Shown here one piece after another: positions 1 through 64,000 of a stretch of DNA of 64,000 bases; within the stretch, counting starts at the first letter, position 1; the number at the start of each line of letters is the position of its first letter. Source of the stretch: an uncultured Candidatus Actinomarina sp. GTDB lineage: Bacteria; Actinomycetota; Acidimicrobiia; Actinomarinales; Actinomarinaceae. The stretch lies in assembly GCA_902634185.1 (NCBI GenBank), contig CACPJC010000003.1, positions 64,001-128,000 on the forward strand. The letters are read 5' to 3'. The notes beneath the pieces were generated by a model. It was not told where the DNA came from. It ran no database searches and worked only from the letters and a program-made list of their open reading frames with translations. The translations under genes and the position numbers were made by a program.

Positions 1-719
1 TTCACACTTTGGCCACCTGGTCCACTTGATCTGTAGACATCGACTTTTAAATCATTTTGATCAATATCTATATCTACTTCCTCTGCTTCAGGTAAGACAG
101 CTACCGTTGCAATAGAAGTATGGACTCTTCCTTGTGACTCTGTTTTGGGAATTCTCTGTACTCTGTGTGCACCAGCTTCAAATTTAAGTTTCGAATAAAC
201 ACCTTTAGATTTTATAGCAAAGATAACCTTGCTATATCCACCCATATCAGAATCAGTCATCTCTATCTTTTCAACATTCCATGAATTACGTTCTGCAAAA
301 CGGGAATACATTTTAAATAAATCCCCAACCCAAATAGATGCTTCCTCACCACCTGCTCCTGGACGAATCTCTACAAGAACATCTTTCTCATCAGATGGAT
401 CTTTTGGTAGTAGGCCAACTTTTATTTTTGTAACAATGTTTTCAATTTCAGCAGTTGAGTTTTTAATGATGTCCTCATATTCACTCTTCATCTCTTCGTC
501 GGTTTCCTCATTAAGCAACTCTTCAGCATCTGATATATCTGAAGTTAGTGTTTCCCATTGTCTGAAAAGCTCAACAATTGAAGACATATCACTGTGTTTT
601 TTTGCCATTTCTGCATATTTATTTGGATCACTTGAAATATCAACTTTTGATAAATCATCTTCTAATTGTTTTTGTGACTCAACTATTGCAGTAAGTTTTT
701 TAATTAATGTTTCATCCAT
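1..719 (-). CDS. prfA: Peptide chain release factor 1 (5' part; runs off window start)
   Basis: Manual translation from ATG at 719: MDETLIKK...[11 protein letters not shown]...[22 protein letters not shown]...[11 protein letters not shown]. Contains the PxT codon-recognition motif and GGQ. Not in the supplied ORF track. Confidence 0.97.
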
Positions 720-1623
720 GAGTTACCTCTTTTGTATTTTCAAGAAAAGTATCAAGTTCATCAGTATTTTCACTATGTTTTATGCAATTTGCCATAGCAA
801 CTCTTGCGACCTCAATCTGGTCATCAGATGGAGGTTTTGTTGTCATTTTCTGCATCCATATTCCAGGAGTGCTAAAAAATCTTGAAAAAAGTGAGCCTGA
901 GTATTGAAAATTTAATTTAAGTATCTCATATGAAAGCATGGCAACGACAAACACATGAACAATACGTGTTACAAGTGTCATGAAAATACTCAATGTTGGA
1001 ATAAATGGAAGAGTTAACAAACTAACAAAAACTATCAAAAATATGAATGCGGTTCCACATCGAATGTGTTCTTTAGGGAAAGTCTTTATATGATCAAGAT
1101 TAAGATCTCTGTTATTTTCAAAAGCTGCAATGGTCATGTGCTCTGCGCCGTGAAATTCGAATAGCTCTTGTGCATCTTTTGTTTTTCCAATAAGGAAAAT
1201 GTATAGAACAACGATTACTCCACGTAAAAGTCCCTCATATAACCCTTTCGATGTCTGATCTGTTTCAATCAAATCGATCAGTAATCTTGGTCCTGCAATA
1301 AGGAGCGAGAGAAACACAACAATAAAAACATAGTTAAATATTTTATTAATAAGTGTTGGTTCTGGCTCATCCTCATAATATATTTCATCAGACATTGTTA
1401 AACCTTGATATCCAACATATAAAGAATCAATGAGTGCTCCAATACCACGCATTAATGGAAGTTTAAAAATACCAGGCCTTCTAACCAAAGGCGTTCTCTC
1501 TTTAAAGAACTTTACAATTTCATTATTTTGATTTCTTACAGCAACTGACCAACCCTTTGGGCTTTGAATTAGGACACCACTAATTACAGCTTGTCCACCA
1601 TAAGAAATATCATTTTCAGACAT
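712..1623 (-). CDS. DUF1385 (YqhQ-like) membrane protein
   Basis: YGGQAV, FHGAEH, EHIRCGT and TTKPP-DDQIEVA motifs; usual position between rpmE and prfA. Confidence 0.9.
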
Positions 1624-1644
1624 GAGAAAAAGGGATTAAAGAAG

Positions 1645-1938
1645 TTATTCTTCTTCTTGAGAAGAAACTTCTTGCTTAGGTGCTTGTCTTGTACTTGTTG
1701 ATCCGTATCGTTGTTTGAATCTTTCAACTCGACCTGTAGAGTCAACTAGTTTTTGTTTTCCAGTAAAAAAAGGATGGCTTGCACTAGAGATTTCTAGTTT
1801 TACAAGCGGATATTCTTTTCCATCTTCCCAAGTAATTGTTTCAGATGTTTTAATGGTTGATCTTGTTAGAAATGCAAAATCAGCATCTTCATCTCTGAAA
1901 ACGACTTCTTTATATTCGGGATGTATATCTTTTTTCAC
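1645..1938 (-). CDS. rpmE2: 50S ribosomal protein L31 type B (Cys-free, zinc-independent)
   Basis: [40 protein letters not shown]; no CxC/CxxC. Confidence 0.95.
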
Positions 1939-1953
1939 AGTGTCTACTTTACT

Positions 1954-3303
1954 TTATTTATTGGTTTTTGCGACATCCTTTAAGAATGCGTCATTGCTTT
2001 TGAGAGTTTTAAGCCTATCAATTAATAATTCTGTTGCTGCACCACCTTCAAGGCCAACAAGAACTCTTCTTAGAGTCCATAATGACTCCAGTTCTTTTGG
2101 AGAAACTAGTCGTTGTTCTTCACGAGTTCCAGATGGAGTAACATCTATCGCCGGGAATACTCTTTTATCTGCAAGCTGTCTATCTAATCTAAGCTCCATG
2201 TTTCCAGTTCCTTTAAACTCTTCAAAGATAACTTCATCCATTTTTGAGCCCGTCTCAACAAGTGCAGTACCAAGAATTGTTAAACTTCCTCCACCTTCTA
2301 TGTTTCTAGCTGCACCAAAGAATTGTTTTGGAGGTGTTAAAGCAGTTGAATCAACACCACCTGATAAAATTCTTCCACTAGCTGGAGTAGCTAAGTTGTG
2401 AGCTCTCGCAAGTCTTGTAATTGAATCCAATAAAATTACTACGTCCTTACCTTCTTCAACAAGTCTTTTTGCTCTTTCGATAGCTAATTTAGAAACTTGA
2501 GTGTGCTCATCTGGTGGTCTATCAAAGGTTGAAAATACAACTTCTCCGTCAACCGAACGTTGCATATCGGTAACCTCTTCTGGTCTTTCATCAACTAAGA
2601 CAACCATTAAATAAACTTCTGGATTGTTAGCAGTAATAGAGTTTGCAATTTCTTTAAGAATTGTAGTTTTACCTGCTTTCGGTGGGGAAACAATCAATCC
2701 TCTCTGACCTTTTCCAATAGGTGCAATAAGGTCTACGATTCTTCCAACAAGTCGCTCTGGTTCACCATCAATCTCAAGTTTTAGTCTCTCATCAGGAAAA
2801 AGAGGTGTCAGTTTATCAAAGTCTACTCTACGAGCCAAAAGTTCTGGATCAGCTCCATTTACAGTCTTAGGTTCAACTAATGCAGGATACTTTTCTTTTG
2901 CACGTGGTGCACGAATTGGTCCTGTTACGAGATCTCCTTTTCTCATTCTAAATTTTTTGATTGCTCCCGCTGGTACATATACATCCATCTCACTTGGTTT
3001 ATAACCACTACATCTTAAAAATCCATAACCCTCTGGCAAGATATCAAGAATACCCTCTCTTGTTTCACCCTCTTTAATTTGGCTATCACCAGAATTTACA
3101 ACAGATGGCATATCTTTGTCTGAAGCTACAACTGCTACTTCTTCTTCTGCACCATCTGCAATATCACCAATTGCGTCACCTTGTTCTAATAAAAGATCTA
3201 TTAACTTTGCCTTTTGAAGGCCTTTGTGTTCAAGACCTAAACCATCAGCTATTTCACGAAGATCTGCTACTGGTTTTGATTGTAATTGTGACCTTGCGGA
3301 CAT
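1954..3303 (-). CDS. rho: Transcription termination factor Rho
   Basis: GYGFLR RNA-binding motif, PIGKGQRGLIVSPPKAGKT Walker A, DERPEEVTD, LLDSITRLARA, EEFKGTGNME. Confidence 0.99.
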   Translation of the reverse strand: MSARSQLQSKPVADLREIADGLGLEHKGLQKAKLIDLLLEQGDAIGDIADGAEEEVAVVASDKDMPSVVNSGDSQIKEGETREGILDILPEGYGFLRCSGYKPSEMDVYVPAGAIKKFRMRKGDLVTGPIRAPRAKEKYPALVEPKTVNGADPELLARRVDFDKLTPLFPDERLKLEIDGEPERLVGRIVDLIAPIGKGQRGLIVSPPKAGKTTILKEIANSITANNPEVYLMVVLVDERPEEVTDMQRSVDGEVVFSTFDRPPDEHTQVSKLAIERAKRLVEEGKDVVILLDSITRLARAHNLATPASGRILSGGVDSTALTPPKQFFGAARNIEGGGSLTILGTALVETGSKMDEVIFEEFKGTGNMELRLDRQLADKRVFPAIDVTPSGTREEQRLVSPKELESLWTLRRVLVGLEGGAATELLIDRLKTLKSNDAFLKDVAKTNK

Positions 3304-3312
3304 ATTTCTCCT

Positions 3313-3369
3313 AATTTCAAAACATTCATGGTTTGGAATGGTTTGTGAATTGTGTTTGTCTGAAAGACA
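3313..3369 (-). promoter_or_regulatory. Two predicted hairpins in the rho 5' leader, directly upstream of the AGGAGA RBS
   Basis: Imperfect inverted repeat caaaacattc/gaatggtttg (about 3313-3351) and tgtct-gaa-agaca (3357-3369). Confidence 0.35.
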
Positions 3370-3418
3370 TTCTTATTATATACACAGCAATTTTAAATTA
3401 ACAACATTTAAATTTTTT

Positions 3419-4213
3419 TTAAGCTGAACAAATATTGATGTAATCGGTTAAATACTCTTGTTCACTTGAATCTAATTCACCTGCTGTTCTGTAGTGATTG
3501 TATGCACCACCGTAATAACGCACAAGTGCATCAACTAAATATTCTTCCCCTCCAAAAAAGTCTCGTGCATCTTGACGATATAACGTTGTTGAATTTTTTG
3601 GACAGTTCCTAGTTAAATATGTAAATGCATGAAGTGATTCATGAAGTAAAACATCATAAGAAACTGCAGCTGAAAAAGCTCTATCCGATATCCAAATAGA
3701 AAGTTTCCATTCTGCATTTTTGGTTCCATCTGAGCTTGTTCCGCTTGGATCCCATACTCCATAAGGACACCTCCCAACAAGTGAAGCCCCATATTGATGA
3801 CAACCATTAATAACACTTATATTGTTTGTTTCGATTATTTGTAACAGTAATGGAGGTAATTGTTTGACTAGTTCACCCAAAGTAGTTTGATTTGTGCCTT
3901 CGAATCCTGCGTATTCTGCAAATGGACCTGTGTAAACCGTTGTGGTTGTGGTTGAAGTGGTTGTTGTTGAAGTTGTAGATGTTGTGGTTGAAGTGGTTGT
4001 TGTTGAAGGTGGAACAGTTGTTGTTGAAGGTGGAACAGTGGTTGTAGTTGAAGATGTAGTAGTCGTTGGCTCAAGAGTTGTTGTAGTAGTATCAATGACT
4101 TGAATTTCTTCTTGTTCAAGTACAATTGTCTCTTCTTCTTGATTAAAGTTTATTACAACTAAAGAAACAATTAATAACAGAAAAATAAATGAGTTTATAT
4201 ATCTGTTGTTCAT
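3419..4213 (-). CDS. Membrane-anchored protein with Thr-rich stalk and small zincin-like (HExxH) domain
   Basis: N-terminal hydrophobic segment, long Thr/Ser/Pro tract, VLLHESLHAF followed by EEYLVD. Confidence 0.7.
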   Translation of the reverse strand: MNNRYINSFIFLLLIVSLVVINFNQEEETIVLEQEEIQVIDTTTTTLEPTTTTSSTTTTVPPSTTTVPPSTTTTSTTTSTTSTTTTSTTTTTVYTGPFAEYAGFEGTNQTTLGELVKQLPPLLLQIIETNNISVINGCHQYGASLVGRCPYGVWDPSGTSSDGTKNAEWKLSIWISDRAFSAAVSYDVLLHESLHAFTYLTRNCPKNSTTLYRQDARDFFGGEEYLVDALVRYYGGAYNHYRTAGELDSSEQEYLTDYINICSA

Positions 4214-5655
4214 CTTCTGGCCTTTACTTTTATAAATAAACCTAGAATCAAAATTGTTAAAATGTATCCAATTAGGCCAATTGCAAAGGTTAAAGAAAAT
4301 GAACCCATACTTAATAAATCTTGTTGCATGTTGGCAAATTCACTATCTGGAGGAACAATAAGAATTCTTATAAACAACCACAAACCCAATATAAAACTTA
4401 AAAGTGGAAAGATTTTAAAAACACCTTGAGAGTCGGTAAGAGATTCAAATAACTCATTTCCACCACCCGGCAGTGACTTAAACAAAACTCCTTCTAAACA
4501 CATCAAATAGCTAAGGGCTGCAGCTGCCGTCAGTACCGTTGAGTCTTTAATAAGAGGTATAGATGTTAGATAGAAGAAACCAAACCCTGCAAGACTCAAA
4601 GCAATTGTTGAGTAAAATTTTGGTGAAAGTTTTGCTATATTTCTTCTTCCAGTGATGTACGCAGATGCAAAAAATCCAAATATAAATCCAATTGGCATTT
4701 CAAAATAGATGAAAGCAAGAGTAGAAATCCCCGCAAAAAATATTGCTTGAGGAGCCCATTTAATTCTTACTTTTTGCTTAAAAACTTTACTCTCAATTAA
4801 TCCCTCTGTCCCCTCGTAAAACAAAGTAACAGCAATTAACCCAACGAGTGCAGCAATAAATATTGCTAAATTTTCAAGATCTAAAGTTAGATCAGCTCCT
4901 TCCTCAACAAAGCCTATTAAAAATGCAGTTGAAAAAAGAACGAAAAGAACTTTAACTAAAGTAATAAGCTTCTTTGAGCCACGAATGTTTCTATCTTTGG
5001 CAAACCATCGAATATTATTCGTTGAAATAATTTTGTTAAACCATTCTTGTAAGAGCAACACTACATAAAACAAAAAGATGATTCCCGTTGAAACAATTAC
5101 AGCGATGCTGTTTTTTTCTTGATCTGTCAGATCAACATCCTCAAATAAGGGAATAGACGTAATCAACTCATTTGTTATTTCAATATTTAAAAAATCAGTT
5201 TCCTCGATGACGGGTGGTGGAAGAGTTGTTGTAGTTGTTGAAGTGGTAGTTGTTGTTGAAGTTGTTGTTGGTGGTGGAATTATTTTTAATAATTTTTGAT
5301 TTATGTATTCCATCTCAACTATTTTTTTACATTCCTCTGCAGGACAATCAGGCCCAGTAACATTCTCAAATTCAGTAATAAAAACGCGTATTGTGACCCT
5401 TACATAATCTGGATAGCAACATAGCTCAAGTTCGCCATCTGGGCTTTCAAGTTGAATTGTTTCAATATTGTTGTCGTGTGAAATTTGGAGGACGATGTCA
5501 TCATAGTCCTCAAAATTTATAGACCATTCAACTAATATCTTTTCATTTTCTAATCGTTTTATATCAAGCTTTATATTTTCGGTATCTAAAGTTGGAGTAA
5601 AAAATGAACCATTGAAAAAGAGGAGGAATAATAAAAATATTAGACTTTTTTTCAT
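4210..5655 (-). CDS. Polytopic membrane protein, resembles FGLLP-motif membrane proteins; secreted N-terminal domain plus Thr-rich linker
   Basis: Signal-like N terminus, Cys-containing small domain, PPPTTTSTTT linker, roughly 9-10 hydrophobic segments, and GFIFGF / LEGVLFKSLPGG motifs. Family call is from recall only. Confidence 0.55.
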   Translation of the reverse strand: MKKSLIFLLFLLFFNGSFFTPTLDTENIKLDIKRLENEKILVEWSINFEDYDDIVLQISHDNNIETIQLESPDGELELCCYPDYVRVTIRVFITEFENVTGPDCPAEECKKIVEMEYINQKLLKIIPPPTTTSTTTTTSTTTTTLPPPVIEETDFLNIEITNELITSIPLFEDVDLTDQEKNSIAVIVSTGIIFLFYVVLLLQEWFNKIISTNNIRWFAKDRNIRGSKKLITLVKVLFVLFSTAFLIGFVEEGADLTLDLENLAIFIAALVGLIAVTLFYEGTEGLIESKVFKQKVRIKWAPQAIFFAGISTLAFIYFEMPIGFIFGFFASAYITGRRNIAKLSPKFYSTIALSLAGFGFFYLTSIPLIKDSTVLTAAAALSYLMCLEGVLFKSLPGGGNELFESLTDSQGVFKIFPLLSFILGLWLFIRILIVPPDSEFANMQQDLLSMGSFSLTFAIGLIGYILTILILGLFIKVKARR

Positions 5656-5658
5656 TGA

Positions 5659-6288
5659 CTACTTTTGGATTTTAGTTGCCTTTTCAAAAATTTCATTTAC
5701 ATTTTCTACATACCATTCATCTGTATATTTAGACCAGACGGGATAACTTGGATCATAACGTAGCCATAGAAATGTGGATCCATTGAATAATTGAAAAATA
5801 TCATCAGCAAGTTCATCAGCAGAATCAGCATCATAATTTTTGCAGAGAGATTTGAGAACATCATAGGGTTCGCGCTGTATCCATTTTCCCGATGCTTGAA
5901 TATCTCTAACTTCAAACCAAGCAAATCTAATTGCATTACCAAGTTCAACAACTTTATTTGCGATTGTGTCCAAAAACATGGTTATAGCGGCACCAGGCTC
6001 TGGGGAGGTTTGTAAAAATGCATTCAACTCATCAGCAACATCTTTAAATCCTAATTGAAATAGTGATCCATAAACATCTAATTTATTCTCAGGAAAATGA
6101 TTGTAAGCAGTTGCAACAGACACTCCAGCATGCTTTGCAATTTGTGAGACAGTGACTTTTTCATGAGAAACGAGTGGATTATTAAATAGCTCGACTGCAC
6201 TATTTATAAGTTTTTTATGCGCCTCATCATATGTTTTTTGTGCACGTAATGATCTTCCATCCTGTTTTTTTAATGGTTCAATGCTCAT
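5659..6288 (-). CDS. TetR/AcrR family transcriptional regulator
   Basis: DGRSLRAQKT...LINSAVELF...VTVSQIAKHAGVSVATAYNHFPENK helix-turn-helix. Confidence 0.92.
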   Translation of the reverse strand: MSIEPLKKQDGRSLRAQKTYDEAHKKLINSAVELFNNPLVSHEKVTVSQIAKHAGVSVATAYNHFPENKLDVYGSLFQLGFKDVADELNAFLQTSPEPGAAITMFLDTIANKVVELGNAIRFAWFEVRDIQASGKWIQREPYDVLKSLCKNYDADSADELADDIFQLFNGSTFLWLRYDPSYPVWSKYTDEWYVENVNEIFEKATKIQK

Positions 6289-9200
6289 TTAATTACCACT
6301 TTCTATCCTAGTAAGAATCCCTGAAACAACGAGTCTTTGCCTAGCAGAGTACCTAGGGTGACAAGTTGTCAATGTCAGCCTGTCATCACCTCGATTAAAA
6401 AGAACATAATCTCCTGTGTTAGCATCAACCACTTCTATATCATCCACAATGTAATGGTATTTATTTGACCCATATGTTAAATAAATCTCATCTCCAATTT
6501 CGACCAAATCTAATCTACTGAAAGGGGCACCATATGTTGTCCTATGGCCTGCAATTCCAACATTTCCACCTGAACCCGGTAGTTTTGTCCCAAGATAGTG
6601 TCCTGGACCAAATTGCAAATTAAGTTCATCAGTACCTGAAACAACATATTGATTTACGTTTATACCTGGAATTTCAAGAAGACCGAATATTTCAGGTTGA
6701 AATTCATCAATCTTTGCACTTTGGTCAATGATGGTAAAATCTTGCAAAGTTTCAAAAACAGGAATGTCACTTTGGAATAAGCGAAGAGGATTTGAAAAAA
6801 TTGTAGGAGGATCTACGTCCTTTATTTCCTCACCTAGATAGATTTGTTCAAGATAAGCTTGAGCATTGTCTTGTTGAACATTTGATAAAAACATTTGTTG
6901 TGTTGCATAAATACCAAAACCCATACCTGTAATTATCGATAAAACAGCAAATCCAAGAGCAGGTCGTTTTAATTTTTTTCTATCAAAAAATTTTCTGTTA
7001 ATTTTTTTTGTGTCTTTTTTTCGAGAAAATACCTTTTTCTCCGCGATTTTTGCATCGAGCTCATTACCAGAATATATAATTTGAAAGTTATTTGAAATTA
7101 GACCCAAACGCTCTTCAAGAATTTCTTTTGTAAGTTCTGTATTTTCTTCCTCGCAAATAGATTTTATGTTTTCAATTGCGACTAGAGTATATTGAAGCTC
7201 ACTATCAAGTGCTTGTATCTCTGATTGATAAGTTGTAAAACTCTTTGCATATGGAGCAAATTTATTTATATCAATACTAATTTCTACTTTTTCTTGTATT
7301 AGTTTCTCAATTTTTGTTTTTAATTTGAAGGCATGCTTATAAATATCCTCTAGCGAAATTTCACTTTCCATTAGTTTTCTTTTTCGATAAGATGTAAAAA
7401 GTATTACACCACCAACTAAAAATACTGAACCGCTTATGACAATATAGTCTAAATTTATTCCTGTAGCTGCCAAGGCTATACTATCCTCTCGATAGATGTA
7501 GGTAACGTTGTAACTACCATCAGTGAAATATATGTCATCATCATCATCCCACTCTAGAAAGTCATTTCCAGTTTCATCAGTAAGAGGTGCTTCACATATA
7601 TCATCCTCTTCTAATATCATATCCTCACAAAAGTCATCCACTAATGGATCCGTTGGGTCTGGATCCGTTGGGTCAACTATACACTCAAGAAGTTCTTGTA
7701 AGTTTGTTGGATTACAAAATTCTTCTGGAGCAGGATCCGTTGGGTTTATAGGATCAGGATCTCTTGGATCAATTGGACCTGGATCTGGATCTGTAGGATC
7801 AGTTGTTGTAGTTATTGTAGGATCAGTTGTTGTAGTTATTGTAGGATCAGTTGTTGTAGTTGTTGGGCAATCAACTGTAAAGCTTGGACCCCAACGTTTC
7901 CAACCGCCTGAAAAAGAATTAGAAGTTGTAGAGGTTTTGTATCTCCATCTAACGTTTTGTCCGCTTGGAACATTTACAGATCCCCTTTCTGAGCTACCTG
8001 GTGGAACAGATCGATTAGAAACGAGTGTTGACCAGTTTTTTCCACCATCTAGGGAATACTCAGCTAAGAAATAAGCATTCGCATTTGAAGAGTCGGAGTT
8101 AGCCATATTGAAATGTATGAGTTTTGCACCTCCTGAACATTCCTCTCGTGTATTTGAAACAGAAGGGTTAATTATTGGAGGTCCTGGCAGTGTTGTTGTA
8201 GTTGTTGGACAATCAACTGTAAAGTCTGGACCCCAACGTTTCCAACCGCCTGAAAAAGAATTAGGAGTTGTCGAGGTTTTGTATCGCCATCTAACGTTTT
8301 GTCCGCTTGGAACATTTACAGAGGCCATTTCTGAGCTACCTGGTGCAACAGATTGATTAGAAACGAGTGTTGACCAGCTTTCCCCACCATCTAGGGAGTA
8401 CTGAGCTAAGAAATAAGCATTTGCATTTGAAGAGTCTGAGTTAGCCATATGGAAGTGTGTGAGTTTTGCACCTCCAGAACAAGCATTTCGAGTATTTGAA
8501 ACAGAAGGGTTAATTGTTGGAGGTCCTGGCAGTGTTGTTGTGGTCGTTGGAGACGGATCATCAATACAATCTAAAACTTTCTTGGTACCACCTTTTGTTT
8601 TTCTACCACTTAGTTCATCTTTAATAATAAAACGAAGTTTATATGTAGATCCATTTGGGACAGATAAAAGTGTAGTTAAGTCTCGTGTTTCTCCAGCAGC
8701 AATACTAAAAGTTTGATCAACAACTTTGGCTTTGTTTATTCTAATTCTCATTCTAATTGTTATGCCAACAGTTGACCTTGAGTTATCTACAATTAAACCA
8801 ATTCTCGCAGTTCCATCATCATTACATTCCATGAAGTTTGCAATCCTAAAATCTACTCTTGGAATTTCAACTGTTGTAGTAGTAATTTCCGGCAGTGTCG
8901 TAGTAGTTGTTGTAGTTGTAGTAGTTGTAGTTGTAGTTGTAGTAGTTGTAGTAGTTGTAGTTGTAGTAGTAGTGGTTGTTGTTACAACACAGCTAGCCGT
9001 ATATGAAAGAGTAGGATCTACGCCTGGGATATCTGTATCTTCAGTCACCCAAGTACTACTGTCATGAGCGCCTCCAGATTTTCTTGAACTATATCTCCAT
9101 TGAATACTTTCTCCATTAGCTAATGCGGGAGCAGAATACGTCTCCGATGAAGTAGCTGGTACCTCTTCATCATCTTTCAATTGTGTCCAGTTAGAGCCAC

Positions 9201-12200
9201 CATCAGTTGAGTATTCCACCCTATAAAAGACTGAGACAGTCGAATCAGAACCGCTACTAAGAGTTATTGAAGGTGTTTGTGTCTGAGAATCAGAACATGA
9301 TCCTAGTGATGTTGAAACACTAGCGCACGATATCGTAAGCTTCGATCCTATCTCTGTCCATGTTGACCCACCATCAGTTGAATACCTATGTTCACGTCCA
9401 GTACCATTTGCTATTGCAGTATTTACCGCAAATTCTTGTGTAGCGCCAGCATTTATTGACTTACCACTGTCTTCACCGGTAACACTGCCTCCAAAATATG
9501 CCCAATCCCCAACATTTCCAGTCACCGCATTGGTTGCTCTTTTTTGTACTAAAAATGTAATAGCGACATTACTTCCGCTGTTGTCGACAGTTATTTTAAT
9601 TTTACCCATTGTGCCGCCCTGGCTTGTGCCGTTATTTTTACAACCATTTGTTTCGTGAGAAACAGCCGGAGCAATAACGGGACAATCAATAGTTATTGTT
9701 GAAAGTGTTACCTCTGATTGGCTGAGTCCCTCTGATGAGTTAGCAACAGAGTATTTTATGATTACCGAGGTATCGTGACTTAGTGCTGGTACGGAAAGTG
9801 AGGAGGAGTCTGTCGCTCCAGCTCCAACGGTTGTAGCAGTTAATACTGTAAAGTTTGATCCCCCGTCAGTTGAGTAGCTGACGGTGAATGTTCCAGCAGC
9901 GGTTGAATTTGTATTTATAAGAGTAATTGGGATTGCTGCACTTCCACTCGAACAACTTGCAGCAGTTGCTGTGGCAGTAGCATTAAGTATGGGGCAATCT
10001 ATCTCAATACTGCTTAGGTTGGTTGTTGAAGCAGATGAAAAGTCGGTACTTGATGAGGTCTGATAACGAATATAGACGGTAGTGTCGTTTGTAAATGATG
10101 AACCTGAGAGACTAACAGTAGAGGTTGAGTCTGCTCCAACTAAAACATGAGATCCTCCGATACCGTCTGTCCAGGTTGAGTTATCTGTAGAGTATTGAAC
10201 TTTAAAATAATTACCAGAACCCTGTCCAGTATTGTCAAGGAGTACGTTTATAGGTGCTCCCCCACCTGAACATGTTCCATGCGTTGCAGAGACTGCTGGT
10301 GTTGTACAACTGACTGTGGCACTATTTAAACTAGCACCAGTGACATAATCTCCTGAGAATGATCCAGAAACCGTAGAGGTTTTATATCTCCACTGAATTG
10401 CAGTACCGTTATTGACAGTTTGCGTCACTGTATCTGATCCACCAACCGTAACCGATTTACTTGCTTCTTTTTCAACCCAGTTTGATCCACCGTCTATTGA
10501 GTACTCAATTAGGAAATACGCAGTAGCTTGTGATGAACCACTGTTTGAGATAGCTAATGTTGATGTCTTTGAAGCTCCACTACAACTAGCTGATAAACTC
10601 TGTGAACCAGAAGTTGTAATATTACATGAAACATCTGAACTTGCACTTCCAGTAGCAGTAGGAGTTCCTGTAAACGTTGCACTTGTTGTCGATTCTTCAT
10701 ATCTCCAGGTGATGTTTGAGCCAACCGGGACGCTATGCGTCAATGTTTCTGTGCTATCAACACCAACAGACTGATTAGCTTCCTTCACTTGCCAGGCACC
10801 GCTATCAATCTTGTACTCAACTTTTACATACGCTGTTGTTGTTGCAGAGGATGAGTTTGTAATTGCAAAACTTGATGTTGCGCTACCACTGGAACAAGTT
10901 CCAAGTGTAGCTGAAACACTTACGTCTATAACAGGACAGTCAACAGTTGCACTATTTAGATCACTACTTGTGACATAACTTCCTGAGTATGATCCTGAAG
11001 TTGTAGAGGTTTTATATCTCCATTGTATAGCTGAATTATGTGGTACAGACTGTGTAAGTGTTGCTGAGCCATTATTATTTACAGTTTGATTGGCTGCTTT
11101 CTCTGTCCAGTTAGATCCGCCATCTAAAGAGTACTCAACAAGGACATAAGCTACAGCATTTGCTGAATCAGAGTTATTAATAGTTAATGTAGAGGTTTTT
11201 GCTCCACTAGAACAACTTCCAAGGGACTGTGATGCACTGACATCTATTATTGGACAATCAACAGTTGCACTGTTCATATCACTACTTGTGACATAACTTC
11301 CTGAGAATGATCCTGAAGTTGTAGAAGACTTATATCTCCACTGAATAGCTGCATCGTGAGATACAGATTGTGTCAGTGTTTCAGATGCGTTTTTTGCAAC
11401 GGACTGGTTCGATGCTTTCTCTGTCCATGTTGACCCACCATCAACGGAGTATTCAACTAGGAAGTACGCTGTTGTGTTGGCGGAGTTAGAGTTTGATAAA
11501 GTTAAAGTTGAAGTTGCTGCTCCAGCTGAACAACTACCTAATGCCTGTGATGCACTTACATCTATTACTGGACAATCAACAGTACCACTTGCAACAGTTG
11601 TGGGTGTCAGTCCTGTAAAACTAGCTGATGTATCTGAAGATGTAACTCTCCAAGTTATTGCAGAACCATGAGATACATTTTCTGAAAATAAGGAACCCGT
11701 TCCAGTTAATATAGTGGCGCTTGCATTCTTTTCTGTATAAGTCGAACCACCATCCGTTGAGTATTCTACTTTTACGTAAGCAGTTGAACCTGACGTATTC
11801 GTTACTGTAAGTGTTGATGTAGCAGTTCCAGAACCAGAACAACTACCTAAATCTTGAGAGCTTGAAACTGTTACGGCTTGAGGACAATCAACAGTTGCAC
11901 TATTCATATCATCAGCTGTGATATAACTTAGTCCCGTCCAGTTCCCTGATGTATCAGAGCTTTTATATCTCCACTGGATAGCTGACCCATCAGGTACACT
12001 AACCGTCAAAGAGGTATTTGTTTGACCATCGGAAATTGATAAGTTATCTCCTTCCTGTGCATCTGTGTGAACAGTCCAGCTTGAACCTCCATCTAGTGAG
12101 TACTCAGCAGTAACATATGCTGTTGAACCAGAACTATTTTGTAGAGAAAGGGTAGAGGTATCAGAACCAGCTGAACAACCTCCTAGTGATTGTGAATCTG

Positions 12201-15200
12201 TCAGAGATATAGCTGTAGGACAGTCAACAGTACTACTTGTTACTTCTGTACCTGAACCAGAAAATGTATTACTTGTTGAAGAAGTTAGATAGGTCCATGT
12301 AATAGTAGATCCATCAGGAACTGTTTGGGCAGCCAGTGTTGTAGAAGCACCTGCTGCAACTGATTGATTTGTGACTACTGTATTCCAGTTTCCACTATCG
12401 ATTTTGTATCGAACATAAAAATATGCTGTTGTATTTGCTGATCCAGAGTTAGATAAAGTTAAAGTTGAATTTTGAGATCCTCCAGAACAGCTACCATCAA
12501 GTGATTGGGATACAGAGGGGTCAATATATGGGCAATCAATTGTATCGCTATTTACTATAGTGGCGTCACCGCTAAAATAACCACTTGTAGTTGATGTCTG
12601 ATAATACCATTTAGCATAAGAGCCATCCGCAATCGGTAATGTGACGGTCACGGAGCTACCTGCAGCCACTGCTATATTGAAGTTACTATCTCCCGACGAT
12701 ACGGTCAAATTAGATGATGATAAACCTCCTGATCCATCAAGTTGGTACCTTATCTTTACGTAGACAGTTGAATTTGCTGATGCGGAGTTTGATAAAGTGA
12801 CCGTTACTGTTGCTGAACCAGCGGAACAACTACCGACTGATTGAGCAAAAGAGAAATCTGTATATACACAATCAACAGTTGCACTATTCATATCACTAGC
12901 TGTCACATAACTTAGTCCCGTCCAGCTCCCTGACGCGTTAGAGCTTTTGTATCTCCATTGGATAGCTGATCCATGAGGTACGCTTACTGTTAAAGAGGTG
13001 TTCGTTTGACCATTGGTAATTGTTAAATTGTCTGCTTCCTGTGCGTCTGTGTGTACAGTCCAAGTAGACCCGCCATCGGTTGAGTACTCAGCTGTGACAT
13101 ACGCTGTTGATCCAGAAGTATTTTGAAGAGAAAGTGTAGATGTAGCAGAACCAGCTGAGCAACTACCAAGTGATTGTGAATCTGTCAGAGTTACTGCAGT
13201 AACACAGTCCACCGTTAATGCCGTACCATCTGGAGAGGTATAGCTTCCAGAAGTTGGATCCGATGATGCATCAGCTCGAGCTCGCCAAGATACCTGATAC
13301 CCATGTGGTTGGGCGGATAATGAACGTGTAATCGATGCACCTTGAGCTAATTCAATTCCAGTTAAATTGTCAGTCCAATCAGATATATCACTGCCGTCTA
13401 AAGTGAGTTTGTACTGAAGGTCGACAAAAATTGAACCGTTAGCAGTGTTGGTGATTGTAGCTGAAGGAACAGCTGAACCAGCTGAGCATGAACCCATAGC
13501 ATCTGTAATTGTAAATGTTGCCGTTGCGCAGTTAACTGTTGAGCTATTCATGTCACTAGCTGTGATGTAACTTAGTCCTGTCCAATCACCTGATGTATCA
13601 GAGCTCTTGTACCTCCATTGAATTGATGAGCCGTGAGAAACACTGACCGTCAGCGAGGTATTCGTCTGACCATTAGTAATAGTTAAATTATCTGCTTCCT
13701 GTGCGTCAGTGTGAACAGTCCAACTAGAACCACCATTGGTTGAGTACTCAGCAGTAACATACGCGGTTGAACCTGAACTATTTTGTAGTGATAGTGTAGA
13801 GGTAGCAGAGCCTTCAGAACAACTACCAAGTGATTGTGAGTCAGTGAGGCTAACTGCTGTTGGATCAGGAGAACAACCGGAGGCATTAATCGTTATTGAA
13901 GAAAGAGCAGTCGTATTTGAAGTCGGTTCACGCAAATCATAAGTAGTGTTTTCTGCATACCAACTAATTACCACTGTAGCACCATTAGATTGACCTGGAA
14001 CATCTAGGGAGGTATTGCTCGATGATGACGAGACAGAAGTGCCTGATGTCAGAGATTGTGAGCTTCCACCATTAACTGTATATGTAACAACAAAGTTAGT
14101 AGTTACGTTAGAACTTAAGTTATTTAAGGTAACATCTATTTTACGATTTGACCCATCACAACTTCCCTGAGTAGCTGTAACAGTGGGGGCGAAATCAACA
14201 TTGGGTGCACCTTCGTGGCATGCAGCACCATCATTTTTATTTGCTCCAGATTGTACTGTGCCTAGACTTGAACTCCAGCTCCAACTACTTCCGTTATATT
14301 CAGCTTTTCGAACATCTCCAGTTGAATTATGCACAAAATAAGCATGTTCTCCACCAAATCCAAACGCAGCACCAACATCTGAATTGCTCCATGAATATGG
14401 TGAAGTTGGTGAGCTTAATGAGTGGTCAGTTATTTCTATTGTGAAAGAACTCCCAGATACAATTAAGTATCCAAGCATTACTTGATCATTTACATTGTCA
14501 TAAGCCACAAAATCTGCTTCGTGGTTTACACCTCCACTAGAGAATGTTGGAAAGTTTGAACCATCTCTCAACCAGGTAAAGTCTTTTGCTTTAGCTAAAT
14601 TACCTGCAACAGAGTTTGTGTTTACTGTAAGAGAGGAAGTTACATCTGTATAATTTGAAGAGTTAGTGTAATCTGTACCATCTATACGAATTAAGAGTGG
14701 TGATGAGCCCTTTAAGAACCCATTACCTGAAAGTAAATAACCAGTTCCGTTGTATTCAAAATAGGATGCAGCATTATTATCAGCAGAACTAAAACTGGCT
14801 ATTAACGATGGGTTGTTATCAGCAATATTATCGTTGTTAGCATCAGTTGCATCCATATAGTAAAGTGTCCTATTTTTACTCGAATCTTTCCGAATCATCC
14901 AGAGATTTCCAAGATTATCCATCATCGAGTTGTTCCACTCATTTGAATTTGATCCTGGAAGGTTTTGATACTCGAATGTTGCTCCTGATGGTGTGGCAGG
15001 ACTAGAACTCACAAGATTTCCTGAGTTACTGTCCCACCCGTATACTTCAACTTTGTCATCTGAAGAGTTGTATTTTGTTTGATAACCTAATGGATTTCCA
15101 TCTGAGTTAAAACATGAGAGCTGTGAAGATGCAAAAGCAGGTTCAGGATCAACTGTCTCAATGGTCACATATGCAAGAGAGACAATCATTAAAAATGACA

Positions 15201-15300
15201 TAACTAAATTGAAAGTTTTCTTATTAAAGACGAACGAAAACAGCTTTTTACACAAAAGCACAACAAAGTCGAAGGCGTTTAATATTTTTATATTCCCCAC
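6289..15300 (-). CDS. Giant (3003 aa) repetitive surface protein with internal LAATG sorting signal, fused to a C-terminal class E-like sortase
   Basis: Signal peptide ending PAFA; N-terminal domain ending NDGAAC; about 19 Cys-paired ~100-115 aa repeats; 29-Thr tract; LAATG-TM-RKRK; second TM; sortase motifs GPGHY, IAGHRTTYGAPF and LTLTTCHPRYSARQRL. Confidence 0.88.
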   Translation of the reverse strand: MGNIKILNAFDFVVLLCKKLFSFVFNKKTFNLVMSFLMIVSLAYVTIETVDPEPAFASSQLSCFNSDGNPLGYQTKYNSSDDKVEVYGWDSNSGNLVSSSPATPSGATFEYQNLPGSNSNEWNNSMMDNLGNLWMIRKDSSKNRTLYYMDATDANNDNIADNNPSLIASFSSADNNAASYFEYNGTGYLLSGNGFLKGSSPLLIRIDGTDYTNSSNYTDVTSSLTVNTNSVAGNLAKAKDFTWLRDGSNFPTFSSGGVNHEADFVAYDNVNDQVMLGYLIVSGSSFTIEITDHSLSSPTSPYSWSNSDVGAAFGFGGEHAYFVHNSTGDVRKAEYNGSSWSWSSSLGTVQSGANKNDGAACHEGAPNVDFAPTVTATQGSCDGSNRKIDVTLNNLSSNVTTNFVVTYTVNGGSSQSLTSGTSVSSSSSNTSLDVPGQSNGATVVISWYAENTTYDLREPTSNTTALSSITINASGCSPDPTAVSLTDSQSLGSCSEGSATSTLSLQNSSGSTAYVTAEYSTNGGSSWTVHTDAQEADNLTITNGQTNTSLTVSVSHGSSIQWRYKSSDTSGDWTGLSYITASDMNSSTVNCATATFTITDAMGSCSAGSAVPSATITNTANGSIFVDLQYKLTLDGSDISDWTDNLTGIELAQGASITRSLSAQPHGYQVSWRARADASSDPTSGSYTSPDGTALTVDCVTAVTLTDSQSLGSCSAGSATSTLSLQNTSGSTAYVTAEYSTDGGSTWTVHTDAQEADNLTITNGQTNTSLTVSVPHGSAIQWRYKSSNASGSWTGLSYVTASDMNSATVDCVYTDFSFAQSVGSCSAGSATVTVTLSNSASANSTVYVKIRYQLDGSGGLSSSNLTVSSGDSNFNIAVAAGSSVTVTLPIADGSYAKWYYQTSTTSGYFSGDATIVNSDTIDCPYIDPSVSQSLDGSCSGGSQNSTLTLSNSGSANTTAYFYVRYKIDSGNWNTVVTNQSVAAGASTTLAAQTVPDGSTITWTYLTSSTSNTFSGSGTEVTSSTVDCPTAISLTDSQSLGGCSAGSDTSTLSLQNSSGSTAYVTAEYSLDGGSSWTVHTDAQEGDNLSISDGQTNTSLTVSVPDGSAIQWRYKSSDTSGNWTGLSYITADDMNSATVDCPQAVTVSSSQDLGSCSGSGTATSTLTVTNTSGSTAYVKVEYSTDGGSTYTEKNASATILTGTGSLFSENVSHGSAITWRVTSSDTSASFTGLTPTTVASGTVDCPVIDVSASQALGSCSAGAATSTLTLSNSNSANTTAYFLVEYSVDGGSTWTEKASNQSVAKNASETLTQSVSHDAAIQWRYKSSTTSGSFSGSYVTSSDMNSATVDCPIIDVSASQSLGSCSSGAKTSTLTINNSDSANAVAYVLVEYSLDGGSNWTEKAANQTVNNNGSATLTQSVPHNSAIQWRYKTSTTSGSYSGSYVTSSDLNSATVDCPVIDVSVSATLGTCSSGSATSSFAITNSSSATTTAYVKVEYKIDSGAWQVKEANQSVGVDSTETLTHSVPVGSNITWRYEESTTSATFTGTPTATGSASSDVSCNITTSGSQSLSASCSGASKTSTLAISNSGSSQATAYFLIEYSIDGGSNWVEKEASKSVTVGGSDTVTQTVNNGTAIQWRYKTSTVSGSFSGDYVTGASLNSATVSCTTPAVSATHGTCSGGGAPINVLLDNTGQGSGNYFKVQYSTDNSTWTDGIGGSHVLVGADSTSTVSLSGSSFTNDTTVYIRYQTSSSTDFSSASTTNLSSIEIDCPILNATATATAASCSSGSAAIPITLINTNSTAAGTFTVSYSTDGGSNFTVLTATTVGAGATDSSSLSVPALSHDTSVIIKYSVANSSEGLSQSEVTLSTITIDCPVIAPAVSHETNGCKNNGTSQGGTMGKIKITVDNSGSNVAITFLVQKRATNAVTGNVGDWAYFGGSVTGEDSGKSINAGATQEFAVNTAIANGTGREHRYSTDGGSTWTEIGSKLTISCASVSTSLGSCSDSQTQTPSITLSSGSDSTVSVFYRVEYSTDGGSNWTQLKDDEEVPATSSETYSAPALANGESIQWRYSSRKSGGAHDSSTWVTEDTDIPGVDPTLSYTASCVVTTTTTTTTTTTTTTTTTTTTTTTTTTTTTLPEITTTTVEIPRVDFRIANFMECNDDGTARIGLIVDNSRSTVGITIRMRIRINKAKVVDQTFSIAAGETRDLTTLLSVPNGSTYKLRFIIKDELSGRKTKGGTKKVLDCIDDPSPTTTTTLPGPPTINPSVSNTRNACSGGAKLTHFHMANSDSSNANAYFLAQYSLDGGESWSTLVSNQSVAPGSSEMASVNVPSGQNVRWRYKTSTTPNSFSGGWKRWGPDFTVDCPTTTTTLPGPPIINPSVSNTREECSGGAKLIHFNMANSDSSNANAYFLAEYSLDGGKNWSTLVSNRSVPPGSSERGSVNVPSGQNVRWRYKTSTTSNSFSGGWKRWGPSFTVDCPTTTTTDPTITTTTDPTITTTTDPTDPDPGPIDPRDPDPINPTDPAPEEFCNPTNLQELLECIVDPTDPDPTDPLVDDFCEDMILEEDDICEAPLTDETGNDFLEWDDDDDIYFTDGSYNVTYIYREDSIALAATGINLDYIVISGSVFLVGGVILFTSYRKRKLMESEISLEDIYKHAFKLKTKIEKLIQEKVEISIDINKFAPYAKSFTTYQSEIQALDSELQYTLVAIENIKSICEEENTELTKEILEERLGLISNNFQIIYSGNELDAKIAEKKVFSRKKDTKKINRKFFDRKKLKRPALGFAVLSIITGMGFGIYATQQMFLSNVQQDNAQAYLEQIYLGEEIKDVDPPTIFSNPLRLFQSDIPVFETLQDFTIIDQSAKIDEFQPEIFGLLEIPGINVNQYVVSGTDELNLQFGPGHYLGTKLPGSGGNVGIAGHRTTYGAPFSRLDLVEIGDEIYLTYGSNKYHYIVDDIEVVDANTGDYVLFNRGDDRLTLTTCHPRYSARQRLVVSGILTRIESGN
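6292..6690 (-). other. Sortase catalytic domain (His-Cys-Arg triad intact) within the giant ORF
   Basis: LEIPGIN...VVSG...GPGHYLGT...GNVGIAGHRTTYGAPF...TLTTCHP...RQRLVV. Confidence 0.93.
7375..7473 (-). other. Cell-wall sorting signal LAATG + hydrophobic helix + RKRK, internal to the giant ORF
   Basis: LAATG at 7459-7473 (residues 2610-2614), then INLDYIVISGSVFLVGGVILFTSY, then RKRK. Confidence 0.82.
7793..7862. repeat. 24-bp tandem repeat (~3 copies) encoding ITTTTDPT
   Basis: gtaggatcagttgttgtagttatt repeated. Confidence 0.85.
7858..8541. repeat. Recent 342-bp tandem duplication (two near-identical 114-aa modules)
   Basis: caatcaactgtaaag at 7868 and 8210 (period 342 bp); both copies encode INPSVSNTR..CSGGAKL.HF...WKRWGP.FTVDC. 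Confidence 0.9.
8896..8982. repeat. ACN trinucleotide tract encoding 29 consecutive Thr
   Basis: 87 nt of agt/tgt/cgt/ggt triplets on the + strand. Confidence 0.92.
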
Positions 15301-15316
15301 TTCTACAACAAATTTA

Positions 15317-15344
15317 ATTTTACCTTAGAAAAGTTTCTAATCAA
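15317..15344 (-). promoter_or_regulatory. Putative sigma70-type promoter of the giant-gene operon with a palindromic operator overlapping the spacer
   Basis: Minus strand TTGATT (15344-15339), 16 bp, TAAAAT (15322-15317). Perfect inverted repeat TTAGAAA-AG-TTTCTAA at 15325-15340. Confidence 0.55.
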
Positions 15345-15354
15345 ACAAATTTTT

Positions 15355-16683
15355 TCAGGAAAACCTTGCTTTTATAGATTCAATGATTTGATCTTTTTGA
15401 GGCTCTAGAGTCTCAAAATCCTCATCCTGATCAATCTCAGAACCAGGAAAATCTTTAATAAGTGGAGATATCACATTGCTGAACTTTTCAGGTGATGCAG
15501 TAGCTACAGCGACTGTTGGAACACTTGAGTTTATATCTATAGCCATTCTTAAAGAGGTGACTGTATGAGGATCAAAAACAATATTAAAAAGATCATTGAA
15601 TGTTTTTATTTCCTCTTTTATCTTTTCATCATCAAAGGTCTGTGAGCTAAATATATGTTGTAATTTATCTCTGCTACCTTCACTTAACATTCCTTTTTTA
15701 TTTTCATTAAGATCTTGATAGAAAGATGATGCATCTGATTCAAAGTCATATATTAATCTCTCTAAACTAGATGGGATCTGAATATCCATACTTGGGGCAA
15801 CACTGGGTTTTGTTGTTTGTGGTTCTAGGATTCCAGAATCAATAAAACGCTTCAAGACATCATTAACATTTGTTGTACACATGATCTGATTTATTTTCAG
15901 TCCATGTGATCTACCAAACCATGCTGAGTAAGCATTACCAAAATTTCCAGACGGTATTGCAACATTTATTGGTGAAGTAAACTGTTTGGTCAACCAGACA
16001 TAATAAGTGACCTGTCCCATAACTCGAAGCCAGTTGATTGAGTTCAAAGAGATAATTCTTCTCTCAAATGGATTGTCAGATAATATCTCTTTTGCAATTC
16101 TTTGACAGTCATCATATGACCCTTCAACTGCAATATTGAAAACATTATCTTTGATAACACTTGTCATTTGTTTTCTTTGATATTCACTAATTTTGTTTGC
16201 GGGATGAAGAACGACAATATCAATATTGTCTGAATCTTTTACAGCTTGGATAGCAGCACTCCCTGTATCACCGCTGGTTGCTACAAGAACGAGCCCTCTC
16301 TCTCCTAATTCACTCAGTCTTTTACCAGCAATTGCTCCTAGAGGTTGTAGAGCATAATCTTTAAATGATTTTGTAGGTCCATGAAAAAGCTCCATGACGA
16401 CGGTTGTATCATTTAAATCTTTAAGTACTGGTTCTGGAGAGTTTTCAAATCCAGAATATAGTGATAAGCCATCAACATATTTAGCTGAGTTTTTATCTAG
16501 TGCAATAAAGATTGTTTTTACAAAATCCTCATAACTTAAGTCCTCTTCAGTTAAATGATTAAGGTTATCAATTGTTAATGAATCAGGTAAATAAAGGCCT
16601 TTATCAGGTGCTAGCCCTGAAAGAATGACATCTTCAAAAGAGATGGTCTCTTTATGTCCCCTGGTTGATTGATACTGTACCAC
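15355..16683 (-). CDS. thrC: Threonine synthase (long form)
   Basis: YQSTRG N terminus, ELFHGPTKSFKD, ATSGDTGSAA, NSINWLR, PSGNFGN. Confidence 0.97.
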   Translation of the reverse strand: MVQYQSTRGHKETISFEDVILSGLAPDKGLYLPDSLTIDNLNHLTEEDLSYEDFVKTIFIALDKNSAKYVDGLSLYSGFENSPEPVLKDLNDTTVVMELFHGPTKSFKDYALQPLGAIAGKRLSELGERGLVLVATSGDTGSAAIQAVKDSDNIDIVVLHPANKISEYQRKQMTSVIKDNVFNIAVEGSYDDCQRIAKEILSDNPFERRIISLNSINWLRVMGQVTYYVWLTKQFTSPINVAIPSGNFGNAYSAWFGRSHGLKINQIMCTTNVNDVLKRFIDSGILEPQTTKPSVAPSMDIQIPSSLERLIYDFESDASSFYQDLNENKKGMLSEGSRDKLQHIFSSQTFDDEKIKEEIKTFNDLFNIVFDPHTVTSLRMAIDINSSVPTVAVATASPEKFSNVISPLIKDFPGSEIDQDEDFETLEPQKDQIIESIKARFS

Positions 16684-17940
16684 TTAGACGTAGACGCGAA
16701 GTGTTGAGGTCACTGTTGTGACGGAATCTAGTGCTGATATTTGATCAATAGAATTCTTGATATCTTTCTCTGGTGCCTCGTGGGTAACTAAAACAAGTTC
16801 TGCTTTATCTCCCCTGCCTTCTTGGATAACACTCTCAATACTTACGTTATTTTCACCAAAAGTTCCAGAGATTTTTGCCAAAACACCAGGTTCATCATTG
16901 ACGGAAAGCCTTATAAACATGCTTGATACCACATCCTCAAAACTTTTCATTTCGCCTTTAAATTCTCTTAGTGGATACCAGTTTGTTTGATCACTGCTTA
17001 GTTGATGGCAAGCACTTAACACGTCTCCAATAATTGCACTTGCTGTTGGTTCAGCACCTGCGCCTGGTCCTGAAAACACCAACTGATTTATATTATCTCC
17101 TTCAACGACAACAGCATTTAAAGCTCCTCTTATTGCAGCAAGAGGATGTTTCGTATCAATTAAGACAGGATGAACCCTTGCATTAAAGCCATTCTTATTT
17201 TCAATCTGTGCAACTAATTTAATTGTCTTTCCGAGCCTTGCTGCCCATTCAAAATCTTCTTTTGTAATGCCAGAAATTCCATCGGTAAAGAGTTCGTCTG
17301 CACTTGGTGATACTCCAAAACAAAGAAGCGATAAAATTACTGCTTTGTATTTTGCATCTATTCCTTCAACATCATTTGTTGGATCAGGTTCTGCATATCC
17401 TAGTTCCTGTGCAGTCGATAGTGCATCTTCGTAGGAACTTCCCTCTTCCATAGCAGTCAGCATATAGTTGGTTGTTCCGTTTATGATCCCGAGTACCTTT
17501 GACAACTCTTCGCCTCTAAGACTTTCTATGAGTGGTTTAAGTACAGGTATACCTGCAGCGACTGCTGCCTCAAAATATAAACAAGCATTATTTTCTTTTG
17601 CAGTATTAATTAGATCAGATCCAGAATCGGCAATGATATCTTTATTTGCTGTTATTACTGCTTTACCATTTTGCAAGATTGCCTTTATGTACTCTTTACC
17701 GGGATCAATACCTCCAAGAACTTCTATAACAAGATCAATTGAATCATCATTTAAAATGTCATCAAAATTGTCAGTGAGAATATCGTCTGGTATTTCTCTT
17801 TTTTTACTTTTATCTTTTACTAAAACTCTTTTTACATTTAATCCAACTATTCCTTTATCTAAGTTCATGAGGCGTGAGATAACAGCTGAACCAATATTGC
17901 CAGCACCCATAACAGCTACATTAAATGTTTTATTTTCCAT
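16684..17940 (-). CDS. hom: Homoserine dehydrogenase with C-terminal ACT domain
   Basis: GAGNIG, VITANK, FEAAVAAGIP, GIINGTTNY, GYAEPDPTNDVEG, GPGAG..PTASA; ACT motif DEPGVLAKI. Confidence 0.97.
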   Translation of the reverse strand: MENKTFNVAVMGAGNIGSAVISRLMNLDKGIVGLNVKRVLVKDKSKKREIPDDILTDNFDDILNDDSIDLVIEVLGGIDPGKEYIKAILQNGKAVITANKDIIADSGSDLINTAKENNACLYFEAAVAAGIPVLKPLIESLRGEELSKVLGIINGTTNYMLTAMEEGSSYEDALSTAQELGYAEPDPTNDVEGIDAKYKAVILSLLCFGVSPSADELFTDGISGITKEDFEWAARLGKTIKLVAQIENKNGFNARVHPVLIDTKHPLAAIRGALNAVVVEGDNINQLVFSGPGAGAEPTASAIIGDVLSACHQLSSDQTNWYPLREFKGEMKSFEDVVSSMFIRLSVNDEPGVLAKISGTFGENNVSIESVIQEGRGDKAELVLVTHEAPEKDIKNSIDQISALDSVTTVTSTLRVYV

Positions 17941-17983
17941 ATTTAGTAAGGATAAATGTTATTCAGATTGAAACAACAGTTTT

Positions 17984-20548
17984 TTATTCATCACCATCAG
18001 CGATTCCATCTGTGTCAGCATCTGAGCTTGCATTTGGGTCTAAAGGAAATGCATCTAAAGAGTCTAATACCCCATCACCATCATCATCTGTGTCTGATGA
18101 ATTATCGATACCGTCTCCATCTGTATCAACAGCAGTTAGTTTCCATCTTCTCATAAATTCATCTTCAAACATTACTATTCCTACTTCAGGGTTCACCCAA
18201 AAATTTAGTATCTGTAAAGACCGGTGAAATGAACTTGATGCACCAATACTAACTTGTGAATGAGTAATTTTGTATGCATCGTATGCACCGTGAGGTGTAA
18301 CAACTAACTCTTGATTTACATAATTTGTAAAATTCCAAGTATCGTAATAAGTAGTGCCAAAAGTGGATGTATTTTCATATCTTGAAGAACAATCTGATTC
18401 ATTATATTCACCTGTCTTCATGTAATGGTCAATGAATAGACAAGGATTTTGAAATTCTCTTTCAATAGAGCCGTCACTTGGTGTTGAACCGGCAAATATC
18501 TTTTCCCAACCAACAGTCTTTATAAAGTAATTACCATTGTTTATATAAAATAATATTCCAAATTTATGGTTAACATCGCCTGTATTAAATGGATTCACAT
18601 AATTCATGTCACAATTTTGTGTATCACACCAGTAAAAAGTTTCGTATGTAGTTCCACCATCCTCAATATCTGAGCCTTTTTCGACATACATTGTTTTTGT
18701 TGCAGAAGTAGTTTCAGAAATTGATTCTGTAAAGCTATATGACGATGAACCACCATCAATTAATGGAAAATATGCTTTTGATTTTATTGAATAACTTCCG
18801 ATGTCAACGCCATAATTTGTAGATGGCCCAAATCTGTCATATTCATGTGCATATTCTTGCATTACTCTCGAAGCATCAGATTGATCATTTACTCCAGCAC
18901 TTTGTGTGCCTTGTGTTCCATCATTTTGATAGTGGAAAGGAATGCCAAGATCATTTACTTCTGGAAATCCAGCACATGTTAAATCTGGATTTGAATAAAT
19001 TCCACAAAAAGCCATTCCATACCCTACGAGAGTTGAGAAAGGTTGGTCGCCTGTCTGATTATAAGCATGTGCATAATCGGTAATTCCATCTCCTGTTGAT
19101 CCAGGATTTGAACTTTGCTCTCTTGAATGTGCTATCCCCAAAGCATGTCCTAACTCATGTGGAAAGAGCTTGTTATTATATCTGTAATCCAAGCTTGTAA
19201 CTTTGAAAACATTTCTCCTGTCTTTTGTTGTATCTCTATATAAATATGAAGAACTTCCCTCTCCAGGAAGGAGTGCACCTACAATATCAGCACCTTTTTT
19301 AACTTTAGTTTTGTGGACTTCTTGATCATATTGTAAAAAGTTTAAAATATTGCTACTTACGTCTGAGTAAGTCACATTCCAAGAATGGATATCCAAAACA
19401 TTCATTTCCAAGTTAGTAATCTGACTATTCGCAAAAATCTCATTTTGATTTGTCTCTAACTGACCCTGAGCAAAAGAAAGCAATTCACTGGTAGTATCGT
19501 AATCGCTTGGTGCAGATCCAATTGTGTCATTGTGGTAAACAAGTAAAAGATCTATGGAAAATTTTTCTGATATATCTGTCACGTTAACTGTAAAATTTTT
19601 GCAAGATATTCCCAAACTGTCAGTCACATTTGCAGTTGCTGAATAACTTGTCTTTTGCTCATAGTCAGCATTTGTATTTAAAGTTATTACTCCGTTTGAA
19701 TCAACCGACATAAGTCTTGAATCACTTCCAGTAATTGAGTAAGACAATGTGCCTGATCCCGTTGCTGAAATGGTATCAATAGATTTTTGATTTTCATTTA
19801 TTGTTATTGGAGTAGTTAAATTAGTAATTGTTGGACCATTGCTACAGCTATCCTCAGAAGAATTTCCTGATCCAGTTCCACCAGTTCCACCAGTTCCAGG
19901 TGTTATTCCTGGGATGGGTTTTTCTATAAAATCAAAACCACTATTTTTTAATTGTTTATGTTCATCGCAGTCTCTATATGTAGTCCATTCACCTGCTGCA
20001 TTCCATAAAGTTCCAACTTCTCCATGCCACATCTTTCCACCATCATCACAATCAATTTTCTCACTTACTGTTTCCGTGATAATTTCATCAACCTCTGTGA
20101 TAACTTCATCGACCTCTAAGAGATTTTGTTTTATTGGTCTATTTTCAAAAAAAGTACATTCTTTGTAAGCTAAATAGTCACCGCAATCTATAAATATAGC
20201 TTTGACCTCCATCTCACAATTGTTATAAGTTGTCATAGCTTTATGTGTTGAAGGTCCAATAATGCCATCAACTCTAATCCCAATAAATCTTTGAAAATTT
20301 TTGATTGCTAGCCTAAGACTTTTTGTCATATAAGCTTCAATTTTTCCAGTGAAAAAACCTTCTTCATTCAGAAAATCATATAAATTACTAACTTCAAGAA
20401 AATTTACGTTACCGTAATTATTTTCAACACATTCCTGAGTAGTTTCATTAAAGACTGATTCAGTTACTTCGATTTGGGTTGGAAACATTAGAGTTGTAAA
20501 AATAATCAAAAATACAAAAATAAAACAAGTAAAAATTCTCCAACCCAT
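17984..20548 (-). CDS. Secreted multidomain zinc metalloprotease: peptidoglycan-binding domain, cadherin-like domain, reprolysin/M12-like catalytic domain, Asp-rich TSP3-like tail
   Basis: AIKNFQ...VDGIIGPST (PG_binding_1); INENQ...DYEQKTSY (cadherin); HELGHALGIAH; DTDGDG/DAFPLDP repeats. Confidence 0.8.
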   Translation of the reverse strand: MGWRIFTCFIFVFLIIFTTLMFPTQIEVTESVFNETTQECVENNYGNVNFLEVSNLYDFLNEEGFFTGKIEAYMTKSLRLAIKNFQRFIGIRVDGIIGPSTHKAMTTYNNCEMEVKAIFIDCGDYLAYKECTFFENRPIKQNLLEVDEVITEVDEIITETVSEKIDCDDGGKMWHGEVGTLWNAAGEWTTYRDCDEHKQLKNSGFDFIEKPIPGITPGTGGTGGTGSGNSSEDSCSNGPTITNLTTPITINENQKSIDTISATGSGTLSYSITGSDSRLMSVDSNGVITLNTNADYEQKTSYSATANVTDSLGISCKNFTVNVTDISEKFSIDLLLVYHNDTIGSAPSDYDTTSELLSFAQGQLETNQNEIFANSQITNLEMNVLDIHSWNVTYSDVSSNILNFLQYDQEVHKTKVKKGADIVGALLPGEGSSSYLYRDTTKDRRNVFKVTSLDYRYNNKLFPHELGHALGIAHSREQSSNPGSTGDGITDYAHAYNQTGDQPFSTLVGYGMAFCGIYSNPDLTCAGFPEVNDLGIPFHYQNDGTQGTQSAGVNDQSDASRVMQEYAHEYDRFGPSTNYGVDIGSYSIKSKAYFPLIDGGSSSYSFTESISETTSATKTMYVEKGSDIEDGGTTYETFYWCDTQNCDMNYVNPFNTGDVNHKFGILFYINNGNYFIKTVGWEKIFAGSTPSDGSIEREFQNPCLFIDHYMKTGEYNESDCSSRYENTSTFGTTYYDTWNFTNYVNQELVVTPHGAYDAYKITHSQVSIGASSSFHRSLQILNFWVNPEVGIVMFEDEFMRRWKLTAVDTDGDGIDNSSDTDDDGDGVLDSLDAFPLDPNASSDADTDGIADGDE

Positions 20549-20590
20549 AGAGAAAAATTCTAAGTTATAAAATTTTCTATTTCAAATAAT

Positions 20591-21037
20591 TTAAGTCAGT
20601 TTTTGTTTGACTATTTTACTTACGACCGAACCATCTATGCCGTCACCTTTTGCCATAACTGCACCAATTACTCTTCCCATTTGAGAAATATCAACGTCAC
20701 CTAATTCAGAAAGGACCTCATCAACAATTTTTTCAACTTCCTCTTCACCAAGTTGTTCTGGTAAATAGGTACTTAGAAAATCAATCTCAAATTGTATTTT
20801 GTCCGCCATCTCTTGACCCCTTTCGCCCAAAGATTGATATTCTTCAACAGCTTTTATCATTTTTTTAACATATGAAGAGATCACTCCAAGTACAAGGTCG
20901 TCATTTACTTCTTCGCCTTTTTCAGCTTTCTTTTTTGCAATCTCTGTTTGGATTTGTCTAATAGCATCAAGTTTGGGTTTATCTTTTGCCTTCATTGCAT
21001 CTTTTAATGCTGAGCTTAAGTCATCTGCTAGTGCCAT
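20591..21037 (-). CDS. GatB/YqeY domain protein
   Basis: LKDAMKAKDK, YLPEQL, MGRVIGAVM, DGSVVSKIVKQKL. Confidence 0.93.
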   Translation of the reverse strand: MALADDLSSALKDAMKAKDKPKLDAIRQIQTEIAKKKAEKGEEVNDDLVLGVISSYVKKMIKAVEEYQSLGERGQEMADKIQFEIDFLSTYLPEQLGEEEVEKIVDEVLSELGDVDISQMGRVIGAVMAKGDGIDGSVVSKIVKQKLT

Positions 21038-21056
21038 AATTTTCTATCCTATCTAG

Positions 21057-21695
21057 TTAAAGTTTATCACCAATATCAGTGACCACACCATAAACTCCTG
21101 TATTTAAAATATTATCTATTTCATCTTTATCATTAACTGTCCACACAACACATTTATCTTTTGGTAGGTCAAACTTTCTAGAATGAAAAATATCTTTCTG
21201 GATCATAAACATTAAATTATCATCTAAATTCGAAATAGATTTGCTTTCGAATAATTGATTTTCTTCATCAATCAAAATACCATATCTTGAATTAAATTTT
21301 TCTCTGTTGCTTAAAATTGTTCCCCAATCAAATGAAGAAACAATATCATCAGGATTTGTTAACTCAATAATTTTTTCTACAAAGATGGTGTTTAGAGTTT
21401 CTTGTTTATTGTTTACTTTTAATTCAAAATTTACATCTCCCAATATTTGATCTCTAGATGTTAAATGATTATCACTTAGGTCAGTACTTTTAATGTCTGA
21501 TATCTCTTGTAATGACAAATCTTCAATTTCTTGATTATTAATTGTCGAATCATGAAAAAGAATTAACTCTTCATCTTTTGTTATCCGTACATCTGTTTCA
21601 ACGAAATCACATATTTCAAGGGCTTTATTGAGACTCAAAAAGGTGTTTTCAGGGTATAAATTGGGTAAACCTCTATGACCAAAAATTTTTTTCAA
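21057..21695 (-). CDS. Glycerophosphodiester phosphodiesterase family protein
   Basis: GHRG..PENT, ETDVRITKD..LILFHD, VSSFD, WTVND, GVVTD. Confidence 0.9.
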   Translation of the reverse strand: MKKIFGHRGLPNLYPENTFLSLNKALEICDFVETDVRITKDEELILFHDSTINNQEIEDLSLQEISDIKSTDLSDNHLTSRDQILGDVNFELKVNNKQETLNTIFVEKIIELTNPDDIVSSFDWGTILSNREKFNSRYGILIDEENQLFESKSISNLDDNLMFMIQKDIFHSRKFDLPKDKCVVWTVNDKDEIDNILNTGVYGVVTDIGDKL

Positions 21696-21741
21696 AAATA
21701 CTTCCTTATATTTCCAATTTTAGTACAATTAATTCACTAGA

Positions 21742-21759
21742 TTGTGAAACATTTCACAA
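21742..21759. promoter_or_regulatory. Perfect Rex-type operator (also fits CRP/Fnr TGTGA-N6-TCACA) upstream of whiB1
   Basis: TTGTGAAACATTTCACAA matches TTGTGAA-N4-TTCACAA. It lies between a TACAAT -10 box (21724-21729) and the AAGGA RBS. Confidence 0.8.
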
Positions 21760-21772
21760 AGTAAGGAATAAA

Positions 21773-22057
21773 GTGCAAATAGTAAATTTTGACTTAGAAC
21801 AAGAACTTTGGATGCAGGAGGGTGCATGCGTTTTTGCTGATCCTGACCTGTTTTTTCCAGTAGGTTCTTCTATGAAAGCATTAAAACAAGCTGCTGAGGC
21901 TAAGGCAATTTGTAATGAGTGTGACGTAAAAATTGAATGTTTAGAATATGCTATTAGAACAAATCAAGACTCTGGTGTTTGGGGTGGAACAACAGAGGAC
22001 GAGAGAAAATCAATTAGAAGAGAGTATAAAAAAACAGGTACTCTTGTAACTTCCTAA
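21773..22057 (+). CDS. whiB1: WhiB family Fe-S transcriptional regulator, WhiB1/WblE-like
   Basis: Four Cys; DPDLFFPVG, AKAICNEC.V..ECLEYA, NQDSGVWGG.TEDER. Confidence 0.88.
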   Translation: MQIVNFDLEQELWMQEGACVFADPDLFFPVGSSMKALKQAAEAKAICNECDVKIECLEYAIRTNQDSGVWGGTTEDERKSIRREYKKTGTLVTS

Positions 22058-22278
22058 ACTAAGCCAGCTTCCCTTTTATCGGTATCATCAACAAATTCAA
22101 TGGAATGTATTTGTTTAGCGTTGATTCCAATCTCACCGTCTTCATCTTTAATCCAATACATTCCACCATTTTGGATTAATTCTTCAATTTCTTTTGTAAA
22201 TTTCTTCTTATCATCAACTTCGGTTTGAAATTCCTTCATTGAACCAAGTAGTGCGATTTTTACTTTTTGCTTAGCCAC
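22054..22278 (-). CDS. Small protein, DUF3107-like
   Basis: VKI....KE, WIKDEDG..IGIN..QI..IEF pattern typical of the actinobacterial DUF3107 family. Confidence 0.6.
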   Translation of the reverse strand: MAKQKVKIALLGSMKEFQTEVDDKKKFTKEIEELIQNGGMYWIKDEDGEIGINAKQIHSIEFVDDTDKREAGLV

Positions 22279-22287
22279 TATATCTCC

Positions 22288-23265
22288 TTATAAAACGTTT
22301 TCACCCATAAAAATTGCGGAGACAGAATCGTCCGCAAAAATAGATGTTAGTGCCGTTGCAATAATAGAGGAAACGGAGAGAATGTTTACATTTCCGATTT
22401 TTTCGATATTCCCATTTTGTTTAAGTGTGTCTGTTACGACGATTTCTTCTATAGGGGTATCTTGAAGTTTCTCGACACTTTCATCAGAAAAAATTCCGTG
22501 AGTTGCTGCTACGCTCACAGACTTTGCACCTCTCTCAATTAGAGCTCTTGATGCAGCAGCAATTGTGCCTCCTGTATCAATTATGTCATCAAATAATATT
22601 GCGTGTCGATCCTCAACTTCACCGATGACAGTAAATGCCTTTACTTCGTTATGTATCTTTGGATCTCTCTTCTTGTGTACAAAACCAACATAAGCCTCCA
22701 TATTTTTAGCAAAAGTTGTAGCTCTTCTCACTCCTCCAGCGTCTGGGGAAATTATTGTTATAGGCTCTTGAAATTTTTCTTTAAAGTAATTTACAAATAA
22801 TGGCATAGCTGTCAAATGATCGAATGGCTGATCAACAAATCCTTGAATCTGTTGTGTGTGTAAATCAATTGAGACTATCCTGTCTGCTCCTGCTGCAATA
22901 AATAGGTCGGCAACTAATCGAGCAGATATTGGCTCTCTAGGTAATGCTTTTTTATCCTGTCTTGAATATGGGTAAAACGGAAGTACAGCAGTGATTCTTT
23001 TTGCAGATGCTCTTTTTAAGGCATCTACAAGTAAAAGCTGCTCCATTATTGTAAAGTTAACTTGGCCCGAATGGCTTTGCATTACAAAACAATCAGCACC
23101 TCTTACACTTTCTTGTAAACGTATATAAATTTCTCCATTTGCAAATTGAGTCTTATCTACTTCAGCAAGTTCAGTTCCTAGTTCTTTTGCAACTTTATCG
23201 GCTAATTCAGGATTTGATGAACCTGAAAATATGAGCATTTTCTTTTTACCAGCTCTCTCAATCAT
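22288..23265 (-). CDS. prs: Ribose-phosphate pyrophosphokinase
   Basis: FANGE, ESVRG, PYSRQDKK, DLHTQQIQGF, SPDAGG, DDIIDTGGT. Confidence 0.98.
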   Translation of the reverse strand: MIERAGKKKMLIFSGSSNPELADKVAKELGTELAEVDKTQFANGEIYIRLQESVRGADCFVMQSHSGQVNFTIMEQLLLVDALKRASAKRITAVLPFYPYSRQDKKALPREPISARLVADLFIAAGADRIVSIDLHTQQIQGFVDQPFDHLTAMPLFVNYFKEKFQEPITIISPDAGGVRRATTFAKNMEAYVGFVHKKRDPKIHNEVKAFTVIGEVEDRHAILFDDIIDTGGTIAAASRALIERGAKSVSVAATHGIFSDESVEKLQDTPIEEIVVTDTLKQNGNIEKIGNVNILSVSSIIATALTSIFADDSVSAIFMGENVL

Positions 23266-24635
23266 TTCTTTCCTTTTTTATTTTTTCGATCCATATAGCC
23301 CTCAATATTTTTCTGATCATTTCTTTCAATACCAAGAGCTCCTGGAGGAATATCTTTTGTAATTACAGATCCAGCACCCACCATAGCTCCCTCACCAATG
23401 GTCACGGGAGCAACAAGCATTGTATCTGAACCTACAAATGCATTTTTCTTTATCTCAGTTTTATGTTTTTCTTTACCGTCATAATTAACAGTTATTGCTC
23501 CGGCTGAAAAATTTACATTTTCTTCTAATTCTGCATCTCCAACATAAGCAAGATGGGGTACTTTACTGCCTTTTCCAATTTTTGAATTTTTTGTTTCTGC
23601 AAAAGCTCCAACTTTCACATTTTCATCAAGAATAGATCCCTTTCTTAAATGAGCATAAGGACCAATTGTTGCCTTGCCTTTTATTTCTGCTTCATCGATC
23701 ACTGAAAATTGAACGACAGAACCCTCGCCTATTTTTGAATCATTAATTATGGAGTTTGGTCCTATGACACAATCCTTTTCAATACTTGTTTTTCCCGTTA
23801 AATGACAATTAGCTAAAATTCTCGATCCGGAGGCTATCTCCACAGACTTATCTATATATGTTGAATTTGGATCTTGAAAATATACACCATTTTCCATGTG
23901 GGATTCAATTAGTTCTTTCCGAAGCGTGTTCTCAACATCATTCAGCTGACTCATGGAATTTATACCTTGTATTGAATCTTCATTTACTTGTACTATAACC
24001 CTTTCAAGATTGTTTTGAAAAGCTATATTTATTAAATCTGTAAGATAAAATTCTTTTTGATTATTTGAACTTTCTAAACTCCCGATATTTGAATTTAGGA
24101 AACTTATATCTATGCAATATATTCCAGAATTAATTTCATTGATTTGTTTCTCAGTTTCATTTGCATCGGATTCTTCAATTATCTTTTCAAACTCTTTATT
24201 ATTTTTTACAATTCTTCCATACCCAAACGGGTTTTTAACTTTTGCCGAAATTAATCCGATTGCAGCTTTATTTTCTATGACATCATTTACTAATTTATCT
24301 AGCTCGTTCTTTCTTATCAGAGGAACATCGCCTGGAATTACTACTAAGTATTGACTGTTATCACTTTCAAACTCGCTGCTCTCTAATAATGTAGAAATTG
24401 CGTGACCTGTACCAAGTTGTTCTTTTTGTACTACCGGAATAAAATTCTCAAATATGGTTGAGGATACTTTTTCTGATTGATGTCCAACAACTACATATTT
24501 GCTATCAAAATGACTAATTGCTTCTTGAGCATAATCAATCATTGGAATGCCAAGTACGTTATGAAGAACTTTTGGAAGGGAGGACTTCATTCTTGTTCCC
24601 TGACCAGCAGCTAAAATTACACCTGAAATACTCAT
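23262..24635 (-). CDS. glmU: Bifunctional UDP-GlcNAc pyrophosphorylase / glucosamine-1-P acetyltransferase
   Basis: LAAGQGTRMKS..PKVLH, EQLGTGHA, GYGRI, EINSGIY, hexapeptide repeats, NYDG. Confidence 0.98.
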   Translation of the reverse strand: MSISGVILAAGQGTRMKSSLPKVLHNVLGIPMIDYAQEAISHFDSKYVVVGHQSEKVSSTIFENFIPVVQKEQLGTGHAISTLLESSEFESDNSQYLVVIPGDVPLIRKNELDKLVNDVIENKAAIGLISAKVKNPFGYGRIVKNNKEFEKIIEESDANETEKQINEINSGIYCIDISFLNSNIGSLESSNNQKEFYLTDLINIAFQNNLERVIVQVNEDSIQGINSMSQLNDVENTLRKELIESHMENGVYFQDPNSTYIDKSVEIASGSRILANCHLTGKTSIEKDCVIGPNSIINDSKIGEGSVVQFSVIDEAEIKGKATIGPYAHLRKGSILDENVKVGAFAETKNSKIGKGSKVPHLAYVGDAELEENVNFSAGAITVNYDGKEKHKTEIKKNAFVGSDTMLVAPVTIGEGAMVGAGSVITKDIPPGALGIERNDQKNIEGYMDRKNKKGKK

Positions 24636-24643
24636 TTAATTTT

Positions 24644-24718
24644 TGGCTGGGGGAGAAGGACTCGAACCCTCAACGTTGGGACCAAAACCCAATGTGTTGC
24701 CAATTACACCATCCCCCA
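24644..24718 (-). tRNA. tRNA-Gln (anticodon TTG)
   Basis: Reverse complement TGGGGGATGGTGTAATTGGCAACACATTGGGTTTTGGTCCCAACGTTGAGGGTTCGAGTCCTTCTCCCCCAGCCA folds as a cloverleaf with encoded CCA. Canonical position upstream of glmU. Confidence 0.97.
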
Positions 24719-24733
24719 ATACTTGTCTTAATT

Positions 24734-25558
24734 CTAATCTGAAATTGTTTCCAAACTAAAATCAATTTTTTTTACTATTTTTACAATTCTAAATTGGTTC
24801 TCATCTATAAGGTCAAACTTTTTTTGTAAGTTATCCAAAGTGCCAAGACAAAACATCGAGCTACCACTCCCCGACAAAAAGAATTCTTCATCTGTTGATG
24901 ATTCTAAGTAATCTTTAATTTTTATTAAATTGGGTTCAATTATTGTTGATGGATTCCAGAAGTCGTTAAATATTTTTATATCTTTATACGTATTTACTAA
25001 AGTTGAAGTATTTTTTAATCGATCAAACTCTAAAAATGCTTTTGCAGTTGAAACAATTTCATTAGGTACCACAAGCAACATATTCAATTCAATATCAATT
25101 TTTTTTGGCTCGATAATATCACCGATTCCTGTTACAAACGCTGGTTGTCCATTAATAAAGAAAGGTACATCGCTACCAATTTTTTGAACAACATCTTCAT
25201 TGGATGGAATAGATAGGTTATATACTTCTGACAACTTCGACAATAACGCTCCTGCATTGGAACTACCGCCTCCAAGGCCCGATTCTGTTGGAATATTCTT
25301 AGTTATATTTATTTCAAAAAATTTAGAAAAATCATTTATTTCGCGTAATAAGTTTAAAGATTTAGATACAGTATTATTTTCTGGGATATTCATTGAGTCG
25401 AAAGTAATAATATCTTTATCATTCTTAATCTCTTTTATTTCAATAACATCATAAAGATCTATTGGAACGATTAAAGACTCAATTTTGTGAAGTCCATTAA
25501 CTAATTCGTCTAACACTCTCAGGTTTAGATTTATTTTTCCAAAGGATTTAATTTTCAT
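24734..25558 (-). CDS. ispE: 4-diphosphocytidyl-2-C-methyl-D-erythritol kinase
   Basis: GKINLNL, KNIPTESGLGGGSSNA, IGSDVPFF, LSGSGS. Confidence 0.95.
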   Translation of the reverse strand: MKIKSFGKINLNLRVLDELVNGLHKIESLIVPIDLYDVIEIKEIKNDKDIITFDSMNIPENNTVSKSLNLLREINDFSKFFEINITKNIPTESGLGGGSSNAGALLSKLSEVYNLSIPSNEDVVQKIGSDVPFFINGQPAFVTGIGDIIEPKKIDIELNMLLVVPNEIVSTAKAFLEFDRLKNTSTLVNTYKDIKIFNDFWNPSTIIEPNLIKIKDYLESSTDEEFFLSGSGSSMFCLGTLDNLQKKFDLIDENQFRIVKIVKKIDFSLETISD

Positions 25559-26346
25559 TGTATGCTTTCTGCAATTGCTAAATAATCTTCAGGAGTTAAC
25601 TCCTGTGGTCTTAAATCTAGATTTAACGATAATTTCACAGCCATATCCTCATCAATATACTCACTTAAGGCTGATTTAATTTTTTTTCTCTTTTGTTGAA
25701 ATGCAACTTTTGAGATTTCAAAAGCTTTTAATCTTAATGCTTCATCAACAAGTGTCTCTCTTTGGATTGTTACAACTGTTGATAAAATTTTTGGTTTTGG
25801 TTCGAAACAGTTTTTACTTACATTGAACTGAATTTTTGTACTAGTAAATAATGACGTAAGAACAGAAAGAGAACCATATTGTTTAGTGTTTGGCATTGCT
25901 ACCATTCTTTCGGCGACTTCATCCTGTAGCATTACAACATATCGATGTATTTGAGGAACTTCAGTAATCAGCTTAACCAACAATCTTGTTCCAATATTAT
26001 ATGGTAAATTACCGACCATAATCCACCAAGGGCCTGATAATTGCTTATAATCATAATCCATTGCGTCTTCATGAATTACCTCTATGTTTGGTACTTCTCC
26101 GAATCTTTCAATAAGAAGATTGACTAATTCTTTATCAATTTCTACAGCTTTAATTCTGTAATTATCTTTTAGTAATTCATTAGTAAGTGATCCTGTTCCT
26201 GGCCCAATCTCTATAATTGGATCGGCTAATTGACCTTGGACAAGTTTCGTAATCTTCCTAGAAATATTTGTATCAATTAAAAAGTTTTGCCCTAAATTCT
26301 TTTTTGGTTTTATATTTAATTTGTTAATCCAAAATACTTCGCTCAA
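25555..26346 (-). CDS. rsmA: 16S rRNA m6,2A dimethyltransferase
   Basis: PKKNLGQNFL, EIGPGTGSLT, VGNLPYNI, AFQQKRK. Confidence 0.96.
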   Translation of the reverse strand: MSEVFWINKLNIKPKKNLGQNFLIDTNISRKITKLVQGQLADPIIEIGPGTGSLTNELLKDNYRIKAVEIDKELVNLLIERFGEVPNIEVIHEDAMDYDYKQLSGPWWIMVGNLPYNIGTRLLVKLITEVPQIHRYVVMLQDEVAERMVAMPNTKQYGSLSVLTSLFTSTKIQFNVSKNCFEPKPKILSTVVTIQRETLVDEALRLKAFEISKVAFQQKRKKIKSALSEYIDEDMAVKLSLNLDLRPQELTPEDYLAIAESIQ

Positions 26347-27095
26347 GATTGCCTCTTTAATAACTCTCTGGAATTTCTAATTGTAATTTCGGATAATTTT
26401 TTTTCATCTATATCTAATAGACTCGATATTTTTGATGCTGTGTGCTCTATAAAATTTGGTCTATTTTCTTCTCCCTTTAATGGCATAGGTGTCAAGTATG
26501 GTGTGTCTGTTTCTAGTAGTAACCTATTAGTAGGTATCTCTTGTACAGATAACTGTAAATCTTTTGCAGTTTCATAAGTTACTATTCCAGAAATTGAAAA
26601 GTAAACATCTAATTCTCTAAATCGTTTTGTCCATTTTCTACCCCCTGTCCAGGAATGTAAAATAACCGATGAAGGGTTATTAAACTCAACTAATAAATCG
26701 TAAGTATCTCGAAAACTATCACGGCAGTGAATAATAATTGGTTTATTTAATTGTTTAGAAAATTCTAAGTGGAACAAAAAGTTTTCTCTCTGTTCCTCTT
26801 TGGTGGACAAATTTCTATAAAAATCAAGACCTGTTTCTCCAATTAAATCTGCTTCTACAAAAAGCTTTTCAAGATCGTGTTTTTGAGTATCTAAAAGTTT
26901 TGCGTCATGAGGATGCAGACCAGCAGACCAGTAACTTTCTACTTCTAATGATGAACTTATCTCTTTTGCCTTTGAAGATGATTCAACATCAACTCCGGGT
27001 ATTATTAAAAATTCAATATTCTTGTAATGATTTTCGTCCAAATTTTTGTTTAATAATTGTAAATGACAATGGGTATCAACCCACTTGATTTCCAT
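26343..27095 (-). CDS. tatD: TatD family hydrolase
   Basis: DTHCHL, GLHPH, IGETGLD, IHCRD, LLETDTPYL; ATG at 27095 preferred as start. Confidence 0.94.
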   Translation of the reverse strand: MEIKWVDTHCHLQLLNKNLDENHYKNIEFLIIPGVDVESSSKAKEISSSLEVESYWSAGLHPHDAKLLDTQKHDLEKLFVEADLIGETGLDFYRNLSTKEEQRENFLFHLEFSKQLNKPIIIHCRDSFRDTYDLLVEFNNPSSVILHSWTGGRKWTKRFRELDVYFSISGIVTYETAKDLQLSVQEIPTNRLLLETDTPYLTPMPLKGEENRPNFIEHTASKISSLLDIDEKKLSEITIRNSRELLKRQS

Positions 27096-27143
27096 AAATG
27101 ATTGCGATTTATTCACTACTATAAGAATAGGAGTATTAAAAAT

Positions 27144-27383
27144 ATGGTCAAAGGTAATAAATCTAAGATAGACAACCTAGGGAGGGTTGTAATACCTAAA
27201 TCTATTCGAAAAGCTCTTAATGTTGAACACAATGATGAAATATCTATGCATGTGGAAAATCAAGCATTAATAATTACGAAAAATAATAACGTTTGCACAA
27301 TATGTGTAAAAGAAAAAATTGAAATACAAATTAAAGATAAATATTTATGTAAAAGCTGTGTGGAGACAATTAAAGGTTTTTAA
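27144..27383 (+). CDS. AbrB/MazE/SpoVT family regulator with C-terminal CxxC...CxxC
   Basis: KIDNLGRVVIPKSIRKAL; CTIC...LCKSC; AGGAG RBS upstream of ATG 27144. Confidence 0.88.
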   Translation: MVKGNKSKIDNLGRVVIPKSIRKALNVEHNDEISMHVENQALIITKNNNVCTICVKEKIEIQIKDKYLCKSCVETIKGF

Positions 27384-28185
27384 TTAAATCGTATATATTA
27401 TTAACTTTTTCTTTAGTTATCGATGATATAATCTTTGCAATTTCTCTCTTTGGAACCCTATACTCAATCAACTTTTTCGCTAGATCTTCACTGTTTATAT
27501 CAATAGTTTTTATTTTTTGTGATTTATCAATTACGAGGGTTACCTCTCCTTTATATTCAGTATCTGGAATATCTCTTAAGAGGGTCGCAGCAGTACCCCT
27601 ATAAATTGTTTCAAATTTTTTCGTAAGCTCTCTGCATACAACTATTTCATTTTCTATGTTTTTATTAACAAATTCCTCAAGGTCTTTCTTTAATCTATTT
27701 GGAGAAGTAAAACATATTAATGTCAATTGAGTTTCCTGAATATTGTTAAAAAATTCAGCTCTTTCTTTTCCTGATTTTGGAACAAAACCCAAAAACGTAA
27801 ATTTTTCTGTATCAAAACCTGACAAAGTCAAAGCAACTAAAACACTTGATGGGCCAGGTATAGATACAATTTCAACGTTACTTTTTACTAATTTCTTAAC
27901 AAGCGTATTGCCAGGATCAGAGATGAGAGGCGTTCCAGCATCTGAAATCATTGCAATCGACTTATCATCGTCTAATAAATTAAGTATCTCATTAATTTTT
28001 TTTACTTCATTTCCTTTGAAATATGAGCGGACTTCTTTTTTTTGGTTCAAATGTGATAATAATTTTTTTGCTACACGTGTATCTTCAGCATAAACAATAT
28101 CTACATCAGATAAAACCTGGACCAATCTTGTTGATATGTCGTTTAAGTTCCCAATGGGAGTTGGACAAATGTAAAAAGTTCCCAT
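27370..28185 (-). CDS. rsmI: 16S rRNA (C1402-2'-O)-methyltransferase
   Basis: PTPIGNL.DIS.R, AEDTR, SDAGTPLISDPG, IPGPS, RELTKKFE. Confidence 0.96.
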   Translation of the reverse strand: MGTFYICPTPIGNLNDISTRLVQVLSDVDIVYAEDTRVAKKLLSHLNQKKEVRSYFKGNEVKKINEILNLLDDDKSIAMISDAGTPLISDPGNTLVKKLVKSNVEIVSIPGPSSVLVALTLSGFDTEKFTFLGFVPKSGKERAEFFNNIQETQLTLICFTSPNRLKKDLEEFVNKNIENEIVVCRELTKKFETIYRGTAATLLRDIPDTEYKGEVTLVIDKSQKIKTIDINSEDLAKKLIEYRVPKREIAKIISSITKEKVNNIYDLIKNL

Positions 28186-28186
28186 T

Positions 28187-29578
28187 TTAAAAACTTGTAT
28201 TACATTGTTCACTAGAACAATTATTTAGAAAAGATACCATGAATTCTATATCGTTTGATAATGCCAGTCTTAGATAATTTCCATCATTATATATCCAAAA
28301 GTTTGTATCACCTTCATATAAAATTCCTTTCCAGCTTGAATTGCTCGAACTTTTAATAAATCTTGTTTGGAAATCTGCCCAATTTTGGAATGCATCTGCA
28401 ATCTCATTCAATTCATTAACATCATCACCTGATATCTTGACTGTCATAAATAAATCGTTTGAGTCATTAATATAGTCAACCCAAGATCCGCCACCCAAAC
28501 CAATTGCTGCATTAACTGCCTCGTTTTTACCTATTTTGGTTTGGAGCAGATATACCAGGTCTAATGAATCAATTTTTCCTTCGTCAATGACTGTAAAATT
28601 TTCTAACTCTAAAGTTTCAATATCAACATAAATATATGGTTCTTCAGAAAAATATTTTTCTGGTGAGTATATTTGTTCAGCGGTAGGTAATTTATAAAGA
28701 GCTTCATTAAGTGCTTCCATTTTTCCTTTAGAGTGAATCTGTTTACCTAACTTACCTCCAAAATCATAATAAAGATCTAATGGTATATAAAAATATTCTG
28801 GAAGTGATACCGAGCATCTGAAATTTGGCCGTTCTGAAGCCATTCTTTGCCTATCATAGGAATCTAAATTAGATTCCCAATATGCTTGAACTAAATCTGC
28901 TTGAGCTTCTATGATGGACCTTCTGCCAGGATAATTCATAAAATCATCATTGTCTTTCATAGTTGTATACCATTCAGAAAGATCAACTATTTGACCTTGA
29001 AGCGAATGTACTAATTCATGTACTATCACAGATTGTTCCCAAAGATTCAACTTTGTCTGATTACGTTTAATTGGAACTCGTAATATTTGATCAAGTAAAT
29101 TGTATGAACCAGCTGATGCACATCTTTGAAATTCTACTATCAACTCTTTCATTTTTTCAGGAGATGCGTTTGTTAGACCCCACATATTTTCTGATAACAC
29201 AGCCCTCTCCCACTCTCCTTCTTCATAATCTTTTTCAAAATCGTCAAGATAAGAGGCGGCACTATAATCTCTGTATCCATCTAATGTATACAAATTAAAT
29301 TTTGGATATTCTGAGTAAGACAAGCCTGTTCTTTTTTCAACAAACGCAATAAGTTCATCAAATTGCTGTTTCATTTCTGGGCTTACGTCAAGCAATTCAA
29401 TTCCAAATTCATCGACGACAATTTCCTCATCAATGTTTTGAACTGTTGTAGTAGTGGAAGATGTTGTAGTTGAGCTTGTCGTTGTTGAAGTTTCAAGAAC
29501 TTCTGGCTCAGCTTCAGTATCTAAAGTACAGCTAGAAACTAAGCATAAAACAAGTAAATAATTTATATATTTTCTCAT
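28187..29578 (-). CDS. Lipoprotein with Thr-rich stalk and zincin-like HExxH domain
   Basis: Lipobox-like LVSSC, TSTTTSSTTT, VIVHELVHSLQ followed by IEAQAD. Confidence 0.7.
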   Translation of the reverse strand: MRKYINYLLVLCLVSSCTLDTEAEPEVLETSTTTSSTTTSSTTTTVQNIDEEIVVDEFGIELLDVSPEMKQQFDELIAFVEKRTGLSYSEYPKFNLYTLDGYRDYSAASYLDDFEKDYEEGEWERAVLSENMWGLTNASPEKMKELIVEFQRCASAGSYNLLDQILRVPIKRNQTKLNLWEQSVIVHELVHSLQGQIVDLSEWYTTMKDNDDFMNYPGRRSIIEAQADLVQAYWESNLDSYDRQRMASERPNFRCSVSLPEYFYIPLDLYYDFGGKLGKQIHSKGKMEALNEALYKLPTAEQIYSPEKYFSEEPYIYVDIETLELENFTVIDEGKIDSLDLVYLLQTKIGKNEAVNAAIGLGGGSWVDYINDSNDLFMTVKISGDDVNELNEIADAFQNWADFQTRFIKSSSNSSWKGILYEGDTNFWIYNDGNYLRLALSNDIEFMVSFLNNCSSEQCNTSF

Positions 29579-29631
29579 AGGACTTAAGAATAATTGTAAT
29601 CTTAACTATTGAGATACAAATAGGAGGATTC

Positions 29632-30039
29632 ATGGTAAAAGAGTTTAGAAATTTTATCAACAGAGGAAATGTTGTTGAACTTGGGGTTGCATTTGTTATG
29701 GGTGCATCATTCAAATCATTAGTAGATGTATTTACTAAAAGGTTAATAGAGCCATTAATTGGATTAATTATTAATCTTCCAAACCTAGACAATCTTGGAC
29801 TTTTTGGTGATGTAGATCCTAACTCTGGATTGCAATCAGGTAGTTTTGGAGCATTTCTTGGAGAGATAATCAATTATTTAATCATTGCATTTGTGATGTT
29901 TCTAGTCATTAAGGCTTACAATCATTTTGAAGATATGGTTGATGACGAAGATAATGAAGAAGTTGTTGCTACAGAATCAAAAGAAGTAACCCTTCTTAAA
30001 CAAATAAGAGATGGTATAAATAATTTACAAACTAAGTAA
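29632..30039 (+). CDS. mscL: Large-conductance mechanosensitive channel
   Basis: KEFRNFINRGNVVELGVAFVMG, FGAFL..IINYLIIAF, LLKQIRD; AGGAGG RBS. Confidence 0.95.
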   Translation: MVKEFRNFINRGNVVELGVAFVMGASFKSLVDVFTKRLIEPLIGLIINLPNLDNLGLFGDVDPNSGLQSGSFGAFLGEIINYLIIAFVMFLVIKAYNHFEDMVDDEDNEEVVATESKEVTLLKQIRDGINNLQTK

Positions 30040-30050
30040 AGTAACAACCA

Positions 30051-31814
30051 ATGAAACAAAATAATCTAAGAGATTTATATAAATACGCTCAACAAAATCA
30101 AACAAAAGTTAAAAGAGGAATCCTCTATTCAATTTTAAATAAATTGTTCGATCTCGCTCCTCCGGTCTTGATTGGTATAGCAATTGATATTGTTGTGGAG
30201 GGATCTGATTCTTTCATTGGTTCATTTGGGTTTGAAGACAGACGACAACAATTAATTATTCTTGCATTTATTACTTTTGTAATTTGGGGTTTAGAATCAA
30301 TTTTTGATTATGTCGCAGCAGTTACTTGGAGAAATATTGCACAAGATCTACAACATTCCTTACGTACTGAAACTTTTGAAAAAACACTGGATTTAGATTT
30401 ATCTTTTTTTGAGAATAAATCTTCTGGACGCCTAATGGCAATATTGAATGACGATGTAAATCAAATGGAACAGTTTTTAAATGAAGCAGCTAATCGTTTA
30501 ATTCAGACAGCAACAACCGTTATAGTCATCGGTGGAACCTTTATTTATATATCACCTTTAGTTGCAGTTTTTGCATTTATTCCAATTCCAGTAATCATTT
30601 TTGGATCTTATAAATTTACACAAAGAATTGCCGAAAGATATTCAAAAATACGAAATAATGTTGAATCATTAAATGCTCATCTTTCTAATTCAATAACAGG
30701 AGTACTAACAGTAAAGAGTTTTAATAGAAAAGACAGAGAGTATAAAAGAATTGACGAAGCATCGAAAGAGGTAAAAACTGCAAATTATGAAGCAATAAAA
30801 CTATCTGCCGCATTCATACCCATCATAAGAATTGCAATATTATTTGGCTTTACTGCGACACTTCTCATCGGTGGATTTCTTGCTCTAGACGGGCAAATCA
30901 AAGTTGCTATGTACTCTGTCATGTTATTTATTACTCAAAGACTTTTATGGCCTTTGACCGAATTAGGAATGATTTTTGATGTTTATCAAAAAGCAATGGC
31001 ATCTTTTAGAAGAATTATCAATTTGAAAGAAACTAAACCACTAATCAACGATGGAAATACCTTTATGGAGGAACTTAAAGAAAGTATTAGATTTGAAAAT
31101 CTTAATTTTGAATACGTCTCTGACTTTCCCGTATTGAAAGATGTAAACATCGAAATTATGAAAGGAAAAACAACGGCAATCGTTGGGAGTACAGGATCTG
31201 GTAAATCAACACTAATAAAATTAATTCTCAGATTTTATGAAAAAAATTCTGGAAAAATATTTTTTGATAACAATGAAATTGAATCTTTAGTAATTGATAG
31301 TCTTCGAAGCAAAATAGGACTTGTAAGCCAAGATGTATTTTTGTTTGAGGGAACTGTTTTTGAAAATATAGCTTATGGAAATATAGATGCGTCAACAGAA
31401 GACGTATGGAATGCTGCCCGTTTATCTGAATCTGATAAATTTATAAGTGAACTTCCTAATCAAGAAAATACTATTGTTGGTGAGCGAGGGCAGAAACTTT
31501 CGGGCGGACAAAGACAAAGAATATCTATTGCTAGAGCAATATTGAAAAATCCTGAGATTTTAATCCTTGATGAAGCAACTTCAGCCGTTGATAATGAAAC
31601 TGAGGCTGCAATTCAGGAGTCTCTTGAGACATTAAAAGAAGGAAGAACGGTAATTGCTATAGCCCATAGACTTTCTACTATAAGAAATGCTGACTTAATT
31701 TATGTATTAGAGTCAGGTGAGATAGTTGAGTATGGTACTCATGATGAACTACTGAACAGCCAAGGTGTGTACGCAAAATTATGGGATGTTCAAACAGGAA
31801 AGATAAAAAGATAA
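30051..31814 (+). CDS. ABC exporter, fused permease/ATPase
   Basis: N-terminal TM domain; GSTGSGKST, LSGGQRQR, ILDEATSAVD, IAHRLST. Confidence 0.95.
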   Translation: MKQNNLRDLYKYAQQNQTKVKRGILYSILNKLFDLAPPVLIGIAIDIVVEGSDSFIGSFGFEDRRQQLIILAFITFVIWGLESIFDYVAAVTWRNIAQDLQHSLRTETFEKTLDLDLSFFENKSSGRLMAILNDDVNQMEQFLNEAANRLIQTATTVIVIGGTFIYISPLVAVFAFIPIPVIIFGSYKFTQRIAERYSKIRNNVESLNAHLSNSITGVLTVKSFNRKDREYKRIDEASKEVKTANYEAIKLSAAFIPIIRIAILFGFTATLLIGGFLALDGQIKVAMYSVMLFITQRLLWPLTELGMIFDVYQKAMASFRRIINLKETKPLINDGNTFMEELKESIRFENLNFEYVSDFPVLKDVNIEIMKGKTTAIVGSTGSGKSTLIKLILRFYEKNSGKIFFDNNEIESLVIDSLRSKIGLVSQDVFLFEGTVFENIAYGNIDASTEDVWNAARLSESDKFISELPNQENTIVGERGQKLSGGQRQRISIARAILKNPEILILDEATSAVDNETEAAIQESLETLKEGRTVIAIAHRLSTIRNADLIYVLESGEIVEYGTHDELLNSQGVYAKLWDVQTGKIKR

Positions 31815-31815
31815 A

Positions 31816-33003
31816 TTAATTTGTTATTTTTGAAACTATTGATTCTCCAATAGCTAAAGAAGCGGTTGCTGCAGGACTTGGTGAATTAAGGACATGTAAA
31901 GAATTTTCTCCCTCTTCAAAAAGAAAGTCATCGACTAAATTCCCATCTTTATCAACAGCTTGTGCTCTTACACCAGATGGTATTTGTTTGATATCTTTTA
32001 GATTTACTCCATTAATTAATTTTTGAATCTCTTTTACAAAAATTTTTTTATTTAATGATCTATACATTTCAGAAATTCCTGTCCTGAAATATTTTTTCCC
32101 TAGTTTGAGCATTCCGGGGAAAGTCAAAACTTTTGTTAAATCTACAAAATTAATATCTGTCCATTTATATCCTTCTTTTGAAAAAGCCAGTACTGCATTT
32201 GGTCCAGCCTCAATGTCACCATTTGCAGTTTTTGTTAAATGTATACCTAGGAATGGAAGATCAGGATCAGCCAATGGATAAATCATATTGTTTAGAATTT
32301 TATTTTTTGTGTTACTTATTTTGTAATACTCTCCCCTAAAAGGAATTATTTTTACATTTGGAGACATATTGTCTAATTTTGCAATTTCATCTGAGAAAAG
32401 GCCTGCACAATTAATTAAAAATTCACAGTTGTATGTATATTTATTTCCCGAAATAGATTTCAAACCATTTTTATTTTCAATCTCTTTTATTTCCTCAATA
32501 TATTTTATTTCTCCGCCCATCTCTATAAAATCATTTGCATATGCCTGAACAACTTCTTTATAGTCGACAACTCCTGCCTGAGGAACAAAAAGTCCATTTA
32601 ACATTACTGAATTTGGTTCAATAGAAAGAAGTTCATCATTTTGAACAATTTTTACACCTTCCATCTCTAAATCAATACTTCTTTCTAATAAACTCTCTAA
32701 TTTATCAAGATCATTATCAACTACTATCTTTCCTTCTTGCCGAAAGTTAATATTTTTCTTTTGTAAATATTCAACGAGTAAATTTCTTCCTTTTATAGAA
32801 AGTTCAGACTTACTTGAATTTGGCTTATAGTAGATTCCTGAATGAATGACTCCTGAATTACGTCCAGATTGATGAAGTCCTGGTTCTTTTTCTTTTTCAA
32901 GAACAACAACACTTAGATTTTGTTTTTGTAAGTGAAGAGCTGTAGACAAACCAACGATTCCAGCTCCAATCACTGCATAGTCATATGTGTTATTTAAATT
33001 CAT
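31816..33003 (-). CDS. lhgO: L-2-hydroxyglutarate oxidase
   Basis: IGAGIVGL, HQSGRNSGVIHSGIYY, PFRGEYY, PFLGIHLT, GPNAVLA, GVRAQA, NSPSPAATASL. Confidence 0.93.
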   Translation of the reverse strand: MNLNNTYDYAVIGAGIVGLSTALHLQKQNLSVVVLEKEKEPGLHQSGRNSGVIHSGIYYKPNSSKSELSIKGRNLLVEYLQKKNINFRQEGKIVVDNDLDKLESLLERSIDLEMEGVKIVQNDELLSIEPNSVMLNGLFVPQAGVVDYKEVVQAYANDFIEMGGEIKYIEEIKEIENKNGLKSISGNKYTYNCEFLINCAGLFSDEIAKLDNMSPNVKIIPFRGEYYKISNTKNKILNNMIYPLADPDLPFLGIHLTKTANGDIEAGPNAVLAFSKEGYKWTDINFVDLTKVLTFPGMLKLGKKYFRTGISEMYRSLNKKIFVKEIQKLINGVNLKDIKQIPSGVRAQAVDKDGNLVDDFLFEEGENSLHVLNSPSPAATASLAIGESIVSKITN

Positions 33004-33005
33004 TT

Positions 33006-33346
33006 TGGTGGAGGTGCGGGGAGTCGAACCCCGGTCCTTTTAAGCTACCCAACAGCTTCTCCGAGCGCATCTGGTGAAATACTATTGAGAGAGTCACCAG
33101 AAACAAATTCTCAATAGTTTCTACCTTAAATCTTAAAAGTTAGCCGGTAATCTAACTTAGCATCCCACATTTCGACGCCGATACTACCCGAGGTGGGAGC
33201 CCCGATAGTCGACGAGCAACAATTAAGCTGCTACGGCCAATTTAGGTTTGGCAGTTATCTTTTTTTTCCTACGTTTTTAATGAGGCCCTAGGACCCTCAG
33301 CTCGCTACTGAGAGGCTCGCTTCAAAGTCGAAGCCAGTTCACCCCC
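33006..33346 (-). ncRNA. ssrA: tmRNA; tag peptide (A)AKPKLAVAA* at 33252-33223
   Basis: 5' GGGGGTGAACTGGCTTCGAC; 3' GGGTTCGACTCCCCGCACCTCCACCA; resume context ATAACT-GCC; tag ends AVAA-TAA. smpB lies about 5 kb away. Confidence 0.96.
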
Positions 33347-33397
33347 ATATCACTATTATGCCTTTACAATAGTTATTAGCCAATACATATTTATTAT

Positions 33398-34045
33398 ATG
33401 AAAATTGATAAACAAACTTTTGATTTAGAAGAAGAACTAAGTATCTCAATAGATTTTGAGGACAATGATGGTTTGATATTTATACCTAAAAATGTAAATG
33501 TAGAAATTAAAATAGCTAACTATTTTGGAAAAATAGTTATAAATAATTTATCTATTAAACATCTTGAAGATGAGCTCTCCCTGTCAAAAGTTGGATTAGA
33601 GCAAAACCTAAATAATCTAGATCTTAAACTTCTCGATAGATTTTTATTTAAGCAGTTGAGTGATAAAGCAACGTTTAATTATTCACCATTCGATTCGTTT
33701 TTAGAATATGATTTTTCTGTATATGAAAAATCAAGAAGACCGAGTGATCTTGATTGGTCTATGTTTGCATCCCTATATGTTTTTGCTTGTAATGTCATTC
33801 CCGAATCAATTAAAGTAGAGTTAACTCTTGCAAAATATTTAAGAGTATCTGAAGAAGTTTTTAAAAGACTATTAAAGAAAATTCCAGACAAAATATTTAG
33901 AAAAACAGGACACCTTGAATCTAGAGGTGGTAATTTAACTTTCGATGCTGAAGAGTTAATAAAGAAAAATCTTAACGACACTCAGGCAAAATTATTTGAA
34001 GAAAGTCCTTTTTTGAAATTTCATTCAGGTTCTGATTTGGTCTGA
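33398..34045 (+). CDS. Hypothetical protein, possible C-terminal HTH-like region
   Basis: Clean 215-aa ORF filling the gap divergent from ssrA; LAKYLRVSEEVFKRLL...RGGNLT. Confidence 0.55.
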   Translation: MKIDKQTFDLEEELSISIDFEDNDGLIFIPKNVNVEIKIANYFGKIVINNLSIKHLEDELSLSKVGLEQNLNNLDLKLLDRFLFKQLSDKATFNYSPFDSFLEYDFSVYEKSRRPSDLDWSMFASLYVFACNVIPESIKVELTLAKYLRVSEEVFKRLLKKIPDKIFRKTGHLESRGGNLTFDAEELIKKNLNDTQAKLFEESPFLKFHSGSDLV

Positions 34046-34464
34046 GCTCTGCTGACCATTGATATAACCTTACCAACATCAATTTCCCATATTTCTCTGG
34101 ATTTGAATCCTGCTTGCTCCCAAGTAACATCTTCTGTTCTACCATAAGGTTTACCTGAATATCTATTTGATAAATAATCTATGTGGTCATTTGCAGTCGA
34201 ATCTTGAACAATATTTTTAACAACACCCCTTATCTCCCAACATGTATACATATCAGATGGATGAAATATAACGAGTGAAATATTTGGTTCCTTCCTTATG
34301 TTTTCTGTTTTTTTTCTTCCTTGTTCTGTGTTGATAAGAATTTTATTATCTTTGTAATCAACCCACATTAAATGATTCTGCATCTCTTTTTCATTGATTT
34401 TGGTTGATAATGCACAAAAAGCATTGTTATCAATTGCTTGCTTAAGTTCATCTGGAAGTTGCAT
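34021..34464 (-). CDS. PPOX-class (pyridoxamine 5'-phosphate oxidase-like) probable F420-dependent oxidoreductase
   Basis: LST....MWVDY....INTEQGRKK..NIRKEPNISL, EIRG, HID.LS.RY.G..Y. Confidence 0.85.
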   Translation of the reverse strand: MQLPDELKQAIDNNAFCALSTKINEKEMQNHLMWVDYKDNKILINTEQGRKKTENIRKEPNISLVIFHPSDMYTCWEIRGVVKNIVQDSTANDHIDYLSNRYSGKPYGRTEDVTWEQAGFKSREIWEIDVGKVISMVSRAQTKSEPE

Positions 34465-34494
34465 ACGCTTTTATTTTAAGTAAAAATTACTTAT

Positions 34495-35058
34495 ATGGCA
34501 TTTATAAAATTATTCAAATTTGAAGAATCATCTGGCTTATTAAAAAAAGAGTATGAAAAAGGTATGCGCAGAGCTGGAAGAATTTGGAATGTGCTTACAA
34601 TTCAATCACAAACTCCTGAAATATTAAAAGACTCAATGAATCTATATGGATCAACAATGTTTGGTAATTCAAATATTTCAAGGTTCGATAGTGAATTATT
34701 AGCTGTCGTTACTTCTATTTCAAACGAATGTGAATATTGAATACGAGCACATTTATATGATCTTCGGTCGGAGACAGATAATCAAAAATTAGTAGATGAA
34801 ATAGCAGAGGATTGGACCAAAAGCTCTATCTCACCAATACAAATGGCAATGTGTGAATTTGCTAAAAAATTAACGGAAAATCCAAATAAAGTTAATGAAA
34901 AAGATATTGAATTATTGAGAAGTTACGATTTATCAGATAAAGATATTTCACAAATCGTACAAATTATTGCATATTTTAATTATATAAATAGAGTCGCAGA
35001 TGGACTTGGATTAGAACCAGAAGAATTCATAGATAAAAAAGGTTATAAAAACAAATAA
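34495..35058 (+). CDS. AhpD/CMD-like peroxidase-related selenoprotein (187 aa, Sec at codon 82, CxxU)
   Basis: Two track ORFs are in the same frame, separated only by TGA (34738-34740): ...SISNECEY-U-IRAHLYD...QMAMCEFAKKLT...AYFNYINRVADGLG. TGA occupies the second Cys of NxCxYCxxxH. Confidence 0.85.
34758..34776 (+). promoter_or_regulatory. Putative bacterial SECIS hairpin
   Basis: UG(A)UCUUC-GGUC-GGAGA-CA stem-loop with a G-led apical loop starting 25 nt after the UGA. Confidence 0.65.
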
Positions 35059-35096
35059 ATATTGTTTCATTGTTTTTCAAGATATAACATTAAACA

Positions 35097-36017
35097 ATGA
35101 GTAACAACTCAAGATTAGTTATATTGTTCATTGCATTAACTGGAATAGCAGGATTGTCATTTTTTATATTTTCTGAGAATAATGTTGATCAGCAAACTAA
35201 TATCCAATCAGAGGCTGAAATTGAAACGACTACAACAATTTCAATTAATTCAACAACATCAACTTCTACTCCAACAACATTGATGGAAACAACTACAACA
35301 ACATCTACAACTAGTACGAGCACTACAACTACAACTACTATTCCACCAAATCAGACAGCAATATTTGCTACACAAGAAGAAATAAATAATAGTAAAAAAA
35401 TTTCTTATGATTACTTACAAAGTGGCTGTAAAAAAGATGAGCCTAATAATACAGATGAAGAATGGATAAAACCTCTTGAGGTATTTACATACGACGAAAA
35501 TAAAATAAATTTCAACTTAAAAATAGAGTCAACACTTCAACTAAAAGTTGATTGTATCGGAAAGCTAATCACTTCAATCCTCAATGATTCAAGAGGTTGG
35601 ATTAAAGTAACCGAGAAAGAGTTTCAGATAGTTGATAATGTCGAAAGTGAATTTGAATTCATTTTTGCATCGCCCGAAAAAACTGATGAGTTATGTTATC
35701 CACTCGAGACAAATGGAATATATTCATGTAGAAATGAACAACAAATTATTATTAATTTTTTTAGATGGGTTAATGGTGCAATTGATTTTGGATCTGATTT
35801 AGAAACGTATAGATTGTATCTTATCAATCATGAAGTTGGACATATTTTAGAATGGGGTCATGTTGGTTGTCCAAAAGAAGGTGCTTTAGCACCAGTAATG
35901 ATGCAACAAAGTAAATCTACCATGGGTTGCGAACCTTATGGATGGCCAATTTATGAAATTTTAGAAAAAGAATTTGGTATTAATACTTATTCTTATCTGC
36001 CCGAAATTGATAATTAA
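35097..36017 (+). CDS. DUF3152 domain protein (Thr-stalked, HExxH)
   Basis: ILNDSRGW, YSC, IN..RW..G, YR.YLINHEVGH.L..GH..C, APVMMQQS. Confidence 0.88.
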   Translation: MSNNSRLVILFIALTGIAGLSFFIFSENNVDQQTNIQSEAEIETTTTISINSTTSTSTPTTLMETTTTTSTTSTSTTTTTTIPPNQTAIFATQEEINNSKKISYDYLQSGCKKDEPNNTDEEWIKPLEVFTYDENKINFNLKIESTLQLKVDCIGKLITSILNDSRGWIKVTEKEFQIVDNVESEFEFIFASPEKTDELCYPLETNGIYSCRNEQQIIINFFRWVNGAIDFGSDLETYRLYLINHEVGHILEWGHVGCPKEGALAPVMMQQSKSTMGCEPYGWPIYEILEKEFGINTYSYLPEIDN

Positions 36018-36094
36018 TTGGTGCCAGTAACAACTAATTGGTTATATCATTATCACTAAATTTAATTGTTATAACAAATACTTTTTTTATTTTT

Positions 36095-37021
36095 TTAAAT
36101 ATTTAAAACGCTTGAAAGCTCACCATTCAAAATATCTGAGACATTTTGCACAGTCTCTAAACCTGCTTTTAATTGTGCTTCATAAGTTGATGCACCAAGA
36201 TGAGGAGTGGTAACAATGTTTGATTTTGAAAATGTTTCATTAACATCAGGTGGTTCTTGACTAAACACATCTAGGCCGGCAAAAATAAAGTCTTCATTTG
36301 CTTTTTGGAAAAGAGATTCTTCATCAATTATTCCTCCTCTTGATGTATTTACTAAAATTCCACCTTTTTTGATTAAATTAAGCTTTTCATTATTGATCAA
36401 GTTTGTTGTCTCTTCAGTTTTTACAACATGAATTGATATAACATCTGATGTTTTCAATAGTTCGTCAAGATCAACTTTTTTAGCCTCTATTGTAGAACTA
36501 TCTACATAAGGATCATAAAAAACTATATTCATTCCAAATGCAGCTAATCTTTTTGCAACTTCTTTAGCCGCTTTTCCAAAGCCAACTAATCCTAATTGTT
36601 TTTGATAAAGTTCAGTTCCAAGAAATTTGTTCCTATCCCATTTTTTATCTTTGAGGGAATTATTTGATACATGAATTTTTCTAGCAGCAGAAATGATGAG
36701 CCCAATTGTTAATTCAGCAACTGAAATTATATTTGCATTTGGCGAATTAGTAACATAAATTTTTTTATTGGTTGCTTCCTCTATATCAACGTTGTCTACT
36801 CCTACTCCACACCTTGCAATAATTTTTAAATTGTTTGCATTTTCTAAAATATCTTTATTTATTTTGGTACCACTTCTAATAACAACAATCTCCGTATCGA
36901 CGATATTACTTTTCAAATCTTCCGTTTTTGTTTTGGATTCAGAAATATTTGTAATTTCACCAAGCTCTTCAAATTTATCTAAAACTTTTTCTTCTAACCT
37001 GTCGCAAACTAAGATTTTCAT
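36095..37021 (-). CDS. D-2-hydroxyacid dehydrogenase, SerA-like (no ACT domain)
   Basis: ARCGVGVDNVD, NIISVAE, GFG, NTSRGG, LDVFSQEP, TPHLGAST.EAQ. Confidence 0.85.
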   Translation of the reverse strand: MKILVCDRLEEKVLDKFEELGEITNISESKTKTEDLKSNIVDTEIVVIRSGTKINKDILENANNLKIIARCGVGVDNVDIEEATNKKIYVTNSPNANIISVAELTIGLIISAARKIHVSNNSLKDKKWDRNKFLGTELYQKQLGLVGFGKAAKEVAKRLAAFGMNIVFYDPYVDSSTIEAKKVDLDELLKTSDVISIHVVKTEETTNLINNEKLNLIKKGGILVNTSRGGIIDEESLFQKANEDFIFAGLDVFSQEPPDVNETFSKSNIVTTPHLGASTYEAQLKAGLETVQNVSDILNGELSSVLNI

Positions 37022-37022
37022 A

Positions 37023-37817
37023 TTATTTATTTTTTAATTTCTCTAATGCTAACTCATGGAGTTCTTTAGAGGCTGAGGCTAAAACATAAACATCTTTATC
37101 ATCGAATAGAAGTCTGTTGCCATCCCAGTCTGTCATGACACCACCTGAGCCTTCAACAATTTTTATTAGTGGTAAATAATCATGAGGAGCAGTAAGTTTT
37201 TCGGCAACAATATCTACATACCCACTAGCTAACAATCCATAGTTATAACAGTCACTTCCAGTGGTCGTAACTTTAACACTCTCTTCAAGAGATTGGTAAG
37301 CTCTCCATTTCTTCATACCAAATTGATGACTTGAAGTTGTTGCCATAACTGAATTTTCAAGTTTGTCGATTTTTCTACATTGAATAATATTTCCATTTAC
37401 CATAGTTACATTTTTCTCAAAGGAAACCCATCTTTCTTTTAAGGCTGGGCAGTCAATTACTCCTCCAATAATCTCATCATTTTTGACCAGTCCAATCAAA
37501 GTTCCAAAATCATTTTTTCCAGCTATAAAACTTCTGGTTCCATCAATTGGGTCGATATACCATGTATATTGAGATTCATTATTAAGAACTTCAAACTCTT
37601 CACCGACAATATTATGCATTGGATACTTTTTTTCTATTTCTCTTCTAATTACTTGTTCAATTTGTTTATCCGCAAGCGTAACTGGACTTTCATCAACTTT
37701 AATTGTCATATCCCTTATGTCGCGAAAATGAGCTAATGCAATTTTTCCAGAAATATCTAGAGTTTCATTACAAAAATTTATAAAATCTTGAGAATCTATT
37801 TTATTATCCAACATCAC
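37023..37817 (-). CDS. hisN: Inositol monophosphatase family, probable histidinol-phosphatase
   Basis: KVDESPVTLAD, GEEF, IDPIDGTRSF, DCYNYGLLASG, TDWDG. Confidence 0.75.
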   Translation of the reverse strand: MMLDNKIDSQDFINFCNETLDISGKIALAHFRDIRDMTIKVDESPVTLADKQIEQVIRREIEKKYPMHNIVGEEFEVLNNESQYTWYIDPIDGTRSFIAGKNDFGTLIGLVKNDEIIGGVIDCPALKERWVSFEKNVTMVNGNIIQCRKIDKLENSVMATTSSHQFGMKKWRAYQSLEESVKVTTTGSDCYNYGLLASGYVDIVAEKLTAPHDYLPLIKIVEGSGGVMTDWDGNRLLFDDKDVYVLASASKELHELALEKLKNK

Positions 37818-37822
37818 TCAAA

Positions 37823-38074
37823 TTATAAAGAATTTAGTTTATCTATGAGTTCAACATCAGATGGTTCAACTAAATAGCTTCCATCTTCAAATACTATGGT
37901 TGGTATCCTAGGATTTTGATTTTGTAATTTCTTAGCTATTTCATATCCATCTTTATCAAAGTCAATATCAATTTCAGTAAATTTGATATTCAACTTATCA
38001 AAAACTTTCTTCGATCTTACACAGTCTCCACACCACTGTGTGCTGTACATGATAATTCCTGATTGATTATCCAT
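37823..38074 (-). CDS. Mycoredoxin/glutaredoxin-like protein
   Basis: MYSTQWCGDC..SK, RIPTIVFEDGS.L.EPS. Confidence 0.85.
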   Translation of the reverse strand: MDNQSGIIMYSTQWCGDCVRSKKVFDKLNIKFTEIDIDFDKDGYEIAKKLQNQNPRIPTIVFEDGSYLVEPSDVELIDKLNSL

Positions 38075-38327
38075 TTGAACCAAATGGATCAGTTAATACT
38101 GAGAGTAATTCACTAAGTTTTCCAAGGTTCTCGAATAATGGCTCTAATTGATTAAAGTTATCAACTGCTTCTTCAATTTCAGGAAGCACAGTTTTCATAT
38201 CCTCTATTGTTAGTAGCGCAGTTTCTAATTGACCTGATAGCTCATTTACCGTATTTTGAATATTTAAAATAAAGAATCCGAACAACAAAAGTATTAGTAC
38301 TTGTAAAACTAATACAATTCGTAACAC
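38067..38327 (-). CDS. Hypothetical small membrane-anchored coiled-coil protein
   Basis: Single N-terminal hydrophobic helix; fits the operon between trxA and mycoredoxin. Confidence 0.6.
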   Translation of the reverse strand: MLRIVLVLQVLILLLFGFFILNIQNTVNELSGQLETALLTIEDMKTVLPEIEEAVDNFNQLEPLFENLGKLSELLSVLTDPFGSNG

Positions 38328-38329
38328 TA

Positions 38330-38641
38330 TTAACCTAGTGAAGTAATTTTTTCTTTTATAACTTCTTTTGGTTGAACGCCAACAAATCTGTCTTTAACTT
38401 CACCATCTTTTAAAATAACTACGGTTGGTACGCCCATAACTTGATTTTGTCCGGCAATTTGGGGATGTTGATCAACGTCAAGTTTAACGAACTCAACACC
38501 TTCTATTTCATCATCTAATTCTTCTAAAATTGGACTCAATACTTTACATGGTCCACACCAAGTAGCATGAAAATCAATAACAACTGGATTAGATGAATTT
38601 ACAATTTCTGAATATTCTTCAGCATTTATTTCTTTTACCAT
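38330..38641 (-). CDS. trxA: Thioredoxin
   Basis: DFHATWCGPCK, VMGVPT. Confidence 0.96.
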   Translation of the reverse strand: MVKEINAEEYSEIVNSSNPVVIDFHATWCGPCKVLSPILEELDDEIEGVEFVKLDVDQHPQIAGQNQVMGVPTVVILKDGEVKDRFVGVQPKEVIKEKITSLG

Positions 38642-38706
38642 TATTTCCTTTAATTTCTTATTAAGTTTATAAATTATAAATTTATAAAAGTAATTTAAAA
38701 AAGAAA

Positions 38707-39141
38707 TTATTTAAAGTCTCTAATTTCTTTTCTAACTCTTTTATCTGTAATCTTTCTTCTTTTGTCGATATCTTTTTTACCTTTTGCAAGAGCTAGTTGA
38801 ATTTTAATATAGCCATTTTGCTCAAAGACTTTTGTTGCAATAAGGGTAAGGCCTTTTGTCGATATTAATCCGATAAGTCTTTTTATTTCTTTTTTATGGA
38901 GCAAAAGTTTTCTGGGGGTTTTGGGGTCATAATCAATTAAGTCAGCATATTTGTAAGGTTCAATATTCATTTCTCTTATTACAGCTTCTTCTTCCTCTAT
39001 TGTGGCAAATGCATCAATAATCGAGATTCCTCCATTTCTTGCACTTTTTGTTTCGGGACCAGTAAGAACAACTCCAGCTTCAAAAAATTCAAGAAATTCA
39101 TAGGAATTTCTTGCTTTACGATTCTCTGCAAAAACTTTCAT
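38707..39141 (-). CDS. smpB: SsrA-binding protein
   Basis: ENRKAR..Y, EAGVVLTG.E.KS.R, RKLLLHKKEI, LAKGKK..DKR. Confidence 0.96.
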   Translation of the reverse strand: MKVFAENRKARNSYEFLEFFEAGVVLTGPETKSARNGGISIIDAFATIEEEEAVIREMNIEPYKYADLIDYDPKTPRKLLLHKKEIKRLIGLISTKGLTLIATKVFEQNGYIKIQLALAKGKKDIDKRRKITDKRVRKEIRDFK

Positions 39142-40514
39142 CTATCTAAAAAGCAATAAGGATTCATTCTTCCTCTAGAAGTAGGATCTAAGTAAGGAAG
39201 GCTACAACTAACAGAATTTGGATTCTTTAATCTTACTTCAAAATGTAAGTGTGGACCTGTTGACCTACCTGTTGTACCTACAGTACCAATAACATCACCT
39301 GTAATAACAGTCTGCCCAACAGATGCTCGTATTTCATTCATATGAAAATAAAGTGTCGTCATTCCACCACCATGATCAATAAAAACAGTTCTACCAGCCA
39401 ATCCGTAGTATCTAGCAAGAATGACTACTCCTCCAGCTGCCGCTTTTATAGGCGTACCTGTTCTTCCTGGAATATCTATAGCTCCATGAAAACTTGTTGT
39501 GCCTCTGAATCTTCTCCACTTATAACCACTTGAAACATAACTTCCAGTAATAGGCCAAGTTAACTTATTTGGAGCTACTCCACCAAGAGTGCTTAATCTG
39601 TTAATGTCAGCCTGGATAGCATCTTCAAGTTTTTCAAGATTTGCGTGTTCAGCATCTAATTTGGCCAATTGATTATTTGCTTCTGTTAAAAGGTTCTGAG
39701 CTTTCTTTCTTTCTGCTAAAACAGCAGCCTTTTTATTTTCGACTTGACGCTTTTCCCTTTCTACTCTATTTTTACTTTCCTCAACTTCATCTGCGTACTC
39801 TTCAGCCTCGATAGAAATCTGATTCTTCTTTTCCTCTTCAACTTGAAGAGAGGAAATTATTTCTTCTCTTTCTTCTTCACGTTCTGATAAGAACTCTGTT
39901 TGAGTTTCTGACAAACTCTCAAATGAATTTAAGGACTCAATAATTTCATAAGCTGTATTTACGATTGCAGATGCATAACCTAATGCAGCCAGAAAGTCAG
40001 ATAATTCATTCAAATTTATAAATAAAGCTGTTGCTGGACTCATAACCCCATTGATGTACATATCTACAGCTTTCACTTGTAACTCATCCTTCGCTGAATT
40101 TAGATTCTTTTGAGTTTCAAATAGTTCATCTTTTACTTTTATAATTTCATTTTTAGTTGTTCCTAATTTAACTTGTTCATTTACAATATTTTGTTGAACA
40201 GCCGCAAGATTATCAAGAGATTCATCATATCCTTCAAGCGCCTTTTCAAGTGCAAGCTCAGCTGCACCAAGTCTTCTTTGAACTTCAGCTAGCTCAGCAT
40301 TAACTTTTTTAAGTGACGAGTCATTTGCTAAAATTGCTTTTTCTAAATCTGTTTTATCACCTTCGTATTGTTTAATTTGGTTTGCAATTGCAATAAGCTG
40401 CTTTTCTACTTCTTCGAGTCTCTCCTCGGCAGTGATTGCAAAAGAATGATCAACAAATATTGTCTGTATAAAAATTAGAAATAATATTAGAATTGAAAAG
40501 AATTTTTTAGTCAT
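39138..40514 (-). CDS. EnvC-like coiled-coil protein with M23 peptidase domain
   Basis: Signal peptide, long coiled coil, HGAID and TGRSTGPHLHFEVR; directly downstream of ftsEX. Confidence 0.9.
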   Translation of the reverse strand: MTKKFFSILILFLIFIQTIFVDHSFAITAEERLEEVEKQLIAIANQIKQYEGDKTDLEKAILANDSSLKKVNAELAEVQRRLGAAELALEKALEGYDESLDNLAAVQQNIVNEQVKLGTTKNEIIKVKDELFETQKNLNSAKDELQVKAVDMYINGVMSPATALFINLNELSDFLAALGYASAIVNTAYEIIESLNSFESLSETQTEFLSEREEEREEIISSLQVEEEKKNQISIEAEEYADEVEESKNRVEREKRQVENKKAAVLAERKKAQNLLTEANNQLAKLDAEHANLEKLEDAIQADINRLSTLGGVAPNKLTWPITGSYVSSGYKWRRFRGTTSFHGAIDIPGRTGTPIKAAAGGVVILARYYGLAGRTVFIDHGGGMTTLYFHMNEIRASVGQTVITGDVIGTVGTTGRSTGPHLHFEVRLKNPNSVSCSLPYLDPTSRGRMNPYCFLDR

Positions 40515-41382
40515 TAAGGGCTTTCCTTATTCCGACAAAGCTAGCAAAGAATCCAAAGCCAATAGTCGAAAACAACAAAATAAGAGTTAGATTTATCAAA
40601 TATGTGTCAGAAATAGCAATATCGAAAATACTTTCTGCAATAAATGATGTTTTTGAATACTGAATAAATCCCCAACCAAGACCCACAGCTATGCTTGTTC
40701 CAATTAAGGATTCGAAAACTGCTTCAAAAATAAAAGGAAGTCTTATGTATGTTGATGAAGCACCGATAGTTCTCATTATTTTTATTTCTTTTTTCTTTGC
40801 ATAAGCTGTAAGTCTTAACGTGTTGATAATTAAAATAAATGCTGCAAAGGCAATTAACGCAGCGAAGATTGTTGCAGATAAAACAAGTGTATCTGTTAAA
40901 CTCAAAAGGCGTTCAATCGCTTCTCCAGAAGCTCTAATCTCTTTTACAGCTGGGTTGCCATCCATTCTTTCAATAATCAATTTATAATCTGCAGGGTCAT
41001 TTAGATTTATACGTAAAGACGTTGGTAATATTTCAAAATCTACTTCTTGAAGTAATTCAGGTTGATCTTTGAATAATAATCTAAATTCATCCGAAGCCTC
41101 AGATTTCGAAAAATACTCTACCATCCTGACCTCTGGATAACTTTCTAAAGTATCTTGAAGTTGCTTATGTGCTGTAGAAGTTACCCTATCATCCAAAAAA
41201 ATAACAACATGAACCCCATTTTGCCAACGCGATGTATTGTTTTCAACGATTGCACGAGCAGAAAGTGTGGTAAAAACAAGAAATGAAGATACTAATACGG
41301 CGAGCATTGTTGCAATAACGAGTAATGGATTTCTTCTCATATTTATAAATGTATTTTTGAAAACATAGTTTAATTTTTTCAT
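40507..41382 (-). CDS. ftsX: Cell division permease FtsX
   Basis: Four TM segments; INTLRL...EI.IMR.IGAS..YIRLPF..E. Confidence 0.93.
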   Translation of the reverse strand: MKKLNYVFKNTFINMRRNPLLVIATMLAVLVSSFLVFTTLSARAIVENNTSRWQNGVHVVIFLDDRVTSTAHKQLQDTLESYPEVRMVEYFSKSEASDEFRLLFKDQPELLQEVDFEILPTSLRINLNDPADYKLIIERMDGNPAVKEIRASGEAIERLLSLTDTLVLSATIFAALIAFAAFILIINTLRLTAYAKKKEIKIMRTIGASSTYIRLPFIFEAVFESLIGTSIAVGLGWGFIQYSKTSFIAESIFDIAISDTYLINLTLILLFSTIGFGFFASFVGIRKALND

Positions 41383-41388
41383 AAGTGC

Positions 41389-42066
41389 TTAAACATACCT
41401 TCCTTGATCTACATCACTCATTAATTTTCCATCTTTAAGTTGTAAAACTCTTTTTTTTCTTCTATTAACAATCGATGAATCATGAGTTGCCATTAAGACT
41501 GTTGTACCAGCCCTGTTTATTTTTTCTAATAATGTAATAATTTGAATGCTAAGTTCTGGATCTAAATTACCAGTTGGTTCGTCACATAAAAGGACAAGTG
41601 GGTTTGATGCTAAAGCTCTTGCTATACATGCTCTAGTTTGCTCTCCTCCTGAAAGTTGGCTTGGAAATTTATACATACTATCGTTTAATCCAACTAGATC
41701 TATCAATGTACTGGTCTTCTCATCAATTTCTTTTTCTTCAAAGCCAAGCACCTCAAGAGCAAAACTTATATTCTCAAAAGTTGTTCTATCTTCAAGAAGC
41801 TGTGGTTCTTGAGTAACAATTCCTAGTTTTCTTCTCAACAGTGGAATTTTCCACTTTGGCAAGCTTGTTACATCCATATCTACAACTTCTATTTCTCCTT
41901 TTGTCGGAGAATATTCTTTGTAAAGAAGTTTAAGTAAGGATGATTTTCCACTTCCAGAATGACCAATAAGATAGACAAATTCACCTTCTGAAATCTCTGT
42001 AGATACATTAGAAAGTGCAACACTTCCACCTTGAAAAACTAACGAAACATTATCTAACTTAATCAT
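41389..42066 (-). CDS. ftsE: Cell division ATP-binding protein FtsE
   Basis: GHSGSGKS, LRRKLG, LSGGEQ, DEPTGNLDP, GTTVLMATHD. Confidence 0.95.
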   Translation of the reverse strand: MIKLDNVSLVFQGGSVALSNVSTEISEGEFVYLIGHSGSGKSSLLKLLYKEYSPTKGEIEVVDMDVTSLPKWKIPLLRRKLGIVTQEPQLLEDRTTFENISFALEVLGFEEKEIDEKTSTLIDLVGLNDSMYKFPSQLSGGEQTRACIARALASNPLVLLCDEPTGNLDPELSIQIITLLEKINRAGTTVLMATHDSSIVNRRKKRVLQLKDGKLMSDVDQGRYV

Positions 42067-43163
42067 TTAATCCCTGTCTACGCCATTTTAGATACTCATT
42101 GATAAATATGTTAATATCTCCATCTAAAACTGACTGAATATTTCCAACTTCAATATTTGTTCTTGAGTCTTTAACTTGTTGATAAGGTTGCATAACGTAT
42201 GACCTAATTTGCCTACCCCAGCCAGCTTCAACTTGTTCCCCTCGTATAGAATCAAGTTTTTTTAATTTTTCTTCTTTTTCTAACAGTATTAGTTTTGATT
42301 TTAGAAGGGCCAAAGCACGAACTTTGTTTTGTAATTGTGACCTTTCTGCCTGACAAGCAACTACTATTCCTGTAGGAATATGGGTAACTCTTACTGCTGA
42401 ATCGGTTGTATTTACATGTTGACCTCCAGCTCCAGAAGATCTATAAACATCAATACGGATGTCATCATCATTTAAATCAAACTCATCCGAATCATCAATT
42501 AATGGAATAACATCAACTCCTGCAAAACTAGTATGTCTTCTTTTGTTACTATCAAAAGGACTTATTCTAACTAATCTATGAACTCCTCTTTCACTTTCTA
42601 AATTTGCATAAGCTCTGAAACTTTCTACTCTTATCGATGCAGATTTTATTCCTGCTTCTTCTCCAGAAGAAATTTCCTCTATCTCATAGCTCATTTCTAT
42701 ACTATCTAAATATCTTGTGTACATTCTTAATAACATTTCTGCCCAGTCATGAGCATCAACACCTCCCGCACCAGCATTAACTGTAAGAACAGCTGAATGA
42801 TTATCGAACTCACTTGAGTACAGAGATTCTTCCTCTAGGTCTATAATCTTTTGCTCGATTTCTTCAAATTGAGGTTTTATTTCTTCCAGTTCAGATAGAT
42901 TATCTTTGCTTAATTCTGTTAATTCTTCCAAATCTTTAATCTCATTATCTAAAGTATTTAATAAATTAATTACTTTCTCAATGTTTGAAGCATTTTTAAC
43001 AATATTTTGAGGATTTGATATTTCTGACCAAAAATCTTTTTTTGAGATTATTATATTAAGTTTTTCTAGTTCTTCTTTTTTATTATCAAAGTCAAAGATA
43101 CTCCTTGGCAGAAGTTAATCTTTCTTTAAAATTTTTTATTTTGTTTCGGATATCTTTATACAT
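42059..43163 (-). CDS. prfB: Peptide chain release factor 2, expressed by programmed +1 frameshift
   Basis: ORF1 from ATG 43163: MYKDIRNKIKNFKERLTSAKEYL-TGA. The +1 frame from GAC at 43093 is open into the SPF and GGQ domain. Confidence 0.96.
43091..43106 (-). promoter_or_regulatory. prfB +1 frameshift cassette
   Basis: AAGGAG-TAT-CTT-TGA-C: internal SD, slippery CTT and weak UGA-C stop. Confidence 0.95.
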
Positions 43164-45745
43164 CTATCATCTATTCCACATTTTTTATATTTAATCCCAC
43201 AACCCTCAGGACATGGATCATTTCTTCCAATTTTATCTTTATTATCAACATTTGATGTTTTTTTCTTTTCCTTGTCTAAATCATTATTTTCTTGTGAGAT
43301 TTTGTCAAAGTTTAATAAAAGTCTAACAACAGATAACTTAACATTGTGAATTAAATCTTCAAATAAATCATATCCTTCTTTTTGATATTCAACTAAAGGA
43401 TCTCTCTGACCCATTGCTCTTAATCCAATACCTGACCTGAGATAATCCATTTCTGAAAGGTGATTTTTCCAGGATTGATCTATAAACGAAAGTGAGCCCA
43501 TTCTTGCTAAATTCATGAAATTATTTTTGTCTGATTCGAAATTTTTATTGTACAGGGATTCCATACTTGATATTATTTCTAAATTATCATTTACTTCTAT
43601 GGTTTGCAATAACTGTTTTTTTACATTGTCAGATAAAATTAAACTTAATTCATTTTCAACGAAATTTCTATAATCTTCAAGTGTTTCATATTGTGTTTTG
43701 TAGTTATCAACATTATTTTGTAATTCGTCAAATATGTCATCTCTCCAATCAGTGATCAGATTTTCTATATTGTCGGACATGAGGAGTTCTCGTCTCCATT
43801 TATAAATTACATCTCTTTGTTGATTAAGAACCTGATCGAACTTAAGAACATTTTTTCTTATTTCAAAGTTTAATGATTCAACTTGTGCTTGAGCTCTTTC
43901 GATACTCTTAGTAACCATACTCTGCTCAATCTTTTCATCATCAGGCAAGTTGAGCTTATCCATAATTGATTGAATTCTTTCACCTTGGAATCTTCTCATT
44001 AAGTCGTCTTCAAGACTTATGTAAAATCTTGATTCGCCTGGATCACCCTGCCTTCCTGATCTCCCTCTTAATTGGTTATCAATTCTTCGAGATTCATGTC
44101 TTTCTGTCCCAATTACATAAAGACCTCCAAGTTCAATTACTTTTTCTTTTTCGTCATTGATCAAAGAATCAAATTTCGAAATTAACTCCTCCATATATTT
44201 TTTATCATCTACTTTGTTTTCTTTTTCAGCTTCATTTTTAGCCATAAATTCACTGTTACCACCTAATTTGATATCTACACCTCTTCCTGCCATATTCGTT
44301 GCAACGGTAACGGATTTTAATCGCCCGGCTTGAGCAATAATTGATGCTTCTTCTAAGTGATTTTTTGCATTTAAAACAGAATGCTTAATACTATTTTTTG
44401 TTAATTCTTTTGAAATTTCTTCTGATGAATCTACTGAGACTGTACCCAGTAAAACTGGTTGTCCAATTTCATGTCTTTTTTTTATATCATCTACAACTGC
44501 ATTTATTTTAGCTTTCTTAGTTTTGTAAACTGTGTCCTGATTGTCGTTTCTTGCTACTGGAAGATTGGTTGGAATCTCCACCACCTCAAGATTATATATC
44601 TGAATTAATTCCTCTTCTTCAGTTTTTGCCGTACCTGTCATACCAGATAGATGTTCATACATCCTAAAATAATTTTGATATGTGATCGATGCTAAAGTTT
44701 GGTTTTCATCCTGAATATTTACATTTTCTTTTGCCTCAATTGCTTGATGGAGTCCATCAGAATAACGCCTTCCCTCTAGAACACGTCCTGTAAATTCATC
44801 TACAATTTTTACCTGCCCATCAGATTTTATGTAATCAATATCCTTTTTATAAATTTCTTTAGCACGTAAAGAAGCTGTTAAATAATGAATAAAATTCGTT
44901 GATGTATTTTCATAAAGATTATCAATACCTAATTTTCCTTCAATAAATTCAATACCCACCTCGGTAGGGTGAATTTGTTTTTTTGATTCATCTACTTCAT
45001 AATGTATGTCTTTTTTCATTTGCTTAACTAATTTTGAAAATTGTAGATACCATTTCGTTGACTCCTCAACTCTTCCAGAAATAATTAAAGGTGTTCTGGC
45101 CTCGTCAACTAAGATTGAGTCAACTTCATCAATTACTGCGTAAAATAGGCTTCCTTGAGTTAGCTGTTCGGAGGATTGTGCCATGTTGTCTCTTAAATAA
45201 TCAAAACCAAATTCATTATTAGTTCCATAAACAATGTCTTTTTTATATTCTGAAACTTTTTCTTGGTAATCTTGATTTGAATAAATGAGGCCAACTTCAA
45301 GTCCTAAAAAGTTATAAATTGGACTCATCCATTCAGCATCTCTTCTTGATAGATAGTCATTCACTGTTACAACATGAACACTTTGATCAAAAAGTGACAT
45401 AAATGATATTGGAAGTGTAGAAACAAGTGTTTTACCTTCCCCTGTTTTCATCTCAGCTATTTTATTTCTTAATAAAACCATTCCACCAAACAACTGAACG
45501 TCATAATGGCGTTGACCAATTGTTCTTTTAGATGCTTCCCTTACTAAGGAAAATGCATCAACCTCAAAATCAAATTTGTTATCTGAAGTTATCTCATTTT
45601 TTAAATTTTGAAATTTATTTTTAATTTCATCGTCAGAATATTTTTCAACTTGAGATTCTTTAGAGTTAATTAACTCGACTTTTTTATCAAGCTCTTGTGC
45701 AAGTTTTCCACTTCCAACAGATAAAACTTTTTTAAAAATACTCAA
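43136..45745 (-). CDS. secA: Preprotein translocase ATPase SecA
   Basis: EMKTGEGKT, VTVNDYL, DEVDSIL.DEARTPLIISG, ATNMAGRG, ESRRIDNQLRGR.GRQGDPG, GRNDPC. Confidence 0.99.
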   Translation of the reverse strand: MSIFKKVLSVGSGKLAQELDKKVELINSKESQVEKYSDDEIKNKFQNLKNEITSDNKFDFEVDAFSLVREASKRTIGQRHYDVQLFGGMVLLRNKIAEMKTGEGKTLVSTLPISFMSLFDQSVHVVTVNDYLSRRDAEWMSPIYNFLGLEVGLIYSNQDYQEKVSEYKKDIVYGTNNEFGFDYLRDNMAQSSEQLTQGSLFYAVIDEVDSILVDEARTPLIISGRVEESTKWYLQFSKLVKQMKKDIHYEVDESKKQIHPTEVGIEFIEGKLGIDNLYENTSTNFIHYLTASLRAKEIYKKDIDYIKSDGQVKIVDEFTGRVLEGRRYSDGLHQAIEAKENVNIQDENQTLASITYQNYFRMYEHLSGMTGTAKTEEEELIQIYNLEVVEIPTNLPVARNDNQDTVYKTKKAKINAVVDDIKKRHEIGQPVLLGTVSVDSSEEISKELTKNSIKHSVLNAKNHLEEASIIAQAGRLKSVTVATNMAGRGVDIKLGGNSEFMAKNEAEKENKVDDKKYMEELISKFDSLINDEKEKVIELGGLYVIGTERHESRRIDNQLRGRSGRQGDPGESRFYISLEDDLMRRFQGERIQSIMDKLNLPDDEKIEQSMVTKSIERAQAQVESLNFEIRKNVLKFDQVLNQQRDVIYKWRRELLMSDNIENLITDWRDDIFDELQNNVDNYKTQYETLEDYRNFVENELSLILSDNVKKQLLQTIEVNDNLEIISSMESLYNKNFESDKNNFMNLARMGSLSFIDQSWKNHLSEMDYLRSGIGLRAMGQRDPLVEYQKEGYDLFEDLIHNVKLSVVRLLLNFDKISQENNDLDKEKKKTSNVDNKDKIGRNDPCPEGCGIKYKKCGIDDRCIKISETK

Positions 45746-45747
45746 AT

Positions 45748-46992
45748 TTAGCTTGTGCCATGCTCCCAGGAGTCGAGATATTCAATTTGCTCTTTAGTAA
45801 GGATTTCTAATTCTCCACCCATGAGTCCTAATTTTGTAGCTGCAATTTTTAAATCAACTTCATTCGGAAGAGTATAAACTTTTGGCTCTAGGTCTTCATG
45901 ATTATCTTTTATCCATTCTGCAGCCAAGGCCTGGTTAGCAAATGACATATCCATCACTGAAGCAGGATGGCCAGTTGCAGCAGCTAAATTAACTAATCTT
46001 CCTTCAGCTAATACTAAAATTTCCTTACCATCGTACAAATAGCTTTCTACATGATCTCTAACTCTATGTACTTCAGCACTATCTTGTTTTAATGCTTCTA
46101 AATTGATTTCTACATCAAAATGTCCTGCATTAGCTAAAACTACTCCGTCTTTCATAACGTCAAAATGTTTCTTATCTAATGCATGCATGTTTCCTGTTAC
46201 AGATACAATTACATCAGCAATTTTTGCAGCATTAACACTACTTTTTACTTCATATCCATGCATTAAAGCTTCTAGAGCACGTACAGAGTTAGGCTCAACG
46301 ATTGTTACTTTAGCACCCATTCCATATGCTCGTTCTGCTACTCCTTTTCCACAATCTCCAAAACCAATCACAACAACATCTAAACCAGCAATCAAGAGAT
46401 CTGTTGCTCTTACAACACCATCCATAGCACTTTGACCTGTTCCAAATCGATTATCAAATAAATGCTTCGTGTCAGAGTCATTTACAGCAACGACAGGAAA
46501 GCGAAGTTTATTATTTTTTTCCATTGACTTCAGTCTTATTACTCCGGTAGTTGTTTCTTCCATTGAACCCATAACTGGTAAGTCAGATCTATCAGTTAAA
46601 AGTAAAGTAACTAAATCAGCTCCATCATCCATCGTTATGTCAGGTTTTGTGTCTAAAACAGAATTAAGATGCTTAAAGAATTCATCATTTGATACTCCAT
46701 GTACTGCATGTACTTCAACATCATTTTCAGCAAGATAGGCAGCGACTGAATCTTTAGTTGATAGTGGGTTCGACGCACACAATGCAACGTTTGCCCCAGC
46801 AGCTTTTAAAGTAAGCATTAAATTAGCTGTTTCTTTTGTTACGTGCATACATGCACCTATATTCAAACCATTTAATGGCTTATTACTTGAGAACTCTGTT
46901 TTAATTTCTTCAAGAACTTTCATTTGTCTAGCAGCCCAATCAACTTCTTGCTGGCCTACTGCTGATAGATTTTTGTCTTTTATAGTAGACAT
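45748..46992 (-). CDS. ahcY: Adenosylhomocysteinase
   Basis: SNPLST, DDGAD, EETTTGV.RL, KHLFDNRFGTGQS, NAGHFDVEI, EGRLVNL...GHP..VMDMSF. Confidence 0.98.
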   Translation of the reverse strand: MSTIKDKNLSAVGQQEVDWAARQMKVLEEIKTEFSSNKPLNGLNIGACMHVTKETANLMLTLKAAGANVALCASNPLSTKDSVAAYLAENDVEVHAVHGVSNDEFFKHLNSVLDTKPDITMDDGADLVTLLLTDRSDLPVMGSMEETTTGVIRLKSMEKNNKLRFPVVAVNDSDTKHLFDNRFGTGQSAMDGVVRATDLLIAGLDVVVIGFGDCGKGVAERAYGMGAKVTIVEPNSVRALEALMHGYEVKSSVNAAKIADVIVSVTGNMHALDKKHFDVMKDGVVLANAGHFDVEINLEALKQDSAEVHRVRDHVESYLYDGKEILVLAEGRLVNLAAATGHPASVMDMSFANQALAAEWIKDNHEDLEPKVYTLPNEVDLKIAATKLGLMGGELEILTKEQIEYLDSWEHGTS

Positions 46993-47987
46993 TATCCTCC
47001 TAGTAATTTTTTTAAATTTTCAATTGTATCAATATTTTCTGGATTAATAGTTAATTTGTTTGCTAAGTTTAAACTAACTAAATCACCTAGTAATACTAAC
47101 TCCAATAGGGTTTTTAGTGTACTTTCCTGATTTTTTAAATTAACTTCAAAAATATTTACCTTCTCTCCTATCAATTCTTTGGTAAATTCAAATCTTTTAC
47201 TTATTTGTGCATGTTCATTTTTATCCCGAATCAGAATAACAATATAATTTTTTTTACTTCCATCTATGTCTGCATCCCATGAGAGAATTTCATTGTGATG
47301 TACCTCTGGTAGATAACCAACAAAAGCTTTGGATTTTGAGTTCTCATTAATCTGAGTTTTCCAACGTGACGATACAACCTTTGACATATTGGTTCCTGAA
47401 TATAAAATTACAGTTTTCTTGTTGATACTTTCACATATATTTAAAGAAAATTTGTTGATATCAGACTCTTCAGCGTTTTCAGATAGTTTATCCAAATATG
47501 AACTTGCTTCATTCAATTGAGATACATAATCTGAACCTTCAACAATATCTAAAATTCTTGAAATAGCTAAAGTAAGATATCCAAATGCTGCCCTTGGTTG
47601 TAGTCCACTTGGTATCTTAATATACTCTTTACCTTCTTCTTGAGCGATATCTATTAACTTGCCGCCGCTTGAAATAACTATCCAATCTAAATTATTTTTT
47701 TTGGCATCAGATATACCTGATAACGTTTCTTCTGTGTTGCCAGAATATGAAATAAATAAACATAAAGGTCTAAATTTTAAAAACTGTTTTGGGATTGAAT
47801 AATCTTTGTGAATAATTATATTTTTGTCAGATATTTCATTAGAAAGTACTTTCATCACATCTCCTGCTACACCTGAACCACCCATTCCCATAATTAATAA
47901 ATTCTCATATGAAATTTTTTCTAGATTACTAGAAGACTCAAGATCAGATATTATTTGATTTTTTAGGTCGAATGCGATATTTAACAT
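46992..47987 (-). CDS. Bifunctional phosphoglucose/phosphomannose isomerase (SIS)
   Basis: GMGGSG, SYSGNTEET, QPRAA, RWKTQINENSK, PE.HHNEI. Confidence 0.92.
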   Translation of the reverse strand: MLNIAFDLKNQIISDLESSSNLEKISYENLLIMGMGGSGVAGDVMKVLSNEISDKNIIIHKDYSIPKQFLKFRPLCLFISYSGNTEETLSGISDAKKNNLDWIVISSGGKLIDIAQEEGKEYIKIPSGLQPRAAFGYLTLAISRILDIVEGSDYVSQLNEASSYLDKLSENAEESDINKFSLNICESINKKTVILYSGTNMSKVVSSRWKTQINENSKSKAFVGYLPEVHHNEILSWDADIDGSKKNYIVILIRDKNEHAQISKRFEFTKELIGEKVNIFEVNLKNQESTLKTLLELVLLGDLVSLNLANKLTINPENIDTIENLKKLLGG

Positions 47988-47990
47988 CTA

Positions 47991-49328
47991 TTAATCTATT
48001 ATATTTGAAATTTTTTCAATGATGCTGTCTAAAGTTTTTTGATTGATTGCTTCTGCATTTAATCTAAGCATGGGCTCGGTATTAGATCCCCTCACGTTAA
48101 ACCAAAAGTCATCAGAAAAATATGATATTCCATCTAATTTATCAAATTCACCCTCAAAAGAATTTTCAATTTTTTTTAAACTTGTCTCTACATCTTCGAC
48201 AATGTAATTTATTTCACCAGATGAAGGCTTAAAGTTGTAATTTTGTACAAGTTCTGAACTTTTAATTTTTTTCTCAGATAATATTTTTAAAAATATTAAT
48301 AATGTCAATATTCCAGAATCAGCATAAAAATTTTCTCTCAAATAAAAATGAGCGCTGTGTTCTCCACCAAAATCTGCGTCATTATCTCTCATAATTTTTT
48401 TTATGTATGAATGACCAACTTTAGATCTTATTGTCTTTATTCCTTTATTTTTTAAATATTCAATAACAGATGGTTGAACATTTACATTATGAACTATCTT
48501 TATTTCAGATTTCTTTTCAAATAACCAATCAGAGATTAAACAAGTCATCATACTTCCACTAATTACGTTTCCTTTGTCATCGACAAATACAGATCTATCA
48601 GCATCTCCATCGAAAGCAACTCCAAAATCAAAATTTTGTGATAATACTTTATTCTTTAAATCTAAGAGATTGTCTTGGTTTGAAGGATCTGCTGGATGAT
48701 TTGGGAAGTTGCCATCTACTTCCATATAAAGACCTTCAAAATTTAAACTAAACGATTCTGCTAGATCTTCAATAATTGCACCAAGAACACCATTTCCACC
48801 ATCAATAGCAAATTTCACTTTGTCACTTATTTCAGATGGATCAACTATATTTTTAAAATGTTCTAGATAAAGTTGATTCATAGTTTTCATTTCAGGCAAT
48901 TCTGACATATTTAAATCATCATTAAATTTTTCTGCTAAATTCTTGATTTCTTTTAATCCTGTTTCTTGACCGATCGCCACTGCTCCACTGTCGCAAAACT
49001 TTAAACCTGTGTACTCTTTTGGATTGTGAGATGCTGTAATAATCAAACCAGGTAAATTCTTAATACCAGAAAGCGTATAAACAACATCTGTTGGAACCAT
49101 ACCAACATACAATACTTTTTTATTGACTGATTGTATTCCAGAACTTATAGCTGCGAACATTTCATTATTTGAAATACGGCCGTCATGTCCGACAATAATT
49201 TCATTTGAATCTACATAAGAAGCAAAAGCTGCGCCTATTTTAAAACCAACTTTTGGTGTAATTGTTTCATTAAAAACACCTCTTACATCGTAAGCTTTAA
49301 AAATTAAATCTAGTTTATTTTCATCCAC
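47991..49328 (-). CDS. manB: Phosphomannomutase/phosphoglucomutase
   Basis: FKAYDVRG, TASHNP, FPNHPADP, FDGDADR, GGEHSAHFY, R.SNTEP.LRLN.E. Confidence 0.93.
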   Translation of the reverse strand: MDENKLDLIFKAYDVRGVFNETITPKVGFKIGAAFASYVDSNEIIVGHDGRISNNEMFAAISSGIQSVNKKVLYVGMVPTDVVYTLSGIKNLPGLIITASHNPKEYTGLKFCDSGAVAIGQETGLKEIKNLAEKFNDDLNMSELPEMKTMNQLYLEHFKNIVDPSEISDKVKFAIDGGNGVLGAIIEDLAESFSLNFEGLYMEVDGNFPNHPADPSNQDNLLDLKNKVLSQNFDFGVAFDGDADRSVFVDDKGNVISGSMMTCLISDWLFEKKSEIKIVHNVNVQPSVIEYLKNKGIKTIRSKVGHSYIKKIMRDNDADFGGEHSAHFYLRENFYADSGILTLLIFLKILSEKKIKSSELVQNYNFKPSSGEINYIVEDVETSLKKIENSFEGEFDKLDGISYFSDDFWFNVRGSNTEPMLRLNAEAINQKTLDSIIEKISNIID

Positions 49329-49343
49329 TCCATATGTATTGTA

Positions 49344-50084
49344 ATGTTTATGAAAATGAACAGCATGATTAATAATTTTTCAGTTGTAATACCAGTATTT
49401 AATGAAGAAGAGATCTTTTTAGAATCTGCTAATAAAATTTTCAAAATTTGCCAAGAGATGAATATGCCGTTTGAAATTATTTTTTCCGAAAACGGGTCTT
49501 TAGACAACACAAAAAATCTCATTCAGGCCTTTATAGAAGATAAAGAAAATTGTTTTACGATAAATAGCAATTATGCAAACTATGGTCTTGCGTTAAAAAA
49601 TGGATTTGAAATTGCAAAAAATGATATTGTAATATCATTTGATATTGATTATTTTTCAAAAAAATTTCTTAAGCAATCATTGGAACTAGATGAGAATTAC
49701 GTAGCACTAGTTGCATCGAAAAGATTAAATGAATCTAAAGATGAAAGAACATTTATCAGAAAAATAGCAACATCAATATTTGTATTAATTTTAAAACTTT
49801 TATTTCGAACCTCACTAAGTGATACTCATGGAATGAAAGCTATAAGAAGATATAATATTCAAAAAGAAATCAATAACGTTATTTCAACACAAGATATTTT
49901 TGATACTGAACTTTTAATTAGAATAGAAAAATCAGGTTACAAAATTCTTGAAGTGCCTGCAAAAGTAAATGAGATTAGACCAAGTGTGTCTGTTATTTTT
50001 ACAAGAATTCCTAGAACACTAAAAAGTTTATTTTTTTTACGGCTTCAATTATTTAAAGAGTCTTTAAATACAAACAATTTGTAA
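49344..50084 (+). CDS. GT2 glycosyltransferase (polyprenol-phosphate sugar synthase-like)
   Basis: VVIPVFNEE, ENGS.D.T, DID, SDTHGMKA, FDTELL. Confidence 0.85.
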   Translation: MFMKMNSMINNFSVVIPVFNEEEIFLESANKIFKICQEMNMPFEIIFSENGSLDNTKNLIQAFIEDKENCFTINSNYANYGLALKNGFEIAKNDIVISFDIDYFSKKFLKQSLELDENYVALVASKRLNESKDERTFIRKIATSIFVLILKLLFRTSLSDTHGMKAIRRYNIQKEINNVISTQDIFDTELLIRIEKSGYKILEVPAKVNEIRPSVSVIFTRIPRTLKSLFFLRLQLFKESLNTNNL

Positions 50085-50515
50085 ATTAAATATTTGATGG
50101 GAAGAATAAATCCATGTATCAAAACAGTTGCTATAAGAAATTGTATTTCGTTATCTTGAATTGATGGTCTGATCAAGTCTATTAAAAACCATATAAACAA
50201 TGGAACAACTAAGTTGATTAAATTAGTAATCAAAAATTTAACAAATTCTTTTAATCCCCCCTCATATATAGATAATTTAAAAATAATTCGTCTAGACAAA
50301 AAATATGAAACTATAACTCCAATTGAAAAAGCAAAAATATTTGTTAAATAAGTTCTTAAAGGAATCTCAATTGAATAAAAAACAAAAAATTGAAATAAAT
50401 AGCTTATTCCAAGACCAAATACTAAATTGAATCCACCAACAATATACGTTCTTAATAGTTGCGCATAGGTGGAATCACCTCTTAATAAATTTGAATTTTT
50501 AAGTTTTTTTAACAT
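50045..50515 (-). CDS. GtrA family flippase-like membrane protein
   Basis: QLLRTYIVGGFN, SYFLSRR.IFK, four TM segments, K.FVFK C terminus. Confidence 0.78.
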   Translation of the reverse strand: MLKKLKNSNLLRGDSTYAQLLRTYIVGGFNLVFGLGISYLFQFFVFYSIEIPLRTYLTNIFAFSIGVIVSYFLSRRIIFKLSIYEGGLKEFVKFLITNLINLVVPLFIWFLIDLIRPSIQDNEIQFLIATVLIHGFILPIKYLIYKLFVFKDSLNN

Positions 50516-52697
50516 TTTTTAAAGATCTAATAAAAATAATCAATGATAAGACTAATGAAAATATTGAAAAATAGAAGCTGTTTTTTTCTAGTGTGGTGTT
50601 TTCAAAGTTGATCTCTACATATTCTTGATTGGGTATAACTGACATAAATGATGGAGAGGTCCTAAATGGCCCAAGCCCGTTTGAGATAGACCAATTTGGA
50701 AAGTAAGAAACTTTAATTAAATGTAATTCACCAGGATTGTTTGTAAAAAATGAAATTTTCTTATTTGTAATTTTTATGTCTGTGACTTCTAAATCATTCT
50801 TATTCGATGGCTGTATCAATATTTCATTACTTACTTCAACAACTCTCTTTTCATCAAGTTCATCAAAATTTTCATATGCTTTTTGAAAAAAATTAGTTAT
50901 ATTAGTGTCCCTAAAAACTGAACTAAGAATGCCTTCTTGTTTGTTTACTTTTGAAAACAATTCAATATCTTGATAAATTAATTCTACTTTTGAGGAGTTG
51001 ACTTCAAATACTGAAAACGGCTCTGACGAAAAAAGAAATGTCAGTCCATCAGAATTCATTGCTTTACTTTCAATTTCTTCCGTATACGTAATGAAATAAT
51101 CTACTCCTAGGTCATAAAGATAATCTACACCTTTATCAAATTGATTATTTATATATGACAGTCCACCTACTGGATTTGATGGTCTTTTTGCCAAACCGGA
51201 TACAGATATAAAATGAAATGGGGTTGTAATACTTGAATCAAAATATAGACCTTCCATGCTTGTATGTTTTGTAAAATAAGGAATTGTCATTAGAGTCATC
51301 GGTGTTCCATATTTATTCATATCTGAATTTGGTTCCCACATAATCCTTCCAGGTTTTAAATTGTCTAATTGAGTGTATAAGTTTTGAATTTGATTCCAGT
51401 CGTTCTTTCCTTCGTAACCTGTAAAATTCCAATTAAGCCAATGTGGCAAGAAAGATATAGTAGAAAAAATAATTGAAACAATTAGCAAATTAAGTTGTAC
51501 AACAATATTTTTTAAATTTAGGATTGCAAAAATCATTATCAGAAAAATGATTGGTATGTAAAGATTTAAATATGATTGGTTAGTAGACCATTTTTCATAA
51601 AATATATACAAACAATAAATTGTTCCACCTAAAAATAGACCCGTTAATACATTGACTCCCTGTTGATAAAGATTCATATCATCAATAAAAATTTCTACCG
51701 CTTTGAAAAATAGAAAAATAATTCCAAGATTGAAAAATGGTACCAATCTACCATTCCAAAGAGCACCTTCTGGGACATAAAAATAAAGGAGAACAGATGA
51801 GGAGATAATATAAAGATCAAATAAGTTTATTGTCTTGTTTTTAATCAAATTTTTATGCTTTGCTATCAATAAACCAATCAAGATAAAGATGATGGGTAAA
51901 ATATCTTTCTTGATCAAATCATCTAATCTAGAAAATGGAGTGTAAGTCATATTTGTTGTATATTCTAAATTCATCAACAATGAGACGGACCATCTTGATG
52001 CAAGTGCTAAGAAAATAAAGATTGAGAGTATTCTTTGATTTAGATTTTGTTTTTTTGATAACCAATAAAATGCATAAATTGGAGAATAGATAATAAATGG
52101 AATTAAATGAGACAACAAACAGAGAGCAAGAAAGATTGAACTGATTGTGAATCTAAAATTATTTTTTGATTTTATTAAATAAAAAATTGATAGATTTGCA
52201 AATGCTAATGAATACGCAAAAGAAAACTGCCCTGCCAATGTTGATGCTAAATTACCACCATAAATAGTAAACGACTCAGTAAAAACGTAAAATAATCCAG
52301 CCGTAGCACCATAGATTGAAATTTGATTCGATGTTTTTCTCATTAATTTTTCGATAGAGTAAACAACTAAAATGGTGGACATCACAACCATAATTTTGAA
52401 AGCAATTCCAAAAGGGAATACAAGATTAAAGATGAATGTGATTATTGCTGGAATAGGAAAATAAAAATAGTACAGAGGATATCCACCAAACCAATCATTT
52501 GACCATCCGTTTATTTGAAAATTTGGCATAAAATCTTTTATAAAAGTATCAATTGCAACAATATGAGCTCCCATATCTCCACCAGTAGGTGTATTGTTTT
52601 CAAAAACTAAATCAACTCTTAGAAATAAGACTAAAACTAGTAAATAAAATAATTGTTGTGATATATTTGAATTTAAATTTTTACTAACTGATTTCAT
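50499..52697 (-). CDS. Large polytopic membrane protein ('6-pyruvoyl-tetrahydropterin synthase-related'; likely GT-C glycosyltransferase)
   Basis: TGGDMGAH, GWSNDWFGGYP.YYFYFP, GGNLASTLAGQFS, many TM segments, C-terminal KVSYFPNW. Confidence 0.75.
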   Translation of the reverse strand: MKSVSKNLNSNISQQLFYLLVLVLFLRVDLVFENNTPTGGDMGAHIVAIDTFIKDFMPNFQINGWSNDWFGGYPLYYFYFPIPAIITFIFNLVFPFGIAFKIMVVMSTILVVYSIEKLMRKTSNQISIYGATAGLFYVFTESFTIYGGNLASTLAGQFSFAYSLAFANLSIFYLIKSKNNFRFTISSIFLALCLLSHLIPFIIYSPIYAFYWLSKKQNLNQRILSIFIFLALASRWSVSLLMNLEYTTNMTYTPFSRLDDLIKKDILPIIFILIGLLIAKHKNLIKNKTINLFDLYIISSSVLLYFYVPEGALWNGRLVPFFNLGIIFLFFKAVEIFIDDMNLYQQGVNVLTGLFLGGTIYCLYIFYEKWSTNQSYLNLYIPIIFLIMIFAILNLKNIVVQLNLLIVSIIFSTISFLPHWLNWNFTGYEGKNDWNQIQNLYTQLDNLKPGRIMWEPNSDMNKYGTPMTLMTIPYFTKHTSMEGLYFDSSITTPFHFISVSGLAKRPSNPVGGLSYINNQFDKGVDYLYDLGVDYFITYTEEIESKAMNSDGLTFLFSSEPFSVFEVNSSKVELIYQDIELFSKVNKQEGILSSVFRDTNITNFFQKAYENFDELDEKRVVEVSNEILIQPSNKNDLEVTDIKITNKKISFFTNNPGELHLIKVSYFPNWSISNGLGPFRTSPSFMSVIPNQEYVEINFENTTLEKNSFYFSIFSLVLSLIIFIRSLKNVKKT

Positions 52698-52938
52698 TTA
52701 AAATCTTTCCAAGATATTTAGTACTTCTTTTACCATTTTCTGACCACTCAGCATACCAATACGGTCCATGAGGACAACTATTACAAGATTCTCTTCCACA
52801 TTTTATTAATTTTTGCCTATAGGATATGTTTTGTTCATTACCTGTGGGCCCAAGCTTGTTATCAATTAGGATACGTAATCTTTTTAAATCTGATTCTCCT
52901 AATTCAGATATTGCTTCTAGAATTTCTCTATCTACCAT
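52684..52938 (-). CDS. Small Cys/His protein, DUF6788-like
   Basis: KCGRESCNSCPHGPYWY...GK..TKYLGK. Confidence 0.7.
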   Translation of the reverse strand: MVDREILEAISELGESDLKRLRILIDNKLGPTGNEQNISYRQKLIKCGRESCNSCPHGPYWYAEWSENGKRSTKYLGKILNEIS

Positions 52939-52978
52939 TATTAAAATGTTAATGGAATATTGGTAAGAGTAATAAAGT

Positions 52979-53875
52979 ATGAAAAAAATTGTTTATTTAT
53001 CAGGTGGAATTGGTGGAGCAAAACTTGCAAAAGGTTTTTACAATCTCAAAGAAATCGACCTAACAATTATTATTAATACCGGTGATGATGAAACTATACA
53101 GGGAGTTAGGTTATCTCCAGATATAGATTCTGTAATTTATGCATTAGCTGGAATTGAGGGTGATCTTGGATGGGGCCAAAAAAATGATAGTTTTGTTGTA
53201 AGTGAAGAATTTAAAAAATATTTTCCTCAAGAATTCAGTATTGGCGATAAAGATCTTGCTTTAAACCTTTTTAGAAATCAGTTATTTTCAGAGGGCAAGT
53301 CACTTACTCAGATAACGAAGATAATTTCTGATAAATTTAGATTAAATTGCAAAATACTTCCAATGACAGATAATTTAGTTAGTACAAAATTGAAAACCAC
53401 TGAAAATAAATTATTAGACTTTCAAGAATATTTTGTTGAATTAAAATCGGAACCTGATTTGAGTGATGTTATCTATTTAAATTCTGAGGATGCAGATATA
53501 ACTAATGAAGTTTCTAGAGCAATTGAAAAAGCTGACAAAATAGTGATTGGACCTTCAAATCCAATCCTTTCTATTGGACCAATTCTCTCGATAAAAAATT
53601 TAAAGGAAAAATTAATTAACCATGATACAACATACATTGTTTCACCATTCATACAAGATAAAGCAATTAAGGGTCCTTCCAAAAAAAATTTTGAAGATCT
53701 TGGTTATACGAGTGACATAAGTGGAATTAAAAAGTTTTATGATTATGTTGGAAATTTCTATATAGTGCATGATGGTGATTCCGATGGAGCTGAAAATACA
53801 ATCGAAACAAATATATTATTTAAATCTATAGAAGACACCACCAACTTAGCTAAATTCATTATTGAACATGAATAA
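52979..53875 (+). CDS. cofD: 2-phospho-L-lactate/PEP transferase (F420 biosynthesis, FbiA)
   Basis: LSGGIGGAK, NTGDD, SPDID, IGDKD, FQEYFV, IGPSNP.LSIGPIL. Confidence 0.93.
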   Translation: MKKIVYLSGGIGGAKLAKGFYNLKEIDLTIIINTGDDETIQGVRLSPDIDSVIYALAGIEGDLGWGQKNDSFVVSEEFKKYFPQEFSIGDKDLALNLFRNQLFSEGKSLTQITKIISDKFRLNCKILPMTDNLVSTKLKTTENKLLDFQEYFVELKSEPDLSDVIYLNSEDADITNEVSRAIEKADKIVIGPSNPILSIGPILSIKNLKEKLINHDTTYIVSPFIQDKAIKGPSKKNFEDLGYTSDISGIKKFYDYVGNFYIVHDGDSDGAENTIETNILFKSIEDTTNLAKFIIEHE

Positions 53876-54566
53876 TATAACTATCATTCCTATTAAAAAA
53901 CTACCTGAATTTTCACCAAAGCATGATTTAGTTGATGAATTAATAAAAGGATTTGAAAACAACAATATTGCTCTGCAAGACAATGATGTAATAGTTGTCA
54001 CTCAAAAGATCGTCTCTAAAGTTGAGAATAGATTGATAGAAAACAATTTTGAAAATATTGAAGAATTAATTGAAAAAGAATCTTTAGAAATTTTAAGAAA
54101 AAGAGGCGATACGATAATTGCAAGAACAAAACATGGTTTTATTTGTGCAAATGCAGGAATAGATAAATCAAACATAAAAAAAGGTTCTTTTTTACTATTG
54201 CCTGAAGATCCAGATAAAACATCTAGGGATATACAAAAAAAAATTGAATACAACACGAATAAAAAAGTCAGCGTGATCATATCTGATACTTTTGGAAGAG
54301 CATGGAGAAAAGGTCAAACTAATGTTGCTATTGGTTCATCTGGAATTGAACCTTTGGAAAGCTATATCGGTGAAAAAGATGCTTTCGATAATGAACTTTT
54401 TGCCACTGAAATTGCAATTATTGACGAACTAGCTGGTGCTGCAGAATTAGTTATGAAAAAAAGTGACAATATTCCTGTAGCAATCATAAGAGGTGTTGAT
54501 TATAAATCCTCTGATTTGGGAGTTGGAGAATTAATAAGAAAAGAAGACGAAGATTTCTTTCTTTAA
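53868..54566 (+). CDS. cofE: Coenzyme F420-0:L-glutamate ligase (CofE domain only)
   Basis: VVTQKIVSK.E, G.ICANAGIDKSN, LLPEDPD, ISDTFGRAWR.GQ, DELAGAAELVM.K. Confidence 0.94.
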   Translation: MNNITIIPIKKLPEFSPKHDLVDELIKGFENNNIALQDNDVIVVTQKIVSKVENRLIENNFENIEELIEKESLEILRKRGDTIIARTKHGFICANAGIDKSNIKKGSFLLLPEDPDKTSRDIQKKIEYNTNKKVSVIISDTFGRAWRKGQTNVAIGSSGIEPLESYIGEKDAFDNELFATEIAIIDELAGAAELVMKKSDNIPVAIIRGVDYKSSDLGVGELIRKEDEDFFL

Positions 54567-54573
54567 AAATTTT

Positions 54574-55509
54574 TTATGAATTCTTAAACCAATCTACTAA
54601 TTCTTCAATACCTTTTTTTAAATCATACTCTGGTTCCCAATCCAAACTTTTCTTCGCTTTGTTATTATTTAAAACACTCCTCAGCAATTCTCCGTCTCTC
54701 TGTGGTTTGTAATCAGGTTCTCCTTCCCATGAAGTTTTTGTTGCGATTAGTGACACCAACTCATTTACAGATGTTTCAACACCTGTACCTATATTTAAAA
54801 ATAAATCATTATCATTTTCAGATGATTTAATTAATGCACTCACAACATCCGCAACATATACATAATCTCTTGTTTGGTTTCCATCACCATAAATTATTGG
54901 TTTTTCTTTATTTAGCATTTTTCCAGTAAATATTGACATTACTCCTGCTTCTCCGTGAGGGTCTTGACGTGGACCATAAACATTTGATAAATTCAAAATT
55001 GAGTATGACATTTTTTCATTTTCTAACATCAATTTTATAAAGTCATTAAGCTTTTTTTTTGCTACACCATAAGGAGAAACTGGCTCACCTGCAAAGTCTT
55101 CTTCAGAAGTTGGAATGATATTAGGTTCACCAAATATTGTTCCTCCAGAAGAGCTAAAAACAAACTTCTTACAATCTGTACTTATTAATGTCTGTATTAA
55201 TTTGATAGGCTGTAAAAGATTATGTTCAAAATCTAGCAATGGATCTTCTACAGAAATTACAACTGAAGATTGTGCTGCTAAATGAAAACAAATTTCTGGA
55301 TTAAATTTTTCAATTTCTTTTATTGACTCATTAGATCCAAGGTCATCATAAATTACGTCTACGTTTTCTAATCTGTCTAAATTTGTTTTTTTTCCTGTCA
55401 ATAAATTATCGATAACTAAAACTCTTACATTGTTTTTGAGTAATTCCTCTACTAAATGTGAACCAATAAATCCAGCTCCACCTGTTACTAATGCATTTTT
55501 ATATTTCAT
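54574..55509 (-). CDS. NAD-dependent epimerase/dehydratase (UDP-glucose 4-epimerase-like)
   Basis: TGGAGFIGSH, HLAAQ, SSGG, PYGVAK, NVYGPRQDPHGEAGV, GDG.QTRDYVYV.D. Confidence 0.93.
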   Translation of the reverse strand: MKYKNALVTGGAGFIGSHLVEELLKNNVRVLVIDNLLTGKKTNLDRLENVDVIYDDLGSNESIKEIEKFNPEICFHLAAQSSVVISVEDPLLDFEHNLLQPIKLIQTLISTDCKKFVFSSSGGTIFGEPNIIPTSEEDFAGEPVSPYGVAKKKLNDFIKLMLENEKMSYSILNLSNVYGPRQDPHGEAGVMSIFTGKMLNKEKPIIYGDGNQTRDYVYVADVVSALIKSSENDNDLFLNIGTGVETSVNELVSLIATKTSWEGEPDYKPQRDGELLRSVLNNNKAKKSLDWEPEYDLKKGIEELVDWFKNS

Positions 55510-56369
55510 GATTTAAAAATTTCGTCATTTATGACTGCCTCATCTTCAATTATCGCTTCACTGCAGATTATTGAATTATTAACTTGAGCATTGTTTCCAA
55601 TGGAACTTGAACCTAATATAACGCTATTTTCTATAACCGTGTCTTTTCCGATGGTCACTGATTCAGAAATCCAATTAGTTTGATTTTCTGTATGAGCATA
55701 TATATACGACTCTCTTGTTCCTACATCTAACATATTTCCATCTACACTAAAACAATCCAATAAATTGTTTTTCGCTAATTCAGGAAATACATTTTTCTCA
55801 AAAGAACAGGGTACTTCTAAATTGTTTTTGATTTCTTTGATATCTTTTTTGTGAAAACAATAGACACCTAGGCTTATATTGTTTCCATATTTCATATCTT
55901 TTGGCTTCTCAATAAAGTTTATTATTTTTGTATCTTTCAACTCAAGCACTCCATATCTTGACGGATCTTCAACGGGTATTGAACAGATAGTTGAATTTTT
56001 TGAACTATTTGCAACTTCTAGAAACGATTCAAAATTCATATCAATGAGTAAGTCTCCATTCATGCACAAAAATTTATCATCAAAATTTTCTATATTTTCA
56101 ACTACATATCCTCCAGTATCTAATTTTTCATGTTCAAAATGTAAGTTCACCTTATATTTGGAATTCTTTTTGTAGTCTGTCCAATAGCTTTCATGCTTTA
56201 TTGAACAAATTAAATTTATGTTATCTAAATTTGATTCTTCCAAATTCTCAAGAATTAAATCAATTAACAGTCTTCCCTTTATCGTAAGTAATGCTTTAGG
56301 TATGCCTTCTGATAGAGGCCTAAGTCTAGTGGCTTCTCCTCCAACTAAGAGATATATGTCTTTAATCAT
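55506..56369 (-). CDS. NDP-sugar synthase (mannose-1-phosphate guanylyltransferase-like)
   Basis: LVGGEATRLRPL...PK, LDTGG, NGD, DPSRYGV, F.EKP, SFEK.VFP, DVGT; short left-handed beta-helix tail. Confidence 0.85.
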   Translation of the reverse strand: MIKDIYLLVGGEATRLRPLSEGIPKALLTIKGRLLIDLILENLEESNLDNINLICSIKHESYWTDYKKNSKYKVNLHFEHEKLDTGGYVVENIENFDDKFLCMNGDLLIDMNFESFLEVANSSKNSTICSIPVEDPSRYGVLELKDTKIINFIEKPKDMKYGNNISLGVYCFHKKDIKEIKNNLEVPCSFEKNVFPELAKNNLLDCFSVDGNMLDVGTRESYIYAHTENQTNWISESVTIGKDTVIENSVILGSSSIGNNAQVNNSIICSEAIIEDEAVINDEIFKS

Positions 56370-57741
56370 TGTCCAAAAAATTTAAAAGTTCTTTAAAGCC
56401 AGATTCTATATCGATTTGTAATATGTTTTCCCATAAATTTTCAGCTTTTTTATCTGAAAAGTAATTTTTAACATTTTTAACAAATTTATCTTTCAGTAAG
56501 GGTATAGCCTCATCTCTTCTATCTGGATGACCTATAGGAGTTTCTATTTTTACTTTATCAGAAAATGAGCCATCGTTATATTTAAAGTAAATCTCATTTG
56601 AAATATGTCGTTTAGTAATGTCATAATAATTCTTTGTAAAGTCTTTATTTTCATAAACTTTTATCTTCTTTCTTAAAGAATTTACTTGATTTAAACCATG
56701 AAAATTATCACTATAAGTTTCCGAGGTTAAATCATTAAAAATTAGGGCGGCAGATACCATATATTCAAGAGAGTGATCTCTATCCGAGGAATTATTAAGT
56801 TCTTTTTTATTACTAATGATTCTCAATGCTGGCTCATGCGTTTCAATAATTATTTCCTTGATGTCTTTCTCTTTTTCATGAAATAAATCAGATAATTGAA
56901 AAGAAGCTTCTACTGCAGATTGTCCATGAAACTCTGCCGGATACAAGACCTTAAACAAAATATTTTGAATTACCCAATCATCAAGTTCTTTACCAAAGGA
57001 TAGAATATTGTCATCTAAAAAAACTTTGTTAAATCCCCAAATCTGATCATCTTGTATATTTTCGTAAATATTATCAGCAAACTCACTTATTTCAGCAATC
57101 TCAATACCTCTGGATGCAGCATCTCCCGCAGCCCAGCTTTTTCTTTTACCAACATTTGGTGCCTGTCTATAAGATCTTAAATTGACACCATCTTGTAAAA
57201 CGTTATTTACTGTTCTTGATATTGATTCTTCATTTTGATTTGATAATAGAGACGAAAATACTGCACCCGATGCGAGTTTGACATAAAAGACATGGTCGTA
57301 ACCTTTTTCGTTTAAGGAGGTGCCTAATGCTAAGGACCCTTGTATTTCATACATTTGGATTATCGACTGAAAAAATTGTGATAGATTTTTGTCTTTGTGT
57401 TTAAAAAAGTAACCAAATACTGTTCCAATATTGTCAGAAGGATGTGCCCACTCTTTTGCCAAAAAGGTATCGTTATAATCAAACCATCTGGTCAATATTG
57501 AAAGATACCTTGTAATTTCTTTGGAAGATTGGATATCATTTATAACCAAAAAAGGATTTGTATTAGAACCATACTCACCTCTTGTTGCAAATCTCATTGG
57601 ATCTTCATAAGTTGAAGCATTATAAATACAACCCAGAGTGTCTAAAAGTGACAATTTAGTGGCAAGTAAATTTTTCTCAGAAAATACAATATTCTTTGTA
57701 AGATAATTCGAGATTATTTTATCAATATTTTGTTGAACCAA
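56362..57741 (-). CDS. prpD: 2-methylcitrate dehydratase
   Basis: RWFDYNDTFLAKEWAHPSDN, YRQAPN.G.RKSWAAGDA, FK..YPAEFHGQSAVEA, P.GHP.RR.E.IP.L. Confidence 0.93.
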   Translation of the reverse strand: MVQQNIDKIISNYLTKNIVFSEKNLLATKLSLLDTLGCIYNASTYEDPMRFATRGEYGSNTNPFLVINDIQSSKEITRYLSILTRWFDYNDTFLAKEWAHPSDNIGTVFGYFFKHKDKNLSQFFQSIIQMYEIQGSLALGTSLNEKGYDHVFYVKLASGAVFSSLLSNQNEESISRTVNNVLQDGVNLRSYRQAPNVGKRKSWAAGDAASRGIEIAEISEFADNIYENIQDDQIWGFNKVFLDDNILSFGKELDDWVIQNILFKVLYPAEFHGQSAVEASFQLSDLFHEKEKDIKEIIIETHEPALRIISNKKELNNSSDRDHSLEYMVSAALIFNDLTSETYSDNFHGLNQVNSLRKKIKVYENKDFTKNYYDITKRHISNEIYFKYNDGSFSDKVKIETPIGHPDRRDEAIPLLKDKFVKNVKNYFSDKKAENLWENILQIDIESGFKELLNFLDND

Positions 57742-57744
57742 AAA

Positions 57745-58794
57745 TTAGTCTCTTTCTTCAACTCCAATATATTTTGCAGCAGGTCTAATTAATGTGTCAT
57801 CTGCTCTTTGTTCAAAATAATGAGCTGCCCAGCCAACTGATCTACCTGCAACAAAAATAGGAGTGAATAAATTTACATCGAAATCTAACTCTGAAAGCAA
57901 AAGACCACCATAGAAATCAACATTTGGAAATAATTTTTTTTCTTTATCCATAATTTCATCAATTTTCTTAGCGATTTCAAATCTCAGTTTTGCATCATCA
58001 TCAGAAATTAGTTTTTCAACCCAACTTTTAACAACCGGACTTCTAGGATCTTGAATTTTGTAAACACCATGACCAAATCCCATAATTTTTTTCTTTTCTT
58101 CAAGCATTTTCATAACACCTGATGTTGCGTCATCTACATCTTTAAATGAATTTATTAATTCAACTGCTCGCTCATTTGCTCCTCCGTGCAATTCACCTTT
58201 TAACGTTCCTATGCCAGAGACAATTGAACTTGTTAAATCGGATCTTGTAGAGCCTGTAACTCTTGTAGCAAAAGTTGATGCATTAAATCCATGCTCCGCA
58301 TAAAGAATCAAGATATCATCTAGCGCTTGTAACTGATCACTTGATGCATTATTACTTAACATAGAACTAGCAACTGTATAATTATCATCTAATTCGCTGG
58401 TATCATTCTCGTTGTAACTCGCTATAACATAAGCTACAGCAGCAGAAATTTGAGTTGTTAATTCTAAATCAGATTTTTTGTCTGATTCTCCAATATAAGA
58501 AACAATTGTTCTAATAACATCCATAGGGTGAAGTCTTGATTTAATTTGTTTGAAAAGATTATTAACATCATTGTCCCCATCTAATTCTGCATAATATTGC
58601 TTGAAAAAAGTTGTAAAATCAGAACCGTTTAGATCATCACTTATTATTAGGGATGCAACATCCTCATACGTATGAGTTTCTGTAAGCTTTATTGCATCGT
58701 AGCCACGATATCTTAAAGAGGTTCCTTCCATTCCGACGGTAGAAATTTTGGTTTCTCCAGCAATTACTCCTCTTAGACCTGGTGAATATTCCAT
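57745..58794 (-). CDS. prpC: 2-methylcitrate/citrate synthase
   Basis: SPGLRGV.AGET, YRGY, HPMD, YAEHGFNASTF, LHGGANE, GFGH.VY...DPR, PNVDFY; adjacent to prpD. Confidence 0.85.
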   Translation of the reverse strand: MEYSPGLRGVIAGETKISTVGMEGTSLRYRGYDAIKLTETHTYEDVASLIISDDLNGSDFTTFFKQYYAELDGDNDVNNLFKQIKSRLHPMDVIRTIVSYIGESDKKSDLELTTQISAAVAYVIASYNENDTSELDDNYTVASSMLSNNASSDQLQALDDILILYAEHGFNASTFATRVTGSTRSDLTSSIVSGIGTLKGELHGGANERAVELINSFKDVDDATSGVMKMLEEKKKIMGFGHGVYKIQDPRSPVVKSWVEKLISDDDAKLRFEIAKKIDEIMDKEKKLFPNVDFYGGLLLSELDFDVNLFTPIFVAGRSVGWAAHYFEQRADDTLIRPAAKYIGVEERD

Positions 58795-58870
58795 AGTTAA
58801 TTAATTCTACATATAAATTAATAAATTCGACTAGTACAAAGTTGAATTTTATGAATACTAAAATCTTTTC

Positions 58871-61825
58871 ATGGCACAAATTCATGAACTTGAATCAAAA
58901 TCAAGATTTGGAACCAGATATATAGTCGGGATAATTTTAGCAATTTCAACTCTTCTAGTTGCTGGTTGGATTGGATTTTTTGTATTTCTTCCAATCAAAT
59001 CTGGAATGAGTACGATATATGAACTTGAGGATAGGTTTCTTCCAAGAGCAGAAGGGATGGTTTTGGATTTCGTATCTTTATCGGAGCCATCAATAATTAT
59101 TACAAGTGATGATGTAATTCTTGATGAGTTGCATGATGGTTTAAATCGCGATCCAATCAAATTAGCCGATGTTCCACCATTTGTTGTTAACACTTTGCTA
59201 GCAGCAGAAGATAGTAATTATTATCAACATGAAGGTGTCGATTTTATTGCGATTTTAAGCGCAGTTCTTGACAACTTAAGAGGTGTAACCAGAGGTGGGT
59301 CAACAATAACTTCACAAGTTGCCAAACAATCATTCGTTGGAGATGAAATTTCAATAAGAAGAAAAGTAGCAGAAGCAGTGGTTGCAGCTGAACTGGAGAG
59401 AAGGTATACAAAAGATCAAATATTAGAGTATTACATAAATTCAATTTATTGGGGATCAGGTGCATATGGACTCCAATCAGCAGCATTTGAATATTTCAAT
59501 AAAGAGGTATCTGAACTTACATTAGATCAGGCTGCAACTTTAGTTGTTATTATCAGAAGTCCTGCATACTACAATCCAAGAAAATATCCTGAGAGAGTTC
59601 TCGAAAGAAGAAATGATGTATTAGATATTATGCTCAAAGAAGGGTTCATTGTTGATGTTCAGCACAGGTCAGCAAAGTTAGCCCCTTTGGTCATATCAGA
59701 ACCAAATAATATTGAAAACAATGCAGAGCACGTATCAGCGGAAGTCAAAAGGCAATTACTTAATGATCCTCAGTTTGCCTTTTTAGGAGATACAAAAGAA
59801 GATAGAAAGAAAAAACTTTTTGGTTGCCCATCTGACGATACAAGTTGTACTGGTGGAGGTGGTTTAAAAATTTATATAACTGTGAACCTCGCATTACAAG
59901 AGCATGCAAATTCAATTCTGAACAAATGGGTTCCACCTTCAATTGATGAGGATTCAGAAGAAGAAAATGAGCCAAAACCGACAGGGGTAATAACACTACT
60001 AAATAACTTTACAGGTGCAATTGAAGTAATGGCATCAGGAATTCCTTTTGATGAAGAGCAATATAATTTAGCTACTCAAGGAAAAAGAAATCCAGGATCT
60101 GCATTTAAACCAATTACACTCCTTGCAGCATTAGAAACAGGTTCGCAATTATATAGTTATCGAGACTCCAGATCTCCCACTGAAATTGATTGTGGATATC
60201 CATGTGCTCCTGATGGAGTTGGAACTAACTGGGTTGTAAGAAACTATGGAACATCCATAACAGCTGACAGATACATAAATAAAATTGCTGCTCAAGACCG
60301 TGCGATTGAGCTTCAATGCATTGGAACCCATATAGATGAAATTAAAAATAAAGACTTTATTGAGCAATTTCCTTTAGCTGAAGGGCTTGATGACATTGAA
60401 AAAGATAGTGATAAATTATTGGAGATAGGAAAGACACTAAACCAATTTGATGAAGAGGGTGTTCCAATAATTTATAGTGAAAATGAAAATATTGAAAAAG
60501 AAGAGAATCAAACCGTAGTTTCAGATGAATTACTTATTGATGAGCAAAGTAACTTAATACAAATCGAGCTTGAAGCTGAGAAGCAATATATTTTCAAACC
60601 ATGTCAGGACAAATCGGAGTACAACAGATCTATAAAATTACTTGATACATCTGGAATGGTATCGCTTGAGGAAGCTACTAGAAGATCAATTAATACAGTT
60701 TTTGCTCAGTTGGCATCAGAAATTGGAGGGGAAAAACTCGCTAGTACGGCAAAAAGAATTGGTATTGATTCAGAACTTGAACCAGTAATTTCTTTAACTC
60801 TCGGTGCTGGAGCTGTTACACCTATTGAATTAGCTTCTGCATATTCTTCCTTTGCTACAAATGGAAAATTAGCACCACCATATTTAATAGAGAAAATTGA
60901 AGACTCAAATGGACAACTACTTTATAAACATATTGTCTCTACTAGAACAAGTATTCCAGATCCAGCAGCAGCTGCTGCAGTCAGAAAAACACTTGAGGTT
61001 GCAGCTCAAATTGGTACAGGTACAAGGGCAGTTTTAGACGATAGACCAATCGCCGGTAAAACAGGTACCCACCAAGGATTCAGAGAAGCATGGTTCATAG
61101 GATTCATTCCTCAATATACATCCTCAGTTTGGATTGGTTTTGCTGAGGAACAATTACCACTTACTGATGTAGAGATTAATGGTGAGCTCATTAAAAATGT
61201 TTCGGGAGGTAGAGTTCCCGCACCAATTTGGAAAGAATTTATGGAAGAAGTTGTTAAGGGTTTACCTATTCAAGAATGGCCTGAAGATCCTATCGATATA
61301 GATAGATATTATGAAATTCCTAAAATAGAAATTCCAGAATTAGTTGGATTAAACGTTCTTGATGCAGAGGAAATTGCTTTCTCTGGTTATATACTTCCAA
61401 CAATAAATCTTATTGACTCAGAAGAAGCACCTGGATTAGTCCTAAAACAAAATGTTAAAAATTGTAATCGTGAGGAAGAATCCAATGATTCAGATGAAAA
61501 TGATAATAACTCTGAAGAGGAAGACGATTGTATTGGAGTTGAAATGCCTGAGGGTACAGAAGTCATTCTTGAAGTATCAGGTAAAAAATTTACTGGAAAT
61601 CTTCCGAATCTACCACCTTGTGAATATACAATCGATGAGGCAAAAAGTTTAGTTAAGGAATTTATGAGAGAGACAAATGTGATACTTTTTCTTAAAAATA
61701 CATTTGAAGAAACGGACTTAGAAAATTGTGAAGGAAAAGTCATTGGAACTAATGTTGCTCAAGGTGGTACCGTATCTACTGGCGACACACTTTCATTTAT
61801 TATTGGAAGTAAAAATGAAGACTAA
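58871..61825 (+). CDS. Class A penicillin-binding protein (transglycosylase + transpeptidase + PASTA) with insertions
   Basis: AAED..YY.H.GVD, RGGSTITSQ; SAFK (SxxK), SIN (SxN), KTGT; PASTA-like IPELVGL. Confidence 0.94.
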   Translation: MAQIHELESKSRFGTRYIVGIILAISTLLVAGWIGFFVFLPIKSGMSTIYELEDRFLPRAEGMVLDFVSLSEPSIIITSDDVILDELHDGLNRDPIKLADVPPFVVNTLLAAEDSNYYQHEGVDFIAILSAVLDNLRGVTRGGSTITSQVAKQSFVGDEISIRRKVAEAVVAAELERRYTKDQILEYYINSIYWGSGAYGLQSAAFEYFNKEVSELTLDQAATLVVIIRSPAYYNPRKYPERVLERRNDVLDIMLKEGFIVDVQHRSAKLAPLVISEPNNIENNAEHVSAEVKRQLLNDPQFAFLGDTKEDRKKKLFGCPSDDTSCTGGGGLKIYITVNLALQEHANSILNKWVPPSIDEDSEEENEPKPTGVITLLNNFTGAIEVMASGIPFDEEQYNLATQGKRNPGSAFKPITLLAALETGSQLYSYRDSRSPTEIDCGYPCAPDGVGTNWVVRNYGTSITADRYINKIAAQDRAIELQCIGTHIDEIKNKDFIEQFPLAEGLDDIEKDSDKLLEIGKTLNQFDEEGVPIIYSENENIEKEENQTVVSDELLIDEQSNLIQIELEAEKQYIFKPCQDKSEYNRSIKLLDTSGMVSLEEATRRSINTVFAQLASEIGGEKLASTAKRIGIDSELEPVISLTLGAGAVTPIELASAYSSFATNGKLAPPYLIEKIEDSNGQLLYKHIVSTRTSIPDPAAAAAVRKTLEVAAQIGTGTRAVLDDRPIAGKTGTHQGFREAWFIGFIPQYTSSVWIGFAEEQLPLTDVEINGELIKNVSGGRVPAPIWKEFMEEVVKGLPIQEWPEDPIDIDRYYEIPKIEIPELVGLNVLDAEEIAFSGYILPTINLIDSEEAPGLVLKQNVKNCNREEESNDSDENDNNSEEEDDCIGVEMPEGTEVILEVSGKKFTGNLPNLPPCEYTIDEAKSLVKEFMRETNVILFLKNTFEETDLENCEGKVIGTNVAQGGTVSTGDTLSFIIGSKNED

Positions 61826-63162
61826 TCTAAATTTTTAAAAAATTCGTAAAGTGATAAAACTCCAAATCCAGTTGCACCTTTTCTATTATCTGATCGTGCT
61901 GGACCCGCTATGTCCAAATGTATCCAGTCATTTTCACCGATAAACTCTTTTAAAAGAAGAGCGGCAGTTATTGCTCCACCAAATCTCCCACCAGTATTTT
62001 TCATATCAGCTAAATCTGAATCAATTAGCTTTCTATATCCATCAAATAATGGAAGAGGATGAAACTCTTCTTTTATGCTTTTGGCACATTCTATAAATTT
62101 CTTTTCTAAATCGTTGTTGTTTGAAAATGTAGCACCAATATCTAAACCTAATGCAACCACTGAGGCACCTGTTAAAGTCGCAATATCACAAATTAAATCT
62201 GGATTAGTTTCAGCTGCATAAGCTAAGGCATCAGACATAATTAGTCTTCCTTCAGCGTCAGTGTTCATAACCTCAATAGTCTTTCCATTTCTTGTCTTAA
62301 GTACATCACCAGGTCTTATCGCGGAACCGCTAACCATATTTTCTACAATCGGCGTATAAACAGTTAGTCCAATATCCTGATTTGTTCTAGCTACTATATT
62401 TATAACGCCCCAAGCACTTGCTGCACCAGACATATCAGTTTTCATTGTTTCCATACCAGCAGGACTCTTCAATGAATATCCTCCTGTATCGAAAAGAACA
62501 CCTTTTCCAATTAGTGATACTTGGTATTTTGCTTTCGGATTATATTTACCAACAAGAAAATAGGGAGGTCTATCAGACCCTTTTCCAACACCTAAAACAC
62601 CACCAAAATTGTTTTCTTCAAGCCATTTTTTGTCATGTACTTGAATATCTACCAACGAAGAATCGACCAACTCATTTACTTTATCAATGAATACTCCAGG
62701 TGACTTATCCAAAGCAGGTGTATTGATTAAATCTCTTACCCAAAATACTGAATCCTTCTTTATTTCATTTTCAGTAGATTCAATATTTTTAAATGAAATA
62801 GTATTTATTGAAGAGCTGTCTTCAGATTTATAATCATTAAATTTGTATTGAGCATATAAAATTCCGTCAATTATTAAATTGGTATTTTCGTCATTATTTA
62901 AAAAATTAATTTCGGCATCAGATTCAATTTTTGAACCTATTAAAATTCCTATGTCATAAAAGTTGATATCATCATTATTTTCACCTGTTCCAACCAGAAA
63001 CGTTGAATTTTGATTCTTTGAAAATGATGGTGGAACTGAAAGTATTTGATTTTGTTTACCTGTAAAAGAATGTGTTTCACAATATTCTTCAAACTGCTTT
63101 TTATCAAAAAATTCTTCAAAACCAGTTAATTCATTATCTAGAAATAATATATCAATATTCAT
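61822..63162 (-). CDS. pepA: Leucyl aminopeptidase (M17)
   Basis: GKGVLFDTGG.SLK, MKTDMSGAA, NTDAEGRL, DIATLTG, W.HLDIAG. Confidence 0.95.
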   Translation of the reverse strand: MNIDILFLDNELTGFEEFFDKKQFEEYCETHSFTGKQNQILSVPPSFSKNQNSTFLVGTGENNDDINFYDIGILIGSKIESDAEINFLNNDENTNLIIDGILYAQYKFNDYKSEDSSSINTISFKNIESTENEIKKDSVFWVRDLINTPALDKSPGVFIDKVNELVDSSLVDIQVHDKKWLEENNFGGVLGVGKGSDRPPYFLVGKYNPKAKYQVSLIGKGVLFDTGGYSLKSPAGMETMKTDMSGAASAWGVINIVARTNQDIGLTVYTPIVENMVSGSAIRPGDVLKTRNGKTIEVMNTDAEGRLIMSDALAYAAETNPDLICDIATLTGASVVALGLDIGATFSNNNDLEKKFIECAKSIKEEFHPLPLFDGYRKLIDSDLADMKNTGGRFGGAITAALLLKEFIGENDWIHLDIAGPARSDNRKGATGFGVLSLYEFFKNLD

Positions 63163-63701
63163 TTACTTGGTGTCCAATCACTTTCAAACTCTCTCGCTAA
63201 CATCCATAATAGATCAGAAAGTCGATTTAAATATACTACCACTTCTGAATCATCAATTTCTAAATGTCTTTGCCATCTTACGCACTTTCTTTCTGCTCTT
63301 CTTGAAACTACTCTTGCCCAGTCAAATTTAGCCGAAATTTCATTTTCTCCTGGAACTACAAAAAACTCTGGGATACCATTCTTTTCTTCTAAAAAATCGA
63401 TATCCTTTTCAAGTTTTAGAATCATTTTCTTCTCGACTAAAGTTTTATCTGGCTCTAGTTTTTTTCTATTTTCCTTTGTTGTTGCTAACTCTGCTCCAAC
63501 TATGAATAATTCTCTTTGAATCCTAAGTACAGATTCCTGGACTTCGATTGGAAGTTTTTTGTCTGCTCTGATTAGTCCTAATGCCGCAACTAATTCGTCA
63601 ACAGATCCGTATGCATCAGGAGCAAGGTCATCTTTAGAGACTGCATCACCAAAGAGCATCCGTGTGTTACCTTTATCACCTTTTTTTGTGTAAATCTTCA
63701 T
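63159..63701 (-). CDS. PduO-type cob(I)alamin adenosyltransferase
   Basis: KIYTKKGDKG.T, AYGSVDEL, R.V.RRAER, YLNRLSD.L..LAR. Confidence 0.93.
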   Translation of the reverse strand: MKIYTKKGDKGNTRMLFGDAVSKDDLAPDAYGSVDELVAALGLIRADKKLPIEVQESVLRIQRELFIVGAELATTKENRKKLEPDKTLVEKKMILKLEKDIDFLEEKNGIPEFFVVPGENEISAKFDWARVVSRRAERKCVRWQRHLEIDDSEVVVYLNRLSDLLWMLAREFESDWTPSK

Positions 63702-63717
63702 TACTATCAATATAGTC

Positions 63718-63981
63718 CTAGGACAAAAGTAAAAGACCTCCAGAAGCTCCTAGTGAAACAATTAATGACAAATAACTCAATCCTGTAGAAGCCATAACTC
63801 CTGTATATGATTTTTCACCTAAAGATTTATATGAAGCAAACGACAAAATTGATGTAGAAAGAAAAAGTATCAAGATTACATTTTTGAATATATTCTCAAT
63901 ATCTTGACCAACAAATTCAAAAAACACAAGTGGTATAAGAATTAAAGATTGAAAAGTACTGGTAATAGCTATTTTTTTCAT
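63718..63981 (-). CDS. Hypothetical small membrane protein
   Basis: 87-aa ORF with about three hydrophobic segments, co-oriented with the downstream operon. Confidence 0.55.
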   Translation of the reverse strand: MKKIAITSTFQSLILIPLVFFEFVGQDIENIFKNVILILFLSTSILSFASYKSLGEKSYTGVMASTGLSYLSLIVSLGASGGLLLLS

Positions 63982-64000
63982 ACCTTCTTTTGATATTGTT

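Follow-up and report, generated by a model that had tools for sequence, protein, structure and literature searches.

Architecture of the Locus

Few free-living marine bacteria are as small or as abundant as Candidatus Actinomarina. The window, that is, the whole stretch of 64,000 nucleotides of Candidatus Actinomarina DNA analyzed here, comes from a genome with a G+C content of about 35–40%, and carries on its reverse strand, at positions 6289–15300, a single open frame of 3003 amino acids (aa) with a GTG start. Its product is ordered as a signal peptide, a repeat region of roughly 2550 aa with Asp-box-like motifs, an LAATG pentapeptide, a first transmembrane helix (TM1), the basic tail YRKRK, a 114-aa domain predicted to be cytoplasmic, a second transmembrane helix (TM2) and a sortase domain. 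The original prediction had placed a signal peptide, repeats, a sorting signal of LAATG, helix and basic tail, a second helix and a sortase in one frame, and translation, hydropathy and Pfam searches bear this out. The parts of the gene and the three genes downstream of it are as follows.

15130–15300, reverse strand: N-terminal signal region, aa 1–57, with basic residues, a hydrophobic core at about aa 32–50 and the sequence AFA/SS (translation, hydropathy, flank charges)
14161–15129, reverse strand: N-terminal passenger domain, aa 58–380, with no Pfam family at E <= 0.1
8989–14160, reverse strand: about 16 tandem domains of ~105 aa each, aa 381–2104, each bounded by a Cys pair 10–18 aa apart
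8896–8982, reverse strand: run of 29 threonines, aa 2107–2135 (sequence)
7861–8895, reverse strand: three more beta-rich domains, aa 2136–2480, two with an Asp-box (Pfam Reelin_subrepeat-B, E 4.3e-07; BNR, E 8.5e-06)
7474–7860, reverse strand: Thr/Asp/Pro-rich acidic stalk and conserved pre-motif segment, aa 2481–2609 (translation, alignment)
7459–7473, reverse strand: LAATG sorting pentapeptide, aa 2610–2614 (translation)
7390–7446, reverse strand: TM1, aa 2619–2637, the hydrophobic part of the sorting signal (hydropathy; AlphaFold helix 48–76 of a 434-aa model)
7375–7389, reverse strand: basic tail YRKRK, aa 2638–2642, with no stop codon after it (translation; R70 of the alignment invariant in 31 fused sequences)
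7024–7365, reverse strand: conserved domain, predicted cytoplasmic, aa 2646–2759, alpha-beta-alpha-alpha-beta (AlphaFold mean pLDDT 86.4, pTM 0.77)
6964–7023, reverse strand: basic stretch ahead of TM2, aa 2760–2779 (8 K/R in the 15 aa before TM2)
6901–6963, reverse strand: TM2, about aa 2780–2800 (hydropathy; within the long helix 193–253 of the model)
6679–6900, reverse strand: predicted extracellular tether of ~74 aa linking TM2 to the catalytic domain (model residues 255–296, pLDDT < 50)
6289–6678, reverse strand: sortase catalytic domain, aa 2875–2994, with the last 9 residues, aa 2995–3003, and the stop codon (PF04203; key residues Tyr2902, His2919, Cys2980, Arg2989)
5659–6288, reverse strand: TetR-family regulator, 209 aa, directly downstream (PF00440, E 9.2e-07)
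4210–5655, reverse strand: membrane protein, 481 aa (weak match below cut-off to NCBIfam NF041501, FGLLP motif-containing membrane protein, E 4e-13)
3419–4213, reverse strand: 264-aa protein with no Pfam match

The true start of the giant protein may be an internal Met, at aa 34 or 38, and the putative signal cleavage site at AFA/SS is read from the sequence itself rather than from a dedicated predictor. In the passenger, an Asp-box-like YSxDGGSxW is found in many of the tandem domains, and a regular expression finds 12 Asp-box-like motifs in the full-length protein; ten fall within aa 381–2104, and the other two are at aa 2301 and 2415. The whole-protein Pfam matches to Reelin_subrepeat-B (E 1.2e-17), BNR and CHB_HEX_C are weak, BNR reaching 27.2 bits against a cut-off of 27 with no single stretch that passes. 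The run of 29 threonines likely serves as an extended stalk, and the pre-motif segment contains four residues (W15, D25, Y32 and E36 in the numbering of the C-terminal alignment) that are invariant in 31 fused sequences.

Fused and Split Forms in Related Genomes

Sortases and their substrates are, in the textbook view, separate proteins that meet in the membrane. Contigs of two DNA runs and two RNA-library runs from different studies bridge positions 7360–7390, the stretch over which read mapping had been proposed, with 0 indels, and at the YRKRK site the contigs of all four runs pass without insertion, deletion or frameshift; bridging by RNA-library contigs is proof neither of transcription nor of a protein product. 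One RNA-library contig has a 15-base in-frame insertion after position 7644.

The comparison took in 45 public loci with 46 Actinomarina-type sortase frames, of which 30 are fused in frame, 15 are split and one is cut inside TM1. The fused frames share 36–98% identity with the window and come from single-cell as well as metagenome assemblies; 14 of the 30 have a closed 5' end, giving lengths of 680–2892 aa, and the gene callers of public databases likewise report fused proteins, of 783–2362 aa. In a sample of the genus, 14 of the 22 relatives searched possess a sortase, which is fused in 11 of them. Even at 36% identity, the fused C-termini (31 aligned) keep the frame, an xAxTG motif and the catalytic residues. 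The search that had been proposed, for sortase domains of related genomes preceded in frame by LAxTG, a transmembrane helix and a basic tail, finds this order, with an xAxTG motif, in 30 of the 46 frames, and because it recurs so often, chance is excluded. As judged from sequence, the gene genuinely joins a sortase substrate to its own sortase, and the fusion is conserved.

In the split form, the giant gene ends with xxxTG, a transmembrane helix, a basic stretch and a stop, and a separate sortase gene encoding two transmembrane helices abuts it. The original prediction had named exactly such a stop after the basic tail, with a separate sortase gene, as evidence against itself. The arrangement does occur, in 15 of the 46 frames, but as a distinct form with a separate sortase clade: the split sortase has its own extra N-terminal helix, so that the split pair has three helices versus two in the fusion. 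The split loci do not point to an error in the fused frames. It is extremely improbable that the fused frame was produced by faulty assembly or sequencing, or that a stop codon was lost recently, as in a pseudogene. The existence of split versions in relatives and the frameshifts in repeat or poly-Thr parts of some long-read assemblies (L046, L066) could be cited for it; the 30 fused frames stem, however, from independent assemblies of both kinds, public gene callers reproduce them, four runs bridge the junction, and simply reading through the stop of a split locus would yield one helix more than the fused form has, the topology of the latter staying consistent.

The split relatives also encode what self-processing of the fusion is predicted to leave behind, namely TM1, a basic tail, a homologous cytoplasmic domain, TM2 and a sortase. 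In a quick tree of the sortase domains, the split clade is nested among fused lineages. In an AU test, neither monophyly of the fused forms (p 0.27) nor monophyly of all split forms (p 0.27) was rejected, a result compatible with either direction, fusion or fission. Within the genus, a sortase was found only beside a giant protein or fused with one.

The three downstream genes belong to a conserved cassette. TetR homologues of 42–95% identity stand right after the fused gene in all nine fused loci examined, and homologues of the 481-aa membrane protein follow behind all nine fused and all four split loci examined. The 264-aa protein has homologues directly downstream in 6/9 fused and 4/4 split loci; no match was found in L048 or L057, and the only match in L052 lies elsewhere in the locus. 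The fusion cassette itself is variable, being absent from some genomes and present in three tandem versions in others; therefore, it is probably a locus of strain-level surface variation, which would be relevant to interactions with phages and grazers.

Sorting Signal, Membrane Helices and the Domain between Them

The tripartite sorting signal is complete, with the pentapeptide, the hydrophobic stretch and the positively charged tail in the right order. By analogy with known sortase chemistry, the cut would be expected between T2613 and G2614. The 31 fused sequences have LAATG (17), LADTG (3), LAETG (2), LANTG (4) or MADTG (5), and the A, T and G of the motif are invariant in all of them. The signal is not at the extreme C terminus, as 361 residues lie beyond the basic tail, and it is this non-terminal position that makes the protein unusual.

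TM1 is proposed to act as a stop-transfer helix, and TM2 would be a signal-anchor helix that exports the sortase domain. There are 4 K/R in the 15 aa after TM1, 8 in the 15 aa before TM2 and 0–1 in the outer flanks. Such positive-inside charges fit a predicted out-in-out topology, in agreement with the original proposal that both LAATG and the sortase are outside the membrane. The tether that follows TM2 is presumably flexible, as the low pLDDT of the model suggests.

Between the two helices, a charged linker of ~135 aa had been described. Basic stretches do flank this region, but it also holds the 114-aa domain, which is confidently predicted to fold on its own and is homologous in fused and split relatives. 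In Pfam, the domain of the window matched no family at E < 0.01, with chance-level matches only (E > 0.001). A Foldseek search of the PDB found nothing at E <= 0.001, the best Z of the wide VIA-align search was 6.9 (designed helical proteins, within background), and the ESM Atlas returned no usable match. A predicted homodimer of the domain scored 0.17 against a mark of 0.42, which counts neither for nor against a dimer. In split relatives, a RecA C-terminal domain adjoins the cytoplasmic domain.

The region just after the basic tail is also where a free sortase could arise from the same mRNA by internal initiation and do the work, the fused copy being incidental. A Met follows the tail in the window (RKRK-L-M) and in a high-GC analogue (L116, discussed below), and the split forms begin their sortase gene at the equivalent region. 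This Met is not conserved, however, relatives having L-L-S, L-I-L, L-L-Y or L-L-N at that place; with no stop before it, ribosomes on the giant protein must read on into the sortase; and the split-form sortase starts before TM1, not after it. We regard internal initiation as improbable.

The Sortase Domain and Its Presumed Substrate

The catalytic domain matches the Pfam Sortase family PF04203 over aa 2875–2994 (E 1.6e-29; 102.6 bits against a cut-off of 26.6). It contains GHR at aa 2918, TLTTC at aa 2976 (with Cys at 2980) and Arg at 2989, that is, at Cys+9, the same spacing as that of Cys320 and Arg329 in the portion of PMC5148588 that deals with SrtE1. The catalytic His, Cys and Arg are invariant in the 31 fused sequences. 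The predicted structure is the eight-stranded beta-barrel of the sortase fold, with a Foldseek probability of 1.00 to many solved sortases (e.g., SrtE 5go6, rmsd 2.4, target TM 0.78), and the matches also include 5cuw, the similarity to class C being about equal to that to class E structures.

At the sequence level, the best-scoring class is class E (NCBIfam NF033747), at 104.4 bits against a cut-off of 160. In an alignment to the PDB sequence of SrtE 5go5, GPGHY aligns with GLGHY and the GHR is aligned as well. The Tyr after GPGH, equivalent to Tyr229 of SrtE1, is invariant in the 31 fused sequences; in the section of PMC5148588 on the beta3/beta4 loop, Tyr229 is put forward as the residue that selects for Ala at P3. 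As far as sequence comparison can tell, the sortase is class-E-like. The original pairing of a class E sortase with LAxTG holds in part: the best HMM class, the Tyr229 equivalent and the Ala in the motif speak for it, while the score lies below the curated cut-off, and what ties the enzyme to LAxTG cleavage is its genetic linkage to [LM]AxTG together with the covariation of motif and enzyme.

Class C sortases polymerise pilins, and the comparable Foldseek similarity to class C could be taken to mean that the enzyme builds a pilus-like or surface-layer-like assembly, linking passengers to one another or to some other surface polymer instead of to peptidoglycan. The cell envelope of Actinomarina, uncharacterised according to the main-text passages of PMC7771536, would leave room for this. 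On the other side, the cassette (TetR regulator, membrane protein and 264-aa protein) showed no second pilin-like gene, and both the best HMM match and the Tyr point to a housekeeping class E enzyme. Polymer assembly is accordingly given little weight.

Motif position 2 (P3) and the Tyr229-equivalent residue vary together. The pair Ala–Tyr occurs 36 times (31 fused and 5 split), Pro–Ile 6 times (split) and Gly–Tyr once, and there is no Ala–Ile or Pro–Tyr pair among the motif/enzyme pairs compared. This covariation amounts to few independent changes, since the Pro/Ile cases all belong to a single subclade, which comprises 7 split sequences. The genome of the window, which is 83% complete, has one sortase match, and among its 1266 open frames of at least 100 aa no other convincing C-terminal sorting signal was found; at this completeness, a further substrate or sortase could lie in the unassembled part.

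These results bear on whether the protein is cut at all. It could simply be held by TM1 and TM2 and never cleaved, its sortase domain serving another substrate or being a non-catalytic module. The motif is undocked in an AlphaFold2 model of the 434-aa C-terminus (mean pLDDT 65.9), from which nothing can be read at a motif pLDDT below 50; another substrate could be missing from the incomplete genome; and catalysis has been lost in some sortase-like domains, a distant locus (L121) having a degenerate site at the position of the Cys motif. On the other hand, six residues (Ala, Thr and Gly in the motif; His, Cys and Arg in the enzyme) are the same in all 31 fused sequences, even where identity drops to 36%; the residue at P3 changes in step with the specificity residue; the 1266 frames offered no second candidate substrate; and in the genus the sortase was found only beside or fused to a giant protein. 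An uncleaved protein is, on this evidence, unlikely.

Proposed Mechanism of Self-Processing

We favour, with moderate confidence, the reading that the fusion protein processes its own sorting signal, either in cis or between copies, and that the passenger is passed to peptidoglycan; export, cleavage, the choice between cis and trans and the acceptor are all things we infer from sequence. In this scheme, the signal peptide would take the repeat passenger of ~2550 aa through Sec until TM1 and the basic tail halt the transfer, leaving LAATG just outside the membrane. The 114-aa domain would remain cytoplasmic, TM2 would re-insert as a signal anchor, and the class-E-like sortase domain would be exported on its flexible tether of ~74 aa. 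Cys2980 could then attack the T–G bond of LAATG within its own molecule or in an adjacent copy, and a peptidoglycan precursor would receive the passenger. The leftover would be a two-helix membrane sortase, like the free-standing two-helix sortases of relatives. Peptidoglycan is a plausible acceptor, because homologues of penicillin-binding proteins and of MraY are present in the genome. Against self-processing, a 1:1 fusion of enzyme and substrate is an odd economy for a catalytic enzyme, and the cell-wall structure of these bacteria is given as unknown in the relevant lines of PMC7771536.

A more far-reaching interpretation can be offered tentatively, and we hold it to be possible rather than probable. 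The protein would be a natural single-chain anchoring device that acts strictly in cis and makes one cut upon insertion. From inside the cell, the stub with its conserved cytoplasmic domain would then signal or control how the surface is assembled. Such a design would have evolved on more than one occasion within the Actinomycetota, in Actinomarina, in the high-GC genomes G264 and G437, and in a helix-less form in P0014 and P0015.

If the fusion works as proposed, it would give a defined 1:1 pair of enzyme and substrate with which to ask whether sortases act in cis, and would help in testing how the helix and tail of a sorting signal present the motif. It would also offer a compact natural module for self-anchoring or self-cleavage in display technology. 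As far as we found, it would be the first statement on how Candidatus Actinomarina builds its surface, the envelope being described as unknown in part of the text of PMC7771536.

Comparison with Known Systems

The original prediction had named no described system of this architecture, and we found none in the papers searched on sortases and on Actinomarina. Searches returned no paper with both Actinomarinales and sortase, nor one with both Actinomarina and 'giant protein'. In the main text of PMC7771536 and of the bioRxiv preprint 'Actinomarina, resolved', the words sortase, LPXTG and giant are absent. In the sortase review PMC8225981, 'fused' does not occur and 'fusion' occurs only in the reference list, and the listings of a broader search of the sortase literature contained no natural substrate fusion.

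At least two high-GC actinobacterial genomes of different families (L116 of G264 and L120 of G437) have an analogous fusion of LAYTG, transmembrane helix, basic tail, transmembrane helix and sortase, the survey of PF04203 proteins in Actinomycetota covering 150 of 1115 matches. Their order is that of the protein of the window, with a repeat passenger, LAYTG, a helix, a poly-Arg tail, a second helix and a sortase with GPGHY; a signal region is present in L116, and L120 runs off the end of its contig. They differ in their cytoplasmic linker, which is ~15–35 aa long and has no folded domain, and in their passenger repeats, which are of the DUF11 type (PF01345). L116 appears to be identical to a 2370-aa NCBI protein named only 'sortase'. 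The long open frames around sortases in five other high-GC cases (L117, L118, L119, L121 and L123) were rejected as fusions, having no in-frame sorting motif before the enzyme, and are read as chance-open frames or ordinary one-helix sortases. In L122, LPNTG, a helix and RR share a frame with a sortase, with a masked stretch between them.

Among characterized enzymes, SrtE1 of Streptomyces coelicolor, which acts with chaplins (class E, LAxTG), is similar in its catalytic domain with His, Cys and Arg, in the Arg at Cys+9, in the Tyr right after the beta3 His and in the Ala at P3 of the linked motif. In the protein of the window, by contrast, substrate and enzyme form one polypeptide, whose sortase part has a second membrane helix that SrtE1 lacks. 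The membrane helix of SrtE1 is preceded by a cytoplasmic extension required in vivo, as stated in an extract of PMC5148588, whereas the cytoplasmic part here is a folded domain with no family match; counted against the residue numbers quoted there, the beta3/beta4 loop is five residues shorter here.

Sortase and substrate genes can also stand side by side. The class GN marine sortase (NCBIfam TIGR03784) has a single neighbouring target, and the split Actinomarina loci, with one sortase and one linked substrate, are arranged in exactly this way. In contrast to such pairs, the fused form is one chain, in which the helix and tail of the sorting signal double as the first helix of the enzyme.

Single chains with both enzyme and recognition motif have been engineered: the BISOP fusions of sortase, LPXTG and target protein cleave themselves, as the abstract-level account in PMC2901362 has it. 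They differ in being artificial and soluble, with the sortase N-terminal to the motif and with neither a membrane topology nor a cell-wall acceptor. A natural counterpart is provided by Bifidobacterium class E sortases that have a SafA-like transmembrane domain fused at their C terminus (from selected passages of PMC9282373). As in the present protein, a natural class E sortase is joined there to a membrane partner for which there is otherwise a separate, adjacent gene; according to the same passages, that partner is a small protector against signal peptidase, not a substrate, and it lies C-terminal to the enzyme.

Architecture of the Fused Gene

A single open frame of 3003 codons with a GTG start occupies window positions 6289–15300 on the minus strand, and its G+C content runs between 32 and 44% along its length. 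The original prediction had described a giant surface protein that carries its sorting signal and its sortase in one polypeptide, and every element that it listed was found in place:

aa ~1–57: signal region, basic/hydrophobic, ending AFA/SS (translation, hydropathy)
after the signal region: 320-aa domain, no family match in Pfam
then: ~16 domains in tandem, ~105 aa apiece, with a cysteine pair at the bounds of each and an Asp-box-like YSxDGGSxW in many
after the tandem domains: poly-Thr run of 29 threonines
C-terminal to the poly-Thr run: three further beta-rich domains
before LAATG: acidic Thr/Asp/Pro stalk
aa 2610–2614: LAATG
aa 2619–2637: hydrophobic helix of the sorting signal (TM1)
aa 2638–2642: basic tail YRKRK, with no stop after it; the frame runs on
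between YRKRK and TM2: 114-aa segment, then a very basic stretch
aa ~2780–2800: second hydrophobic helix (TM2)
between TM2 and the sortase domain: tether of ~74 aa
aa 2875–2994: sortase domain (Pfam PF04203, E 1.6e-29)

Pfam matches of the tandem domains are weak (Reelin subrepeat B, BNR). The key residues of the sortase are His2919, Cys2980 (in TLTTC) and Arg2989 (Cys+9). An in-frame insertion of 15 bases lies at window 7644, in the Asp/Pro/Thr stalk before the motif, in one contig from an RNA library, which suggests that stalk length is polymorphic in natural populations.

Reality of the Fused Frame

The fused frame is not an artefact. Its sortase is the only one in the assembly to which the window belongs, which has 974 kb in 16 contigs at 83% completeness, and a sortase is present in 14 of 22 same-genus relatives, the other eight being without any match. 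In 11 of these 14, an [LM]AxTG-helix-basic element lies upstream in frame with the sortase; five are complete frames of 2536–2892 aa, one is a 776-aa frame, and the others reach contig ends. A scan of public contigs, with one genome per prokaryote species, yielded 45 Actinomarina-type loci with 46 sortase frames: 30 fused, 15 split into a giant gene and a separate sortase gene, and one cut inside TM1. Of the fused frames, 14 are closed at the 5' end (680–2892 aa) and the other 16 run into a contig end. The two samples overlap, as 15 of the 45 loci are the same contigs as in the genus sample, and these derive from single-cell genomes and metagenome bins. When 31 fused C-termini were aligned, the window included, identity fell to 36%, while all of them stay in frame and retain A, T and G in the motif, one Arg in the basic tail and the active-site His, Cys and Arg; the motif reads LAATG in 17, LADTG in three, LAETG in two, LANTG in four and MADTG in five. 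Fused proteins of 783–2362 aa are also found in public protein sets made by gene callers. Across window positions 7360–7390, where the original prediction had proposed read mapping, Logan contigs of four sequencing runs cross without insertion or deletion (X1 record 3, X6 record 27, X15 record 10, X16 record 22). These runs come from different studies, two of marine DNA and two of metatranscriptome libraries, in which presence does not amount to proven transcription. The crossing contigs show two substitutions, a Tyr-to-Ser change present in relatives too and a change in the first base of a Leu codon that, by codon reading, creates no stop. An artefact is thus an extremely improbable explanation of the fused frame.

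Topology and the Cytoplasmic Domain

Within 15 aa of TM1 there is one K/R before and four after, and around TM2 eight before and none after. By the positive-inside rule, this asymmetry would place the segment between the helices in the cytoplasm and both LAATG and the sortase outside the membrane, the topology that had been predicted. LAATG lies four residues ahead of TM1, and the tether behind TM2, mostly of low confidence in the structure model, would by inference be long enough (~74 aa) to reach the membrane-proximal motif of its own or a neighbouring chain. That no cleavage occurs at this motif is, in our view, unlikely. The inter-helix segment had been called a charged linker, which holds for its very basic stretch, but the segment also contains a 114-aa domain that is predicted to fold. 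Modelled alone with 43 homologues, this domain reaches a mean pLDDT of 86.4 and a pTM of 0.77, in the order helix-strand-long helix-helix-strand; searches of family and structure databases assigned it neither to a family nor to a fold. Since the cytoplasmic extension of SrtE1 is needed in vivo, according to PMC5148588, a role of the domain in localisation or control is plausible by analogy.

Enzyme Class and Motif Pairing

The original prediction had noted that the motif matches the preference of actinobacterial class E sortases. The best-scoring NCBIfam model is class E, but at 104.4 bits it falls below the cut-off of 160, so the enzyme is termed class-E-like rather than a class E member by the NCBIfam test. 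The structures nearest to the predicted model include solved class E enzymes (SrtE 5go6, rmsd 2.4; 5cuw, 2.5), and so do the nearest sequences (5go5, E 3.2e-16). The Tyr directly after strand beta3 (Tyr229 of SrtE1) is proposed by Kattke et al. (PMC5148588) to select Ala at P3 of LAxTG. GPGHY of the window aligns with GLGHY of SrtE, and the residue at this position tracks P3 of the fused or neighbouring motif: where P3 is Ala (31 fused and five split cases) the residue is Tyr, where it is Pro (six split cases) Ile, and where it is Gly (one case) Tyr. There are no exceptions across the scored loci, the count leaving out four split frames and one cut frame whose upstream end is frameshifted or missing. 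As the Pro/Ile cases form one subclade, this covariation, which is what cognate pairing predicts, amounts to few independent events.

Among 1266 ORFs of at least 100 aa in the own genome (83% complete), no other has a convincing C-terminal sorting signal; the single match of the scan is a 245-aa ORF with a membrane-protein-like tail. Penicillin-binding proteins and MraY are present in this genome, and lipid-linked peptidoglycan precursors should therefore exist. Transfer to another acceptor, or polymerisation, is considered improbable. Judging from these sequence features, we regard it as fairly likely that the fused sortase cuts the sorting signal of its own gene product, in the same chain or between copies, that peptidoglycan would then receive the passenger, and that the membrane would retain a two-helix sortase stub. 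The architecture is well supported and the mechanism putative.

Split Relatives and Phylogeny

The main split form, seen in 14 loci, has a giant gene whose end codes for xxxTG, a helix and RRxYRF-type residues; its stop abuts or overlaps a separate sortase gene of 543–569 codons (stop-to-stop frame). The product of this separate gene starts with a helix and its basic tail, continues through a longer cytoplasmic part and ends with another helix and the sortase. The cytoplasmic part comprises the same domain as in the window plus a RecA C-terminal domain (PF21096, E 2.1e-19), an unexpected partner of a sortase, which was seen in the split-type sortase genes of loci L067–L080 (e.g., L071:9446-11110 (+)) and is absent from fused forms. 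A second split form, in one instance, has a sortase gene of 406 codons (stop-to-stop) behind a gene ending IAATG-helix-RRRRG. Split pairs have three helices and the fusion two, so simple loss of a stop codon would invert the topology of the sortase; in the fusion, the helix and tail of the sorting signal double as the first helix of the enzyme. By analogy, a T/G cut in the fused protein would leave behind a membrane stub that corresponds to the split enzyme. We give a low probability to the alternative that internal initiation on the fused gene yields a free enzyme and that this enzyme does the work. In a catalytic-domain tree, all Actinomarina enzymes form one clade (SH-aLRT 100), and 14 split enzymes form one subclade (SH-aLRT 100) among fused lineages; AU tests reject monophyly of neither the fused nor the split form (p 0.27 each). 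The split-cassette contigs L068, L075, L078 and L079 sit in bins labelled Flavobacteriales, Gammaproteobacteria, Anaerolineales and Methanobacteriota, and are probably mis-binned Actinomarina contigs.

An Apparently Accessory Cassette

The neighbours of the fused gene in the window are:

15355–17940: hom and thrC, upstream on the coding strand
5659–6288 (-): TetR regulator, downstream
4210–5655 (-): 481-aa membrane protein, weakly FGLLP-motif-family-like, downstream
3419–4213 (-): 264-aa protein, no family match, downstream
downstream of the cassette genes: rho, rpmE and a DUF1385 gene

The TetR and 481-aa genes follow the fused gene in the same order in all nine examined fused loci, and the 264-aa gene in six of them; in 4/4 examined split loci, the split sortase is followed by homologues of both the 481-aa and the 264-aa protein. 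The conserved downstream neighbours make the unit a four-gene cassette. On one 1.02-Mb contig (L046 and L069, about 187.7–228.2 kb), the shared flanks enclose three tandem cassettes: one split with a 406-aa sortase, one fused, and one split with a 555-aa sortase. Each has a TetR gene, and overlapping frames suggest that frameshifts affect the giant genes in this assembly, which is built from long reads. G008, a member of the genus whose 1.0-Mb genome is one contig, gave no sortase match, and the cassette thus appears to be accessory and variable.

Substrate-Sortase Fusions beyond Actinomarina and Comparison with Known Systems

A phylum scan found sortases in 343 of 401 genomes, a tally that takes in 14 genomes flagged unpublished. 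Among the 150 matches listed of 1115, one lies in a 2379-aa frame of a genome with 70% G+C (L116, G264:C91), which has the order signal region, DUF11-type repeats, LAYTG, helix, RRRRPR, ~35 aa, second helix and a GPGHY sortase, and appears to be a 2370-aa NCBI protein named only 'sortase'. L120 (G437:C206), from a different family, repeats this order, its linker being ~15 aa long, and the two look like an independent analogue of the Actinomarina fusion. In two proteins from read-archive assemblies (P0014 and P0015; 893 and 900 aa), a signal peptide and a Pro/Thr-rich passenger are followed by ELAATGE and, ~45 aa on, by a sortase domain; no membrane helix lies between motif and enzyme, and these proteins may be a third kind. 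Judging from the high-GC analogues and the helix-less proteins, substrate-sortase fusion seems to have had more than one origin.

In two larger Acidimicrobiia genomes, ordinary one-helix sortases carry long acidic tails after the catalytic domain (L117 in G176, ending in two hydrophobic helices; L118 in G034, the frame as retrieved ending at a hydrophobic start), reminiscent of the SafA-like C-terminal fusion described for Bifidobacterium (PMC9282373). At L122 (G443:C175), a cupredoxin-like small protein ending LPNTG-helix-RR has a sortase in the same frame across a masked stretch.

Sortases, LAxTG signals and Asp-box repeats are already known as parts. According to the original prediction, the architecture is not known from a described system, and no description of their union in one chain was found in the search listings and main texts covered on sortases and Actinomarina. 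Against that literature, the features that appear new are the union in one chain, the use of the sorting-signal helix as the first helix of the enzyme, and the conserved cytoplasmic domain between the two.

Follow-up and report, generated by a model that had tools for sequence, protein, structure and literature searches.

A giant secreted repeat protein and a sortase are encoded by one uninterrupted reading frame in an uncultured Candidatus Actinomarina sp., one of the most abundant and smallest free-living bacteria of the ocean. We consider it likely that this arrangement is an old and genuine fusion of a sortase with its substrate, that the fused protein is processed by itself at an LAATG motif, and that the TAATG motif and the short A-runs found at the joint have no function of their own. 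All positions given below refer to the window, that is, the whole stretch of 64,000 nucleotides that was analysed (GCA_902634185.1 CACPJC010000003.1:64001-128000), and the giant gene lies on its minus strand.

Architecture of the giant reading frame

The minus strand at 7390..7366 reads TAT CGA AAA AGA AAA CTA ATG GAA, exactly as an earlier sequence-only reading of this DNA had it, with an A5-G-A4 run at 7384..7375 and a TAATG at 7373..7369. This joint lies within a single ORF of 3003 codons (6289..15300, minus strand), which extends from a predicted start codon to the stop at 6289-6291 and encodes a secreted repeat protein, a sorting signal, a cytoplasmic domain and a sortase; the open frame containing the ORF measures 3011 aa. 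Two further observations of the sequence-only reading hold: the +1 frame (...EKEN*) stops at a TAA that overlaps the in-frame ATG at 7371, and a TAATG coupling of two genes is indeed present at 46992 (GGAGGATAATG). At the joint, by comparison, the TAA stands in the +1 frame and not in the upstream coding sequence's own frame, as it would in a TAATG-coupled pair. The tryptic peptide spanning the joint begins LMESEISLEDIYK.

The chain starts with a hydrophobic segment (aa 29-51; 15148..15216), which is probably a signal peptide. The extracellular part follows (7474..15147) and comprises about 20 Cys-bounded repeats with Asp-box-like YS.DGG..W motifs, joined by poly-Thr and PTDPD linkers; its Pfam matches, to BNR, Reelin_subrepeat-B and CHB_HEX_C, are weak. 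Translation and conservation then locate the pentapeptide LAATG (aa 2610-2614; 7459..7473), a predicted sortase cleavage site between T and G, in front of a first membrane helix, TM1 (aa 2615-2638; 7387..7458), which was found by hydropathy, corresponds to helix 33-60 in an AF2 model of the last 419 aa, and would act as the stop-transfer helix of the sorting signal. A basic tail, RKRK (7375..7386; CGA AAA AGA AAA), includes the A5-G-A4 run. The order expected of a sorting signal, from LAATG through 24 hydrophobic residues to RKRK, is thus present, but the signal is not C-terminal, since another 361 residues follow it in frame. They form a conserved cytoplasmic alpha/beta domain (aa 2644-2779; 6964..7371; alignment, AF2, Foldseek), a second membrane helix, TM2 (aa 2781-2800; 6901..6960; hydropathy, AF2), which is preceded by a basic cluster and brings the chain back outside, a linker seen in the AF2 model, and the sortase catalytic domain (aa 2875-2994; 6319..6678; Pfam, alignments, Foldseek).

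A hydropathy scan of the whole protein detects three hydrophobic segments only, namely the N-terminal one, TM1 and TM2. Basic residues lie on the inner side of both helices, and by the positive-inside rule the substrate part and the sortase domain would be outside and the middle domain inside. The fusion would be topologically sound, because each half would have the topology expected of it as a separate protein; and since the two helices keep this topology, the enzyme would be placed outside, beside its own LAATG. The AF2 model of the last 419 aa shows a good fold, with a confidently predicted alpha/beta domain of about 135 residues. LAATG is not docked into the active site in this model, but with a pLDDT below 50 around the motif the prediction carries no information on docking, and a complex prediction of the sortase domain with the 36 residues ending right behind LAATG gave a score of 0.02, which has no bearing either way. 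Modelled alone, the cytoplasmic domain reached a pLDDT of 72.6; it had no PDB match at E <= 0.001 in Foldseek and no Pfam match. The domain is common to fused and unfused sortases of all three types of the family described below.

The enzyme itself is readily recognised, with 106 bits to PF04203 (peptidase C60; cut-off 26.6) and 85 bits to TIGR01076 (cut-off 39.35), and its barrel matches solved sortases A, D and E in Foldseek. H335, C396 and R405 (numbering of the last 419 aa), that is, the His in AGHRTT, the Cys in TLTTCHP and a downstream Arg, are invariant in alignments of 17 and 74 rows; their catalytic role we take from what is known of the family. The best class model is that of class E sortases (NF033747), at 109.6 bits and hence below its curated cut-off of 160. 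The LAXTG signal cognate to class E is represented by LAATG, whose cleavage is a prediction. A nearly invariant Tyr in both alignments, in GPGHY 17 residues before the catalytic His, aligns with GLGHY of Streptomyces avermitilis SrtE (5go5), a match by alignment position only and not to the numbering of SrtE1, in which a conserved Tyr229 lies in the beta3/beta4 loop (PMC5148588). Since the best class model stays below its cut-off and the GPGHY Tyr is not equated with Tyr229, we call the enzyme class-E-like. SrtE1 and SrtE2 of Streptomyces coelicolor and their chaplin substrates share the LAxTG motif found here, and SrtE1 likewise has a cytoplasmic N-terminal extension, then a membrane helix and then an extracellular catalytic domain (PMC5148588); solved sortases E also resemble the Actinomarina sortase domain in fold. 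Unlike these class E systems, the Actinomarina enzyme and its substrate are one polypeptide, the cytoplasmic part is a folded domain of about 135 residues with no solved relative, and the genome has one enzyme and one substrate.

The assembly (0.97 Mb, 32.6% GC, 83% complete) contains one sortase and one credible sorting signal, the LAATG signal of the giant ORF; a second match to the sorting-signal pattern lies inside a polytopic membrane protein. As the genome is incomplete, another sortase substrate could exist. The giant ORF is located between a threonine synthase gene and rho, and a gene for a TetR-family regulator (5659..6288, minus strand; Pfam TetR_N) begins directly behind its stop. 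Downstream of the TetR gene, a 481-aa ORF (4210-5655, minus strand) matches NF041501 ('FGLLP motif-containing membrane protein') weakly, at E 4e-13 and below cut-off. Two genes (thrC, hom) upstream of the giant ORF, an 854-aa ORF (17984-20548, minus strand) has matches to a peptidoglycan-binding domain and a reprolysin-like metallopeptidase. A 212-aa ORF follows the sortase in the sortase modules of two relatives (G074 and G075).

The joint across the order and in independent assemblies

We searched 62 genomes of the order and found sortase homologs in 44, at 47 loci, every one of which was inspected. The fused layout occurs at 33 of these loci, in 32 genomes, one locus belonging to a second genus (G077), and in all 33 a helix and a basic tail lead in frame into the sortase. 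An [L/M]AxTG motif (LAATG, LADTG, LAETG, LANTG or MADTG) is visible in 32, the 33rd being cut by a contig end, and is kept while its flanks diverge. Where contigs permit, the whole open frames of the fused relatives span 2,351-2,892 aa.

The nucleotide sequence of the joint is far less constant. Depending on the clade, it encodes RKRK-LL, RKKR-LI, RRRR-LL, RTKK-LL or KRLRDVK-QL, and the joint codons are CTT CTT, CTT ATA, CTT TTA, TTG ATA or others. Tail codons differ as well (CGA AAA AGA AAA, AGA AAA AAA AGA or AGG AGA AGA AGA), so that no slippery sequence is conserved; the clade with AGG AGA AGA AGA, then CTT, has no A-run at all. Met is found at the joint in 9 of the 33 loci and TAATG in 8, the remaining joints reading Leu or Ile. 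The Met is restricted to the window's clade (83-100% identity) and G074, and even a 98% identical relative (G056) has CTT ATG and no TAATG. A quick maximum-likelihood tree of the catalytic domain places the Met clade within a set of Leu-Leu clades, and Met at the joint is therefore derived. The fused frame itself spans lineages at 36-48% sortase identity and the second genus, and these are without TAATG. We infer that the fusion is older than the split of the two genera, and that the present TAATG is not a scar of it.

The TAATG motif is also no commoner than chance, as the window has 216 copies where 232 +/- 15 would be expected, and an NTA codon precedes 3 of the 22 in-frame ATG codons of the ORF. 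What is not chance about it is its position, right behind a sorting signal that is complete from LAATG through the 24-residue hydrophobic stretch to RKRK. At 7369..7373 it consists of the Leu codon CTA and an in-frame Met codon, and joint comparison and window count alike mark it as a lineage-specific chance motif. The A-runs, to judge by their codons, are the Lys and Arg codons of a stop-transfer tail in a low-GC genome. No Shine-Dalgarno motif precedes the ATG at 7371 in a check against 47 mechanical ORF starts, which is uninformative, since just 11 of those 47 have an SD-like motif.

At least half of the sampled words of the stretch were found in 20 public runs from 14 studies, and contigs were compared from four runs of four studies, comprising two DNA and two RNA libraries. 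In each of the four, one contig bridges 7366-7390 with no insertion or deletion. Two substitutions are the only differences there: 7374 G>A is synonymous (CTA to TTA), 7388 T>G replaces Tyr with Ser, and relatives carry both as well. Because assembled contigs drop rare variants, the absence of an indel holds at the contig level and not for minor alleles or slipped transcripts, and contigs from RNA libraries across the joint do not prove transcription. The PTDPD linker upstream of the sorting signal is polymorphic in length: one run has 15 nt inserted in frame behind 7644, and another skips 81 nt (7667-7749).

Two further sequences deserve mention. G074 holds all three module types (C, A and B) within about 27 kb (L040/L041, G074:C1:186000-221000); its fused-type giant gene is split into ORFs of 1287 and 664 aa by a frame change about 320 codons before LAATG, and is either a pseudogene or an assembly error. 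A fused-type fragment with LANTG, helix, RKKRLM and sortase (P0014), labelled 'sortase, partial [Nitrosopumilaceae archaeon]' at its source, probably comes from a mis-binned Actinomarina contig; in it, another clade too has Met following the tail.

Unfused pairs, proposed mechanism and rival explanations

The unfused loci number 14 of the 47, 12 of type B and 2 of type C, and in all of them the two genes are stop/start coupled. Type B sortases are 36-40% identical to the fused sortase, and the gene upstream encodes a related repeat protein that ends in FARTG, IPFTG, LPVTG or similar, a helix, a basic tail and a stop. At 9 of the 12 type B junctions stop and start overlap by one base (TAATG 4, TGATG 2, TAGTG 3), two others have stop and ATG directly adjacent, and one has a 6-nt gap. 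Type C substrates end in IAATG, a helix, PRRRR[DG] and a stop, and the sortase starts two codons later in the same frame. A cytoplasmic stretch of about 55 residues in type B sortases (e.g. L012:1492-3120:-) matches the C-terminal end of RecA (TIGR02012, E 1e-9, residues 85-137).

These pairs resemble the fused gene in their homologous sortases, in their repeat substrates with a sorting signal, and in the order of substrate and sortase; they differ from it in the stop between the genes and in an extra N-terminal helix and basic tail of the sortase. All 14 unfused sortases start upstream of this helix and tail, which align with the columns of xTG, TM1 and RKRK of the fused form, and the type C sortases start with M-T/I-G, aligned under the TG of the motif. 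From the ATG at 7371, 360 codons carrying a Pfam Sortase domain (PF04203, E 1.5e-30) can be read, which bears out the open frame of the stand-alone 360-aa sortase proposed in the sequence-only reading. Yet no homolog starts at the position of that Met among the 14 unfused paralogous sortases aligned, and a search of 1.84 billion representative proteins gave no full-length protein whose own start falls on query residue 1. The five class-level outgroup sortases carry a single helix, and no signal lies in frame upstream of them.

How might a fused chain reach the cell wall? The giant secreted repeat protein closes with a complete class-E-type cell-wall sorting signal made of LAATG, helix and RKRK, and the chain, not stopping there, continues through the cytoplasmic domain and the second membrane helix to the sortase domain, which would be extracellular. 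Once the chain has been exported by Sec, its own sortase domain or that of a neighbour probably cuts between Thr2613 and Gly2614 and transfers the giant ectodomain to a wall precursor. The remainder would be a two-helix membrane sortase of the same architecture as the free sortases of the unfused paralogous pairs. The cut at LAATG, the linkage to the wall and a reaction in cis are all predictions. TAATG arose in a single sub-lineage, through the replacement of the second Leu behind the tail by Met.

The history of the fused and unfused forms can be pictured in more than one way. In the tree from the quick search, the main fused clade, two other fused lineages and types B and C all branch from one basal polytomy, which sets no order between fused and unfused states, and TM1 shares 4-11 of 32 positions with the substrate helix or the extra sortase helix either way. 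A one-helix ancestor fits the outgroup sortases; fusion at the boundary of tail and N-terminus would then give the fused form, and a tandem duplication of the sorting signal together with a stop would give types B and C, the extra helix being a relic. Conceivably, the reverse route was taken, by a deletion between two sorting-signal-like repeats. A bolder reading, which we hold to be slightly less likely than not, is a self-anchoring polyprotein: having cut its own LAATG site and attached the giant fibre to the wall, the sortase domain would be set free as a two-helix sortase. Types B and C would then be its re-split descendants, with the former sorting-signal helix, and in type C even the M-T/I-G start, as a relic, and the enzyme-with-substrate mode, as similar fusions in a high-GC actinobacterial lineage suggest, would be recurrent and hitherto undescribed.

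The most serious competitor accepts the fusion and denies the cut: TM1 and TM2 together would anchor the giant protein through an uncleaved signal, and the sortase domain would serve another substrate or be structural. Cleavage is indeed a deduction, AF2 leaves LAATG undocked, and other substrates may be unassembled in a genome that is 83% complete. However, 32 of 33 fused loci preserve [L/M]AxTG amid diverging flanks, the catalytic His, Cys and Arg do not vary, and the search of the genome turned up no other sorting signal, so we regard an uncut signal as unlikely. The sequence-only reading had offered four accounts of the joint, a real fusion born from a 1-nt insertion, a slippage switch, an assembly indel, and chance in AT-rich DNA. 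A real fusion it is, to judge by the 33 of 33 loci in frame. Its birth from a 1-nt insertion that joined a TAATG-coupled pair in the window's lineage and left the motif as a scar fits the local sequence, but we find it barely conceivable: the fused frame occurs, always without the motif, in lineages at 36-48% sortase identity and in a second genus, and TAATG (8 of 33) and Met (9 of 33, derived on the tree) are confined to one young clade and one separate lineage nested among Leu-Leu lineages. The relatives refute this origin unless the 25 other loci were fused independently. 

A frameshift at A5-G-A4, by slippage or +1 shifting, might instead release a free substrate ending ...RKRN*, with re-initiation at ATG 7371 giving a free sortase alongside the fused product. 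The window's clade does have a +1 TAA overlapping an in-frame ATG, and the unfused pairs of the genus use just such stop/start overlaps. Against this, 25 of the 33 fused loci are without TAATG, the 98% identical relative reads CTT ATG, and no homologous sortase starts after the first helix; the RNA-library contigs without an indel argue weakly in the same direction. Runs typical of transcriptional slippage are longer, too, than A5 or A4. As the A-runs are not conserved, being absent from the clade with AGG AGA AGA AGA CTT, the slippage switch is not supported, and we judge it highly improbable. An assembly or sequencing indel, suggested by the short A-runs at the joint, has practically no likelihood left: 33 independently assembled fused loci are in frame, and four further public assemblies, equally free of an indel, refute it at the contig level. 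Chance in AT-rich DNA turns out to be the right reading of the TAATG motif, given its frequency in the window and the comparison of orthologous loci, in which the relatives are in frame and TAATG is not conserved. The idea of a former TAATG-coupled pair was apt for the genus, since type B and C pairs are stop/start coupled (with TAATG in 4 of 12 of type B), but it does not extend to the window's own TAATG as a fusion scar.

Similar layouts elsewhere and significance

Textbook sortases are trans-acting enzymes for separately encoded substrates. In a phylum sample of 401 genomes, 14 of them unpublished and carrying no claim here, 150 of 1142 sortase matches were examined; among these, frames are mostly 200-500 aa long, with a few up to about 850, and one very long frame besides that of the window was listed. 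It belongs to a genome of 70% GC (G303; L060, G303:C91:35800-44192) and is a single frame of 2379 aa with a signal peptide, DUF11/CARDB-type repeats, LAYTG, a helix, RRRRPR, a 27-residue loop, a second helix and a class-E-like sortase. Two proteins named just 'sortase' at NCBI (P0176 and P0177) are 48-50% identical to the G303 tail and have the same layout, with LAFTG or LAYTG. As all three share it in a high-GC lineage, the layout is recurrent in Actinomycetota. A long high-GC open frame (G470, 1158 aa) contains neither a sorting signal ahead of the sortase nor the Cys of TLxTC, and is not a fusion; P0023-P0026 have long cytoplasmic N-termini, which are not substrates.

We found no literature on a sortase of Actinomarinales or Actinomarina or on an Actinomarina giant protein, and the main text of the Actinomarinales genome paper mentions neither giant, LPXTG, surface protein nor transpeptidase. 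Among the open-access main texts covered, engineered uses were the only sortase-substrate fusions described, and no natural one was found. In BISOP, for example, sortase and recognition motif are placed in one chain and the enzyme cuts its own fusion; such constructs are man-made, soluble and intended for tag removal, unlike natural membrane polyproteins (PMC2901362). Type Va autotransporters of diderm bacteria likewise combine a passenger and a surface-display module in one polypeptide, but their chemistry and envelope are unrelated to those of Actinomarina, and the likeness is one of analogy only (PMC13721041).

Our findings imply that annotators should neither 'correct' the frame at the A-runs nor split the gene at the internal ATG. 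The fused, stop/start-coupled and re-split versions within one genus would constitute a natural series for studying gene fusion and fission. A conserved natural polyprotein of enzyme and substrate would ensure a fixed 1:1 supply of the two and may permit the reaction to occur in cis.

Follow-up and report, generated by a model that had tools for sequence, protein, structure and literature searches.

A probable selenocysteine-encoding AhpD-like gene in an uncultured Candidatus Actinomarina and a candidate SECIS hairpin downstream of its UGA codon

We analysed a stretch of 64,000 nucleotides (the window) from an uncultured Candidatus Actinomarina sp. (assembly GCA_902634185.1, contig CACPJC010000003.1, positions 64,001 to 128,000 of the forward strand) and identified a reading frame that is interrupted by one TGA. 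Judging from sequence comparisons, it is very probably one intact gene for an AhpD-like thiol/selenol oxidoreductase of 187 residues, with the UGA at codon 82 specifying selenocysteine (Sec). The features of the locus are collected in Table 1.

Table 1. Features of the AhpD-like locus; positions are those of the window
Feature	Position	Strand	Basis
Predicted complete AhpD-like (TIGR01926) selenoprotein gene, 187 codons + TAA	34495..35058	+	Reading frame, TIGR01926, PF02627, PDB relatives
UGA codon 82, predicted to be read as selenocysteine; second position of C79-x-x-U82	34738..34740	+	48/48 loci, pairing with Cys
Cys79 codon TGT, first position of the CxxU redox motif	34729..34731	+	Alignment column mostly Cys
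Glu67 codon, 12 residues before Cys79; putative AhpD proton-relay Glu	34693..34695	+	Residue spacing compared with the pattern in PMC3141380
His86 codon, four residues past Sec82; CxxUxxxH histidine	34750..34752	+	Invariant in 34 genus sequences
Candidate SECIS core, 5-bp stem UCUUC/GGAGA (one U.G pair) with GGUC tetraloop	34761..34774	+	RNAalifold consensus, invariant rare codons

One reading frame across an in-frame UGA codon

The frame opens with the ATG at 34495 and closes with the TAA at 35056-35058. Its sole in-frame stop is the TGA, which lies within the peptide SISNECEY-U-IRAHLYDLRSE and leaves 105 codons on its 3′ side. This agrees with an earlier reading made from the sequence only, which had described a single interruption placed exactly at the second Cys of the AhpD motif and followed by 105 open codons.

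When U was entered as C, the read-through protein matched the NCBIfam profile TIGR01926 ('peroxidase-related enzyme') with 135.6 bits at a cut-off of 81.8. Residues 16-176 aligned with positions 15-176 of the 178 in the profile, and the alignment crosses the TGA. The Pfam CMD domain (PF02627) also matches the read-through protein. Relatives were found in the PDB as well (3c1l, 6k40, 2prr, 2pfx and 2oyo, E-values of 1e-19 to 1e-24); the CxxC of these homologues pairs with C79/U82, reading NHCYYC in 3c1l and NRCVYC in 6k40. Because this is the sole CMD-family gene of the genome, there is no Cys paralogue that would make it redundant.

Homologues from the same genus carry the same interruption. 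The gene was matched in 28 of 33 genomes and 27 of these 28 matches hold exactly one TGA; the 28th ends short of the TGA codon. The five genomes that gave no match have completeness values of 74-87%, one of them 77%. At all 48 related loci that we fetched (30 and 18 from two retrievals, with some genomes shared between them and with two class-level relatives of 47-49% protein identity) the stop stands at the identical codon and is a TGA. The sequence-only reading had proposed looking in relatives for a conserved UGA together with its hairpin, and both are kept in all 48 loci.

For the 34 distinct genus sequences we obtained a dN/dS of 0.08 upstream of the TGA and 0.15 downstream of it; over codons 83-116, which precede the first ATG after the TGA, it was 0.20. 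These figures are rough, as dS is near saturation. Such values indicate that the downstream codons are under purifying selection.

Conventional annotation sees this locus differently. Translation with table 11 breaks the frame into ORFs of 81 and 71 aa, the second beginning at the ATG at 34843, and in this reading the TGA would be a true stop, that is, the locus would be a pseudogene or a pair of small genes. In favour of this reading, table 11 yields exactly these two ORFs, TGA is a frequent genuine terminator in the genome and public gene calls include 104-aa 'proteins', which form three clusters and begin at residue 87. We identified these entries as C-terminal fragments of the split gene. 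Against a true stop stand the single domain model that covers both pieces, the position of the TGA exactly at the catalytic Cys column and the selection on codons 83-116, which would be non-coding. Additionally, the TGA is fixed down to 47% identity, unlike what is expected of a decaying pseudogene. We consider a true stop exceedingly improbable.

The TGA also appears in public sequencing data. Contigs that extend 31 letters or more to either side of the TGA bridge it in two metatranscriptome libraries of two studies (X15 and X18) and in one DNA run (X2); the evidence from the RNA libraries consists of Logan contigs rather than reads, carries no transcript ends, strand or expression level, and is no proof of transcription because such libraries can contain DNA. 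The contigs of a further run (X17) have fewer than 31 letters to the left of the TGA. In the contigs of four public runs we observed no variant letters at 34738-34740 or 34761-34774, and nearby synonymous sites do vary. A TGY codon in relatives or reads, which the sequence-only reading had named as evidence against itself, was found at codon 82 neither in the relatives nor in the contigs of the four runs.

Selenocysteine machinery, genetic code and further selenoprotein genes

The genome assembly comprises 974 kb in 16 contigs (32.6% GC, 83% complete). A complete Sec pathway, consisting of selA, selB, selD and tRNA-Sec, sits in this same genome, in line with the earlier claim that the organism decodes Sec and with the search for these four genes suggested alongside it. 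The selA gene scored 373.9 bits and has no internal stop. Directly downstream of it lies the selB candidate, an open frame of 560 codons that is likewise free of internal stops. Its score against TIGR00475 (208 bits over positions 2-572 of 581) is below the NCBIfam cut-off of 242, and it contains a GTP_EFTU domain and the SelB winged-helix domain SelB-wing_3 (PF09107, 46.4 bits). The selD gene (371 bits) carries an in-frame TGA of its own, at GAG-U-ACK. The tRNA-Sec was recognised both by Rfam (74.6 bits) and by ARAGORN, which reported it as SeC with anticodon TCA.

The sequence-only reading had described Sec decoding as uncommon in the phylum. Among the organism's nearer kin, at class level, Sec use is not rare: selA scored above the cut-off in 37 of the 58 genomes sampled and, among other families of the class, in 9 of 24.

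In principle, the UGA might be read through without Sec, either under a code in which TGA means Trp or Gly or by near-cognate insertion of Cys or Trp. The database proteins seem to speak for this possibility. In our protein alignment (58 sequences including the query, taken from 76 database matches and the query after omission of short fragments), the codon-82 column holds W in 45 sequences, Cys in 9, R in 2 and a gap in 1, the query making up the rest. The W residues are probably calls made under a TGA = Trp code on short, low-GC contigs. Seven of the nine Cys homologues are TxxC proteins of 45-47% identity and two are CxxC proteins; at the Cys79 column, 49 of the 58 database proteins in the alignment have Cys, 7 have Thr and 2 are gapped. 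Thus, the Cys/UGA pairing that the sequence-only reading proposed to look for is present, with Cys opposite the TGA in database and PDB homologues alike.

Several observations argue against read-through without Sec. Homologues pair Cys, and never a TGG-coded Trp, with the TGA among the loci examined. TGA terminates 174 of the 700 ORFs of at least 200 codons (25%), and the median read-through beyond it is only 6 codons. TGA is therefore an ordinary stop elsewhere in the genome, which excludes a reassigned genetic code. The selA and selB frames lack internal stops, and among the 39 tRNAs the TCA anticodon belongs to tRNA-Sec only, that of tRNA-Trp being CCA. With the complete Sec pathway present besides, we regard read-through without Sec as highly improbable and continue with Sec as the preferred reading of codon 82.

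The AhpD-like gene is accompanied by other predicted selenoprotein genes, at least four in the genome when it is counted together with selD and two thioredoxin-fold genes. One of the latter, on contig C1, encodes a membrane-anchored thioredoxin-like protein with the motif YSDY-U-LGC. The other, on contig C5, encodes a lipoprotein-like protein of the Redoxin/AhpC-TSA fold with WADY-U-GIC. Across the 33 genus genomes, this one included, a single TGA was found in selD in 32, in the C1 gene in 29 and in the C5 gene in 28.

The count of four is a minimum, as it comes from a gap-filling ORF map with 26 candidates, of which 8 were searched with Pfam and the other 18 judged by eye from their context. 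Three of the 8 have redox or SelD domains across the TGA, namely selD and the two thioredoxin-fold genes; the AhpD-like gene was not among the 8 and was added to make four. Three of the 8 matched no family. We rejected candidate C12, which is really two adjacent genes (DUF3159, unrelated to the DUF3152 mentioned below, and MscS), and another candidate whose SepF match is sub-threshold and does not cross the TGA. Two broader filters were abandoned as well. A genome screen for a TGA with a GGU-loop hairpin returned 30 mostly spurious candidates and missed selD, and a log-odds filter on codon usage let 326 of 1536 candidates pass and failed to discriminate.

A candidate SECIS hairpin

Downstream of the UGA, a short stem-loop is formed by a 5′ arm TCTTC (34761-34765), a loop GGTC (34766-34769) and a 3′ arm GGAGA (34770-34774). 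The TGA is separated from the stem by 20 nt and from the loop by 25 nt (34741-34765). The GGUC stem-loop placed 25 nt downstream by the sequence-only reading is thus present, and its distance is the one counted to the loop.

Folding of the single sequence is no evidence for this hairpin by itself: the 81-nt region folds no better than chance (z = +0.89) and is equalled or surpassed by 159 of 200 shuffles. Comparison across relatives is more telling. For 31 distinct 75-nt sequences, the RNAalifold consensus contains no structure but the 5-bp GGUC hairpin. Of these sequences, 30 share the loop GGUC, and the remaining one has CGUGCC. Two pairs of the stem vary, pair 36-49 (UA in 27, CG in 2, CA in 2) and pair 39-46 (CG in 25, UG in 6), and the others are invariant. 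Covariation is thin, with double changes at one pair in 2 of the 31 sequences. Its score was reached by 7 of 500 shuffles, a control that is permissive for related sequences, and a +3 slide scores equally high.

In the class-level relatives the stem is longer, reaching 7 bp (-11.6 kcal/mol) in one and 6 bp (-8.1 kcal/mol) in the other; the 7-bp stem arises where both partners of a U-A pair have changed to give C-G. We rejected a model with 7 bp throughout, as its covariation is weak and the two outermost pairs are formed by the 2 class-level sequences only.

Codon choice offers a further line of evidence. Among the 34 genus sequences, 103 columns combine a conserved amino acid with a degenerate codon, and only 6 of them use a single codon. 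Three of the six are consecutive and coincide with the loop and the 3′ arm: R91 CGG, S92 TCG and E93 GAG, each in 34 of 34 sequences. In the long ORFs of the genome these codons account for 1.2%, 4.6% and 24% of their respective amino acids; the remaining three of the six (AAA, GAT and AAA) are the most frequent ones. The adjacent L90 is encoded by CTC (4.8% usage) in 27 sequences and by CTT in 7. Arg84, seven codons upstream of R91, is encoded by five different codons. Rare codons that stay frozen across the genus point to selection on the RNA, with the caveat that they also encode the invariant peptide DLRSE, so that their conservation is partly protein-level.

The hairpin can be set against the published bSECIS model, in which the loop has 3-9 nt, the upper stem 4-16 bp and the MFE is at most -7.5 kcal/mol (PMC13188914, Fig. 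2); the model further includes a G at one or both of the first two loop positions (G[G|U]NN) and 16-37 nt between the UGA and the loop (PMC13188914). Our candidate agrees with it in loop size (4 nt), stem size (5 bp), the G residues of GGUC and the 25-nt spacing. It also resembles the E. coli fdhF SECIS in being a coding-region stem-loop on the 3′ side of the UGA, with G at the first two loop positions and the same kind of spacing. Measured against the MFE threshold of the model, the stem is much shorter and weaker, and no bulged U is evident: the hairpin alone has -3.3 kcal/mol in the U.G variant of this genome and -6.2 kcal/mol in the commonest variant. In a permissive Rfam search of 34600-34900, we found no SECIS family and only a chance snoRNA at E = 2.3.

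The apical loop of the E. coli fdhF element is also GGUC, and its G23 and U24 contact SelB. A literature search for a statement that the fdhF GGUC loop contacts SelB returned none.

Taken together, the consensus fold and the frozen rare codons suggest that the GGUC hairpin is likely the SelB-binding core. Sec might instead be inserted with the help of an alternative fold or another structure. When the hairpin is forced, a 63-nt stretch has -5.5 kcal/mol, and the unconstrained MFE of -7.7 kcal/mol belongs to a different fold, in which a GUC-GGA-GAC apex sits inside an outer UGAUCU/AGAUCA stem. RNAfold favours the latter for the sequence of this genome and for several relatives. The frozen codons fail to separate the two folds, because both use the same invariant nucleotides. 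Moreover, selD seems to have an element of different architecture, in which the UGA is part of a lower stem UUGAGC/GCUCAA and the apex is variable. However, RNAalifold over the 31 sequences gives the GGUC hairpin only, the alternative fold is weakened in the two class-level relatives, which strengthen the GGUC hairpin, and, within the genus, changes in the outer-stem partner of the alternative fold (codons 94-97) are not visibly compensated. We therefore think it unlikely that the element is one other than the GGUC hairpin.

The two thioredoxin-fold genes provide hairpins of a related kind. Each has a conserved hairpin with an AGUUR loop 17-32 nt past the UGA, and compensatory changes occur in both. 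UUCAU/AUGAA of the C1 gene becomes CUCAU/AUGAG. In the C5 gene, a G-C pair is flipped to C-G, a change that goes with replacement of E by Q and of L by V in the protein.

Known relatives, proposed mechanism and gene neighbourhood

The protein belongs to a selenoprotein family that is already known. An AhpD-like protein (COG2128, CxxU) was described in 2005 as a new selenoprotein family in the Sargasso Sea, represented by 27 sequences and shown with a SECIS prediction (PMC1088965). In 2008, 'AhpD-like 1' stood fourth among the tabulated prokaryotic selenoprotein families from the GOS data, with 299 sequences (PMC2398784), and a 2026 review lists 'AhpD-like protein, TIGR01926, CxxU' (PMC13188914). 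The sequence-only reading had been right to recall AhpD/CMD-like selenoproteins from marine metagenomes. The present gene falls under the same model, carries CxxU with the predicted Sec second and comes from the same marine surface habitat, and we found no difference in kind. In their accessible text, neither PMC1088965 nor PMC2398784 assigns AhpD-like reads to Actinomarina.

Sec use in the lineage has also been reported. Our search of the literature for Actinomarinales and selenocysteine found a single source, a preprint according to which all 84 complete Actinomarina genomes contain selC, selA and selD together with a divergent selB (bioRxiv 10.64898/2026.04.03.716425). It further describes a Sec form of selD and about five deep-Sep selenoproteins per genome (bioRxiv 10.64898/2026.04.03.716425). 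Its authors call Sec use in Actinomarina previously unreported, and the four Rfam models that they applied found no SECIS (bioRxiv 10.64898/2026.04.03.716425). The Sec machinery that we observed agrees with this account (bioRxiv 10.64898/2026.04.03.716425). The term 'AhpD' has 0 occurrences in the main text of the preprint, whereas here the AhpD-like gene is identified and a candidate SECIS is proposed for three of the four genes.

Thus, to call the gene a hidden selenoprotein, as the sequence-only reading did, overstates its novelty. The family and the lineage's use of Sec were both on record; the finding is ordinary but correct, and it leaves existing knowledge of selenoproteins as a class unchanged. 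What we add is the identity of the AhpD-like gene, the argument from rare codons for its SECIS, the AGUUR hairpins of two further genes and the pairing with a PNPOx-like gene. Concrete candidate SECIS hairpins are now supplied where the Rfam models of the preprint found none.

The result is of practical value for annotation. The prediction that pipelines would mis-call the gene is borne out by the database entries, which either write W at the catalytic residue or retain a 104-aa C-terminal fragment. Because standard gene callers cut the gene in two or insert W in this way, databases misrepresent the active site of the only AhpD-family enzyme of a lineage that is highly abundant in the ocean. 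Additionally, a streamlined genome of about 1 Mb appears to maintain the Sec machinery to serve at least four redox proteins.

In the AhpD proton relay, the residues E36/C48/Y50/C51/H55 act in PA0269 and E118/C130/H132/C133/H137 in M. tuberculosis AhpD (PMC3141380). Compared with these two proteins, the pattern Glu-x11-Cys-x-(His/Tyr)-Cys-x3-His is kept at canonical spacing as E67, C79, Y81, U82 and H86, with Sec in place of the second Cys.

The closest characterised homologue is DR1765 of D. radiodurans (PDB 6k40), whose mutant is sensitive to H2O2 and whose complementation needs the CxxC cysteines (PMC8945050). DR1765 itself shares only 12% identity with M. tuberculosis AhpD (PMC8945050), and the role of AhpC reductase is therefore not simply transferable. 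In contrast to the mycobacterial gene, the one studied here has no ahpC neighbour, so that its context does not support such a role; five AhpC-TSA-family genes lie elsewhere in the genome. The enzymatic function is one that we infer by analogy, from homologues of 12-35% identity whose own partners are poorly known.

On these grounds we propose the following course of events. Sec-tRNA would be made by SelA with the selenophosphate supplied by SelD. The mRNA hairpin would be bound by the C-terminal winged-helix domain of SelB, and SelB.GTP would bring Sec-tRNA(Sec) to the ribosome paused at the UGA, after which translation would run on to the TAA at 35056. In the folded protein, Sec82 would take the place of the second Cys in the AhpD CxxC, within the Glu67/Cys79/Tyr81/Sec82/His86 relay. 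Its selenolate may attack a peroxide or an oxidised partner peroxiredoxin and may then form a selenenyl-sulfide with Cys79, to be re-reduced by a thiol or lipoyl system. Sec insertion, binding of the hairpin by SelB, and the substrate and reductant of the protein are all elements that we infer.

A PNPOx-like gene (34021-34464, minus strand) is divergent from the AhpD-like gene, with 30 nt between the two start codons. We also put forward a bolder proposal, which is doubtful when its two parts are taken jointly: the divergent SelB may read a lineage-specific 'mini-SECIS', and the Sec-AhpD and the PNPOx-like flavoprotein may form a dedicated selenium-dependent pair. If the first part were true, the rule would be a stem of 5-7 bp with an R-G-U-Y loop, which is GGUC in the AhpD-like gene and AGUUR in both thioredoxin-fold genes, and it would be missed by current SECIS models and Rfam. 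If the second were true, the pair would serve peroxide or disulfide reduction in one of the ocean's most abundant photoheterotrophs.

On its 3′ side the AhpD-like gene is followed by a Thr-rich DUF3152 gene. The order hyp215/PNPOx/AhpD-like/DUF3152 is absent from the two class-level loci. Within the genus, we observed it in all 26 of the loci that were long enough, this genome counted.

Selenoprotein genes on other contigs of the genome

The second selenoprotein gene, of the Redoxin/AhpC-TSA fold, keeps its single TGA in 28 of the 33 Actinomarina genomes compared (the present one included), and the third, which is thioredoxin-like, does so in 29 of the 33. In the former, a hairpin with a 7-bp stem and an AGUUR loop lies 9 nt 3′ of the UGA, and its stem shows a compensatory flip from G-C to C-G that is tied to two residue replacements, E to Q and L to V. 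The thioredoxin-like gene has a hairpin about 20 nt 3′ of the UGA, with the stem AUUCAU/AUGAAU and again an AGUUR loop, for which compensatory variants are present.

The selD gene is itself a selenoprotein gene in 32/33 genomes of the genus, with an in-frame TGA in the motif GAG-U-ACK. The structure that follows its UGA is unlike those of the other selenoprotein genes: the UGA forms part of its lower stem, UUGAGC/GCUCAA, and neither the sequence nor the register of the apex is constant.

Locations of the selenoprotein genes and of the neighbours of the AhpD-like gene (C1, C5 and C7, other contigs of the same genome; L065–L067, gene stretches cut from them)
Feature	Location	Strand	Remarks
tmRNA gene	window 33006-33346	-	tag peptide AKPKLAVAA; ~1.1 kb upstream of the AhpD-like gene
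PNPOx-like (PF01243) gene	window 34021-34494 (gene itself 34021-34464)	-	divergent from the AhpD-like gene; start 30 nt from its start codon
DUF3152-domain gene	window 35097-36017	+	downstream of the AhpD-like gene
Thioredoxin-like selenoprotein gene	C1:108460-108933 (L065:1-474)	-	membrane-anchored; YSDY-U-LGC
Redoxin/AhpC-TSA-fold selenoprotein gene	C5:13575-14036 (L066:1-462)	+	lipoprotein-like; FWADY-U-GIC
selD	C7:19503-20525 (L067:1-1023)	+	own TGA at residue 12, GAG-U-ACK

Exceptions among relatives and homologues

In one genome of the same genus (G008, a single 1.0-Mb contig, 87% complete), selA was found nowhere above the cut-off (best E 4.9e-5) and the AhpD-like gene had no match, while the in-frame TGA is still present in selD and in both thioredoxin-fold genes. 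Either selA, selB and the AhpD-like gene all lie in the missing 13%, or a transition is under way in this lineage.

Another genome, of the same class (G056, 98% complete), encodes an AhpD-like homologue of 37% identity (C108:2675-3136) with one in-frame TGA, which may lie at the Sec column; the genome search gave no selA match of any score.

Two database homologues with 43–49% identity to the AhpD-like protein, P0050 and P0056, have an Arg in the Sec/Cys column, the motifs being NECDY-R-TQAH and NRCHY-R-TLAH. The Arg may reflect a CGA instead of the TGA, or a calling artefact.

Neighbourhood of the AhpD-like gene

The divergent pair formed by the PNPOx-like and AhpD-like genes recurs with identical spacing in all 26 genus loci of sufficient length, the present locus among them; it is absent from both class-level relatives (two loci compared). 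The two genes may be functionally linked.

The product of the DUF3152-domain gene is signal-anchored, with a long Thr/Ser-rich linker and an HEVGH motif within the DUF3152 domain. It is probably a metalloprotease-like protein, either secreted or located in the envelope.
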